Assembly (NCBI GenBank): GCA_943704425.1
Contig: CALSCP010002643.1
Coordinates: 1-64,000, forward strand
Length of the DNA: 64,000 bases
Origin: Ministeria vibrans ATCC 50519
Lineage: Eukaryota > Protista > Filasterea
Reading direction: 5' to 3'
Shown: positions 1 to 64,000 of the stretch, piece by piece
How positions within the stretch are numbered: position 1 is the first letter of the stretch
Layout: each line of letters opens with the position of its first letter
Notes under the pieces: model-generated
The model's database searches: none
The model's input: only the letters and a program-made list of their open reading frames with translations
Told to the model about the DNA's origin: nothing
Translations under genes and position numbers: made by a program

Positions 1-3000
1 AAAAAAAAAGTGAGCAGATGAAGTGCGACATGGAACTTTTTTTTTTTTCTTCTCAACTTACATCCATAGCTTTTGTCTTGACATTGGCAACAGCGAGATT
101 TTCGTCGTTCCGCGAGAAGCGTTCGGCGGCGCGCCACTCGTCAAGATTGTCACCGCGCTGGTCAACATCGTGCACGTCGTTGCGACCGTCAAGCAAGCCA
201 AAGAGAGGGCGAAGGAGCGCAGCAATGTCGGGCTGGGACGAGTAGAAGCCAAAGGAGACAAGGAGATAGACGAGATGGAGCACCGAAGAGAGAAGCTTGT
301 TGTGCGACGGATCGCCGGCAATGACACCCATGTTTTCAGTAAGAAATTGTTCTACCCAGGTCATGAGCTGCGGAACAAAGTTGAGCTGGGAGCCGGTGGT
401 AGAGATACGACGGTCGGCCGACGAGTCCTCGTAGGGACGCGGTGTAAGTGTCTTCCACGCATATGTGAGCTGCACGCGTTCAAGTGAGTCACGGTTCGTG
501 CCCACGTCCACAAACAGCTGCGAAATAGAGTCGCAGTAGACACCGCGTAGGTCTATGATACCAAAAGATTGAGATCAAAAAAAAAATGAAAGCAAAAAAA
601 AATTGTTACCGTCGGGAAGCTCAGTGTCGGTCATGCCAGTGAACGTTTCGTTCCAGGAGAGGTACTCAAGTTCTTCAGTGATGACACGAAGAGCATTTGC
701 GTTGCGACCACTGCAGAGCTTGGCAAAGAGATCGAGTTGGGTGACGAGGAAGGAGTATGCCTCAATGCCCGTCAGACCTGTCTCCTGGCGACGTTCAGGG
801 GATGTGCGGAGCTTGCAAAAGCGCGAAAGGGGCACTGGAGTCGCACCCACTGAAGTGCGCACCACAATGCCACCGTTGGACACATCCGTATAGAAAATAA
901 GACCGTCATCTTTGCCTGAAGACAAAGCATCGTGAGTAAAAAATAAAAAAAACAAAAAAAACAAAAAAAATTAGTCGTTGCGATACCTCGAATAAGCATT
1001 CGCTCAACAATGTAATCTTGGTTGTTTCGGATGGCAACTTCTTCGCACCAGCAGATGACGCCCAGGAAGCGCAGGTAGAGCGGATCCTTTTGCTTCTTAA
1101 GCATGGTCAAGAAAAAGTCAATGTCCTTTGGCTTGATCCGATCAACAATGTTCCTAACAAGTACAAAAGATTAGCATTTTATGTGCACTTTCACCGATTT
1201 TGCAATGCAACATACCGGTTGTCGCGGACGAGTTCGGCGAGAGTGCTTGCAGCATGGAAGCCACGGCCGTAAGGGAGCTCCTCAAAGAGCAATGGGATGT
1301 AGCGAGCAAGGTAGTTCTCGTTCTTGCGCGAGTCACCAAGCAGATAGACATCGAGAAGATCGTTGACAAGACCCACAACGCTCAGCATCTTCTTGAAGCG
1401 CGGAGTAGATGCCATGGCGGCAAAAGAGACTGTGTGAGGTCCTGAGCCTCGCGTTGGGGCGACCACAAGGACCATGAGCATGTCGAGGAGAAGCAGATGG
1501 CGGAACTGTTTTTGACGGCGCTTGGACTCAATGCCGTCGATGAAGACGTACTGTTGGAGTTCAAGAAGAGTGGTGGTGATGGAGTTGTGTTCGCGCAAGG
1601 AGAGTTCGACGCCATCGACGCGGTTCTGGGTGTACGAATGGATCACGGGGAGAATACCGGAGATAAAGTTGCTCTCGAGCTCATCTCGCTCTTCGACGCG
1701 TTGAATGATGAATGCATCGTCGTAGTGCGACGTTTTGGAACACGTCAGGTGGAGGAGCGACGCATCATCCCAATGGAGACCCTCGAGGCCTTCCTTGTCG
1801 GCCATGGACTCGTAACGACGGCGCTTGTACGGCTCGGGGTCAGCGTGCAGCCAAGTGCCGCTGAGCGGGTGTTCAATGCGAGTGTAAGCATCGTATCTAA
1901 GATGAAGAGAGAGAAAGAGAAAAAGGAGAATGATAGAGAGAGAAAGAAAAGGGAGGAAGAAACAAAGAAAAGAGAACAAAGAGTGAGTATACACGCACAG
2001 ACACACACACACACACTGCGATGGGAAGCATACTGAATCTCAAGCTGCTCCTTGACAACGGCATGAAGACGGAAGACGGCGTTTGCATCGTTGCGGTCCT
2101 TGACAAGGGCAAGCGAGGGAGTGCCGTTGCGCGAGACTACGGCAAGGTAGCGCTTGGTGGGGAAGTGACGAAGACGACACAGAGATTCCCAGCGAATGCC
2201 AAGGCCGCGTGTGGGGTCGCCGTCAATCTCAATCTGCCAGTAGGTGGATGCGGAGGTGGGCGGGTAGAGCGTGTGGGGCTTTTTGGGGTTGAGAGGACGC
2301 ACACGCAAGTGGACCATTTCAATGGGACCCAAAAAAGGGTTTCCTTCCGTGGCCACATAGCCAGCACTCTCTTTGTGCAACAGACGCAGTGTGTCGCCGG
2401 CGTGGACGTAGTTCTCGGCGTCGGCACTGCGGCGTTGAAACTGACGGAGTGTCAGAGACGACTGAGTCACCGACAGGTTCACTTCGTAGCGACCGGCGTA
2501 CACTTGACCAGCCGCAATGCGCTCTGACGCGCAGTGAATGTACGTGCCCGTACTTTTCATCGACTCTAGCATCACTTTGTCGCTCATGCGCACTGCGTCA
2601 CCTTCCGCCCGGACCTATAAGAGACAACGAGTCAATGGAACTGTACTGTTGTATTTTTGCTCCCTCTCTATCACTTTGTTTCTTTCTCCCTCTTTTCTCT
2701 ATCACTTTGTTTCTTTCTCCCTCCTTCTCTATCACTTTGTTTCTTTCTCCCTCCTTTCTCTATCACTTTCTTTCTTTCTCTCAAACTCTCTCTCAAACTC
2801 TCTCTCTCTCAAACTCTCCCTCTCAAACTCTCTCTCTCAAACTCTCTCTCAAACTCTCTCTCTCAAACTCTCTCAAACTCCCTCTCTCAAACTCTCTCAA
2901 ACTCTCTCAAACTCTCTCAAACTCTCTCAAACTCTCTCAAACTCAAACTCCTCAAACTCTATCTATCTATCTCTTTGTCTCCCTCTCACCTTGTATCGAG

Positions 3001-3520
3001 GCATGATGCGGAAGCGAGCGTGCTTGTTGGCAATGTCGCCGAGATCCACGAGCATGTTAGTGTTCTCGGTAAAGGCAGTGTCGCGCGTGGAGACGCGGAG
3101 GTACTTGCCAGTGAGTTTGTGGCGCAGTTGGATGGTGTTAGCGTAGATGACAGGCTTGCCCATCTGACGCTTGCGTTCGAGAAGATTGTCTTCGTTCTCG
3201 GCGTCGGCAAGCTTCTTGGCGCTGCTCAGCTCGGGGTTGGAGGCCATGAGGGACGTGAGCGTGCGACGTGTGTTGCGGTTGTCCATTTGTTCGAGGATTT
3301 TCGCAAACCGCTTTGCCGCCTTGTACTTCTCCGGTGGCAAAATCTCAAAGGCAGAACCAAGGATGTTGGGCAGATCGGGCGATTCCATGGGAGTCGGCCA
3401 GGAGACGACAAAGCGGTTGATGGCATCCTGCGCAAACACATACCCGCCCGTCTCGTCGCTGTAGAGCGTAATCACGTCTCCAATCCGAAGCGTCTCGTCC
3501 GCGCCACTGATTAATGCCAT
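1..3520 (-). CDS. ITPR: Inositol 1,4,5-trisphosphate receptor (IP3R), 5' part; multi-exon, continues beyond the window start
   Basis: Successive minus-strand exons encode LRIGDVITLY..., ENEDNLLERKRQMGKPVIYANTIQLRHKLTGKYL, RFRIMPRYK (Ins145_P3_rec), MIR repeats (GDTLRLLHKE; CRLRHFPTKRYL; YTRIEHPLSGTWLH), RRQKQFRH and RKNENYLA (RIH domain), and LDLFAKLCSGRN. Confidence 0.92.
2660..2970. repeat. Intronic minisatellite (~31-bp CTATCACTTTGTTTCTTTCTCCCTC unit) followed by a CTCTCTCAAA array
   Basis: Tandem units directly visible inside an IP3R intron. Confidence 0.9.
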
Positions 3521-4389
3521 ATTCTGCCCAAGCCAAAGACATGCCGATGAGTGGGCGACGCAATACAGACAAACATATCACAAGTGTAATGTTGAGTTTT
3601 TTTTTGCTGATGCAAGCGCAGAAACAACGCCTAAACCGCGCGGGCGTGCACGGGAGGGCGTCGGCAACACCGGGAAATGCACAGGCATGCGGCGTGCAGG
3701 GGAAATGGCGTGCGATAGAGGGTCGTGCAACCAAACCCGATTAAGCCTCTTTTTTTCGCTTTTTTTTTGTCCCTTTTTTTTCTTTTTTTTTTTTTTTGAG
3801 GTTTGTGAAAGAGAACTTAAGTGCGAGCGAGGGTCGAGAGGAGAGAGAGTGTGTGTATGGGGCGGATTGCGGGCTGGGGGAAGAGCGAGGGGGCGATTTG
3901 AGAGAGAGAGAGAGAGACAGAGAAGAGCGTGAGAGTCAATGAGAAGCAAATGATTAAGGAACGATAGATCTGACATGAGAAACGGACGGCGTCGGGCAGA
4001 CGCGGCGCGGATAGGGTGGTGAGGGGTCGTAGGGGGTGGGCGGGGAAGAGAAACGCAGGGAGATGGCGCGACAAGGACGTGATGGAGTGTGTGGTGTTTT
4101 TGTTTGTGCGTACAGCTCAGACAAGTGACACGCGAGAGGAGAGAGACACGTGGGGAGGCGCACAGGAGAGAAGACAAAGAATGTCAAACAAGAATGACTA
4201 AAGAAAAAGTAACCAGTAAACAGTCACTAAACTGTGTGTGTGAAACTAAAGATTTTGAGACACTATTATTGTTTCGTTTGGAAATCCCAAATAATAGACA
4301 AAATTTTATACATTGGCATTTATTATTTGGCAATTATTATTACGTATTTAGTGATTTTAGTCCGTTTCCTATTTTCTCTTATCTGTATA

Positions 4390-5380
4390 ATGAGCCACGT
4401 TGTAAGATGGGCGGGGCGAGCACTGCCGAGCGTTCTTCCGGCGCGATCGGCGTTGAGATCACCTTTGATGGCGACCGCGTCGCTGTTCGCTAGAGCGTGT
4501 CTGCCGACGAGAACAAGACTCTACAGCACTGCCAGTAGCGCTACCGATACAGCTGAAGCCCACGGCGACCAGATGGACGCCCAGAAGAGTATGGCAAAAC
4601 GAGCAAACGAACGAACGACTTCTTATGGCTCTCACTTCCATTTCGCTGTAGCATCCAGCGGAGACGACGCGGCAATACCCTTGTCAACCAAGTGGGTGTC
4701 CAGGGCAGTGCAACAGCCAGGTATGAAATGCCTTGTTTTTCGCAGACAGTCCCATCAAAAAAAAAAAGTCTCTCGTTGTCGTTTTGCTCACACCCAAAAC
4801 AGCAGGACACGCGTCGTTTGGAGAGCTCTTTCTGACGACACAAGGACGCACGCCGCTTCAGGTTTGTCTCTTCTTCCAGATGCTGTCATAAATCCTTTCG
4901 TTCTCACTTACGAGTCCTTTTCTTTTTCTTTTTTTTTTTTTCACTCTGTGTGTGTGTGTGTGTGAGTAGGACGGAGTCAAGACAAAAGGATTTGTTGTGG
5001 CGAACAACCACCCGCGCTACCTCGTGGTCGACATTGGGGCCAAGCACCCGGTTGTAGTGATGCGTCCACCGACGCTGCCGCCGACACGCGAGTCTGTTGG
5101 CAAAGAGGTTGTTGTGAGTATGCACCGACAGGAGATCACGTTCAGTCCGTTTGGACATCCGCAACGCACACTGACACACACGCCCGACGCGGACTTTTGC
5201 TATGAACTGACGGCCGACAACAACCATATGGTGAACGAGCCAGTGGAGGAGGAGGAGGAAAAGGACAAGAGTGCGTTTGTGCGACGGCCCGCCGAGCCAC
5301 TGCGCATCGAGGTGAAGCCAAAGGAGGATCTGAATGCACTTTTGGCGCGCATGAGGGCCAGTCGCAGTGTCAGGAAGTAG
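4390..5380 (+). CDS. Hypothetical protein with a mitochondrial-presequence-like N-terminus (~3 exons)
   Basis: ATG at 4390; Arg/Ser/Ala/Leu-rich, acid-free N-terminus (MSHVVRWAGRALPSVLPARSALR...RLYST); GT-AG introns at 4721 and ~4862-4969; last exon is ORF 4997-5380. Confidence 0.55.
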
Positions 5381-5562
5381 TGCTACACAAACGCGCAAGC
5401 AGGAGAAGAGTATAGTAAATTTATTTTACTTTTAAGTTTTGAGTTTTTGCACCGATCTGTCACTGAGTCACGAGTCAGCATCACTCGATTTGATTTCTCT
5501 CTTGTTCGCGCATTTGGTCACATCGTAAAGCGACCCATCCATTCTCTCTCTCTCTTACCACG

Positions 5563-5624
5563 ATGTCGCAGCCTACGTCCGGTACGGCCTGGCACACTCT
5601 TGCCACTCTCACTCTTCTCATGTT

Positions 5625-5672
<48 letters not shown>

Positions 5673-8600
5673 TCTCTCTCTCCCCTTCCCCTCCCCTGCT
5701 ACCACCATCCCTAGCGAACCGCGGCAAGGTCCATATCAAGCCGTTCCGAAAGCCGGTATGTCCTCTTCCCGTGTGTGCGATGAGTCAACCGACTCTTTTC
5801 GCTGACACACCATAACGAAGCGTTTTTTAAAAATACAAGAAAAAAGAGAATCTGAACTTACTCTGAACTGCTGTTGACTCCGCCTTGCTTTCCCACAGCC
5901 CATGGATCCGTCGTTTATTGATAACATGTGGGACTTGCTCAAGGTAAGCACGAATGGCGGGCGGAGTTGTGGAGTGGAAGAGAAAGTGCTCTCTGTTTCA
6001 CCAGTCCCGTTTTTATAACTCCTTCTGCTGACGCGATGTCCCTCCCAATCTTGCTTTATTCTCCCCAGAACGCCATCCAGGAGATCCAAAGTCAAAACAG
6101 CTCGGGTTTGAGCTTTGAACAGCTGTACAGGTATGGCGTTTTGGCCGAGATTGTCATGTGCAACACACAATTCGAATCTGACACTTTTCGTCGCATCGTG
6201 ACTCACGCATTCCCCTGCGCGTATCTCACCACGTCTGTGCATGTAGGAGTGCCTACAATATGGTGTTGCACAAGAACGGCGATCGTCTCTACAACGGTCT
6301 TCGCGACGTTGTAAAAGGTACTGCAGAGTCATTGTGATCTATCCTCAGTTTGTCCCCCGCAGCGACACCTTCTTCTTCTTCCATGTCCTCCGTGTCCCCC
6401 CTCCTATGATACCAACTGAGAATCCCAGTTGCTTTAGCGCAAGATCCTGAGCACTCACTCTCACCACACCACATAGATCACTTGACCAAAGTCGCCGCGT
6501 CAGTCGAACGTGAACTCGACACAAACTTACTGGGTGCTCTCACGGCCGCCTGGCATGACCACAACACCGCAATGCTCATGATTCGAGACATTCTCATGTA
6601 CATGGTAAGTCGAAACGCTTTTCCTTTCTCACTGATACCGAAAAATATATATAAACAACCAAAAACACATAGGATCGAGTTTATGTGCAAAACAAAATGG
6701 CCTCCGTCTTTGACTTGGGTCTTGAAATCTTCTGCACACACGTCGCTCGTCACCCGCGCATCCGCGATGCTCTTCGCTCTTCCATGTTGTCGAGTGTGGC
6801 GCGCGAGAGAGCCGGGGAAACCATTGAGCGACTGTCCATGCGCGATGCATGTCAGATGCTGAAGGTTCTCGGAATCAACTCGCTCACCGTCTACGTTGAG
6901 GATTTTATGGTATTCAATTTGTATAATTATACTTTTTACACATACGTTGGCATACCGCTTACCGTTTTTTTTATTCTTTTTTTTCTTTTTTTTCTTTTTT
7001 TTTTTTTGTGCGTAGAATCCGTTTCTTGATGCCTCTACCAAATTTTATCAGATGGAGAGTCAACGTTTCATCTCGGAGAACTCAGCGGGAGAGTACTTGA
7101 AACAGGCCGAGCGATTGGTGAACGAAGAGACACAGCGCGTGACAAATTATCTCTTGCCCGAGACTGAACCAGAGATCAAAAAGGTGAGGACAAAAAACAA
7201 GTTCATAATAATAATAATTATTATTAATAATTATAATGTAATTATTTATTTTGATCATTATTGTTATTTTATTTTGCTTATCCATGATCGTGTTTTTAGA
7301 TAGTGTATCGTGAGTTGATTACGAACCACATGATGGCGATTGTTGAGATGGAAAACAGCGGTCTCAACTTTATGCTTGAGCACGAGCGACTGGATGACCT
7401 GGGACGCATGTTTACGCTGTTCAAGTATGTTGATGGGGGTCATCGTCTTATGTGCGAGCGGGTGCGTGACTATCTGCAGACGGTGGGGAGTCGTCTAGTG
7501 GGCGAAGATGCCAAGACCGGCGAGGCAGCAGAGGATGATTCTACTACTTCGACAACGACTGCTGCTGCTGCTGCTGCTGCTGTTGCGCCTTCCGTGAGTG
7601 CTGCTGTGCCTGCGGGAGCGCGAGATGCCATTGCGTTTGTGCAAGCGTTGTTGCTATTACGCGAAAAGTACCAACGCATTCTGGATGTGTCGTTCCGGGC
7701 CGATACAGAGTTCCGCAAGAGCATTACGGCCGCTTTTGAGACGTTTGTCAACCGGTGTGCGCGTGCACCCGAGTTCATTTCACTCTTTATTGACGATCAG
7801 CTCAAACGCGGTCTCAAAGGCTCGAGTGAGGAGGAGGTCGAGGCGACCCTTGTGAATGCCATCTCGCTGTTTCGTCACTTGCGCGACAAGGACGTCTTTG
7901 AACGCTACTACAAGCAACACCTGGCCAAACGATTGCTACTGGCGAAGTCGCTGAGCGATGATGCGGAGCGACTGATGATTAGCAAGCTCAAGACGGAGTG
8001 TGGCTATCAGTTTACGTCAAAGCTCGAAGGCATGTTTAAGGACATCAACTTGTCACAGACGACAATGAACTCGTTTCATCTCTGGCTCGGCACTTCCGCT
8101 GCATCCGCTGCGCTGCCTTCCCCCGACTCCGTTCCCGTTGACATCACCGTCCGCGTGCTCACCAAGGGTCTCTGGCCCACCAGCGCCCAGTCGTCGAAGA
8201 TGTGTGTGCTCCCTCTGGCCGTTCGCACTGCGCGCGATCGCTTTGAAAAATTCTACCTGTCGAGTCATCAGAACCGTCTCCTTGCATGGCAGTACATGAT
8301 GTCCACAGCGGACATTCGTGCCGAGTTCCGCTCCGGCAAGAAGGAGCTCAACGTGTCCACCTTTCAAATGTGTGTCCTGCAGCTCCTCAGCGAAGCGGCT
8401 CGCTCTCGCGACTCTCCCTCTCCCTCCATCTCCTACGAGAAGCTCCACGCCGACACAGACATCGCTGCGTCGGACCTCAAGCGAGCCCTTCAAGTAAAAT
8501 GATTGCATGCGCAGTCGCAGAGTGTACTGAATTTGTTTGTCTGGTGTATTTTTAGGCTCTTGCTTGCGGGAAATACCGAGTGCTCAACATGGAACCGACG

Positions 8601-9207
8601 CGTGGCCGTGAAATCACAGAGAGCACTCGCTTTTCCATCAACGAGTCCTTCTCGTGTCGTCACGTGCGCATTAAGATCCAGAATGTGGCAGCAAAAGAGA
8701 CCGAGCTCGAACTCAAAGAGACGGCTCAAAAGGTATCTCACTTATACATTGCCATACACTCCCACATGACACAATGATCATGTGATGCACTGTCTCTACC
8801 GCGCGCTATCTCACACACATTCACACACTGAGCATACACACAAAGCACTCACTCACGCACATTGAGCACTCACTCACGCACCANNNNNACTCACTCACTC
8901 ACATTGAACACTCACTCACTCACTCTGTAGGTTGATGAGGACCGCAAGCACCAGATTGAGGCGTGCATTGTGCGTGTGATGAAGGCCCGTCGTCAGATGG
9001 CCCATGCCAATCTCGTTGCTGAAGTCACAAAGCTACTACAATCCCGGTATATAATTGCATGTACATACTCGTCTCGTAACACTCCCCGTCTCTCATAGAT
9101 TTATGCCTAATCCTGCACACGTGAAAAAGCGCATTGAGAGTCTCATTGAACGAGAGTATCTTGAGCGAAGTGCCGACCATCGTGGCACCTACCGCTACCT
9201 CGCCTGA
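5563..9207 (+). CDS. CUL3: Cullin-3 (multi-exon)
   Basis: Spliced product [55 protein letters not shown], then [38 protein letters not shown], the neddylation motif [19 protein letters not shown], and the ending [15 protein letters not shown]...YRYLA*. Confidence 0.96.
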
Positions 9208-9395
9208 GCTGTGTGTACCGTACCGCCTCTGTTTTGATTCATTTTGTAGAAATAATAATAATACTAGTTCACGTCTTTTTACACACATTTTTACGTTGAC
9301 TTGACTGCATTTTTTTACTTGACAACAGTCACAACACTAATAACAACAATAATAATTATTATTACTAACATCACCTTCGCAATAAGTATAGCTTC

Positions 9396-10293
9396 ATGAC
9401 TGCAAGCGTAAGCAAATAGTTTTCGTTTCCTTGACAACCACTCTAGCAACCCCCATTACCACTCTACCTCCTCTCTCTCTCTCTCTCTCTCTCTACCTCC
9501 TCTCTCTCTCTCGCAAATGCGCATTTTCTCTCTATCCCCTGAACTGCCTTTTGCAACCCAACACTGCTCAGTGTTGTGGCTTCATCGTTCTCACCATTTT
9601 GAGGACTTTGTAGGATTTGCGTCCCGAAGTGACGCTCGCCATGATCAAACCGGACGCTTTTGAGCACACCGAAGCTATCGTTGCCTACATTCGGTCTCAT
9701 GGCTTCATCATCCTTCGACAGCGCTGCGTGCAGTTATCACAGGCGGAGGTAGAGTCGTTTTTATAATTATAGTTATTTTCCTTGCGCCCTCACTCACTCT
9801 CGAGCTCTTGCTTGTGATATGACAGGCAATGGAGTTTTACAAGGAACACAGCAACCGCCCGTTCTTTGATGATCTTGTTGCCTTTATGACGAGCGGGCGA
9901 GTGACTGTGATGGCGCTGGCGCGCGTCAACGCTGTCACTGAGTGGCGTCGTCTGTTGGGACCGACAGATTCAGTGTGTGCGCGCACAGAGGCTCCCGAGA
10001 GCATTCGGGCGCTTTTCGGCGAAAACAACCGACGCAACGCGGCACACGGGTCTGATTCGACAGCGTCCGCTCACCGCGAAGCACGCTTTTTTTTTCCGGG
10101 TATCATTGTGCAAGACTATGAGTCTACCAACACGCCCACAGGCGAGTACACCATGTCATTCAACAAAACGCTCTTGGCCGGTCTAACAGCATTGTGCAAG
10201 GCCAAGCCAGCGGATCCCGTTGTTTGGCTGGCCGACTGGCTCCACCACAACAACCCTGCGGCGCCCACAGTCGCTGAACCGTCTGAAGAGTGA
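9396..10293 (+). CDS. NME5: Nucleoside diphosphate kinase 5 / radial spoke protein 23 (NDK + Dpy-30 domain), 3 exons
   Basis: MTAS|DLRPEVTLAMIKPDA...EFYKEHSNRPFFDDLVAFMTSG...RNAAHGSDS; C-terminal Dpy-30 motif TLLAGLTALCKAKPADPVVWLADWL. Confidence 0.88.
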
Positions 10294-10550
10294 AGACGAG
10301 AAAAACAGTAAAAGTGTACAATAGACTTTGCATTATATGTTCCACATGAGTCTTGAAATTACTTGAAAGCATACACGTAGCCTACCAGGTACGTACGTGC
10401 ATATGGAGTACTGACTGGACTCACTATGTCAAGGATCAAAGTTTTGTTGGATAGTTGACGTGGAATGAGTCGAAGAATTGATATTGATTCAATTTAAACT
10501 TTTTTCTCTCTACGCCAAGGGACCCCCAAACGCAATAATAACTCTAAGCC

Positions 10551-11583
10551 ATGGACAATCTCATCAAGCACGTTGAAAGTTTTCCGCGCAAGAAGTCCAT
10601 TTTGGTCGTTGGCCCAAAGGGTGCGGGAAAATCAAGTCTGGTCGAAAAGCTCAAATGGGTTGCTGAAAACGCTCAAAACAAGAGAAAACGCAAGCAAGCA
10701 GGCAGTATCACAAAACACAAGGCTCTCAGACCAAAAAACTCGGCGCCTACAACCACTTTTCGTAAGTTTATTGTTTTTTGTGACTCGACCCCCCGAGATT
10801 TTTTTTGTGCATCTTTTATACAAATCCCAATCGCCCCAGTGAAAAAGTGATACAAGCATACATTCATATGTAACTCTAGCGCATTGATTGGTGATTAGAC
10901 TTTTATTTAGACTGTAACAGAAAGAGTATGTGTCTCTCTTTTCTGTGAGTCGGTTTGAGGAATTTATTATTTTGAGGGTCGGTCGGACGAACTAATCTTC
11001 CCGTTCTTTTTAGACAATGTCACTCTCGCGACAGGAACCACAGTTCAAGACTCGCCGGGTCTTTCGTCATTTGACCAAGCAACATGTGCGCGCCTTCAGA
11101 CTACGGTTGACGGAAGTCATTCGACGGAGGGAGTGACGTTGGAACAATTTGCTCAGCCTGCAAGTTATTGGAAAAGTGTGATGACAGTCTTTAAAAGACG
11201 CACTTTTGATGCAATTATCATTGTAACGTCCGCTCTTCAGAGCGAAGCTCTTCGCGAAGACGAGTACCAGTGTGGACGCATCAAGAAAACGTTTGCCAAA
11301 AATGGTGGGGAAATAATGCTGTTGAAAGAGTCATCTCATTGTTTGTTGTGTAGTGCCCACAATTCTTGTGTTGACCCACGCAGACAAAGTCGGTCAGCGC
11401 AAACAACTCAAAGAGCACATTCGACGGGCGCAAGCAGTGACGGGCATTGAGAAGGTCCTGCCACTCAGCGACATGCATGTTGAGCAGGACACACTCCACG
11501 TTGCGAGTGACGAACATGTCAGGCAATTCACACGCGTCGTCGAAGAGACAGCCAATGCGCTCAATACGACTAGTGATAATTAA
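10551..11583 (+). CDS. P-loop GTPase, IFI44/AIG1-like (multi-exon, possible 15-nt micro-exon 10911-10925)
   Basis: G1 ILVVGPKGAGKSS, G3 QDSPG (~11048-11060) and G4-like ILVLTHAD join in frame across GT-AG introns. Confidence 0.6.
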
Positions 11584-12297
11584 AATAATAATAATAATAA
11601 TCCCTTTGAATATGTCTTCTTTTTTTATATTAATAAAAATATTAATAATAATACGAAGAAGAATACAACCCATTTATTAATAATACAGTCAGTCAGTGAC
11701 TGTCAGTCACCACGCAAACCGAAGCTGGAGAATTGTAAATAATAATAATATTATGATTTTTCGAAATAAATTCTCTATAATATTTTATTATCTTATTTCT
11801 GAGTCAAAATCATTTCTGTTCACTCTGTAATTCGAACCTCTTGCACTAGAATGAGCACACCCCACACACTCAAGACCTCTCGGCAGGATTGTCCTTCACG
11901 CAACATCGACCAGGACGCCGCTGGTGCTTCAGGTGAGTTGAAACGGTTTCACATCCGAATTTTGCAATGGGATTTGTTTGTTGGAGGCCGTGTCGCTCTC
12001 TGTGGCGTTTGAGAGAGTTGTCAGTCGGGTGGTATGAGATGCGAGAGAGAATGTGAGTGCGGGCTTGTATCTCTTTCGAGGTCGAGTCCTTTTCTTTCTT
12101 TTCTCTCTCTCTCTGTTTGTATTATGCGCCTTGCCCCTGTCTTGCGGGGCCTGGGCGTATGTGCAGTTGGATGTTTGGCCTGCGACAGTGTCAACGGCTC
12201 AACGCCGAGTCAAGCTGCTTTGCAATCAAACGGTGTTTGTTGTGAGTTCGTTGTGAGTTTGTATTTGGCGTTTGTAGCGCTGTAGGATGCTCGCAGA

Positions 12298-12413
12298 ATG
12301 CACAGCAAGCGTAGTCGCACTATGGGTTCGTCGTCGTCTGCTTCGTCGCGTTCGTACTGCTGTTTTTTTTCTCTTCTTGCAGTGGGGTATTCTTCGCGTT
12401 TGTTTCACACACA

Positions 12414-12488
<75 letters not shown>

Positions 12489-12650
12489 TCTCCCATCCGC
12501 AACAACTCATTTTCCTTTGCATCCTTCCCATTTCCCCTTCTTTCCTGCATTCCGTCACTGCTTGTCTGCCTCTGCCACTGCCGATCAACCTCATTTTCTC
12601 CCTCCTGTCGCTAGATAACTACATGTAAGAAAAAGACTTATAAAAATATA

Positions 12651-12698
<48 letters not shown>

Positions 12699-15501
12699 TA
12701 TTATTTTTAATTATTTTTCTTTATTGTACTGTAGCAAGCTCTCCACTGGCATGCTGTTTTCTGAGCCCGAGACACACAAAGGGGTTTCTTGTGACACATG
12801 CCATGTCTCTCCAGTTGTTGGCAGACGCTGGAAGTGCGGCGAATGTGACGATTTCGATTTGTGTCACAGTTGCCTTCATGCGGGACCTCCGTCGTGCGGT
12901 CACGACGTCAACAGCTTTGTCCGTCGACGTCTTCCCACCAGAGAGGAGATTATTCACCATTTGTCTGGATTTGAGAGTGTTTTCAGGCGTTTTAATGAGA
13001 GCGTCTTCTCCCTTCATAAGCTTCTCCGCACTATTGCCGATGACCTTTGCCCGTTGAGCTTGGCGTGGACCTCACGTGTCTCAATGATTGCTAACGGTGT
13101 TGAAGCGGTTTGGCGCGCGTTGCCGTGTACTGTCCGCTATATTGCGGGTGAGCCGGCCGACTGCATTCGAACCAGTCTCGATCCCATTCAAGAGCTGGCA
13201 AACACGCTTGGCTCCATGTCGCAACACTCAATTCTACGCGATGGCACCACACTAGGGGGGCTCCGGACAGCCTATAAATTACGCACTGATTTGGCCAAAG
13301 CATCCTTTTCACTCGGCGTCAAAGTTGCTACCGCCGTTGACATTGTTATCGACGCCAACACTGCTCTGTACGAAATGTATGCAGAGGTGCAAGCAGCAAG
13401 CAGTACTCATGATACGTATGCTTGTGCATGGCTTCCACAGTTGGACATGCTGCGTCGTCGCATAGACCACTTTGAATGGCTGTGCACAGTGGATTTGTTT
13501 CGTCGCTGGCACGACAGCTCGGAGATGCTCCGATTTGACGCGTCGTGGGACACACACCTTCGTGATGCTGTTACCAGTGCAAACGAGCTTCAGCGTGACG
13601 TGGCAACCGAGGAGCGAGCAGGTCAAGAATGCACATGCGAGGGTAATGAAGCAGGCATGGGCACGTGTGTTGCGTGCAAGCTGTCACAAGTGTGTGAGGG
13701 CGCAGCGGATTTCAACGACGACGCCACTCTCTGGTACTTTGTTGGCGAAGCGTTCATTCAAGGGCGAGTGCACGACCGTGTGTTCATGTCGCATCGAGGC
13801 CCCGACACCAAAGCACTGCTGGTGAACGTGGCGCAACGTGAGGGTGCCTCGTCTGCGTGCTTTATTGACATTGTGAATGTGTCGCGTGGTGAGAGCGCGA
13901 CGCGTTTCATTTTTGGAAATCTCGCACGCTCGCGCGATGCAGCTTTTTTGCTATCTCGCACGTTTGCTAGTAGTCCTTACTGTTGCGCGGAGCTTATTCT
14001 CTGGCAAGCGATTGTGGCGAACCGGCCGTCTTCAATCGAGTCGCGTACCTTTGTGGCGGTGGAGCGCGCAATGCCACCACGTCATCGCCAACTGGTCGAG
14101 CAGCTGTGTCGTCACGGCGGCTTGCACATCGCCTATGAATGCGACTCTGCCTTTGAGTTGTGCGAGAGAGCTGTGGCACATGTGCTTGAGCTGTATCCGG
14201 CGCCAGACGCTCCGCCGCTGGGCCGTATTGGCCTGTGGAACGCCAGCACGTCCGGACTGCGAGAGATGCGAACGTGGAACGGCGGCTATGTCAACCTGTA
14301 TGCACTGATGTGCGTAGGCATTCAGGTTGCCAATGGCTTTGCACGGGCCCTTCACGTTCTTCCCGACATTCCTATTTTGGTGGACCCCACACGTGAAGTG
14401 CCTGTGGAAGAAATCGACGCGCTTCTGCAACTGAGCGGACCTCAAGCGGTTGAATTTCAACGTGTTGTGGAGAGCATGGAGCCCACTTTATCGTCTATAC
14501 CGGCGCGCTGGCTGTGCGTTGAAAACGAGCACATTGACGCACGAACGGCGAGGATGCTGCGCGACGGTCTGGTGCAGCGCTGTGAGGCCATCATGATCGC
14601 CGTGACGGATTTGATTGCCGAGCGATTGGTCACCCTGCTGCGCCAACCGGCGGTCGCAGTCGCCGGTGCGGTCTGGATGGGCACGCGCGGCAGCCTTGCA
14701 TTGGTCCTGTCGTTTCTCGCGTGTGCAGCAGAGCGTATCAAGGATGCTTGCTCTACACTGATGGGTCGCAGTGTGCGTATGAATCAGCCGCCAGAGTTTG
14801 CCAATGCCCTTCCGGCGAGCGAACGGATGCTGCTCGTGGACGACATTGAGTTTGATGTGTGTCTGGCCATTGACAACCTTGCCGACTTTCTTCGACTGCT
14901 GCCGGAGACAATGGGCGGTGATGTTGGTGCGGTGGTTCGGGCTCTGGGGGGAGACGAGTGGACGGCCGATCAGTGGTTCATGGCGTGTTTGGGCGTGCAG
15001 GAACAGTATCGCTTGCGTCGTCGATGTTTCATGCGCTCCAACAGCCACGATGATGTCAATGTCACCCGTGTCCTGGGCGCACGTGAGGTTGCACTCCACT
15101 GCGTCGCCACCAACGACCACCTTCACTTTGTCGACCGCTTGTTGTATGCGTTTGCCATGCTGGGCATTCAGAGTCGCACTGTCATGTTCCTGCAGGTCAA
15201 CGATCACACAAAGGTGACTGACGGTGCTGTTCACATTGGTTGGCCTGCCACTAGCGGACTTGAGCGTGGTGATGTTCCTCACTATACTTTCAAGAGTGCG
15301 TCGCAGCTCTTTATTTTTTCGTCGATGAAGGACAAACTTGCGGACATTCTGCAAAAAACGCGCACTGTCACTGGTCTTGGATATGCTGTGCTCACAGAGC
15401 ACCTTGAAAAATTCATGGCATTGCGGCTGGAGCTCAATCTCAACGAGGAGCCAACAGCCGAGTCGTTTGCCTCCTTTGTGCGTGAGCAACAAGATAAATG
15501 A
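12298..15501 (+). CDS. ZZ-type zinc finger + TIR domain protein (~950 aa); two tiny 5' exons plus one 2.77-kb exon
   Basis: ZZ finger HKGVSCDTCHVSPVVGRRWKCGECDDFDLCHSC; TIR RVFMSHRGPDTK...CFID...FLLSRTFASSPYCCAEL (13776-14000); exons 12298/12322-12349, 12615-12624 and 12735-15501 splice in frame. Confidence 0.82.
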
Positions 15502-15685
15502 ATAATTATTGTTTTTTTTGCAATCTCGAATCTCGCGTACTCAATAATCTCACACTAATGACTAAGCACACTAATCACCCACGAAGCACATTAATGAGCA
15601 CACAATAACCACTAACAAACCTCTAACCACATAGATCCACACACACACACACACAAAATAAATTTTATTTGAAGAAAAAGGAACA

Positions 15686-18600
15686 CTAACTGAGAAAAGA
15701 AAGAGAAGGGAACCCTTCGGGAATCCAGCTCAACCTGGCCTTGGGTACTCGTTGGTGCCCATCCGCGCCACTACTCTCACTTTCTCCCTCGTCGTCCCCT
15801 TTCTCACTGGGACTCACTTCCTCATACGATCGCTTTTGACCACGCTGCTCCACCACATCTTCCACATCCTTAGAAGCCATTGGGTCAACATTGATTTGTT
15901 CCGAGTCCCTCGCTTCCTCTTCTTCATCTTCTTCATCTTCTCCTTCCTCTTCTTCCTCTTCTTCTCCCAACGCCTCAACTGGCTGCACTTCTTCTCCTTC
16001 AGACTGCACAAGATCCTCCTCTTCCACCTCCTCCTCCGCCTGTGGCACACTCCTCTCCACCGCCAGCGGATCTGCGAACTCCCTCGTCATGCTCCTCGTC
16101 TCCCGCTCACCTCTCATCTCCCGCTCACCTTCCATCTCCTCTTCCTCTTCTTCTTCCTCCTCAGTCGTACTCTCAACAACAAATCGTTCGGGGTCACGCG
16201 CACGCAACTGCTCCACGTACGCCAAGCGCAATGCCAGTCCTTCCTGCACCTTGGCTGCCTGATGACGCTCAATCTCTACACAATATCATAACAATCATAA
16301 TAATAATAATAATAATTATTATTATTGTCAATAATAATTATGGATTCACTATTAATTCGTTAATTTACTCGCTCGTGTGTCACGGTCTTGCGCCCACTTC
16401 TTCAACATTTTAGATGATGTCGATGTAGTTGTGAGTTCAGAATGGGTTGAGAACACATCAATTTGTATTTCCATGCTGCTCCCTTGTTCCTCCTCCAACG
16501 CCTGAGCTGTACTCTCCCTATGAAAGAAAGGTCAATCTTTTCCTTCTCTTTACTTCATGTGCTTTTGATTCTAACACTCCCGCATCAATCGTCTCGAAGA
16601 GCTGGATGTGACTCAGGTCCGCTGCAAACACTGAGAGTGTGCCGTCGGCGGCGTTGCCATCGACATCGTCGTCGTCTTGGTCTGACAGTGACTCCGCCAG
16701 GTGCTCCTCAGTCCTGTGTGTCCACTCGAGCATTCCTCCCGTGTTCAGGCAGTAGAGTACGTGCCGCTGTACCAGCTGAGTGCGCACAAAGCACGGGATG
16801 TCCGTCCATCGGTCCATCGCATAGAACGGGCAATGAAAGTGGATCGTGTCCATAAAGGGCTCACCGGAAATGACCAGTTGCGCCTCGACATGTGCCTTCA
16901 GCTGCTCCTTGTGTGCCAAAATGAGCCGCTCATACTCTGTGGCGCTTGGCGACTCGGACAACAGCATTTCCTCCACTCTCTGCCTCTGCACGTGGCCCGC
17001 ACCTGTGAGAGTCTCTGAGGATACTGTAAGGAGGAAAGTGCAGTCGGCAACACACACCGTTGAGGTGGGGATTGGATTAATGCCTTGCAGTAAACGCACA
17101 AGGGCCGCAAAGCACTGGAGAGCATACTGGCGGGTGATTTCATCTTGCTGCAACAGCTCAGTCAGTCGTACAACCATCACCACTGGTCTGCACCCGCAGC
17201 GCTGTAGTGCATCTACGTGCTCAAGACACGCAGTCACACTGTCGGGGTCTAGTGCGTCGTACGTCGCCACCACTTCAGTGGTCGTCGTCAGGTTTGGAAG
17301 ACCATTGATGCCTCGAAACACCCGCTCGACCATGTTCTTCTTGCCACAACCCGACGAGCCAAAAAAAAGTCCCACTGTAGGCACGTCAGGCCTGGTCAGA
17401 CCAACACGGGTGTTGCGGATGGCCGTCACACGCTCACAAAGACGCCGCACAGTTGCACGCTGACCAACAAAATCCCCAAGCCACAACTCAGAATTGGTCG
17501 GGTCTGCGCGACGCACAATGCGCTGCTCGAGCCATCGCGCATGTAGAGCCGTCATCCGCAGCGCCGCCGAGGGCCCATCAGCACCCCAGTCCAACATGGC
17601 AAGCGAGCGTCCATCCCAACTCATTGAGGGCGTCACAGTATCCTCTCCCGTGAATGGAAGCAGTGTTGGCTCGAGCGCCGCAAAGTACCGCAGAACACGC
17701 GACTGCCACAGCGCTACGTGCAATTATGTTCAATTCCCTTCCCTTTTTTTATTGAAATGCTCTCACCTGTGTGTTCTGGCTGAATGCGACGACTCCAAAA
17801 ATTGATCTCGTCGCCGTTTCCCTCCGTCAGCGCCTCCACCTGCAGAAAGACGAGAAAAACAACACAAAAATATTATTATCAAATTTATGCTCCACTGATC
17901 ATTACCAGTCGTGTTTGAAGCGCCTCGAGAACATCTAAAAGTTGTTGGTCTGGGCTGCTTGGCAATGTATCGATGGTGCGAGTGAGGTAGCGCAAGGGGG
18001 AGTCACCCTGATTTGAGATGGAGAGAGGGCTTGCACTCCAGCGTTTGCTCAGTAGCTGTAGGGCTGTCAAGTAGTCCTTGTCTAGTAGACACCTGAACAA
18101 GATGGTGTGTCCATTGGTGTCCACAAAGTCGCTGATTTCTTCTGCAAGATACGTACGACATTCAGAAGGAGTTGTGGGGTGGGTCACTTTAGTTTGATTC
18201 ACACCTCTCTGGTGCATGGTTGGCTCTTGTCGAACCCATGTCTTGTAAAAGTGTGCCTCACGTCGAAGCATGCGTGAAATGAGAAGCGACCGAATGGTAA
18301 TGACCTTCTCGTGGAAACGTCCCAGCCTGGTGCGAAGATCCTTTGCAAATCGTTGCAGGCGAGCGTCGAGTCGTTCAAGAACTGCCTTGAGTTCATCCGC
18401 ACGTTTGCAGTTGAGTGGCACCGCCTCCATGGCACGAACAATCGCAATAACGCCATCTACGTTTTGAGTTTTAAGAGCCATATCAAGTGGTGTCTGTTCT
18501 TCATCATTGTTCCACAAATAGCATCCTACAAAAACAAAATAAAATAATAAAAATTAATATTATTATTAGTAATAATTTTTATTATCATTATTATTATTAT

Positions 18601-19187
18601 TATTCGTCGACCCACAGCACTATTGCCACATCACCCACAATACTCAATAGATTTGATAGCCTCTCGATTTGTGAGACTTGGCGACCCCTTGAATTTTTTA
18701 TGATACGCTGGGTAAACACGAAACGCAACAATTGTATAGGGAAAGTCAAAGGAGTGCCGCGAAATGTGTGTGCGGAAGAATACTCGAATATTCGAATCTT
18801 CGAGACGAAAAAAAAATTTGAGGGTCGAGACAAAAAAAACATAAACGTACTCTCTGGTGTGCCATTGTCCAATGCAGGGTCGGTACAGTACGCAATTAGA
18901 AGACGATAGACCTCTTGGGAGTGCTCTGGGGGGCAGTAGGCGGCTGCGTGGAGGGCTAGTTTGCGTTTGAAGGTGTGCTTCGAAGTCGGCTCGCGGACGG
19001 TAAAGGACGCCTCGTAGCACGGATCAGCGTTGCAATACGTGAAGAGGTACTTGATCATCTCTTTAAGGCGGACAACATTGCCGTCAGCAGCCGCCTGGTG
19101 GATCGGCCATGGGTCTGAAACGAAAATGAACAATGAATAATTCCCCTTTAAACCTTTTTCCGACGTACTCGCGAGGTCAATGCTCAT
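15686..19187 (-). CDS. Ankyrin-repeat + degenerate ClpB-type AAA+ protein with acidic tail (Skd3/CLPB-like architecture), multi-exon
   Basis: Ankyrin motifs WPIHQAAADGNV, LALHAAA, EQTPLDMA, NGHTILF, GDSPLRY; then FVGQRATVRRLCERV...VGLTRPDVPTVGLFFGSSGCGK, matching the ClpB NBD2 pattern (VIGQ..A...RAGL..P.RP...FLFLGxxGxGK); Glu-rich last exon. Joining all exons into one gene is inferred. Confidence 0.6.
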
Positions 19188-19422
19188 TGAGGATCCTTCA
19201 AAAAATAACAGCTCGCACGATGGCAGAATAACAATACGTTACACGTTGATCTTTTGTCTCTTTTTTTGGAGAGATGGTTTTGAGAAAGAAAAAGAAAAAA
19301 GTGATGTTTTATTCGACTTCGACTTCGACAAAAAACAAAGGATCTTTAATCAAAAATCAAAATAATTGAAATTCGCCTCGCGCCCTCCCCCATGACCAAG
19401 AAGAACTGAGTGGGGGTTAGAG

Positions 19423-20994
19423 ATGAATGCCATTGTCGTGCTCAACCACTTCTGTGAGCTCCACGGGCCCTCCGTCATGTTCTGCGCCCAACCCTTCCGC
19501 ACAGCGCCCACAGCGGCCCCTGTCGCCGCCGACACTGCAGACCCTCCGCCACCGGCGACTGCGCACCCGTCAGCGTCGCCAACGTCGTGGAGAAACAAAG
19601 TAAAGCACAAAAGCAAATTGTTATCAGAATGATAATAAAATATTGTTCTGGCTGCGTCCACGCCCTCACACGCCTCCAATCGCACACTTCTCACGCTGCC
19701 TGTGTTCCCTTTCCTGCATTCTAGGCGGCCGTCGAGTCGACGTGCACGGCGTGTCGCTCCTTGGACTCCAACGACACCCTGCAAGGTTTCATTACGAGCG
19801 ACGACGCAGCCGAAACCACTTTTGTCAGTTCTCGCGCGGTCGATGACCCACAGCTGTTCACTCTCATTCGTAAGGCATGCGTTCGCAGTCTCACCATTGA
19901 GGTGTGCCCTGGTGGCGATGGAGCCGTCTTCTTCGGCGACGAGCGCTCCGGCAACATTTTCTCCTACTCGTTCATCCTACGCGACGCAGAAGCGCGCGGC
20001 GCTCAACGCTCCTACTCTTTTGTCCTCCTCATGGCCGACCGGGTCCACCTTGTCAACCTGTGGCCGTTTCTCGTTGAATCCTTCCGCTCGCTCGCCCACG
20101 AACTCCAATACGGTGTCCGCCAGACGCTTGAACGTGCCGCCGCCGTCACGGCAGCCGCCACGACCACCACCACTACCACCACAGCCGTATCGCCACCACC
20201 GACAGCTGCAACAATGCCAATCTCGTCACCCTCGTCTTCTCCCATCCGCCCTACCATGCGCACCTCTGTGTCGCCCGACGTGTACCTTCGCCGTCGCGGC
20301 AACAATGCCCGTCAGCTCCGCTCTCTTCCCGAACTCGTCGGCTGTCCCAACATCTTTGCACGCCTCCACGCTCGCTTCAGTTGGATCCTCGCCGCGTGTG
20401 CTCGTCGCTCCTTTGAACGCCAACTGCGCGCACCCCCACTCGTCTCTCTCGTCAGTCCTTCCGCCCTGTCAGTCGTCTCCGTCGACGAACACGACGACGA
20501 TCACGACTACCCCTACCAAGATGCGACACCAGATGAGGAGAGCACACAACACGATGACTCTGACGACGACACACTCGCACCGCACAACGACCCCCACAAC
20601 ACTAGTAGTGACAGCGAAGGGAGGAAGAAGAAGAGCGAGTCGTCTATTCCAGAGGAACTCACATCCCTCGCTCAGCTCATGCAGGCTATGGGCGAACCCG
20701 CAATGCGCCTGCTCGTCCACAATGCGTCCATTGGCAACCAGATCATTGTGCGCTCCCCCTTGGCATCCCTCCGGCGCGCCCTCCTCGCTCTCTGCTGCCA
20801 GCTTGTTCCCGGCGCCCTTGCCCATGCCACCGACGGCATCGACCGCTACCAGGACACCTACCGCTGCAACTTTCTTGCTCTCCTTCCGTCCATCCAACCT
20901 CCACCCCACATTGACAATGCGTACTATCTCATTGTCGATGTCCGTCACGCACCACCACCGCCTCAACACCAACCGCAGCAGCAGCAGCAGCTGC

Positions 20995-21031
<37 letters not shown>

Positions 21032-21491
21032 GCGTCTTCCGCACCGCACCGCCTCCATGACTTCCGCCACCGGCTCTGCGTCCTTCCGCGACGACACCTC
21101 CTCCTCCACCAGCGCCTCCTCCTCCTTCCCCACCCTCACCACCTCCTCCCTCTCCTTTTCCCTCTCCTTCGGCACCCGCGTTCCTTCTTCCCCGCACTCC
21201 TTCGCTCCATGTGTCATCGCTCTTCTCCGCCACCATCCCCTCAAATCAGACTCCATCAAATCCGCCCAACTCACCGCGCTCAAAGAGCACTGGCTCGCCA
21301 CCGCCAAAGTCTTCTTCAAGTTCTCCCGCGCCCTCCCTCACGACCTCAACCCGTCCTCGTGCGAACACGTCGCCTCCTTCCTCGCGCACTTCTCCCTCTC
21401 TCTCGACGACATCCCTACCCTCCGCTTCTTCTCAACCGCCCTCTCCCCACATCGCCGTCGTGCCATCCTCAAAGCTCAACTATTTGTATAA
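19423..21491 (+). CDS. FLCN: Folliculin
   Basis: N-terminus MNAIVVLNHFCELHGPSVMFC; LIRKACVRSLTIEVCPG.DGAVFFGD; FILRDAEARGAQRSYSF; LRSLPEL; IGNQIIVR. Confidence 0.93.
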
Positions 21492-21728
21492 ACTTATAAT
21501 ACTAATAATTGTTATTCTTATTTGCAAGCTGTTTTGTTTTCATCTTCTTCCGACTTCCGACAGACTGCCCTACAAAAATGTTTTTATTTTGATGTTTTTT
21601 TTTTTTGAGATGATCAACTCCGAAAAAAAATGGTTGATTCAATCAACTCCCAAAAAATAATGCCCCCACACTTTTCACCTTTAGCTTTAATTCAGTTTTA
21701 TTCTCTCATCACCGCTTCACCTTTACCC

Positions 21729-22832
21729 ATGGATACTGACTTTACGTTGCAACGAAAACCGCGTGAACGCCGCTACTACACCGACGTTGCGATTGAGCCG
21801 CGCCCGAGCGGCAAAGACATCGGACGACTGATCGGCGTCGGCGGAACTCGCATCAAAAAAATCGCCGCCGCTTGCGGTGTTCGCTCAATTTCAGTCGCTG
21901 ACAAAGTAAAGCTGAGAGTGTACTACGAAAAAGACGACGTTGAGGCGCCAGGGCGGGCTGCAAGGGCGGTGAAAGAGTTTCTTCTCAGCGGCGAAGAGGA
22001 GATACTTGAGCTGTTGGCCAAGGATGATCCTCTCATCACCTTACACTGCCTTGCGCTGGAGGCAAAGAACCTGAATCGCGAGTGTCGTGTACGCGAGCTG
22101 TCCGTGAGCTTGTCGGACGACGGCAATAGTGTGTGTGTCACGTTTAAGCGCGATGCAGACGATGCGGATGCACTCGACAGGGTCAAGTCTGCCAGTGCGA
22201 AATACCTCGCGTCCCTTACGCTCGACTCCTTCTCAGTGGAACCCTCGGTGGCAGGCCAGTTGACCAAAAGCGACTGTGCTCGGCGAACGAGCATAAGTGC
22301 AGCTGTGCCGTACGTGGGAGTTGGCGAGGACGGAACTTCCGTCAAATTTGTCCATCAGCGGTCCGACACATTGGCTCTCTCACGCGTACAAGCAGCTCTA
22401 AGCTTGCTGAAACCGAAAAAAGACACCACAAGCAACAAAGATGGCGCGGCGAGCAGCAGCAAGAAAGGCAAAGGACCAAAGAAGCTGATGCCTCTTGGCG
22501 GACCAGCTGTAGCTGCGGCCAAATGCGGTGATGTCGACCTTGACCAGCGGCTTTCAGCAGACGTCGTCAGCAAGATTTTTGTCCCATCCTCACTTCGCGC
22601 CCTCCCCCACTTTGAACAAGACGCCGGCGTCATCTCGATCAACCTCCAGCCCAACAGGCGCATCCTCCGTTACCGTCCTCTCGACACGGAGACGGACGTC
22701 AAAGCCGTCGCAACGCGCGTTAAGAAAGTTATGGCACAGGCCGTTCGCACTGCACGCATAGCAGTGGCAAAGGAGCGAGCGCAGCGCGATGCAAAGAACA
22801 GACAACGTAAAGAACGGAGAAAATTTTATTAA
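21729..22832 (+). CDS. KH-domain (GxxG) RNA-binding protein
   Basis: DIGRLIGVGGTRIKKI KH motif; long open frame; basic C-terminus. Confidence 0.6.
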   Translation: MDTDFTLQRKPRERRYYTDVAIEPRPSGKDIGRLIGVGGTRIKKIAAACGVRSISVADKVKLRVYYEKDDVEAPGRAARAVKEFLLSGEEEILELLAKDDPLITLHCLALEAKNLNRECRVRELSVSLSDDGNSVCVTFKRDADDADALDRVKSASAKYLASLTLDSFSVEPSVAGQLTKSDCARRTSISAAVPYVGVGEDGTSVKFVHQRSDTLALSRVQAALSLLKPKKDTTSNKDGAASSSKKGKGPKKLMPLGGPAVAAAKCGDVDLDQRLSADVVSKIFVPSSLRALPHFEQDAGVISINLQPNRRILRYRPLDTETDVKAVATRVKKVMAQAVRTARIAVAKERAQRDAKNRQRKERRKFY

Positions 22833-22991
22833 GATGTAACGATAATAGTGTAGAAACAACACACGAAGCACAAGTGAGAGAGAGAGAGGGAACAGAGACT
22901 GAGTAATAAACTTTTAATAATGTATACACACTCATGCTCGCTCACACAGCCTATCAATCGGTCGATTAGTGAGAGAGAGAGCAAAATTAAC

Positions 22992-23699
22992 TCAGAGCGG
23001 ATGACAGGAAGGTCCACCTGTCGGCGCACTGTTCCACCACTTGTGAAAAGACCCCCGTTCAATGGGCTTCACCCGCTCCTCCTTTGGCTTGTACAACTCA
23101 GCACACGTACTCCAAAAGCCATCGCCAAAGCGCGTCATAAGGCGCTGGTACGCAGGACTCAGCTGTGCCAGTGGCATCTGCCGCCACGCAAGATGCTCTG
23201 CGTACGCCGTGTCATTGCTGTCCAGATAGAGCAGATGCGCTGCCAGTCGTCCAATGTCCCCACCAAAGTCACTCAGTTTGATCGCAGCCTAAAACGGGTG
23301 CAAGACAGATACAAAAAAGAGACAAAGTGTGTCTCAAATGAGCGATACAATCACTCACAGCTCCCACTCACCTTTGGATGTGGCAACACATAGTCATAAT
23401 CCGCATTGTTGCCATACACAATGGGCACTGCTCCTTGATCAATTCCGCGCCAGTACTTCTCGGTAATGTAATCGTAACACGCAGAGTTTTCCATTGCAAT
23501 CACAAACTTGTAGTGTTTGTACACCTTCCGATCCATTTCAGGCTTATTGTCTACACAGAGGCAAAAAAACACGTTAAAAAAAAAGAGAACAAGTCAATCA
23601 CTCACACACATACACACACACTCAATCTGTCACTGTGTATCTCCCTCTCTCCTGCCTAACCCTGCCTTGCTCCTCTCTCTCTCTCTCTCTCCTGCCCTT

Positions 23700-23743
<44 letters not shown>

Positions 23744-23763
23744 ATCACTTTGTTTCTTTCTCC

Positions 23764-23813
<50 letters not shown>

Positions 23814-25014
23814 NNNNNNNNNNNNNNNNNNNNNNNNNNNNNNNNNNNNNNNNNNNNNNNNNNNNNNNNNNNNNNNNNNNNNNNNNNNNNNNNNNNNNNN
23901 NCAGGTACCCCCGCCCGCATAGCTCTTGGTGTCGTGTGGCCACTGAGGGACCCCCTATCACTTTGTTTTTTTCTCCCTCCTTTATCTCTCTATCCATCTT
24001 ACTGCCCATAATAGTCATTGGCTTGCCATTCTCATCAAATCCTTCGAACCGGTCGCGGTTGTGCAGGAGTCCTCCGTACCCGTGTACGTCCTTGCGCCGC
24101 TCAGCTGGCAATGCGTTCACCAATGCCGTTAAAACTCTTGCACGCCCCTACAACAGACACATATACATAGTCATGATATGCATCTGTGGCCTTTCTTTGT
24201 TTGTTTCGTACGGGCGAGCGGTTGGCAATGGCATGTGCAATGAAATGACCCGGAAACTTCTTTGCGGGCGGTCCCTGATTGTACGGAGGCGGGCAGTGAC
24301 GCACCATTTGTGTGCACCAGTACTTCTCGGTGGGATGCTCCCATCCAGAGGGTGGAGTGTATCTGTGTGAGTGTCGTTTTCAGTGTCAATCGCTCTGCGT
24401 CGCTCTCCTTACGTGCACGGAAGTGATGAGTCGCGACGGGTTGTCGATGACCAGACAGGATGAAGGTCGCCAACGCCCGGTCTTGGGTGGTTCCCAGACG
24501 ACTCGATAAAGTGGAAGGTGATGGGGCGGTCGCCACGCTCGGATTCGGGTGGGGGGGGCAGGAACGAGCCGTACATGCCCTCGACAAAGAAAGCGTCGCA
24601 CTGCGACTTGTCGTCGACCTTTTCGATGCTGCGCCAGTCACACTGTTTGTCGCCCCAGTCGGGGAAGTCTGTCACGCCTAGCGGGCCCCAGTACTTCTCC
24701 AGTCCCGCGTGAGGATGAAGATAGCAAATCACAGGCATTTTCGTCGTTGCTTCCCCTGCCTCGACTGGCGGCGCTGCTGGCTCGTCCGACTGCCCCTCCA
24801 CCTCTTGCTCCTCCTCCACCACCTGCACAGCTGCCGCAGCGGCGGGCGACGGCGGCAGTGGGTCTGCGGGCGGTGTGACAATGTCGAGGTTACCGCCACG
24901 CAGCGCAGAGGGCGCTTGGTACGCGCACGGCGTCAGTGCAATGTATCCGATCAGTACAACAATCGTCAAGACACAGCCTGACAGGATGGAGAACGCCCAT
25001 GACCGCTCACCCAT
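22992..25014 (-). CDS. Alpha-1,3-fucosyltransferase (GT10), type II membrane protein, multi-exon, spans an assembly gap
   Basis: N-terminal TM (AFSILSGCVLTIVVLIGYIAL); ESS/TTRRDS stem; diagnostic YKFVIAMENSACYDYITEKYW...AVPIVYG. Confidence 0.88.
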
Positions 25015-25119
25015 TGAAAGAAAAAATTATTCACATGAGAATTGTATAATAATTGAGAATGCTTATTTGAGATTGTGATAAGAGGTAAAAAATTATTTAC
25101 TTTTGTAAACTTTGTATTC

Positions 25120-26004
25120 TTATTCGTTGGTCAGTTGCTCTCGCAAGGGCACAAGAATGTCGCGCGCCAGTTCCGTCACCGATTTGTTCTTTTGGTCCGG
25201 TTCGTGTTGCAGCAGGTCAATCAACGACTGAAACAGGTCGCGGGACGTCTTCGGCTCATCGGCCGGCATGAGCTGCTCCTGCTGAAGGTGACGACGGCAG
25301 ACGGCGCGGGAGAAGGCAAGCATGAAGAGCTCATGGGAAGCCCAGATGCGACGGATGTGGGCGACAATGGGCTGAGGGTCGAGTGTGACGCGACGGAGCC
25401 ACTCGTTAGGAGAGGAGGAGAGGAGAATGGGCTGGCAGAGGCGCTCGGGGGGCGGGAGGAGGGTCGATGCGGCGGCAGACGGGTTGATTTCGGTAAGGGA
25501 GTCGTATGCGGTGGCAATGACAAAGACCTTGCCGGTCGCCGCAGGTGAGTGTTTCTGCAGCGCCGTCTGGACAAGCGACGAGCGCACGATGATGGTCTCG
25601 GCCAGCATGAGACACTGTGCTAGCTGGCGGTAGCCCAGCGGCGTTGCGCGGTTGAGCAGGTAGCAGTGAGAGGGCAGAGCCACAAGTACGAGCGTCGAGT
25701 CGAGCTCCGACCCGACAAGATCAATGGCACACAGTGCACAGCGGTAGAGCTCGTCGTGCATCTGTTTGCAGTGCTCCTCGTCCACGACAATGATGAGCGA
25801 GTTGTTGTCGCCGTTGGTAGTGGCGGCAGCGGCGGCGGTGGTGGTGGTGGTGGAGGCGGTGCTGCCGAGGACGATGGAGGCCACAGCAGGATCAAGCTCG
25901 GCCAAGGCGACAGCGGCTGTTGTTGTTGTTGTTGTGGGCACTGGTGACAGTGTCGTTCCTGCTGATGCAGCAGACGATGGTAGTGGTGGTGATGGATGGG
26001 TGGT

Positions 26005-26036
<32 letters not shown>

Positions 26037-26905
26037 TGGGGCGGGAGAGGGAGCGTAGAGAGGAGGAGGAGGAGACCGGCGAGCAGCCGTAGTCGCTGTC
26101 GACATTGGCAGCAATGTCGTGCGAGGGAGAGAGAACGAAGAGATGGCTGTGCCGCTCGACAAACGACTGTGGGTTGGGATACTCTTCGCGCGTTTGGGGA
26201 TGCTGCTCGAGGATCGCCTCAAACTGCGGCGGAGAGACCAAATTCGACTTCTCGAGGGCGTCCAGAACACTGTTGACAATCACCGACTCTAATTCCGGAG
26301 AGAATTCGGGCGCGCTTGAGGCGGCGCTTGAGCCAGTCGATGTGACAGAGTCGCGGCTGCTCATCACGACCTTGCGGCAGTCTGGATCCGCGTGGCTGTG
26401 CGTGGAGGGCGCAAAAGGAACGGCGCGACGTGGCGAGCCTCTTTTCCGCTCCCGCTTGGCATCGTCGCGCGCGGGAAACAGGCCCAGGGGAAGGATATTG
26501 CCGCGCACACGCTCGACGGGGTCAACTAGTAATAAAGTGAGGCGGGGAAGATGCGAAGGGGAAAAGGGTATTTTTCGATTTGTTTGCCGCATTACCATAT
26601 TTGCGAAATGAGAAACGCGCATTGAAATAAGCGAGTTCGGCTGGGGAATGCGGGAATCGGCAGAGGTTGCCGTACCTGCAGCGTCCCTCAAACCCATAGT
26701 TGCATGGCGTGAAGGACTCGACCTGTGCTATGGGGCAAGCGCGGATATTCGCACAGGGAACAATCGCCCACGACTGATCGTCGTCAATGCACACAAGCGT
26801 CACGTTCTCGACCAGCTGCGCGCGGTGCTTGGCGCCGTGCGCACAGTCGCTGGCACAGCAGTTGCATGTGGCGCATACGCTGCCAATCCAGTACGAACCA
26901 AGCAT
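25120..26905 (-). CDS. CCCH zinc finger + LOTUS/OST-HTH-like segment + degenerate 3'-5' exonuclease-like domain (2 exons)
   Basis: Exon 1 CNYGFEGRCRYGNLCRFPHSPAEL (CCCH) splices in frame (...KY|VDPVER) to ORF 25120-26697, which carries YPNPQSFVERHSHLFVL and LIIVVDEEHCKQMHDELYRCALCAIDLVG...LVALPSHCYLL. Confidence 0.55.
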
Positions 26906-26946
26906 TCTTTTGAGTTCTTTGACAAAAGCCGGCAAAAAAAAAAATT

Positions 26947-26978
<32 letters not shown>

Positions 26979-27218
26979 CAGTAATTCGACGAGTAATTAT
27001 TAAGTTTATTCAAACTCAATTAAAAACTATCGTTTACAAAAACGCCTCACATGAGAGTCACATCACAGATGAGATAGAATCAGATGGTGAAAGATACATC
27101 AGAGAATGAGTCCCTGACTAACCCCCTGTTTACCATACCTAAAAGATCAAGAAGAGTTTCCAATACCTTGCTTCTTTTATTATATTCCGGTTACAATACA
27201 ATGTATATCTTCTCGCTT

Positions 27219-28098
27219 TCACACTTTCTTCCTCCTCCCCTTCTTCTTCTTCTTCTTCTTCTTCTTCTTCTCGCCCACCTTGTTAGACGCCTTCTTGGCC
27301 ACAGTCGATGCAGTCTTCTTTCCCCTCGGTGGCTCCGGCTCCACTGTCAACGGCCCTAACAACTCCCGAATGGCTGCGTGGCCCCACGACGTCGCAACTT
27401 CCAGTGCCGCCTGCCCCCCCTTGGTGCGCTTGTTGGGATCCGCTCCATGCGCCAGCAGGAGTCGCACAAGCTCAATGTTTCCGCTCTCCGCGCCTCGAAT
27501 CAATGGTGTCCCTCCGCTCCCAGAGGTCGCGTTCACTTGTGCTCCGGCCTCAATGAGCACTCGTACCACCTCCACCTGTCCCATTTTACATCCATGGTGA
27601 AGTGCGGTCCATCCGAATGAGTCGGGCGTGTCCACTGCCGCACCGTGTCCAATCAACTCCCGCACATTCGCCACCTGAAACGACAAAATACAGACCGATC
27701 TCAAAAAATAAACAACATGAAGAGAACCACAATGCTTTCGCACCCCATACCTGCCCCATGAGCGCAGCAAATATCAAAGGCGTGTGCTTGGCTGCTGCAG
27801 CCGACGATGTGCCGGGTTGGACTGCGTTCGCTTCCGTCGCCAGCTTCAGCTTTCGCGCGGTACTCTCGCCTGCCACACAACTCAATGTCTCCAATGAGGT
27901 CATGAGTGTGTCCAGTCGTCCTTGGCGCGTCGACAGTGGCGCAAGTCGGCTCGGAGGGCCCGGCGACGACTCAAGCAATGAGTGTGTGACGACAGCGCGC
28001 GGACGCGTCCCCCCATCACTAGCGTGAGCTCGAGACACGCTCTTTGGTTGTTCACTCGCCACTATAGGGGGCAAAGTGCAACTTGTGGCGGTTTTCAT
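27219..28098 (-). CDS. Ankyrin-repeat protein with Lys-rich tail (2 exons)
   Basis: HTPLIFAALMG, FGWTALHHGCKMG, GGTPLIRGAESG, GQAALEVATSWG. Confidence 0.9.
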
Positions 28099-28185
28099 CA
28101 AAAAAAATCTGAATATCTCGTTGTCATGGAGACCAACTCGAAAATAATTTCACTTATGTATGAAATTTTGTAATACACTGCACAA

Positions 28186-28614
28186 GTGCTCAACTCGTGG
28201 AAGGAGATCATTTCCATTGAGGACCATGCTAATCAGTGGCTGCACGATACGGGAGTAACGGGTGACGAGAATGCCGCTGTTGTTCAACTCGCCGTCGACT
28301 GTGACAAACGTCGAGACCCAATATCGACCATTCTGACCGCTCTCTACTCTTCCGACGCTTCCGTTCGGCCCAAACAGCGCGATCGTTTTCTTGCACGCGT
28401 GCTCGTCTGGTGTGTCTTCTTTGACGAAGTGTCAGAGCTCAGCGAACTTTTGCCCACTCTCTTTGAGGAGCTCCTCTCTCGCCCTGCCCACGCTCCTCTT
28501 GTCCACGCACTGGCCCACTTGATCGCACCCGAGGCCTTGAGAATGCCCCACGGGCGCATCTGTCGCGTTCTTCTGGCGCACTTTGACCAGGCGTGTGTGG
28601 CTCGTCTCCAGTAA
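28186..28614 (+). CDS. Hypothetical helical protein (start uncertain)
   Basis: 142-codon GC-rich ORF flanked by AT-rich DNA; no recognised motif. Confidence 0.35.
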   Translation: MLNSWKEIISIEDHANQWLHDTGVTGDENAAVVQLAVDCDKRRDPISTILTALYSSDASVRPKQRDRFLARVLVWCVFFDEVSELSELLPTLFEELLSRPAHAPLVHALAHLIAPEALRMPHGRICRVLLAHFDQACVARLQ

Positions 28615-28735
28615 TAGTAATATAATAGTAATGATAGTAATAGTAGTAATAATAAATAAAAAATTGAAAATCAGTAGAACACAACATAAAATATATTATT
28701 GACGTGTAAATGTAAAACAATTGAATGAATGGTTT

Positions 28736-31700
28736 TCACATGAGATTACAGGGAGACGCGTCCGGGGGAGAGGATGACATTTGAGACACATTGAGATGAT
28801 CATATAGATCTTGTGTAAGGGGGGTTGCGGAGTAGGCAACCATGAGAATGGTGCGGCGGTTGCGCAGGGCAATGGCGCCGTTGAGGAGCGCCAGTGGACG
28901 GCAGAAGCCCGGCTTGGAAGGGCTCTGCTGCCACACGATGGCCCCCGAGTCACCGTGGTATGCAAAACGACCTCCGCTATCTGTGTTAGCCTGCTCGTTG
29001 CGACGGTGAGCAGCGTGCTGGTTGGTGAACAGCATGGCCTTGCGACGAAAGCCCAGTTCGGAGTGCACAAAGGCCGAGGTGGTCTCTGGCCATGCTTCAG
29101 AGAGACCCGTTGTGGCGCCAAACTTGAAGACCGGCAGATCGCGGTTCACTTCAGGTACATTGAATGTGCTCTTGGCATCCTCACCACCCGCATTGGCACT
29201 CTTCTCGTCAGTCGGGCTCTGATCAAAAGCACTCTCAAACACCGGCACAGGCTCATTGCCAAACTGGGTCTTCCACGGAAACGCGCGCGCGCCAAACTGC
29301 CGCTCGATCCCCACCCCCAAATAGGGGAAAAGACGCCCTGGCTGGCAACGCGCACGTTCCTTGGGCGACAGCTCAATGAGTGCAACGCCGTGCTTGGTCG
29401 ACGCCGAGATGACGCGCCCCACACAACGCCCGCCCATACGTGGATGGTACACGGCTGTCCCAATGGCAAACGACTCCCCCAGTTGGTGCAGCGTGAGCAG
29501 TGCTCCAAGACGCATTGTCGTGTTGCCCGCCTCGTCGCCTGCCGCATCGCCCCCATCCATACCGGTCGTAGCAGTAGACCCACCAGCAGCCGAAGTCGCC
29601 TGCTCCTGACTCGCCTTTGCCGCTTCCCTTTCTGCATCTTCCGCGCTGCCGTGCCAGCCAGGCTGCAACTGCACAATGGGTCCTAGTGTGCCCAGGGGAC
29701 CGCCGGCCACCTGAACACGCACCCCCGTCGCCAGTTCGTCCACTTCAAGGCCAGCTGTCGACGGACACAGTGCCAGTGGCCACATTTCCGCCTCGCACAC
29801 GTCCACGCGCACACCGCGACAACCACCGCCAAAGAGCAGACGCCGCGGCAGCAAATCGTCGCCGACCGGAATTTTTCCCTTCTTGCGTACCGCCACCATG
29901 ATGCAGGGTTCTTCGCTGAGACACTGGCCGCGCTCAAAGAAGAAGGGCAGCGGAAACACCGCAACCACATTGCCACTGTGCTGCCCTTCGAGCACCTGAC
30001 GATTCGCCTCGATAATCTCACCCAACAGACGGTCTTCGTCGGCGCGCAAACGACGACGCGGCGGCATCCAGCTCTTAACGGGCGCTTCAGTGATGAGCGT
30101 GCGCGGCGACGCGTCTGACAGCATTCCCAGACGAATCTGTCGCATGCGCCACTGCTGCACATCCTGAGCGCGCTTCTCGTCTGTAATGGACACACGCGCC
30201 TGCAATGGTCCTGGAATGTTTCGTGCCTGTGGAGGTACACGTACACGTGCAGTACTGCTGCGACTTTCGCTGCTCAACCGTGACCCTGCTGCCCCCTCGA
30301 TGCTCTCAGCCCCACTCCCTGTGCTTCCCGTGCGCCCTTTGCGACTTTCCATTGAGCCCACACTTCCGCGACTGTGCGTGTCACTCTCACCGTCACCACT
30401 CCACTGACTCCTACCGCCACCACTGGTCACCTTGTCGTCGTCGTTGTCGTCAAACTCCCAGGGCACAGTCGCACCCAGTGCATTGACGACGCGCACAGGC
30501 ATGCACTCGTCGTGGATGCTGCGGAGACGCGCGCACGCGATGCCATCGACAAGATCCGTCTCACACACGGTTGCGCGTGCAGGGCCCAGTGTATCCAACA
30601 GCTCGTGACCCGTGTCGTGCGTCATGACCGGATGCGACATGACCAGTGACGGCAGAACCACTCGCAGTGGGTCCAGGTGCGCGGCGTCGTCGTGCGCTGC
30701 CAGCTCCGCCGACGCACGCAGACTCTCGACGAGCTTCGACATGACCTCCGTTTCGTTGCGCATCAGTGCAAGACGGTAGTGTCGTCGTGCGTTCTCTAGA
30801 TCGACAATGCGCGACGCAATGCTGGCGGCGACGTCCGAGTTGGCCGCCTGAGGCCGGTGGCGGTAGCCCCAGGCGGAGAGAAAGTGAACGCCGAGCAGCG
30901 TCGGACCTGCATGGAGACCCACCACCTCGGCCGAGTGCGCGTGCAGTCGCTCAACCACACGCTCCAGACACTCCAGCGCCTCTGTGGTGCGTTCGCGATC
31001 GCCGTTGCCCACACAAGCAAGATGCACGCGTGCCATGCCGGTCTGTGCCAGTCCCCAGTCGAGACAGAAGAAGTCGTCGTGGCCGTCGAAGAAGCGCATT
31101 GCCAGTCGATAGTGCTCCAGAGCGGTATCCAGGTTGCCCTGTCGACCCCCGGCAACGCGGCTCTCAAAGAGAGCCCCCAGCACAAGATGGGACCGTGCCC
31201 AGTCCTCGGGCATCACATCGGGCTCGTACATGGCGAGTGCGCCCATGGCCCGCTCAAGTGCAAACTCGAGTGCCTTGGAGCGACTCTCCGACGTCGGCGA
31301 GTGCGTGTCTACCGTGTCGTACTGCAGCTCAATCACCGGCACCAGTTCATCCAGTAGTTCCAATAGGTCCTAAACACCCCCGACAAGGAAGAACATGAGT
31401 TTGCTTGTTTATGGTTGCTTGTTGCGTTTATCGCTGTCTGGTTCGTTGTTCATATGTGCGTGTTTGCTTGTTTGTTTGTTTGCTCTTTGTTTGTTTTTGA
31501 CACTGCTATGCTTACGACTGCTTGATCTTCGAAAAAAGTGGAGGGGCGCTGGTGAAGGTGTTCAAGGACAAATGAGACGGCTTCGGGCAGCTCAATGTCA
31601 TCGCCAGTGTCACTCGTGTCCCTGTCGTTGGCAATGCGGGGACTCAGTGAGTTGGAACTTGCGAAGGCTGCGTCCGCGGAAAGGGAGGAAAGGTCTCTTG

Positions 31701-32400
31701 CGGCGCCCCCTACTCCTCCTCCTCCCGCTGCTGCTGCTGCTGCTGCTTTTGTTGTTCCTCCTCCTGCTCTTGGTGCTGCTCCGCCTCCTCCTCCTCCTCC
31801 TCCTCCAGCTACTGTAGTTGATGTTGTTGTTGCTGCTGCTGCTGCTGTTGTTGTTGTTGTTCTTGTTGAGGCGGATGCTTCAACAGCCGATGACGCGGCC
31901 GTCGACGAGCGGGTTGCAGCTGTGGTTGAGGCGTCGCCAACGGCGGCGGAATCGTCGTAGCGCTCGAACACTTGAGGAGCAATGGCGGCGAGACGAACGA
32001 CGTCGAAGCCGACGAGTTTGAGCTTCTCTGCAAAGCTGACCTTCTCGTTGCTGATGTCGGGGCAGCGACTGAGCATCCAGGCGCGCAGCATCTTGTTTCG
32101 CGTCGCGGGGTCGACCGCTTCGTGCGACAGAGTGCGGTCGCGACCGGACGAAACAAGTTCGACGGCTGCTTCAGGCTCCAGGCCAAATTTGCTCATGGCG
32201 TCCATGGTGTCGGCTACCACATCGTCCTCGCAGCCTGTATCCTTGGCGTCGGGGGCGCTGGGTGGCTCTGGCGTCGAGGGGACCGTCCGTCCGACGGTGG
32301 AAAAGGGACCTTCGACAAAGGCGCGCGCCGTGCCAAGACGCAGCCCAAATACCTGCACGAGCTTCTCCGCTTCCACTCGCTGTCGACAAGGGGTTGTCAT
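28736..32400 (-). CDS. TPR-repeat + NAL1/Ssy5-like trypsin-fold serine protease (~1170 aa, 2 exons: 32400-31516 and 31369-28736)
   Basis: TPR DWARSHLVLGALFESRVAGGRQGNLDTALEHYRLAM; NAL1-type pro-domain PCIMVAVRKKG...LPRRL...VRVDVCE; protease motifs GTLGPIV, LLTLHQL, VFKFGATTGLS, FAYHGDSGAIVW. Confidence 0.75.
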
Positions 32401-32497
32401 GGTTCGAACTTCGAAGAAAAAATGGGGGAAAAAACTGTGTTGAAAAGAGTTAGTTAGTAAAATATAAAAAAAACCAAACCAAATCAAAATTATTTCA

Positions 32498-33994
32498 ATG
32501 GAAAGACACTTTGAGAGATCGTTGAGCGAAGTGGTGGAGACGGAGGGGAAAGGGCGCATTTCGGTGGCACGGCGCGATCTCAAGGCAGGCGAGTGTGTAT
32601 GGCTGGAGCGGGCATATGTGACGGCGGCGCGTGTTGGCGATGGTGCGCTGCGAGTGTGCACGGGCTGCGTCAAGGGCGTTGCGGCGAACGACGACAGTCT
32701 CGTGGGCTGCGACGCCTGCGGCTCGATCCACTGCACGCCTGCGTGCCGCGATGTCGATGCGCAACACGCGCGCGTCTGCGACCGCTGGGCCAAGCTGCAC
32801 GGGGACTCGTTCTCGACGGGCCGCGCCGAACTGTTCCGACTCATGATCGCGTTTACGGACACTGTTGGGCAGGAGAAGGCGCCGGGCGCAGCACCGACGA
32901 CGGCAGCAGGAGGAGACGGCGAACAGCCACGGGCGACGGCTCAAGACTGCGCTGGGCTGGTGGGACACGCCGAACATCTACCCGCCGATTTCGTGGCGAT
33001 GATTGAGGAGCACGCCGAGTCGCTTGGCCTGAGCCCCGACCTGGAAGGCATGGATGCCGTGAAAGTGGCAGCCATGCTGAATGCAAACGCCCACGGCGAC
33101 TCGACCAACACCGTCTTTGGGTTGTTTCCAGGACTCTCCATGTTTGCACACTCGTGCCGACCCAACTGCGCCTTTCGCATTTCGCAGGGCGTTGCAACGG
33201 TGCGCGTTGTCGACGATGTGCCCAAGGGCACCGAACTGTGCATCACGTACGATGCTGAATTGGCTATGCGTGGACGAAACAATCGACAAAACGCGCTGCG
33301 AACTGCGCGACACTTTGACTGTCAGTGTGTGCGCTGTGTCGACGAGGCCGCACACCCACTGCACGACGTCTTCTCGCTGTGTCACTGTGCCAACCGCGAA
33401 GGCAAATGCGAGAGCTACGTGTGGTGTGACATTGACGACGACTCTGTCACCGAGGTGGTGTGTCCCGCGTGCAGCGCCATCCTCGATCTGTCCGTGGTGC
33501 GACAGGTGATGGAGACGGAGCTGCAAGTGTCCTGCCAGAGACTTGCGCTCTCCGTGCGCGCACGCCAGTTGAACGAAGGCGAAGGACTGCTAGACGCGAC
33601 GGCGACGACAGCGCTCTGTGAAGAGATCGCAGCGAGTGGGCGACGCGCAGGTCTGCACGAGTGCCATGCGATTCTCGCCGCGTCATATCGCCTCATGATG
33701 ATTGCGTGTGTGCAAGTGCAAGCACTTGCGGTGGGAGCCAAGTGGGCGCGGCGTCTGCTTGCATGTGTCGACGCTGCACATGCGAAGCATGCCGTCGAGC
33801 GGGCCAATGTACTCAAGACGCTAGCGAGCCTGTACGCTATGCAGGCGCGCATGACAACCGCCGACACGACCATTGCACCAAAGGTCAAGGAGCCTCTCGT
33901 GCACCGACTCCTCACACGCGCAGCCGAAGCCGGAGCGCAACTCGACCAACAGCAGCGCATTTGCCTGGGCGCAGACTACCAAAAGGTTCTCTGA
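32498..33994 (+). CDS. SET and MYND domain lysine methyltransferase (SMYD-like), single exon
   Basis: GKGRISVARRDLKAGE; MYND cysteines; GLFPGLSMFAHSCRPN; ELCITY; post-SET FDCQCVRC. Confidence 0.9.
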   Translation: MERHFERSLSEVVETEGKGRISVARRDLKAGECVWLERAYVTAARVGDGALRVCTGCVKGVAANDDSLVGCDACGSIHCTPACRDVDAQHARVCDRWAKLHGDSFSTGRAELFRLMIAFTDTVGQEKAPGAAPTTAAGGDGEQPRATAQDCAGLVGHAEHLPADFVAMIEEHAESLGLSPDLEGMDAVKVAAMLNANAHGDSTNTVFGLFPGLSMFAHSCRPNCAFRISQGVATVRVVDDVPKGTELCITYDAELAMRGRNNRQNALRTARHFDCQCVRCVDEAAHPLHDVFSLCHCANREGKCESYVWCDIDDDSVTEVVCPACSAILDLSVVRQVMETELQVSCQRLALSVRARQLNEGEGLLDATATTALCEEIAASGRRAGLHECHAILAASYRLMMIACVQVQALAVGAKWARRLLACVDAAHAKHAVERANVLKTLASLYAMQARMTTADTTIAPKVKEPLVHRLLTRAAEAGAQLDQQQRICLGADYQKVL

Positions 33995-34025
33995 TCAACG
34001 GTGAATGTGAAAGATATGTTTATAA

Positions 34026-37000
34026 TTAAAAAACGTGGAGCTTTGAGCGCGGGACATTGTGCAGATCGTGGTCCATTGTGAGGACCACGAGGGCCGAGAA
34101 GAAGAGCCCGATGGCCGACAGGAAGTGCCATACGTCGTGCTCGTCGTAGAAGTCAAACATGACACAGTTTTGATTGCCTTGGCGACTAAACGAGAGAGGG
34201 TATGTGTGTGGTGTGTGTGGTAAGACAAATTGCATTTTCAACTTCAAGACAAATTGCATTTTCAACTTACCTGACTTCGGGAGAAAGGTTTGTGTTTGTG
34301 AGACCTAGCGTAGAAAATGAGTGTGGAAAAAAATGGGTGTGTAAGGGAGGGGGAAGACAGACAGAAAGAGAGAAGAAGAAAGCAACAAGAGTAGTGGGAT
34401 ACCTCTTGTAAAGAAGTAGAGAGAGGGAATCCAAAAGGCAATGGCCAGCAAACACCAGAGAATGGTCAGCCGGTCAATACGCTCCGAATGGATAAGTTTC
34501 ATCGTAAGGTAGTAGGTGAGGTAGCACATGAGATTGACGAGAAGTACAGCGAGAAGGAAGGAAGGGAAATCGGGACGCACGACAAGACCAAAAATGATGA
34601 CGGAGCCATTGAGGATTTGAAGGAGCACGAGAAACGTAAAGCGGGCGGTGTTCTGGGGGCGACGGGCGTGCAGAAGCCGGTGTAGGAGACGCGCAGGGAG
34701 GCCCTGAGAGAGTGGGGGAGGGGAGAGACAAGTCAGTGGTAGAGTGGAGAGTTCGCGTGCGCGTATGATTGCGTGTCTTTTTTTTTTTTTTTTTTTTGTG
34801 TGTGTGGGTGAGTGGGTGGAGTACGATAAAATGAGTGCGTGTGTGAGTGCATGAATGAATCAGAGTGAATTGCCAAAGCTCAAATCATACTCGATCGAAG
34901 GACCAGGTGCCAAAGTAGTAGAGCTGAGCAGAGCAGATGAGAAGAATGACATAGGCAACAGCACACATGATCAGCCAAAAGGCCAAAGTGGCGTCGTACA
35001 CACCAATGACATTGACAAAGATGACGGCTGCGAGAAACCCATAGACTTGCGAGGGGTTTCCTTGCAGGTCGGCATGTCGTTTGTGGTAGATGCTGACAAG
35101 CATAAGCACCGCAATGATGTACATGAAGGACGTGTCGAACTGAAACACCACGGCAGCAGGACACACATGGAAGCAGCCCGAGAACACCCCCTCACACACA
35201 ATGGCAAACCCAATCGCATAGTGCATTCCGTAGTGTGGTGGTAGCCCACACTCATCCGCCGGTCCATTCAGCCCATTCCGTGTGCGGTATTCCCTCACAA
35301 GCTCCTTCTGCTGCTCGTACCGTCGCTGGTAAAAGTACACTGTCCCCATAAACAGTGACCCCAAAATGCAATACCTGAAAAAACGTTTGTTCAATAATTA
35401 TTATTATTATTTTTCTCACACTGTTCCTTTCTTTTCTCTTTGTTTCTTTCTGTTCTCTTTGTTTCTTTCTTTTCTCTTTGTTTCTTTCTTTTCTCTTTGT
35501 TTCTTTCTTTTCACGTTATTTCTTTCTTTTCTCTTTGTTTCTTTCTTTTCTCTTTGTTTCTTTCTTTTCTCTTTCTTTCTTTTCTCTTTGTTTCTTTCCT
35601 TTTCTCTCTTTCTTTTCTCTTCTTTCTTTTCTCTTTTTGTTTTTTCTTTTCTCTCGCTTTCTTTCTTTCTTCTCTCTCTCTATCACTTTCTCTCTCTCTC
35701 TCTCTCTCTTTCCTATGTACCCAATGTTTGAGAAGACGTTGTTAAAATGGTATAGAATGCCCAATGGACGAGTGCAGTAGAAGTTGTAGAAGCAAATGTT
35801 CTCATTGCCACTCTGGGAGAAGAGCTACACCAAGAGAAAAAGAAAGAAAAGAAGTAATAGAGAGAGAACAAAATGATGAAAAAAGAACAAAGTAGAAGAC
35901 GTGTGAGACGTAAAACAAAAAAAAAAACAAATGTACCTTTTGGTAACCAATGACAAACTGAATGACTGGGAGAAAGTAGAACATGGAAAGAATAACGAGA
36001 TAGGTGACATAACGTTTGAGACGCTTCTCCTGAAAGAGCACTTCCTTTTGGGTGAGCTGACTGACAGTGAGAGTTGCACGGCGACGGACAATTTGGGGGT
36101 CAGCGAGTTCAGCTTCAGAGAGGATCACGAGCTCGTCGTCGACGTGGCTTGTGGTGGGTGTGTTGATAGGTGATGAGGGTGATGCGTCTTCGGAGAGTGT
36201 CGTAGTAGAAGGTGGGGGGTGGGAGTGAGAAGAGTCGAGGAGACGCGATGCTTCGGTGGCTGTGTTGTTTTTGGTGGTCGAGGCCATTTTGTTGCCGTGG
36301 GCAAGGAGGTCTGCGGCGGCAATGACACGGCCGCTGTTGTCGTCGGTGGTGACGTATAGGGTGGTACGCTCGGTGAGATGTGCGCGCGCCAGAAGGATGA
36401 CGATGAGGAAGACAAAAGCAAAGCCGGTAAAGATGAAGAAGGTGCCAAGGATGGGGCCCCAGTATTCGCTGCTGGCCATGGTGGACTGGATGGTCACACG
36501 GAAGCTCTTGGTGATGGTGCAGTCGGTCTGGTCGGGCGACACGACAACTCCCAGGAACCATTTGCCTTCATTGAGTTGATCGGTGCTCAGGTAGAAGGCG
36601 GCCTTGGTGGTCATGGTTTGAAAGCGACCCTCGACAAAGCTGCCCTGACTCTGCTGGAAGGTCGGGCAGTTGGCAAGATGAATGGCCACGACTGCCTTGG
36701 TGTTGGGATCGTCCGACTCGATTCGCACTTCGATGGGCAAGTCGTGGGTTTCAATGCCACTCGTGGGGTCGACGGAGACGTTAAAAAAGTAGTAGGCGGG
36801 GGAGCTGGGACTGCTCACGAGTGTTTTGGTTTCCCCCACACGAATCATGACATCTTCGAGCGTCGCGTACACCTGATAGTCAGTGGGCGTGCTCGCCTTG
36901 ACAGCAAGCGAAACACTTTCGTCTTGGTTGATGTCGGCAGCAAAGCAGACGGTCTGCGTGACGTTGGCGTAGGCGCACTGCGGCGCAGTCTGATCGTCAG

Positions 37001-37450
37001 TGCTGTAGCGAAACGGAAGGGCCGTTGCGTCGACTGCCGCCTGCTGCGTGAAGATGAACAGCACCGGGTTGGACAGGGAGGCCGTGGGCGCTGCCACGCT
37101 GATCTTGGGGTACTGCAATTGCGAGAGGAGAGAGGAGAAAGAGAGAGAAGTGATATGAAACGAGACTCAGTGGGATTTTTTCGTCTCTTCTCGTTTTTTT
37201 TTTTTTCCTGTATGTGTCTGTATGTGTGTGTGCTTATAGAGAGTATATGATGAGAATTGAGAGGGGTGGGTTTGGCGTGCAGGGCCGGGGATGGCGGCAT
37301 GCTTACGACGGATGGAGCGGACAGCGACGTGTTAAAGGTGTACTCTTGGAACCCGCCTGGCTCTGCCGTTCCACTGATCATCTGGTTGTACGGCGCGTCA
37401 TTGGCGTAGCACGCCGTCGCAAGTAGCGCCAGTGTGGTGGCGAAGATCAT
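34026..37450 (-). CDS. SIDT: SID-1 transmembrane family protein (SIDT1/2-like), multi-exon
   Basis: Signal peptide; [10 protein letters not shown]; [10 protein letters not shown]; [15 protein letters not shown]...[10 protein letters not shown]; [14 protein letters not shown]...[12 protein letters not shown]...FQFDTSFMY; [13 protein letters not shown]. Confidence 0.93.
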
Positions 37451-37870
37451 GAATATGAATAAAAAATTAGAAAAAAATTAGAATATCTCCTTCAATCCAA
37501 TAACTGAACAGTTCTTACTTCTTAATAGCTAATATTACTTATTAGTACGTATAACTTATTGAAGCGACGTTTATTTAAGTCGCATAATGCATATCTAGTA
37601 GTGTCTTGACTCTTGAGACTACCAACTTGAGAGACTACCAACTAGCTACTTAGAGACTACTAGTAAAATTATTCACTGATATATTTTTAGACTATTGTCG
37701 TAGACTACAGACTACTAACCCCCAAGTAGTCCAACTATAGTTAATAATAGTTTAATTAGTTTTGGACACCTTTAGTCACTCAGCTGATCAAGATTTGGAT
37801 CTCAGAGTACTCTGAGACACATTGAACATTCACAATTTCACACACATTTTTCAAAAAAAACAACAAAACA

Positions 37871-38611
37871 ATGCTGCCTGCTGAACCCCTGTGGTGCTCA
37901 CCTTGCCGGAAGATACGGGTGAACCGGTGTCTGGAACACTTTGTGCTGCAGAGCTGCGGCTGTGGCGACGTTGGCCAAGTGGAAAGTGCCCTTGTCCACA
38001 AAGCGTGCTGCTCTCGCTCGCCACGCACCGCAGCCCTGTGCTTTGGCGACGTCTCCCTTGCCTCTCCGTCCGCCTTTGTCGCCAGCAACGCCGACAGTGA
38101 CTCGACGACAAAACAGAAATTTGAAAATGCCGGCATTCTTGCACGGCTTCCCACGGAGCTTATCGTAGCGATTCTCATGCAGCTGCCCTCCGGCATCGAT
38201 GTTGTGCGCTTTTCGGAGACCTCTCGGCGCATGAATGCCGTGGTGCGGCTGCACGGCGAAGTCATCTTCGCGCCCATTTGCCGGCGACGCGGTCTCTGGC
38301 CTGCGCCCTCCAGCGCGCCTTCGCTCGTGCGCCTCCCGTCGTCGTGGGTTGCGCTCTACAAGAGACAGTTCAGGAGACAGCAAAAGTTCCGCTTTGCGGG
38401 CATGCTCAAGGGCACATCGGCCGCAAACGCACCGCACAACGAAAACGACCGGGCACACGACAATGCACAGGCCAGCGCAGACAACCACGACACCGACAAC
38501 GCAGACAGCAACGACAGCGACGATGACATGCTTCTCGACAACCTTGGCCAGGCGGTTCCTATGATACCCATTGACTGGGCAGCCATGTTAGAGGATGAGT
38601 GGTCTATGTAA
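37871..38611 (+). CDS. F-box protein
   Basis: ILARLPTELIVAILMQLPSGIDVVRFSETSRRM; WVALYK. Confidence 0.75.
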   Translation: MLPAEPLWCSPCRKIRVNRCLEHFVLQSCGCGDVGQVESALVHKACCSRSPRTAALCFGDVSLASPSAFVASNADSDSTTKQKFENAGILARLPTELIVAILMQLPSGIDVVRFSETSRRMNAVVRLHGEVIFAPICRRRGLWPAPSSAPSLVRLPSSWVALYKRQFRRQQKFRFAGMLKGTSAANAPHNENDRAHDNAQASADNHDTDNADSNDSDDDMLLDNLGQAVPMIPIDWAAMLEDEWSM

Positions 38612-38733
38612 CTTTTTAACTTTTGAGATTTTTCGATCAGAATTCAGATTTTGTTCATTCACCGTTCACGTTTCACTCACCCAGTGAGGCTACCCGTCCA
38701 ACCCAACCGCAGACCCTCCTCTCGTTTGCTGCG

Positions 38734-39386
38734 ATGCCGCACCGCAAGCCCGGCCTGGGTCGTTTTGTGTACCGCCATCCCCAAGTCCGAAACATGAGCT
38801 GTACGCAGGAGTTCATGAAGGTCATCGACTGCTATTCCCGCTGCGGTGTTCAAGATGTGCAGTGTCGGCCCGTCATGCGAGAACTCAATGCTTGCATCAG
38901 AACAGTATGCTCTTTTTTTTTTTTTTTCTCTTTCTGCTCTCCCCTCTCCTCTCCTCCCTTCTCTATTGGGCGTTCGTTGCACTGAAGACGCACTCGCTTG
39001 AAGTGTGCATGCATTTATCGCACAGGCAAAGCCGATGCTTTGCGTGGCCCTGCGACAGTGCGAAAATGATGAACGCCAACTCTTCATTTGTCCTTCCCCT
39101 CTCTCTCTCCTCTGTGTGCTGTCGTTCCCTCTGAATGCATGCGCGTGTGCTCTGTTTGTGTGTTTGTGTGTGCATTTGAGGCTCTGCCCGGTGAGAGAGA
39201 GCGAGAGGAAAGCTGATATGACTCGTTCTCTCTTCTTGGGACTCACTCTCTGTCTTATTACTTCTTGGTGTCTTTTCTCCTTCTGTCGCTCTGTCTCACT
39301 AAAGACTATTCTTGTTTTAGGCCAGAAAGGGCAATCCGCGCCTTCCAAAGCTCCTCAACGTCGCAATGAACGCTCCGCCCAAATGA
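38734..39386 (+). CDS. Twin CX9C (CHCH) small mitochondrial protein, mS37/CHCHD1-like (exons 38734-38904, 39321-39386)
   Basis: CTQEFMKVIDC...CRPVMRELNAC (two CX9C motifs); in-frame splice to ARKGNPRLPKLLN. Confidence 0.65.
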
Positions 39387-39833
39387 GCAAGTGTGCCTGT
39401 ACACCTCTCTCTATGGGGGGTGTTGTATTACCCTACTGTACCATTAAACCAAATCGCTTACACCAACCCTCATCAGTATTCAGTTGCCGACTAAGCTACC
39501 CAGCTTGGTTTGATCTCTCGGGAGTCGGAAGAGCGACATGCAGATCATCAATGACATAGTCACCACACGAAGACTCAGAAGAGAGCTTCAGAGTGTCAGA
39601 CCGATTACCAAGCGAACTCAACATGGGAGAACGGTGGCAGGCCAGAGCCCAAAAGGCAGAAACGATTAATAGTACCAATGAGGCATTATTGAGGTTGTGG
39701 CACTGGGCTGTTGTGAGCTGTTTGTCTGTTCAATAACTTCCCTCATAGGATTAGAGATGTCATTCGTGATTCGAGATTGAAATTTTGATCACAACACATT
39801 TTTTCTCAGAAAAGTATAGTATAGCATAAAACA

Positions 39834-42072
39834 ATGGCCTCCACATCCGACGACGTGTCCGAGAAGGTTGCTGCCTCCACCTCGATCGACAACGACTCAG
39901 TCATGACCAAATACACTGTTGCTTGTGACATTGCCAACAGTACGACGACCCTGCACCCGCCCCCCGTCGTCGTGTGTCGCTCCTTGCCGGCTCCCCTGCC
40001 CCTCCCTCCTGCCTGCAGGCGAAGATGGGTGCCGTGTGTGAGTGGTTTTGACACTCTCTTCCCTTTTGCGTCGTTTTCTCATTGATGCGCCGTCGTCCTG
40101 CCCCGTTGTCCCTCCCCTGTCATTTGACATGCGTGTCTCATCTGCTCTGTGCTTCAACCGGCTTGCGTCGTGTCCCCTATCCATTTTTTCGCCCGTCGTT
40201 TTTGCTCATTTCGCGTGCGCCTTTTTTTTTTTTTTTTGCCTTCCCACCATTTTTTCTCCTTTCAACGGGGCACTGTGTGTATCGCCGTGATGGCGCCAGC
40301 ACGTGCCACCGGCACTGCTGCAGTTGCGCAGTGTCCCCTGCATTGCGCAACTCGATCCTTTTTTTAATCTGTGTCTGAAACACTTTGTGTGACAGATGTC
40401 CTTGAACAGGTCTGTGCCAAGGCTGTTGAGGGCGCGCTTGTCACTGAGCTGTGTGGGCTTGGCGACCGTCTTATCGTCGAGCAGACAGCGGCCATGTTCA
40501 ACAAGAAGAAGAAGGAGGAGGGAGACAAGAAGACGCACACGATGAAGAAGGGTCAGTCACACTATATATTCTATGTGTCTCGTTTCTCATTCTGTCTCTC
40601 TCTCTCTCTCTTTTGTAGGAATTGCATTCCCCACGTGTGTCTCGGTCAACAACATTGTGTGCCACAACTCTCCAGTTGACTCTGATCCGGCGCAGACGCT
40701 CAAGACGGGCGATGTGGTCAAGATGTACGACGTGTTGTGCATGTTGAATAGGTGTGTTTTGGCTGATTTGATTTGTCTTTTTGGTATAGTGACCTTGGAG
40801 CGCACATTGACGGGTACATTGGTGAAGTGGCGACCACGTTGGTGGTGGGAGCGACAGCAGAGGCGCCCACGACGGGCCGTGCGGCCGATGCGATGGCTGC
40901 AGCGTACCACGCCAGCGAACTGGCAACGCGTCTGTTTGCCAAGGGCAACAAGACGTACGACGTGACGGACGGCATCCAGAAGATTGCCGAGGCATTTGAC
41001 TGCAAGCCGATTGAGGGCATGCAGAGCCACCAGCTCGAGCGCAACAACGTCGCCGGCGCCAAGATGGTCATCCTCAACCCCAACGACCAGCAGCGCAAGG
41101 AGACCAAGAGCGCCGTGTTCGAGGCAAACGAGGTCTACTGCGTCGATATTCTCGTCAGCACTGGAAACGGAAAGGTACTAAAATATTTTTTGTTTCACTC
41201 TCGATCACCTTCACTTTGTTTCTTTCTCAAGCCTTTCTTTTTTTCATTTCTTTCTTTTGAGAGTGAACCTTTTCTTAATTTAAAACACAACCTCCCCTAT
41301 TATTATTAATTATCATTTTTTTTTTTTTTTTTTTTGTTCCTCCCTCTCACTACCTCTTTTTTCCCTTTTTTTTCTTGTTCCTCCCTCTCACTACCTCTTT
41401 TTTCCTATTTTTCTTTCTTTTTCCTCCCTCTCACTGACTTTTCTCTTCCTCCTCTCACTATCACTTCTTTCTTTCTCTGTGCTTTAGGCCAAGATTGGGT
41501 CTTCCAAGTGCAATGTGTACCGTCGCACTGAGAAGACGTACCAGCTCAAGGTGCAGGCGGCGCGCAAGCTGTTTGCCGACGTCACCGCCAACCACGGCCC
41601 AATGCCCTTCTCTCTTCGGTACTCCACACATTTTGTATAGTTGTTTTAATGATATCTCATTTCCATTGTTCTCTTTTGGCTCGCAGTTCGTTCAGTGAAG
41701 TGGCACGCACTCGCTTTGCCATCACGGAGCTGCTCCAAAACGACCTTCTGGAGCAGATGCACGTGTACGAGGAGCCCGAGAGCGAAGTGGTCGCGCAGTA
41801 CAAGTTTGTCGTCATGATCACAGCCAATGGGCCCAAGCGTGCGTCCGACCCCAAGGCCAACCCGGCCCTCTTTGTGTCCGAGAAGAAGATTGAGGACCAG
41901 GCGATTCTCGGTACAAATGAGACAGACCCATTGAATGTAGCTTTGCTCACACAACACTTGCTACGTAGACATTCTGAACAAGTCCATCTCGAAGAAGGCC
42001 AACAAGAAGCGCAAGAAGGCCGCCGCCGCAGCAGCAGCCACCACTGAGGAGGAGGCGCCCAAGGCCGAGTAG
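39834..42072 (+). CDS. PA2G4: Proliferation-associated protein 2G4 / EBP1 (M24 fold), multi-exon
   Basis: [13 protein letters not shown]; [19 protein letters not shown]; [10 protein letters not shown]; [10 protein letters not shown]; VAQYKFVV; Lys-rich tail. Confidence 0.93.
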
Positions 42073-42603
42073 ATGTAGTCGAGTACACACCCCCACACAT
42101 ACACACACAGTTTCCGCGGAGTACGTTCCAAGTGCATTCATAAAACAGACTCTCTTCTGCACTTTTCAAGTTTCAAGTAGTATATCCATGGGAAGTGAAA
42201 AAAGGGTTTAAAGAAAGCATACAAGTGGTGAGTGCCCCATACTATTGTGGCGCTCCATTTTGGCTTACCAACAGTTTGGCAGTAAAGCGCACAAATTTAC
42301 ATTCCAGTGTTTCAAACAGTCTGTTTGCCGAATCAAACCGGCCCAAGATGTGCGGTCGAAGTGTGAACACAAGTCCCGATTACATCATGAGAGCGTTCGA
42401 GGAAGACACCCACTGGTGTTAGAAACGGTCCACTTTGGCAAACTCGAATGCTCTGGAGAAAAGATTAAAGATTGTGATGAAATGGCAAGATGCAAAAAAA
42501 ATTAATGGTGTACCTTCTTCTCGGTAAAATTGGGCCATTTCACTTGTGGGCCATTGAGAAAAACGTGTTTGCTCGAGACCTCTGTCCTTGGTGGCCATCG
42601 CTC

Positions 42604-43536
42604 TTATCTCTTCCTTTTGCGTGTGCCTCTACCCCGGACACTCGCTGAGGTTGTGGTGGGCGCGCCGACGCCACTGCGGTCGGCCTTCTGCTGCGTGTGC
42701 ACTGGATTGAGACGACCCTCTTCGAGTACGCCAATGCCTGCGTGGGGTGTCCAACCTGAGCGCACTAGAAGCGCAAAGGGTCGTGTACCCGGTCGTAATG
42801 ATGTTCCATAGGCAGGCGTACGCATTGGTGCGGCAGCCGTCTTAAAGACGTGCCCAATAGAGCAGTGGTGGACCGAGACGGCGTCGGCGCGCATCCACAC
42901 ATTGCACTCGTCACAGCGAACATCCCCGGGCGCCCGCTGACGACTACTCACACCATCCAGTAGCAAATCGTCGTTGTCTTCGTCCTCCTCTTCTCTGTCC
43001 AGTGCGGCCGCCGCCGCCGCCGCATCTCGCTCGGCATCGCGCAACACCTTTGCAATGTTGGGCCACCCACGCTTCTCGGCTAATTCGGCTGCACTCGGCA
43101 GATCGCGCTCGTCCGCAACCACGCCACGACTCAATAATCCAATAATGACATTCTGGTGACCAGCGGCCGCGGCGGTCTGGAGCGGCGTCCAGCCGTACGC
43201 GTCACGAAGCGACGCAACGGCAACGTTTGTGTGGACGTCGCACAGTTCGTCGAGCACTCGTCGGTTGCCAGTGTCGCACGCCCGAAACACACTGTCCACC
43301 GTGAGTGGCAGTTGATTCGCCGTCTTTGCGGTGGGTACGCGCACGAGCACGGGACGAGCGACGCGCACAGGGACACTTTCAACATGCGCAGTCGACGCAA
43401 CGGCAGTGCTGTTTGCGCCGCCGTCCGTCACAATGCTCATGTACTCGCGAGAAACTGTGTCTCCGTCGACACAGGACAATGCCTGATGCGCAGGTGGTGG
43501 GGCGTCCTCGTGGGCGCCCAGAACGAACCGGTCCAT
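42604..43536 (-). CDS. GPANK1: G-patch and ankyrin-repeat protein
   Basis: Ankyrin DAYGWTPLQTAAAAG; CDEC...HHCSIGH finger; G-patch TRPFALLVRSGWTPHAGIGVLEEGRLNPV. Confidence 0.82.
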   Translation of the reverse strand: MDRFVLGAHEDAPPPAHQALSCVDGDTVSREYMSIVTDGGANSTAVASTAHVESVPVRVARPVLVRVPTAKTANQLPLTVDSVFRACDTGNRRVLDELCDVHTNVAVASLRDAYGWTPLQTAAAAGHQNVIIGLLSRGVVADERDLPSAAELAEKRGWPNIAKVLRDAERDAAAAAAALDREEEDEDNDDLLLDGVSSRQRAPGDVRCDECNVWMRADAVSVHHCSIGHVFKTAAAPMRTPAYGTSLRPGTRPFALLVRSGWTPHAGIGVLEEGRLNPVHTQQKADRSGVGAPTTTSASVRGRGTRKRKR

Positions 43537-44975
43537 CAAAAAAACGAAAAAAACTGAAAGGTGTGCCTTTCTCTGACGGATCAAGCACGTCAATCCAGAC
43601 AACAAAAGTATACGTACACTCACTATTCGGTGAGCTAATTGCAAATGTTTGCGTTTGCTAGTATGGCACGCTATTATTCGCTATATTCTCAGTGGGGCAG
43701 AATTTGGGGACTTGGCTTTGACAACACGACTGACGGGATGAAACAATGCGGATAAAAAGGAGATAAAAATATACATAATTAAACGGTGAATCGTTGTTCA
43801 TTGCTGATTCGTTGTTGACACTTGGCATTTGGCAATAAACTGTGGTCAGTGTTGTGGCTCTACTGATGTGGTTCGAACGAAGGTGCTCGGGAATCTGACT
43901 CACAAAAAAATTGCAATTTTCGTTACAGTCACCCAGAGCGGAGGGGGGGGAAGTCCCCAGCCAGAACTACAACAAAAAAAAGAAGTGCAATCCCTATCCC
44001 CTGAGGTGATCGCAATGGTACGCCATACCCCCAGTGAGGCCTTATGGTTCTGACATGTTGTAACAGTTGTCTCACGGGCGAATCGATGAAAAGATTAGCA
44101 GAAGAAGATCAATTAATTCGTGATGGTTGAGTAGGTACATGTAGCACTTTGCGGAGAATCCGTATCAATGCCAACAAAAAGATCGCAGAAAGCCCCCTGC
44201 TTTTGTGCAGGGGTATCTACACTCTGTCGCGCTTGCAATCGTCGTCGGTCTAAACTTAAGACAGACGATATTGCTCGCAGACACCCTCAAAGTGGAAAAT
44301 TGAACACCAACCGAAAACGCGGTGATGATAGAAACCAATCTTTTGAAGGGGAGAGTCATGATCGACAGTCTAAAAAACAAAAGACTGGCCTCGTTAAAGG
44401 ACAACGAGGAAGATGATTATATATAATTATATGACATCAAATAAGATGATTGGTGTTGAGCTGAGCTCAACACTACATCAAACCCCAACGCGAATAGGCA
44501 GGACGCGCACTTGTATTCAGTTACAGGTGATGGGCTTTTATAATATTATTATAATAATAATAATAAAAATAAAATAAAACAAAAATAAATTGTTTTTTTT
44601 TTGCACTTTTTTGCACTTTTTAAAAATCCAACTTTCGACCCCCAGGGTGACTTTTATTCTTGAATCTGGTTTTCGGCTTTGGCTTTTGCTGCAGTAGTAG
44701 AGGCGCTTGGAATGGGTAAGTAGATGTCTTTGGTACATACAATGTAAAATAATAGAAGTAGAACTACAGCTCCTCTTTACCATTATTTTCACCACCACCA
44801 ACATTTTTCTTAGCTGCATCACTCCGCTGTGCCTACTCGTTATGTTATATAGAAACAACACTTGTTTTAATTTCGAAACTAGCTAGGCGTGCTCGTTGGT
44901 CTTTCATGTCCACGGGTTCTTTTTTTTCTTCTTTTTTATTATTCCTCCGCTCGCGACGCTGTCCGTCTTCTTTCC

Positions 44976-45029
44976 TTTTTTTTTTTTGGAAGTCCCTAGG
45001 GCAAAAGCTTCATTGTACAAGACAGTCTA
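44976..45029 (-). mobile_element. 5'-truncated copy of the poly(A)-tailed retroposon
   Basis: Poly(T) followed by GGAAGTCCCTAGGGCAAAAGCTTCATTGTACAAGACA; flanked by direct repeat TCTTCTTTCC (44966-44975 and 45030-45039). Confidence 0.8.
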
Positions 45030-45314
45030 TCTTCTTTCCAAGTATACGTACATATATGGAGTTTTCCTCTTGTTTTTTCACTCCCGATCCACACCGCTCC
45101 GCCTCCGTCTTTATTCCGCCTTTTATAAAGACTAAGCTAGAACGTACTGGCATTGGCCGTCTGTTTGGAGAAGCTCACGGCGGACCTTGAGCGGCGTTTG
45201 TGGAGGGAGCGGGGCCAACACAGATCGCAAGGTAAGGTGATCAGATCAGCCTATGCGACCGCGAGTGGTGCGCGGCGGTGAGTCGTGGGCTTTCCCCGAC
45301 AAAGCGAAGATTTC

Positions 45315-45364
45315 GATTGTCTTGTACAACGAAGCTTTTGCCCTAGGGACTTCCAGCCAAAAAA
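45315..45364 (+). mobile_element. 5'-truncated copy of the poly(A)-tailed retroposon
   Basis: GATTGTCTTGTACAACGAAGCTTTTGCCCTAGGGACTTCC plus A tract; flanked by AAGATTTC (45307-45314 and 45365-45372). Confidence 0.8.
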
Positions 45365-45558
45365 AAGATTTCTAGTCAGGCTGTTGTGTGATATTCTACC
45401 GGCAGCGAACGTACAACACAAGAGGGGCCTTGCACAGTCGACAGCAAGCATGCTTATACGTATGGTGCGACATTTTTAATTAAACGTTCAGGCAACCTTT
45501 CATGTATACCAAGCCAACATTCTTTAAGACTCTCAGACGATAGTACAAAACTGCGTGT

Positions 45559-45833
45559 GTTACCTTTTTCTTTCTTTTCTTTCTTTCTCTCCTTTTCCCC
45601 TTTTTGCATTTTCCTTCTTCCCTTTTTCTTCTCCCTTTTTCATGCGAGATGCTTAGTTTAAAATCAGGAGGCGTTTTCAGCTGCTGAGCGGTTTACTTGC
45701 TTGGGTGAATGGCTTTGCATGCAAGTCTCTCGGAATGTCCGCTTCGGCCCATGCGGGGGTGAAGCAGCCGCTTCGGATGGCTAGATTGTCTTGTACAATG
45801 AAGCTTTTGCCCTAGGACTTCCAAAAAAAAAAA
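45559..45833 (+). mobile_element. Longest copy of the poly(A)-tailed retroposon (pyrimidine tract + 156-nt structured core + poly(A))
   Basis: 14-bp TSD ACAAAACTGCGTGT (45545-45558 and 45834-45847); the paralogous empty site near 46810 has the 14-mer once. Confidence 0.88.
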
Positions 45834-45942
45834 ACAAAACTGCGTGTCAATAGCAACCCTGTACGCCCAAGAAGACCCAAGACACCCATCTCTCTCACCC
45901 TCCAGCCCACACTTAGGCTGTTGGGTAAGAGTTCTACAAGTT

Positions 45943-46774
45943 GTTTTTTTTTCTCTCTCTGCAACACACTCTTTAGGCAAACAAAAACACAACAAAAACA
46001 ACCCATCACTCCTTCTCATGCGGAATCCAATCCAGCCGCGGAGGGGTGTCACGAAGTGCCGCAATGCGTAGTGGTTCTCTCTCACTCTCTCACACACTCT
46101 CTCACACACTCTCTCACTCTCAGTTGTTGTCATTCATGTGAGCTTCGTCGCCCCCACTGTTGCTCGTCTTGACGCGGTTCTGGTACCACTCCTGGGCACC
46201 TTTCACTGCTTCAGTCGTCGCCTTCTTCAGCCTCTTCCACTTGCTCCGAGGGCACTTCTGTTGGACTCCCGTCGCCCAATAGCCCGTGGCCAGTCGGGTC
46301 GCTGATTGGCCACTGATCGCCCTCAATCGCTCCGCCTCGTCCACCTCGTCCATTCGCCATCGTTGGATTTCCTCCCTCAGCTTCTTCCAGGCTTGTCCAC
46401 CTCTTTGCACTTGAGTAGTCCCACCACTGCTCGTACAGCAAACCGTCGTCTTGCAAACGGAACGCCCTTGCACAGCTGTGCAAACCACTCATCGTCTCCA
46501 CCCCTCACCGTCTCACCCTGTCGTCTCAGGGCCGTCCACCTGTCTCTCCGCTCTTTCTTCTTCTTTTGTTCACACACCCTAAAGACTAAACGTGCTTCTC
46601 GTCTCGCGCGCCCTGTGCCCACATCCGTGTCTTTGAGCACCAATGTCTGTCGGTCGACTTGCACGCATCCCAATGCCCTCGTCTTCGGACTTACAAAAAA
46701 AAAGTCGTCTCGCCGACTTGGTGTTGCACGCTCGCGTCCAGGCGTTCTCTCGTTCCTCTTCAATCATCTTCTTG
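45943..46774 (-). mobile_element. 5'-truncated, decayed non-LTR retrotransposon fragment with A-rich tail, flanked by a 144-bp direct repeat
   Basis: Frameshifted ORF remnants resemble an RT C-terminus/zf-RVT (KKMIEEERENAW..., VETMSGLHSC); A tract at 45944-45952 on the minus strand; direct repeats at 45504-45942 (interrupted) and 46775-46918. Confidence 0.6.
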
Positions 46775-47546
46775 GTATACAAGCCAACATAAGACTCTCA
46801 GACGATAGTACAAAACTGCGTGTCAATAGCAACCCTGCACGCCCAAGAAGACCCAACGCACCCATCCCTCTCACCCTCCAGCCCACACTTAGGCTGTTGG
46901 GTAAGAGTTCTACAAGTTATTAAAAGAAAGTACAGTGCGACAGTGGAGACCACCGCGCACATCTTCGAGTGCGGTGCCCTGCCCAACTGTTAACAACTCG
47001 TGTGCGGAAGTTGAAAAGTTCGCAGGGTCAAATTGTCGCTTGCCAGAAAGTAATTTATTATAAAATTCGCAACACATATTGTGTACGACGAAAATAATTA
47101 TTTAGCATATTTCGCGTCATGAAGACATCCACACCATATTAGTCTGAAACTAATTTCATCAGGCGAAAATACATTAACTAAATATCGGTAAAATGCAGCT
47201 TATTTTTCAAATTTACCGAAATTCGCATCTCTCCCCGGAATTTGACGAGTCATTTTTAAAAAATGAAAATCGTTCGACAAAGAAGCGACGAGTGGTCTCT
47301 AGGGGATACTACTGCTGCTTCTGGTAATTTAAATTCTTGCTTTATCTTTTTCTTCCGTTCCCTTCTTTCTCTCTCAAACGTTTCCTTCCCTTTTGCACTT
47401 CGCCCTCTTTTTCTTTATGTTGTTAGTTGCAAAGCTGTTTTTATTTGCTTGGCCAAGCGAATATTCGGGTTTTCTCTCGGAATATCCGCTTAGGCTTCTA
47501 CGAGGGTGGAACAGCCGCTTGGGATGTTTTTCTTTTGAAAATAACC

Positions 47547-47690
47547 TTTTTTTTTTTGGAAGTCCTAGGGCAAAAGCTTCATTGTACAAGACAATCTAGA
47601 CATCCGAAGCGGCTGCTTCACCCCCGCATGGGCCGTAGCGGACATTCCGAGAGACTTGCATGCAAAGCCATTCACCCAAGCAAGTAAATC
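47547..47690 (-). mobile_element. Poly(A)-tailed retroposon copy inside the piggyBac
   Basis: Reverse complement of the 45690-45822 core, preceded by poly(T). Confidence 0.85.
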
Positions 47691-47691
47691 C

Positions 47692-48280
47692 GAGTCCCAG
47701 ACGGTGGCCGCGTTCAGCTACTACGACAAGAGTACCGTGTACATGATGACTACGTACCGGGTGTCGTTTGCGACGTCCGTTGGATCTCGAACAAAGCGAG
47801 AACGCCCACAGGCGCTAACCGACTACAACAATTTTATGAACGGCGTCGACCGCAACGACCAGTACCGGTGGCAAAGACCGTGATACATGAAGTCCATGAA
47901 GTCGTGGAAGGCCGCTTTCTTCTTCCTGCTCGACCTGAGTCTCATCAATGCGTTCATTCTTTTCAAGAACCGCCCCAGCGCGGATCCGACGCGCAGATAC
48001 ACATTGGCCGACTTCCGCGTCGAACTCATTGCCTACCGCACCCCAAGTGAACCAGAGCCACGTATTAGGCCTGGTTCACAGCCAGCCAACCCCCATTACC
48101 TCAATTGACGCCAGGAAACCCATCATTTGATGACCAACACCGATCTGGATGCACGCGGAATCCCTAAGACTCGACACTGTGCTCGTTCTGGATGCACCTC
48201 CAAGACCAACAAAGTGTGCGCCGAGTGCAACCGCGCTTAATGCAGCACTGCTGGACGACCATGCTTTAATGCTGAGCACT
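47692..48280 (+). pseudogene. piggyBac transposase C-terminal remnant
   Basis: YDKSTVYMMTT...PQALTDYNNFMNGVDRNDQ...KSWKAAFFFLLDLSLINAFIL; Cys-rich tail CARSGC...VCAEC; several in-frame stops. Confidence 0.85.
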
Positions 48281-48580
48281 GTTGGGTGACTGAAATCGAC
48301 ATGTTTGACTGAAAATACAATTTTGTGAGCGGTTTTTTTCCCAGGATAATTCTCCACAAATGTGGACCGAGACATGAACTTTACGATTGTATTCAGACGT
48401 TTAACACATACTCAAGCAGCTTATGAGGCCCACTCAGGATACATCGCGCCCTCTCCTTTCTAACTTTCTACTCCCATTTTAAATGTGGACCGGAACCAGA
48501 GAGATCGTTACAGCCGGCAGGACACGCGGGAGCCACACTTGACGCGAGGAGAAATACTCCGTCCACAGGCAAAGGGTTAG

Positions 48581-48790
48581 TAGGACTTCCAAAAAAAAAA
48601 AAAAAAAAAAAGGAGGCGTTTTCAGCTGCTGAGCGGTTTACTTGCTTGGGTGAATGGCTTTGCATGCAAGTCTCTCGGAATGTCCGCTTCGGCCCATGCG
48701 GGGGTGAAGCAGCCACTTCGGATGGCTAGATTGTCTTGTACAATGAAGCTTTTGCCCTAGGACTTCCAAAAAAAACAAAAAAAAAAACAA
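48581..48790 (+). mobile_element. Tandem retroposon copies: a 10-nt stub with poly(A), then a full core with poly(A)
   Basis: TAGGACTTCC-A(n) at 48581-48611, followed by 48612-48767, nearly identical to 45667-45822. Confidence 0.85.
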
Positions 48791-49517
48791 ATGTAGCGAC
48801 GGAGTACCCTCACATAACCGCGACAGGTTTTGGCAAAGAGCTCACCAACCCACACCACGTCGTTTTTCTTCTCGAAGGTACCTTCACCCTCGACCACTTC
48901 ATTCCGCACGCCGGCGGGAGTCCTTTCAGGGCCACACACGGACCCCCATTCACCAAACATTTCATAGCTCGAATGAATAAAGAGAGCTGATAATTTATTT
49001 TTATCGTATCATCTGCAGAAAGAAATTCAGACAAATTCCGAGGAAACGCAATTTTTCTTGTAAAAATAAGCTGTGTTTAAGGTATCTTACTGCATATATT
49101 TTCGCCTGATGAAACGATTTCTAAATGTGTAAATATGTATATATTACATACTGCGAAATACAATAATTAAATAATGTTTTAAATACGTCATATGTTGCGA
49201 AATTTACTAATAGATTTAAATACAGCGCTTCCGGGGAGACACGCGTGAGTAGCTTTTAAAGTGTGTGAGTCCCACGTGGACCCAAAAGAATGTAAAGCAC
49301 TCATTTTGTAAGCAGCGGTCTCGAAATAAAAATAAACAGGTGATGGAAGACATTAGCTGTGCAAGGGGGATGCCGTGCAAGAACGGGTGCAGCACGACGA
49401 CACATCAAGGCGCTTGGTACTAACCGTCGAGAGGATCCTCCGGTTCTTTTGATTTATCCTCCGTCCCCGCCTGAAGACATTTCTGTCAACAGAGAGCTGT
49501 TTTTAAAAATTTTCTTG

Positions 49518-49730
49518 TTTTTTCCGGAAATCCTAGGGCAGAAACTTCATTGTCAACAAAGAGCTCCGGAGTCGTGCAGTGTAGCCGCGCTTGTAGTTTG
49601 TTTTGTGTTCCGTGCTATCAATATCACTACACGTCGCGGCATATAGTGACGCCGCTTCACGGAGGGTGGTTTTTTGGAAGTCCTAGGGAGCAAAAGCTCC
49701 GCAAAAGCTACTGTACAAGACAATATAATC
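49518..49730 (-). mobile_element. Two degenerate retroposon 3'-end copies (starting at ~49526 and ~49676)
   Basis: GGAAATCCTAGGGCAGAAACTTCATTGT and GGAAGTCCTAGGGAGCAAAAGCT...TGTACAAGACAAT, each preceded by a T tract. Confidence 0.7.
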
Positions 49731-49941
49731 TAACCATCCAAAGTCAGCAGTGGATTTGGTTTTCAAGATCGTTTGAAGGAGAAAATGGTTTGCTACTGAC
49801 ACGGAACGCGTTATTGCAGGCTCAGTGTTTTGTGTTGACGTGAATTAAGGAAAGGTTACTTGAAAGTCACTAAGATTAAATAAACCGGATGTAATAAGAA
49901 AACTTGAGAACAAGAAAGAACATTAACTGCTTTTTTAAAAA

Positions 49942-51743
49942 TCAGTTGAACTGGACAGGGTACTTCGTTGCGCAGGCTGACACTTGAGCAAGTGTTGGAT
50001 ACAACATGAAGCAATGGTACGCATATCTGCTTCCTGGATCACTGACAAGGTGAATTTGTCTTGAATCTCGATAGAGCCACCACATGGTGGACGACTGGTC
50101 GGATACAATCGCGTTGCCAATGGACAATATACACTCCCCCGTGTGTCCAATCGAGCAGCCGTACCGTTGTGAGAAAGTGTAGTCAAAAAGCCACTTGGGC
50201 GTATTGTACGCTACGAGTTGATATTCGACAGTTTCTCGTCAGTCGTCCTGCACCTTTTTTTCATCTATGATATACCGTTTGCCTGAACAACACTACTAAA
50301 ATATTGAGTGTAGTCCACCAGCTTCCATTGAAAGTCACTTGTCATCACTCGAAATGCTGGATTGGTGTTAAAAACTAAGCAGAAACATAAAAAAATAATT
50401 ATTAGTAATTATTTGTCCGCACAAAATTCTTGCTGCTGCTCTCTGCATGCAAGTCTCTCGGAATGTCCGCTTCGACTCATGCGGGGGTGAAGCAGCCGCT
50501 TTGGATGGTTAGATTGTCTTGTACAATGAAGCTTTTGCCCTAGGACTTCCAAAAAAACAAACCAAATTTCTTGCTTACTGGGCGATATCGCAGGTGCGAG
50601 TAACAGAGGCGTTGTGTTGGGGACGCTGATAGAACAGGTTGAGGCATTGTGCATGACACGGAAGTCGTCCTTGTGAAGATGTCCAAAAAATTGACCCGCT
50701 ATCGTCGACGAGTATTCGTTTAAGAATCCCAGATAGGTTGCTTCATAGTCAATAACCCAAAGAGCAACAAAAGGATCTCCTTCTTTTCGAAATGGGTCGA
50801 CGATGGGAGGAATGTGTCCCAGAATGTATACGGGAGTTCCCGATTGCGTTGCGGAGCTCAACTGTTCGCGAAGCCATTTCAACTGGAGTCGCGCACGATT
50901 GGAGGTATCAAGAGTCTGGGGTGCGTTGGCCGAAAACAAGTTGGTATTGAGCACAAGTAACAAAAGAGGCTGGGCGTTATCGTGCAAGACGACTGAGACC
51001 TGATAGTAGGCCCCCTCCAAGAAGGTCTCGTTCAACGCGGCCGGATCGAATGTCACTTGTTGCGACCAGGAAAACAACGGCAGCCACATCTGCAAGACGT
51101 GTTCCAGCCAAGGACTTGTTGCATTCGGAGTGACGTAGTCTTTGGGACCGTCATTGTTGCCAAACGCGGGAAAAACCGGGGTGTTTGGAAAGGAAGTTTT
51201 GAGAAGCTGTGCAACGCGGTCAACGCACAACATAACTCGCTCTCGCCCCTCTTCCTCGTCATAGCCCACAGGGAGGTTGTGAGCTGCAGAATCGCCGCTA
51301 AACAATACAAACTGACTGTTGGAGGACACTGACCTGTTGACCATCGCGCGGAGTTGACTGTCCACCAGACGTTCCGGAGCATCGCATCCTGTACGCCCAA
51401 AAGGCGCTGAATAGGGCGCGGGTTTTGATAACGGCGGGTAGTATCGGCATTCCGTTAGTTTAGAGACGGTGGCGTTGAAGAAGAGGTCAAGGTGGGCGTC
51501 GCTGAAATGGACAAAGTGAACTGCGTTGGTTGGCGACAGCGGGAGCGGAGAGGGATTCGATCCCGCGCAAGTTTTCCGATCGTTTGCCAAAATGCCAACA
51601 GCAACCACAAGTGCAACGACAACGCAGCCCGTAATGATAGCAAATGGAGCAGAGGCGTGTCGTTTACAGGGAGCTTTCAGACCTTCATCTGGTCGCTCTT
51701 CGGCAAACCCGCTTCGAAGAAGTGAATACGACTTGTCACTCAT
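49942..51743 (-). CDS. Acid sphingomyelinase-like metallophosphodiesterase (SMPDL3-like), type II membrane anchor, 3 exons
   Basis: FVHFSDAHLD, GCDAPERL, LFSGDSAAH, PAFGNND, YILGHIPP, GQFFGHLHKDDFR; APAISP|IFNTNPAFRV; last exon TPKWLFDYTF...*. Confidence 0.88.
50444..50560 (+). mobile_element. Retroposon copy inside intron 1 of the SMPDL3-like gene (antisense to the gene)
   Basis: Core sequence 50444-50550 plus A tract, lying between the donor at ~50577 and the acceptor at ~50375. Confidence 0.85.
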
Positions 51744-52167
51744 GTTCAACAGGGTCGACAACGAACGAGAGAGACTCCTCGGTGAGCGAAGCAAATTTAT
51801 TGTAATTCCAAGGTTGACGAATGACCATGTCGCTTATTTTTTCGACAGATTTTCGAAATTGCGGTGAACTTCCATATCAACCTTTCTGTCAGCTCGTCAA
51901 CAGAAAAAAAAAAGGAAACACAAAGCATCCACCAAGTAGACAAGTATCGAGTACGTTAAAACCAACCACGATTAGTCAACAGCGGGCTCAAAAAGTCGCA
52001 AAAGCGAGCAGGGGGATAAGTTCGCTTATTTTTGCCACCTCATTTTTCCGACATCGTTTTCGATAAATTCGACCCTTTTTAATTTTTTTAAGTTCACTTC
52101 TTTTCGTTTCCCCTTCACCTCTACCAACTAGTTATACGCACCCTGGTTTTACAAAGTAACACACAAC

Positions 52168-55100
52168 ATGGCGGACAATCACAACAACGACGGCGACACG
52201 AATGATGATATCAACAACAACGACAACGACAACAACAACAACAATAACAATAACAACAACAACAACAACAGCAACAGCGATGGCGACATTGCTGCAACTT
52301 GGGCGCGTGACTACCCGACAGTTGTTGCTCGACTTGCCCGCGACTGCTACACCTCGGCCAGCGCTCTCATTGTCTCCGTGTCTAAGTACCGCACCTCTGG
52401 AAATCCGGCATTAGCGTCTCTTGCCGACCTTTCAAGCGCAGCCGCAAGCGTTTCTCCTCTCGTTCATCTTTACACCTACCTTGGGTTTCGCGTTGCGACA
52501 GTCACCGACAACACAGCGCGCGTCACAACGAAACGCATCTCGGAGGGACTCGCCTTCCTTCAGCAGCGCGCAAACGCGACCACACAGGCGCATGTCACAC
52601 CAATTGTTTCCGAGCGCATCTACTCTTCCAACCGCGACCTGCTTGTCGTGCACATCATGGGCCATGGAATCGGCGAAGGCGACCGATTTGGCATTGTTTT
52701 GTCGAATGCGTCCAACGATCTTGAGAGCGGCTTGACTCGTCTCTCATTTGCGGCGCTTGCGAAAGTTGTGCGTAAGAACGCAAATTGGCAGACGAACCAA
52801 TTCCTCTTTGTCTTGGACATGTGCCAAGCAGGCACGGTACTCTCACCCACACTCTCGCCTGATCTCAACATGCAGGTTGGCGAAGGATACGGCCGCCTCT
52901 CGCTTCCACGAATTATTCCAACTGCGCAAGTTTTGGCATCGAGTTGCCCCAATCAACTTGCCTACTGTCCCGATGGCAGTTTGCCAACGGTCTTTACACA
53001 ACGCTTTGTTGAGGCTCTCAGCGCCCAGGAAGAGCGAAACACAGTTTTTGCCAGGCACGAGGTGTGGATCAACCTCAACATGCTCTGCCACCGAATGTCG
53101 GCGCATCAATCAACGGTAACCTTGCCCCAACGCCCCTGCTCCGGTCACCTACCCGAGTTTTTCAGCCACGACAGCTCTCTCACGGATGCCGCAGAGCGAG
53201 ACACAAAACCCGGCATTATTTTCTTCAACCGAGAGTACGACCGTGACGCGGTTGTCAGCAGCCTTGCTCCCCATGACCCAAAGAGTCTTTCAGTCGTCGC
53301 GCCAAACATAGTGTGCGCCCTGCTGCTCCTGCACGCTGGCACTTGCGACGACGATGCAGTGCGCTCCATGCTCCAGCTGTCGCCCGTCGACTCTCTTTCG
53401 CCCTGGTCGCACGACGGTGTCGACTTCTTCCTTGCTCGCAAAGCCCACGTCATTGTTCTCTTGGCACACATCCAGTGCGAATCGGACATTCAGTTTGCCG
53501 GAATTGCTTCTCGCGTCATCGACGCCTGCCACCCTCACGTCGTCTTTGCTGTCTTTCCCACCGCTCCCCCGCCACCAGCATTCGCTCGCCGCACATCCGA
53601 CGATTCTAATCACGATCAGCAACTCGTTGTCAAGATCATCTCCGAGTTTCCTCGCCAAGGCAACAGCGACCAGTCCCTCCGCACGCACGGGTTGCCCTTG
53701 GCTCTGACAAAGTACATGACAGACGTCTCGTTTACCCCCTCCTTGTCACAGCACCAAATAAACTTGCTGTCGCCCCTGGACGATCCTCCCATTTCGCCGT
53801 CAACCCAACTCAGGCGGCAGCTTGTTGACCTCACATGCGCCCCACGTGTCGCTACCAGGCCACAACACGAGAACGCGCTCGAGAAAGGCAATGCACCCGT
53901 GCTTCAAACCTTTGCGCGCGTTGCTCAATGCTCGTGTGCGCTTCCAACGTGCGATTTGTGTCGCATGGCCCTCCTTGCCGTGTGTGTTCCTCAGCACCCT
54001 CCTCGCACTCGCACTGGGTCTATGCACAAATTACTGGAGAGTGCAAGCGACACTCTGGCACTGGACGACGACACAGCGCACTCGCCTTACACGCGTTTTA
54101 TGGGTGCCCTCGAATTGGTGGGTGTGGCCGCCATCGAAGATGTGCTCTGGCATCCGCAAGCGAAATGCATCTTTCCTTCCAAGCTTATTGCTTTCACTAT
54201 TGTCTTCCGCGACACTACACTTGCCGAGGTGAATGCCTTGCGCGATCGCATTATGGATGAGTTGAGTGCCGTAGACAGGGCCGTCTTCAATTTTGACGCG
54301 ACCACTGTCGTCTTTGTGGGCACACGAATTGGTTCAGTTCGATTTATTGTCCGTGGCACTCCCGGCCTTCTCTGGGTGCTTCAAAGTCGCTTGCACGCCA
54401 CAGACGCTGCTCCCACCTGTACCATCTGCTCTCTCTCGGTCGCCAATATTGTTGTTGCAGACCATGAAGACCGGCAGCTCTTTGAGTCGCTCGGCGCTCC
54501 CATTGCGTCCGACGAGAAACCGACCGCAGATTCGACCGTCGTGTCTGCGACACACGCTGAGCGCAACGAGTCTCAATCGCAAGAGCAACTCGAAACCGTC
54601 ACGCAGCGCGTCCTAAATGTTCTCTCGGAGCGCGTCGTTGCCGCGAGCGAGTTTCTCTCTTGTCACCCTCACATTGTCACAGCGGCTCTCGTGGCTCTCC
54701 TTGCTCTTACTCTTGTTCTCAACGACACTCTGGCCCGTGCCGTGTTCACCAGCATGTCCTTTATTGTCAATCACTTGGCGCACGCTCAGCTGCGCACCAA
54801 TCACACCGCCGCTGCTCCCCTGCTCGCGCTTCTTGGAGGGTTGTTCTTTTTTTGGAACGTGTGGCGCTATCGCACGAAAGTGCCCTTGTCTCTCCCTGTC
54901 AACACTATTTTTGTGTTGTCGTCGTTTCTGTGGGCCGGCGACTACTGTGTGACGTGGGTTAAATGTCTTACGCTGCTCTTTTTCTTTGTCAGCTTCTTTG
55001 ACTTGTACAAGAAAAAGATTGCTCTGTCGCGTGACACGCTCCCTCCCGTCCTCTATGCCGTGGGCTTCCAAATGCGTGGACTCACCCCCCTATTCCACTC

Positions 55101-55938
55101 TCTCGCATCCAACCTCAACGTGACTGGGCACTGGGCAATTGCAGTGGATCTTCATCGCCCCCAGGCGGAGTATGCAATGATTCACGCCACAGGTGAGATC
55201 AGTCGTGACATGCGTGTCAAGGTCGAAAAAAAACCGCTGAGCTACTTTGCGGAGCGCATTGACTCGACCAAAGCAAGGGACCCCCAAAAGCCCATTATGG
55301 CGTGCACCGCGTCACTTGTTGGCCTTGCGGACTCAGTTCCTGCCCTCCAGCGCTTTGTCAACGAGTACGACAGCAAACACGCGTTTCTCAGCGAGTCGCG
55401 CACCTGCCAGGACTTTTGCGAGTATTTTCTCTACCGCGTCTCACCCAGCAACAACACCAAATCGTACCTCATGGGCTTTTTGCGACTCAAAGCCTACCAC
55501 ATGATTCCCATTTTTGTGCTCTTCCTATGCCTCTTTGGCTTGCTCGGCGACTTCGATCTGTGGTTTGTGTTCTATCTCATTTTTGACTACATGGAGTACA
55601 CGCGCTACCGTGAAGAGGAGAAGAAGAAGCCGCCCAAAGTCCACGCCATCGGCTTGGCCATCACCATTACCATGCTCATCATCCTCTACAGCACGCTTGG
55701 CTTCATCCTCTACTATGACTTTGCCATGACTGCCGTCTTCTTGCTGCTGGCCGTCTTCATGACCGTCCACGAGTATCTCACCATTCGTCCCCTCGGGATT
55801 CCCCGCTCCATCGACGCGTCTCTCCTTCAGCTCCACGACACAATTGTTCACAGCAGCATGAAGAGCGACAGCAACCTCAACATCGAGTCTCGTTGCGACA
55901 TTTATCTTCCAAAGCGACTCAAAGAGAAAACCAGCTGA
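52168..55938 (+). CDS. Caspase-like (peptidase C14) + multi-pass membrane + permuted papain-like (PPPDE/LRAT-type) protein, 1256 aa, intronless
   Basis: ALIVSVSKY...LGFRV...DLLVVHIMGHG (His 52663)...FLFVLDMCQAG (Cys 52822)...TVFTQRFVEAL; several hydrophobic helices; GHWAIAV (His 55129)...SRTCQDFC (Cys 55405); further TM helices. Confidence 0.8.
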   Translation: MADNHNNDGDTNDDINNNDNDNNNNNNNNNNNNNSNSDGDIAATWARDYPTVVARLARDCYTSASALIVSVSKYRTSGNPALASLADLSSAAASVSPLVHLYTYLGFRVATVTDNTARVTTKRISEGLAFLQQRANATTQAHVTPIVSERIYSSNRDLLVVHIMGHGIGEGDRFGIVLSNASNDLESGLTRLSFAALAKVVRKNANWQTNQFLFVLDMCQAGTVLSPTLSPDLNMQVGEGYGRLSLPRIIPTAQVLASSCPNQLAYCPDGSLPTVFTQRFVEALSAQEERNTVFARHEVWINLNMLCHRMSAHQSTVTLPQRPCSGHLPEFFSHDSSLTDAAERDTKPGIIFFNREYDRDAVVSSLAPHDPKSLSVVAPNIVCALLLLHAGTCDDDAVRSMLQLSPVDSLSPWSHDGVDFFLARKAHVIVLLAHIQCESDIQFAGIASRVIDACHPHVVFAVFPTAPPPPAFARRTSDDSNHDQQLVVKIISEFPRQGNSDQSLRTHGLPLALTKYMTDVSFTPSLSQHQINLLSPLDDPPISPSTQLRRQLVDLTCAPRVATRPQHENALEKGNAPVLQTFARVAQCSCALPTCDLCRMALLAVCVPQHPPRTRTGSMHKLLESASDTLALDDDTAHSPYTRFMGALELVGVAAIEDVLWHPQAKCIFPSKLIAFTIVFRDTTLAEVNALRDRIMDELSAVDRAVFNFDATTVVFVGTRIGSVRFIVRGTPGLLWVLQSRLHATDAAPTCTICSLSVANIVVADHEDRQLFESLGAPIASDEKPTADSTVVSATHAERNESQSQEQLETVTQRVLNVLSERVVAASEFLSCHPHIVTAALVALLALTLVLNDTLARAVFTSMSFIVNHLAHAQLRTNHTAAAPLLALLGGLFFFWNVWRYRTKVPLSLPVNTIFVLSSFLWAGDYCVTWVKCLTLLFFFVSFFDLYKKKIALSRDTLPPVLYAVGFQMRGLTPLFHSLASNLNVTGHWAIAVDLHRPQAEYAMIHATGEISRDMRVKVEKKPLSYFAERIDSTKARDPQKPIMACTASLVGLADSVPALQRFVNEYDSKHAFLSESRTCQDFCEYFLYRVSPSNNTKSYLMGFLRLKAYHMIPIFVLFLCLFGLLGDFDLWFVFYLIFDYMEYTRYREEEKKKPPKVHAIGLAITITMLIILYSTLGFILYYDFAMTAVFLLLAVFMTVHEYLTIRPLGIPRSIDASLLQLHDTIVHSSMKSDSNLNIESRCDIYLPKRLKEKTS

Positions 55939-56380
55939 GATTTTATATAATATTTTTCAGTTATTTTTATACAATACAATAATAATAAATTTATTATTAT
56001 TATTGTTTGGACGTGATAAATGCATAAGTAATTTAAAATTATAACATTGATATTTAGAAAACAACCATAAAAACAATAAAATCTTCTTGGGGCTACCCTA
56101 TGGCAGAAGCATTATATTACACTCACACACTCACTATTACTCTTCATACACACTCACTATTACACTCTTCATTGTAGTATAATTATGTTGAGTAAAAATT
56201 TCACTTCATATTCTATTAATAAATGGGTTGTATTCTTCTTCTCCTTCGAATAAATCTTACTGGATAGCAATTGCACTTGTGCTTTTGTTGTAGATCTGGT
56301 GAGTGATGGTGTCTTTGCTCACAATTCATAAATCGGTTGAATAATATTATTCTTTTATTCCTCTTATTAAATTGTTCACC

Positions 56381-57651
56381 ATGGCCGACAAATTTGCAAT
56401 GCACAGCCAACTGGTGCACCTCCAGTCCAAATACGTGGGAACTGGCCATGCAGACACGAGTCGATTGTACGAAACCTCAAAAAAACGCTCTTTGTGCTCT
56501 TCCCGTTCCTTCCATGCCAAGCCACACGCCCCCACTCCGTCCCCGCCTCTCTTACAACACCACCACCCCACTTTTAATCTCTCGTTTTCCCTTCCTTTCT
56601 CACAATCGTCGGTTCGATTTTTTTTCTTCACTTGTAGCGAATGGATGCTGAACCAGCGAAGAGACAGCTATGCGTCGTACATTGGCCACCACAACCTCAT
56701 TGGATACATGGCTATTGTCGAGAACGAGCCCATTGCCAAGATGCGCTTTCGCTTTCAAAAGGTGCACTCACTTCCTTCTCAATCTCACTTTTCATTCTCT
56801 CTCACTTGGCTCTCTCACTTGGTTTCCTCCCTCTCTCTCACTTGGTTTCCTCTCTCTGTCTCACTTGGTTTCATTCTCTCTCCTCTCTCTGTCTCACTTG
56901 GTTTCCTCCCTCTGTCTCACTTTGTTTCCTCCCTCTGTCTCACTTGGTTTCCTCTCTCTGTCTCACTTGGTTTCATTCTCTCTCCTCTCTCTGTCTCACT
57001 TGGTTTCCTCCCTCTGTCTCACTTTNNNNNNNNTCTCACTTTGTTTCCTCCCTCTGTCTCACTTGGTTTCCTCTCTCTGTCTCACTTGGTTTCATTCTCT
57101 CTCCTCTCTCTGTCTCACTTGGTTTCCTCCCTCTGTCTCACTTGGTTTCCTCTCTCTGTCTCACTTGGTTTCATTCTCTCTCCTCTCTCTGTCTCACTTT
57201 GTTTCCTCCCTCTGTCTCACTTGGTTTCCTCTCTCTGTCTCACTTGGTTTCATTCTCTCTCCTCTCTCTGTCTCACTTTGTTTCCTCCCTCTGTCTCACT
57301 TGGTTTCCTCTCTCTGTCTCACTTGGTTTCATTCTCTCTCCTCTCTCTGTCTCACTTGGTTTCCTCCCTCTGTCTCACTTGGTTTCCTCTCTCTGTCTCA
57401 CTTGGTTTAATTCTCTCTCACTTGGTTTCATTCGGCTTGATTCTCTCTCACTTTGTTTCTCCTCTCTTTCACTTGGCTTTATTCTCTCTCTCACTTGGCT
57501 TTATTCTCTTTCTCACTTTGTGTCCTTCTCAATCATTTTGCTCCGATCACTTTGTTTTCTCGCTCTAACTCTCTCTGTCTCTCATTAGGCAATGCTCGCA
57601 CCCTGTGGTCCCCACCCGCCCAAGCCTCGTTGGGACACCAATGTTGAATAG
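56381..57651 (+). CDS. SF3B5: Splicing factor 3B subunit 5 (SF3b10), 3 exons
   Basis: SQLVHLQSKYVGTGHADT; EWMLNQRRDSYASYIGH; AMLAPCGPHPPKP. Confidence 0.95.
56790..57530. repeat. Intronic pyrimidine-rich minisatellite (TCTCACTTGGTTTCCTCCCTCTG-type 23/33-bp units)
   Basis: Higher-order tandem array in SF3B5 intron 2; includes a small N gap. Confidence 0.92.
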
Positions 57652-58001
57652 ACCATATGTAAACGATCTTGTACAAACAATAGAAAGAACCTTTTGAGAA
57701 AAGCCACTCTTATAACTCTGGATCACTTTCGAATCGCAAAGACGGGTTGGGATGATTAAACGCGATAGATTCCACGTCATCTTCTCGGAGTGACACGACC
57801 TATACGAGCAGAGCAAAGTCTCTCACTGACTCTGACACTCCAAACCAGTTGGCATTTATCATTCGCAAGGGTAAAACTGGTTCATTCGTAACAAACACTA
57901 ATGATGGCAGTAAATATATTCGTATTCTGAAAGTTCTTCGTGAAAATATCATTATCAACTATCTTAAAAAACAAAAAACACACAGAAAAAAAGGAAGAGA
58001 A

Positions 58002-60678
58002 TCAGACGTAGGTACCCTGTGGATCAGAATCGTACTCTGCTGGACCACTCTGGTCGTCGTCGCCATCCGCCTCAGCAGCAGCAGCAGCAGAAGCAGAAGC
58101 AACACCGACACCGTTGTCGAGAGGCGTGGGCGACGGGTTGGCGGTGGCAGTGGCGGTGGCAGTGGCGGTGGCTGTCTCGCCAAACTGGCGACTGGCAAGT
58201 GCGTAGTACTCGCCCTGGAGCGCCATGAGTTCGTCGTGCGTGCCCTGCTCGCTCACCTTGCCGTTGCGGATCACAATAATGCGGCTGCAGTTGCGAACGG
58301 TGCTCAGTCGATGCGCAATCATGATAGTCGTGCGTCCCACCGACGCACGGTCCAGCGCCTCCTGCACGATCGCCTCGCTCTCGCTGTCCAGTGCCGACGT
58401 ACTCTCGTCAAGCAGCAGAATCTTGGGATTCTTCACGAGCGCACGAGCAATGGCAATGCGCTGCTTTTGGCCACCGGACAACTGCGCGCCCTTCTCGCCC
58501 ACCTGGGTGTCGTAGCCGTCGGGCATGGACATGATGAAGTCGTGGATGTTGGCGGCGCGTGCGGCAGCGACAATGTCGTCGTGCTGCGCAAGGGGCACGC
58601 CATACCCAATGTTGTTGCCAATGGACGTGCCAAACAGCACGGGCTCCTGTGAGACAAGCGAGATTTGCGATCGCAGCCACTTGACGTTAGCGTCGGCCGT
58701 AGCAACACCGTCAATGAGAACCTCGCCTGAGAGACAGTCGTAGAAGCGCTCGACAAGCGCAATGCAGGTACTTTTGCCGCAGCCACTGCCGCCCACAAGG
58801 GCAACGGACTCGCCCGGTGCGACGGTGAACGACAGACCCTCGAGCACACGCGCGTCTGGACGGGTTGGGTAGCGGAAGAAGACGTTGTTAAACTCGACGT
58901 GACCGCGCGCGTTAGGCTCCTTCTCGCCCTCGTCCGTGACAGGATCAATGGTTGAGATGCGATCGAGCAGTCGGAAGACGGTCGAGGCGGCTGCCTTGGC
59001 GGCACCCACGTCAGGCGCAAACGCAAGCAGGTTGCCGGCACCCATGGCTGTGAAGATAATCGCCGAAAACACCTTCATCATGGCAAGGAAGGTAAGTTCG
59101 CCGTCGACGACGAGCTGACCGCCGTACCAGTACGCGAGCGCATACGTAAAGTAGACAAGCGAGTTGGACGCGCCGTAGGCAAGACCCGTAAAGTGTGACT
59201 GGCGCATCGCTTTGCGGTGCGGCACGTCCAGCCTGGCCACGTAGCGCTGGAGGAAGAGTTCCTCGCGTGTGAGCGACGCCACGGTGCGCATGGCATCGAG
59301 CGCCTCGGTGAGCACCTGCGTCGACTTGCCGTACGCCGTCTGCTGCTCCGCCTGCATGCCCGTAATCATCTTCATCTGCAGTGCACCCGCCAGCGCAATC
59401 AGGGGCACACAACCGAGCACGACCAAACACAGCTTCCACGAGGCACCGCCCGACGAGAAGGCAATGGAGAGACCGGCCACGAGCGAGACAACGCCGGACA
59501 GCACGACACCAAGACGACCTCCCGAGAGACCTTGAATGAGCGTGGCGTCAGTTGCAAGCGATGCAGTCAGCTTGCCCGACTGATGCTTCTCTTCGTCGTA
59601 AAAAGCCATCTCTTGGCGCACCATCGAGTCAAAGGTTTGCTGGCGCACGCGCAGTGTGAGCGCCTCGCCCGCCCACGTCAACATGTACATTTGCAGGAAC
59701 ATTCCAATGCCATTGGCGGTTGCCAGAACAAGGAACATGGCCGACCAGAAGTTTGCGCCCGAGCGCAGTTCGTCGCGCGGCAGCGTAAAGACGTTAAGAA
59801 CCTCGGAGAAGAGCACGGCAAAGAGGGGCATGACCACACCGGAGGCGGCCGCGCCAATGGCACCCAGAATCATTTGGACGAGTTCGGGGCGGTTCATGCC
59901 GTAGATGCGCCACACCGAGACGGGGTAGATGTCGTCGGGGACCTCGGGGTCGTCTTCGTCGACGATCTCCTTGAGGAAAAAGCGGCTGCTTCCACCGCTC
60001 TTCTTCGACTTGCTGATAGCCTTGATGGCGGCAATGTTGGGAGCCGGCTCGTTGACACTTTCGAGACGCTCTTGTTCCTCGGCAAGGGCCAGTGCCGAGA
60101 TGGCGTTCTCCTTCTCAAGGCGATGCGCCTCCTCGTCGACCTTGCCCGACATCTGCTGCGCATCCACGAGTGCCTTAAAGGCCCCATTATGGTCGATGAG
60201 GTCGTTCCACTTGCCCTCCTCCAGCACCTTGCCCCCACCGAGCACCACAATCTTGTCTGCGTCCTGAACCGTACTCAGACGATGCGCAATCATGACTGAC
60301 GTGCGGTCTTGCTTTGCTCGGTCAATCGCGTCCTGCACCTTTTTCTCGCTCTCCGTGTCCAGCGCGCTTGTCGCCTGTGCAGAAAAAAAAGGAAGCAACG
60401 TAAATCGTGAGTAAGCGAAAAAAAAAGGGAGGAGAATCAATAAAACAATATGTTTACCTCATCAAGAAGAAGAATGCGAGGATTGCGCATGAGCGCACGG
60501 GCAATGCAGATACGTTGCTTCTGACCACCCGACACATTGGCACCGCGCTCACCGACAATCGTGTCGTACTGGTCTGGCAATGTCTTGATGGTCGTGTGGA
60601 TGTTGGCCTTGCGCGCAGCAGCCTAATTATAAAGTGATAATGTATGAGAAACCAAGCGCAAAATGTGATGATGGATAA

Positions 60679-60725
<47 letters not shown>

Positions 60726-63099
60726 TAAATTATTATTAATAATATTATAATTATATTTTTTTACCTTGACGTCTTCGAGGGACGCTTCGCCGTTAGGAGA
60801 CGTGATGGAGATGTTGTCCTTGATGCTGAGACCAAAGAGCGATGGTTCTTGCGACACAAGACCAAGGTTCTCGCGCAGCCAACGCACGTTGAGCGTGCGG
60901 ATGTCAACGCCGTCGAGCAGCACCTGCCCCTCGTCGGGATCGTAGAAGCGCTCAAGCAGCGCAATGCACGTCGATTTGCCGCAGCCACTGCCGCCCACCA
61001 ATGCCACTGTCTGGCCTGCCTCAATCACCAAGTTCAACTTGTCCAACACAGGCACATCCTTACTACAGAAAAATAAGTTGTCGTGTCACAAGACGCTCAA
61101 TCCACCTCGTTTTAGTCCCGTACCGAGAAGGATAGGCAAAGGAAACATTCTTAAACTCAATGCGACCCTGGCACGACGCCGGCTTAAGACCTTCCTCGGA
61201 CAGCGGATCAACAGCGCTCTCGTGCTCAATCTGCTCGTAGATGGAGTAGGCGGCACTCATGCCCTTGGCCACCTCGGCCATGGGCGGCGCTGCATTGCCC
61301 AGAGAAAAGGCCGCAAGAAGCACCGCAAAAAACACATTTAAAAGCACGCCTGAGGTAATGGCGTTGTCCAGAATCAGCACAGAGCCATACCAGAACGCAA
61401 GCGCATCCGTTCCAAACAGGAAAAAGTATGTCAGCCCTAAAATAGAAACACGAAGAGAGCGTTGTAAGAATCAAAAAGTACTGAAGCTGCAATCACATCA
61501 TACCCATTCCAATGCCCTGCATAAGTCCACGTCGCTTGCCCACCACGAAGGCATCTTCAAGGTTGTTTGCATATCGCTGCGACTCCTTCGTTTCGCCCTG
61601 GAAACTCGCCACTGTCCGGACTGCACTCAACACCTCCTGAGCAACACCACCTACACAAAAATTCCACAAAAGTAACAAGTTTGAGTATCATAAAAACCAT
61701 TGGTTGTTTCTGGTTATCTGACCTGCTTTGGCGTATGCTTCTTGGCTCTGAGCGGTGAGCGTGACCATCATCTTGCTGAGGAACATTCCGCTCATGGCAA
61801 GCAGTGGGAATGCCGCACACATGACAGCTGCAAGTCGCGCATTACGCACAAAGGCCAGCACAAAGCCAGCGACAAAGGTTGTCAGATGAATAAGGGCCAT
61901 GGTGAGTTTCTCGCCACAGGCATTCTGCAGAATGAGCGAATCTGTGACCACGCGCGTGGTCAGCTCACCGCGCTTCTCCATGTCGAACCAGCCCACGTCA
62001 CGACGCAGCAACGACTTGACGTACATGATGCGCATGCGGTGTGTACGACGCTCGGCAATCATCGTCAGAGGCATGGCGCCAAAGTAGCTCATCACCCACG
62101 TTCCAATTGCAAGGTACACAAACCTGTAATAAAAAGAAAGAAGAAGAAAAGAAAAAGAAAAAACAAAAACGAGGGTTAAACGAGTTTGTTTGTTTGTCAA
62201 TAATTGTATTCCTACCAAAGAGTCTGTTTGAGTAGCTCCGCCTGAAACTCACTTTCCGTCTGCGTGCTGTTCTCCGACACGAATCCCGTGAACACATCGA
62301 TGGTGTTGCCAAAGACAACCGTCTACAGCACCACAGGAGGACGTGTCAGACAGGGCGGTTGGATCTCGGGACAGCTCCACATGTCACCCACACAACATAT
62401 TCCGTCGGATGCGACAAACAAAACAAAGACGCACAGCCGCGAAACAAGACAACCAATGCAGCAACGATGCCCACGTATACAAGGGAACCCTCAAGGGTAG
62501 TCCGATGCGCCGCAGAGCGCGGCCATCGGGGCCAAACTGGCGGTGCACGCGCCAACAAACATTGCTCGACCAACCCCTGGTATCATTTCGTAACAGGACG
62601 CGCCGCATTCCCCAGCCCATCCAGTATCTTACCATAAGAGGCAGGTTGGTGCCCGTGATGATCGATGCGATGATGCCGATGACGATGACGACCTTCTCCA
62701 CTGCACAGAAAGAGAGAGACACACAAAAAACACATTTGGGATCAGCCGAGCGTATTTTTTTTTGAACCGTGGCTCTTTAATGTCGCTTTTTCAGCGTCTT
62801 CTTACGGCCCGTGCTGTAGCGGAAGAGCAACGCAGAGAAGGGGACCTTCTTCTCCTCCTCCTTGTCGGCCTTGCCCGAGCCGTCAGCAGGCTTGCCCTTG
62901 TCAATCTGGGGGTGGAGATGGGGCACAGAGTGTGTGAGATGCCGACGGAAGCGCACAGCCGCAACGGACTCACCTTGGCGCCGCTGCTGTCGAGATCATC
63001 CATGCTGATGACATTGCCATCGGAGGCGATGAGCACGTCGCGTGACTGTGCGCGCGATGCCTGCGTGCGACCCGACGCTGTCGCCGTGTCTTTGCCCAT
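58002..63099 (-). CDS. ABCB1: ABCB1/MDR P-glycoprotein full transporter, multi-exon
   Basis: Two TMD-NBD halves; GGSGCGKST twice; [15 protein letters not shown]; [15 protein letters not shown]; IAHRLSTV; first exon [10 protein letters not shown]. Confidence 0.95.
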
Positions 63100-63826
63100 T
63101 GCCACGCGTCTGCTGCTGTGCTGCGGGGGGGGGGTATTCGGCAATTGGTGAGTGCGTATTGGTAGTGGGCGCGCACACGTGCACTTTGCTGCTCGACTTA
63201 CATGAATTGGGTCAAATTGAATGGATTTCTATTTGATATTTTGATTCTTGACCAACCCAGATTTTTTGAAAAACTCCCAACCACAGTGATAAGAAAAGAT
63301 AGAGATCTCGATCGGCTGGAGCGGCCAGGTTCTCCGGTTCATCTTTATTCCTTAGTCAACAAGTCGACTGGGTGTTTGGATGAATCGGTAGTGCAGCATG
63401 AAGAGTGGTGGAAGGACGAGTTTGACTCACTTGATTTCACATCGAAAATATGATCATTATGACTTGATTTCACATCGAAAATATGTTCATTATGATCGAG
63501 TGAGTAAAATTCGACGTTGCAATCATCCATCTTCATTTTTTAGTCAACGTTGAGCCAACTCAGCCAAGGCGGACGGGCCAACGCCACTTAATGTTTTGAA
63601 TGGATGACCCAAAAGATTAGATTCCGAGTTTGACTCATTCGAGTACAATAATAATAATTATAACTATAATTATAATTATATAAATAGTAACTTTTCACTC
63701 CATTTATTCCCTAGATAGGTTGTAAAATGTAAAATGTCATTCTCTCTAAACAATTGAACAATAAAAACTTGAAAAAGATTAACTGTTTGACTGAGTTTTC
63801 ATATTTGACTGAAGCACATTACACAC

Positions 63827-63908
63827 TCATCGCATTCGGTAGTGGCACTCGTTCTTGACTGCGTCGTTTGCGCCACTGTACTCGTACGCAACGACAAAGT
63901 CAAGATCA
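63827..63908 (-). CDS. PRMT1: Last exon of protein arginine methyltransferase 1 (gene extends beyond the window)
   Basis: After a CAG acceptor: (R)DLDFVVAYEYSGANDAVKNECHYRMR*, matching the type I PRMT C-terminus RDLDF...YRMR. Confidence 0.7.
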
Positions 63909-64000
63909 CTGCAAAGAAAAACAGACGAGAAGGGGTGAAGTGAGAAGTCGGTGAGTGTCGGTGAGTAAATCAATGAGTGAGACTGGAAAAGTATTCTGAC

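Follow-up and report, generated by a model that had tools for sequence, protein, structure and literature searches.

Genomic setting and coding quality

Within the window analysed (a stretch of 64 000 nucleotides from Ministeria vibrans), the forward strand carries an intact ORF of 1256 codons and a stop at 52168–55938, with an ATG start and zero internal stops. Its N-terminal part is a predicted caspase-fold protease of bacterial type and its C-terminal part a predicted polytopic membrane protein that encloses a soluble domain. All the motifs quoted by the first-pass annotation, which had been made from the DNA letters alone, were found in the translation. The features of the locus are given below (all on the + strand).

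52168..55938, +: complete single-exon ORF (ORF list, codon-position GC, GC windows, RSCU)
52212..52276, +: (CAA)n trinucleotide array encoding an N-terminal poly-Asn tract (period 3, 21.7 copies)
52342..53238, +: predicted caspase-fold protease domain of bacterial (orthocaspase / EACC1-associated) type, aa ~59–357 (NCBIfam NF047832)
52663..52665, +: codon of the predicted catalytic His166 (the GHG histidine; invariant, aligned to metacaspase-4); motif HIMGHG at aa 162–167 of the ORF translation
52822..52824, +: codon of the predicted catalytic Cys219 (DMCQAG; invariant, aligned to metacaspase-4); motif LDMCQAG at aa 216–222 of the ORF translation
53239..54651, +: orphan middle region, aa 358–828, with native codon usage and no relatives; includes motif VGTRIGSVRF (aa 717–726 of the ORF translation; 54316–54345, +)
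54652..55005, +: first hydrophobic block, four predicted membrane helices, aa ~835–946 (hydropathy; the P0001 and P0002 segments correspond)
55006..55485, +: soluble His/His/Cys domain, candidate LRAT/PLAAT-like thiol enzyme, aa ~947–1106 (invariant columns); motifs GHWAIAV (aa 987–993) and TCQDFC (aa 1079–1084) of the ORF translation
55486..55788, +: second hydrophobic block, four predicted membrane helices, aa ~1107–1207 (hydropathy; DFD and DYxE(Y/F)TR conserved)
55789..55935, +: C-terminal tail, aa 1208–1256, not conserved (no counterpart in P0001 or P0002)

GC3 ranged from 0.56 to 0.79 and the codon-position GC was even through all twelve 100-codon blocks of the ORF. No 90-nt GC window within it fell below 42%, except over the poly-Asn (CAA)n tract, against 14–38% in the flanks, and only two donor-like sites were found, both weak. 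RSCU correlated well with that of six neighbouring ORFs (r = 0.85), the three parts of the ORF taken separately giving r values of 0.65, 0.78 and 0.84. Because of this even codon-position GC, the lack of any GC dip and the agreement in RSCU with its neighbours, the entire 52168–55938 frame is considered coding and native. Horizontal transfer of the whole gene was rejected in view of its native codon usage, while the absence of a GC dip and the uniform coding signal led us to reject both a retained intron and a frame made up of two genes. The first-pass annotation had also described the gene as intronless in an intron-rich genome; the single open frame stands, but it is only mildly unusual since other open exons in the same window reach 812–925 aa. 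The neighbours of the gene are an SMPDL3-like gene and a repeat array. The ORFs at 56372–57588 were rejected as genes, being artefacts of a CT-rich minisatellite.

The caspase-like N-terminal domain and its family

The N-terminal domain was matched by the NCBIfam model NF047832 (E 1e-12, 48 bits), as were all 11 family members tested from this genome. On this score it is a relative of the NF047832 subfamily rather than a member, since 48 bits lies far under the subfamily cut-off of 140 bits, and no EACC1-like gene was seen among the neighbours of the ORF. The Pfam model PF00656 (Peptidase_C14) gave no match to the ORF itself; its paralogues (33–41% identity, E down to 7.6e-22) scored 22–40 bits against a PF00656 cut-off of 21.4, several of them passing the gathering score. 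Cyanobacterial domains fitted the family profile across positions 8–223 of 227 (E 1e-12). Bacterial and archaeal genomes scanned with the caspase alignment returned pattern matches only and no relatives.

C14 peptidases typically have a histidine of the Gly-His-Gly type and a cysteine in D/Q-x-C-x-x-G, each following a β-strand, and the ORF has both residues. His166 aligns with the SGHG histidine of Arabidopsis metacaspase-4 (PDB 6w8s) and Cys219 with its DSCHSG cysteine (an Ala in 6w8r), and both residues are invariant among the 11 aligned caspase-family members. The NF047832 match, the metacaspase-4 alignment and the paralogues above the PF00656 cut-off support the assignment of aa ~59–357 to the caspase fold (C14 type), with its His/Cys dyad intact, and hence its prediction as a protease. 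The first-pass annotation had arrived at the same dyad and had placed it with prokaryotic rather than animal caspases, in agreement with the NF047832 match and the full-length cyanobacterial matches.

At least 38 paralogues of the caspase-like domain were found across the genome (E 1e-22 to 1e-7), in open frames that extend from ~270 aa to over 1000 aa. The genome holds dozens of bacterial-type caspase-like domains with varied partners; two of the copies end long open frames that also hold a Roc-like GTPase region. The copy in the ORF has diverged further than any other family member (32–41% identity, with several insertions), and the conserved C-terminal GRIW...GDILFFRDG ending of the family is not recognisable in it. 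No other caspase-like copy of the genome is fused to a polytopic membrane protein that bears a conserved His/His/Cys site.

The middle region

No match to aa 358–828 was obtained in the Pfam, NCBIfam, PADLOC or PDB searches, nor was any paralogue found in the genome or any match in a HMMER search of 1.84 billion representative proteins. A ferredoxin/SEA-like region had been suggested around VGTRIGSVRF; the suggestion found no support, the SEA domain (PF01390) having no Pfam match at E <= 10 on aa 657–878 and no homologue being found.

The C-terminal membrane module

Kyte-Doolittle hydropathy placed four segments before the soluble insert (~835–858, 882–900, 905–923 and 926–946) and four after it (~1107–1127, 1128–1140, 1158–1180 and 1183–1205), refining the earlier estimate of about four membrane helices, a soluble domain with His before Cys, and three or four further helices. 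This module (aa ~829–1256) is present as a single copy in the genome, and the HMMER search of 1.84 billion representative proteins detected only two relatives: P0001, a 323-aa metatranscriptome fragment (E 6e-20), and P0002, a 419-aa MMETSP transcript (E 1.6e-6). Both are homologous to aa ~925–1216, the best-conserved stretch spanning the second hydrophobic block, and both share with the ORF the layout of four membrane helices, insert and four membrane helices, together with the same invariant residues.

P0001 is truncated at the 5' end, whereas for P0002 an in-frame TGA ahead of the ATG indicates a complete protein; P0002 has neither the caspase domain nor the long linker. Since this complete 419-aa protein lacks the caspase domain, comparison with it identifies the 52168–55938 gene as a fusion and shows the membrane module standing alone in one further marine protist at least.

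Further searches added little. A word-index search with the whole protein was blank, probably swamped by poly-Asn words, and so was one with aa 820–1256, for which the length window of the search excludes short relatives; a word search with the three-member module alignment retrieved P0002 only. Viral and metagenome contigs scanned with the module alignment yielded pattern matches but no relatives. Nothing relevant came from the PDB when it was searched by sequence with the whole protein, with the insert or with the module alignment, and PADLOC found nothing on the ORF.

The soluble domain within the membrane module

The residues invariant in the insert across the ORF, P0001 and P0002 are H977, HWA988–990, D994, H1006 and SRTCQDFC1077–1084. 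The His...His...Cys order of LRAT/PLAAT enzymes (H-REV107, HRASLS; PF04970) recurs here as H988, H1006 and C1080 with T/N-C-Q-D-F, a likeness at the level of motif only. PLAAT enzymes have a Cys113-His23-His35 triad, an NCEHFV motif and a C-terminal TM helix, in a fold of a four-stranded sheet and three helices (PMC4624172). As in LRAT/PLAAT, His precedes Cys in the insert, the second His would lie one strand on, the putative nucleophile forms part of an N/T-C-x-(H/D)-F motif and the presumed catalytic helix is followed by a membrane helix, a hydrophobic helix beginning ~27 residues past C1080. H988 and C1080 are 92 residues apart, compared with 90 in PLAAT3. Unlike PLAAT, which is tail-anchored, the insert lies between two four-helix membrane blocks, and it differs from LRAT/PLAAT in the second invariant Cys of its CQDFC motif, in the extra invariant H977 and in having no significant sequence or profile similarity to them.

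This last point was consistent across methods. Pfam gave no match to the insert at E <= 10, and its LRAT model (PF04970) none in the ORF, P0001 or P0002; a search of the whole genome with that model left the 52168–55938 locus without a match. Against a comparison set of 31 cyanobacterial PF04970 domains, neither hhalign (E 0.41) nor hmmsearch --max with filters off (<=2.8 bits) gave a significant result for the insert. The PPPDE (Peptidase_C97, PF05903) model had no match on the ORF; over the whole genome it had a single match, a two-exon PPPDE gene on contig C2497, and hhalign of the insert against exon 2 of that gene, which holds the catalytic Cys motif, gave E 0.28. One match of a viral contig to the back-translated HWA...NCEHF pattern was discarded as chance, not being an ORF.

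The Atlas language-model neighbours of the insert included PPPDE, IcsB_M, CLN5, TseH and LRAT, the named families being mostly papain-like, with scores (0.77–0.90) in the range that the tool itself grades as leads only. PPPDE/DeSI (Peptidase_C97) and CLN5, thiol enzymes of the permuted papain fold which scored 0.80–0.88 among the named neighbours, are His-first as the insert is, although the insert has no HMM match to them.

Structure prediction with AF2 from three sequences gave unreliable models for both aa 905–1256 (pLDDT 42) and aa 950–1105 (pLDDT 41). In the low-confidence model of aa 905–1256, H988 and H1006 fall on consecutive strands and C1080 opens a helix, the order of secondary structure (low pLDDT) being four strands and then helices, as in PLAAT. 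Foldseek, run on the model of aa 950–1105, returned noise with no meaningful match, and both models are too poor to judge the fold.

On the permuted papain fold claimed in the first-pass annotation the evidence is divided: the invariant His/His/Cys residues, the PLAAT-like spacing and the Atlas neighbours agree with it, but neither the PF04970 and PF05903 models nor hhalign and hmmsearch gave a significant match. On its motifs we regard a permuted-papain (LRAT/PLAAT-like) fold as plausible for the insert. The three invariant His, the Asp and the CxxxC pair would be equally suited to a metal site, and the main alternative follows from this, namely that the module is a membrane protein with a metal or redox site (a transporter, sensor or anchor) and not a papain/NlpC-P60 enzyme, its role being to anchor the caspase-like protease at one particular membrane. 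It would account for every formal LRAT/PPPDE homology and fold test not being significant, and also for conservation being strongest in the membrane helices (DFD and DYxEYTR motifs), a peak which suggests that the membrane part is itself functional. Residue order and spacing, the HWA strand, the N/T-C-x-D-F helix start and the nearby TM helix nevertheless suit PLAAT/LRAT, as do the mostly papain-like named Atlas neighbours, and we consider the metal or redox alternative somewhat unlikely.

Interpretation of the fused gene

The reading that we prefer, tentatively and with a little less than even confidence, is that of a resident single-exon gene in which a caspase-like protease, an orphan linker and a rare LRAT/PLAAT-like membrane module are combined. 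The first part would be a cytosolic bacterial-type caspase-fold protease with a His166/Cys219 dyad, a divergent member of a lineage-expanded family; the second an orphan stretch of ~470 residues; and the third a full copy of the rare membrane protein, with four helices, a soluble domain of ~150 residues and four more helices. Alternatively, the fusion could be an accident, a promiscuous and rapidly duplicating caspase-like exon having inserted ahead of an unrelated gene for a membrane protein, so that the two ends act independently or the protease is decaying. A domain so mobile in this genome (at least 38 copies, in frames of ~270 to over 1000 aa), the divergence of this particular copy with its unrecognisable GRIW...GDILFFRDG ending, and a middle region without any relatives would all fit such an origin, which we nonetheless hold to be quite improbable: the catalytic His and Cys and the invariant residues around them are all kept, and the fully open 3.77-kb frame with native codon usage even in its three parts argues for maintained expression as one protein. 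That the caspase part and the membrane part are made as separate products, through splicing or from an internal promoter, as the stand-alone module P0002 might suggest, is very improbable with 1256 codons free of stops, no GC dip, two weak donor-like sites only and a coding signal that is even across the part junctions.

Under the preferred reading, both the caspase domain and the insert should face the cytosol, because four helices precede the insert and the loops after helices 2 and 4 are Lys/Arg-rich. The insert would belong to the thiol acyl-enzymes of permuted NlpC/P60 (LRAT/PLAAT-like) type: C1080, at a helix start, would be the nucleophile and H988 the base, while H1006 (or D994) would support H988. 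Kept at the membrane surface, it may transfer or remove the acyl chains of membrane lipids, and the tethered protease may control it, or be positioned by it, through cleavage of the linker in cis or in trans. Such a logic would be that of protease-licensed effectors in bacterial defence and of caspase-gasdermin systems. The fold and lipid chemistry of the insert, the topology, the cleavage of the linker and a role in death or defence are inferences. The full scheme, a self-contained protease-gated effector on membrane lipids in which linker cleavage licenses new membrane-embedded permuted NlpC/P60 thiol lipases, we put forward as speculative and, taken as a whole, unlikely.

The closest parallels to the protease end are the bacterial orthocaspases and NF047832 proteins, with which the ORF shares the GHG histidine and the DxCxxG cysteine (HMM match E 1e-12). 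As in the NTPase-linked conflict systems of NF047832, members of the caspase family in this genome are joined to GTPase-type regions. In contrast to those bacterial systems, the host is a eukaryote, there is no EACC1 partner, and the caspase domain of the ORF is N-terminal and in one chain with a polytopic membrane protein. Bacterial caspase-like proteases of this kind cleave a membrane-permeabilising partner (bioRxiv 10.1101/2025.11.14.688446).

Significance

The combination of a caspase domain with an eight-helix His/His/Cys membrane protein, predicted here from the translated ORF, was not seen elsewhere among the 1.84 billion representative proteins, in line with the first-pass annotation, which had not recognised the architecture. 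Caspase-like proteases that unleash membrane-damaging partners occur in animals (gasdermins) and in bacteria (gasdermins, EACC1 and Pepco); what such systems looked like in unicellular eukaryotes is, to our knowledge, little documented. If the lipase reading is false, the module would still represent a new and extremely rare membrane protein family with clear residues to mutate. If an LRAT-like thiol lipase is indeed under protease control, it would constitute a new branch, embedded in the membrane, of the NlpC/P60 superfamily. The gene would then offer a single-chain model in which membrane attack gated by a protease could be tested directly in a protist, and it would be the one-chain equivalent, in a eukaryote, of the protease-effector modules of bacterial defence and of the caspase-gasdermin scheme.

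Reading frame and neighbourhood

The whole studied ORF is coding. GC1, GC2 and GC3 are even across all twelve of its 100-codon blocks, GC is at least 42% in every 90-nt window except at a (CAA)n array (flanks fall to 14–38%), and its synonymous codon usage correlates with that of six neighbouring ORFs at r = 0.85 (caspase part, 0.65; middle, 0.78; C-terminal part, 0.84). The uniform GC, the lack of a GC dip and the native codon usage therefore indicate a resident gene that is all read in one frame. The motifs listed in the first-pass annotation are real (HIMGHG, aa 162–167; LDMCQAG, 216–222; VGTRIGSVRF, 717–726; GHWAIAV, 987–993; TCQDFC, 1079–1084). That annotation also drew attention to an intronless ORF in an intron-rich genome; the single open frame stands, but it is only mildly unusual, because the window contains other single exons of 812–925 aa.

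Features of the window
12724–15501, + strand: 925-aa ORF with a ZZ zinc finger (E 1e-10)
50409–51794, − strand: SMPDL3-like (acid-sphingomyelinase-like) metallophosphoesterase ORF (PDB 5kar, SMPDL3B, E 9e-35)
52168–55938, + strand: studied ORF, ATG start, 1256 codons
52212–52276: (CAA)n array, 21.7 copies, encoding an N-terminal poly-Asn tract
56810–57518: CT-rich minisatellite downstream of the studied gene, 23-nt unit, higher-order periods 79, 102 and 198, containing an N run (assembly gap)

The SMPDL3-like phosphodiesterase gene lies head-to-head with the studied gene, with 373 bp between the starts; the two may have a common promoter and may both be lipid-related. In the 925-aa ORF a TIR_2 match was also seen, but below threshold, at 20.9 bits where the cut-off is 28 (E 5e-4). 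Overlapping ORFs of 246–398 aa at 56372–57588 were rejected as artefacts of the CT-rich minisatellite with its assembly gap. The poly-Asn tract swamped the first word-index protein search.

A bacterial-type caspase-like domain

The N-terminal domain is predicted to be a bacterial-type caspase-fold protease domain, and this part of the protein belongs to a known kind. Pfam returned no caspase-domain match in the studied ORF itself. A search of the 29.7-Mb assembly, however, showed that aa ~59–311 has at least 38 paralogues there (E 7.6e-22 to 1.7e-7; 28–42% identity), several of which exceed the gathering score of Pfam Peptidase_C14 (22–40 bits; cut-off 21.4 bits). NCBIfam NF047832 ('caspase, EACC1-associated type') matched all 11 family members tested and the studied ORF directly (E 1e-12), the latter at 48 bits, far below the subfamily cut-off of 140 bits, which places the domain outside this bacterial group, as a relative. 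His166 (GHG) and Cys219 (DxCxxG) do not vary across eleven aligned copies, and the profile of this alignment places them on SGHG and DSCHSG of Arabidopsis metacaspase-4 (PDB 6w8s); in the companion entry 6w8r, Ala occupies the aligned Cys position. Cyanobacterial domains matched the caspase profile over positions 8–223 of 227 (E about 1e-12) in 19 of the 201 genomes searched. The Pfam scores of the paralogues, the NF047832 match, the dyad alignment and the cyanobacterial matches together support the earlier reading of a prokaryotic-style C14 domain with an intact dyad.

The studied copy is the most divergent of the family. It is N-terminal in its protein, whereas the domain is C-terminal in the open frame of most paralogues, including those read through; in two paralogues the long region ahead of it gives a weak Roc GTPase signal.

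Caspase-domain paralogues
Contig C2822, L009:2042–5176, + strand: C-terminal end of a 1044-aa open frame
Contig C985, L011:4562–7252, − strand: C-terminal end of an 896-aa open frame

The upstream parts of these two frames resemble each other, and the weak Roc GTPase match of the C985 frame has an E value of 0.0017.

An orphan linker and a membrane module with two relatives

Searches of Pfam, NCBIfam, PADLOC and PDB, of 1.84 billion representative proteins (HMMER) and, for paralogues, of the window's own genome gave no match to aa 358–828. A SEA-like reading of GSVRF within this region found no support: the SEA model gave no match, and the likeness to the SEA autocleavage turn is by eye only. 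Beyond it, a hydropathy scan revealed four hydrophobic segments (aa 835–946), about 160 polar residues and four more segments (aa 1107–1205), in agreement with the proposed layout of about four transmembrane helices, a soluble domain and three or four further helices.

The exhaustive HMMER search of aa 320–1256 against the same 1.84 billion proteins returned two proteins only, namely P0001, a 323-aa metatranscriptome fragment covering aa 925–1216 (E 6e-20; 1078-nt contig cut at its 5′ end), and P0002, a 419-aa protein from an MMETSP transcript marked complete (E 1.6e-6). P0002 has the same layout of hydrophobic helices, polar insert and four further helices, and an in-frame TGA twelve bases upstream of its ATG shows that its frame lacks a caspase domain. 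The window's genome has one copy of the module, and no other member turned up in viral or metagenome contigs. The module thus represents an undescribed family of which three members are known, and its occurrence alone in the complete P0002 identifies the studied gene, at the level of predicted architecture, as a caspase-like domain and orphan linker fused onto a complete P0002-like protein. The contig carrying P0002 also bears, on the opposite strand, a 372-aa open frame (L015:1307–2425, − strand) that runs off the contig end, which is odd for a transcript contig; this frame has no Pfam match.

Nature of the polar insert

Columns invariant in all three members are H977, H988-W-A, D994, H1006, S-R-T-C-Q-D-F-C (1077–1084), Y1089, T1097 and Y1100, a set typical of an active site. 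PLAAT/HRASLS enzymes have a Cys113-His23-His35 triad whose Cys belongs to a conserved NCEHFV motif, a fold of a four-stranded sheet and three helices, and a C-terminal membrane helix (PMC4624172). The His-to-Cys spacing is 90 residues in PLAAT3 and 92 in the insert (H988–C1080), with 85 in P0001 and, with insertions, 127 in P0002; NCEHFV compares with T/N-C-Q-D-F, and a membrane helix starts ~27 residues past the Cys. Two AlphaFold runs gave unreliable models (pLDDT 42 and 41). In the first, H988 opens one strand, H1006 lies in the next, and four strands are followed by a helix that begins with C1080; Foldseek on the second model (pLDDT 41) gave noise. Named language-model neighbours, rated as leads only at these scores, were PPPDE (0.88), IcsB_M (0.86), CLN5 (0.85), TseH (0.85) and DUF3750 (0.84) for aa 955–1105, and PPPDE (0.80) and LRAT (0.77) for a larger piece. 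Of these, PPPDE, CLN5, IcsB, TseH and LRAT belong to the papain-like thiol enzymes; DUF3750 is uncertain.

The permuted papain fold proposed earlier thus has PLAAT-like His/His/Cys order and spacing in its favour, but model and profile tests gave it no significant support. Even at E 10, Pfam LRAT and PPPDE matched neither the studied ORF nor P0001 nor P0002, and a whole-genome scan with these models found nothing at the studied locus. An hhalign comparison of the insert alignment with 31 genuine cyanobacterial LRAT (PF04970) domains (73–98 bits each) gave E 0.41. With filters off, the LRAT-domain HMM aligned FNNCQDFCVYA of P0002 to the family's fnnCehfatWc in the right place, at only 2.8 bits. 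Exon 2 alone of the genome's only PPPDE gene found, which carries the catalytic Cys motif, gave E 0.28 against the insert.

PPPDE gene, unrelated to the studied locus
Contig C2497:81508–82034 (L016, L017), − strand: PPPDE (Peptidase_C97) gene, two exons, 71.5 and 50.8 bits

The main rival is that the invariant residues form a metal or redox site, for which three His, an Asp and a CxxxC are available, set against the PLAAT-like order and spacing. We place a papain-like thiol enzyme slightly above an even chance.

Topology, possible mechanism and novelty

The caspase-like domain and the insert should both face the cytosol, as inferred from the four helices before the insert, the Lys/Arg-rich loops (RYRTK after helix 2; YKKK after helix 4) and the lack of a signal peptide ahead of the 830-residue N-terminal part. 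As a papain-like enzyme, the insert would act on acyl chains of membrane lipids via a Cys1080 thioester, like PLAAT/LRAT enzymes. Cleavage of the long linker by the tethered protease, either in cis or following clustering, could free or activate the membrane enzyme. Another possibility is that the membrane module only positions the protease.

The databases searched held no counterpart of the caspase and membrane-module combination, an architecture that the first-pass annotation had not recognised either. The whole joins a protease to a putative membrane effector; it is not filed as categorically new, because the nature of the insert, its decisive part, is unproven. Bacterial caspase-like proteases offer an established case of protease-then-effector logic: they cleave EACC1, leading to membrane pores (bioRxiv 10.1101/2025.11.14.688446). 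PLAAT1 is reported to promote the breakdown of mitochondria, endoplasmic reticulum and lysosomes (PMC9510373). That the studied gene may serve in cell death or defence is an idea drawn from the partners of the caspase-like family in this genome.
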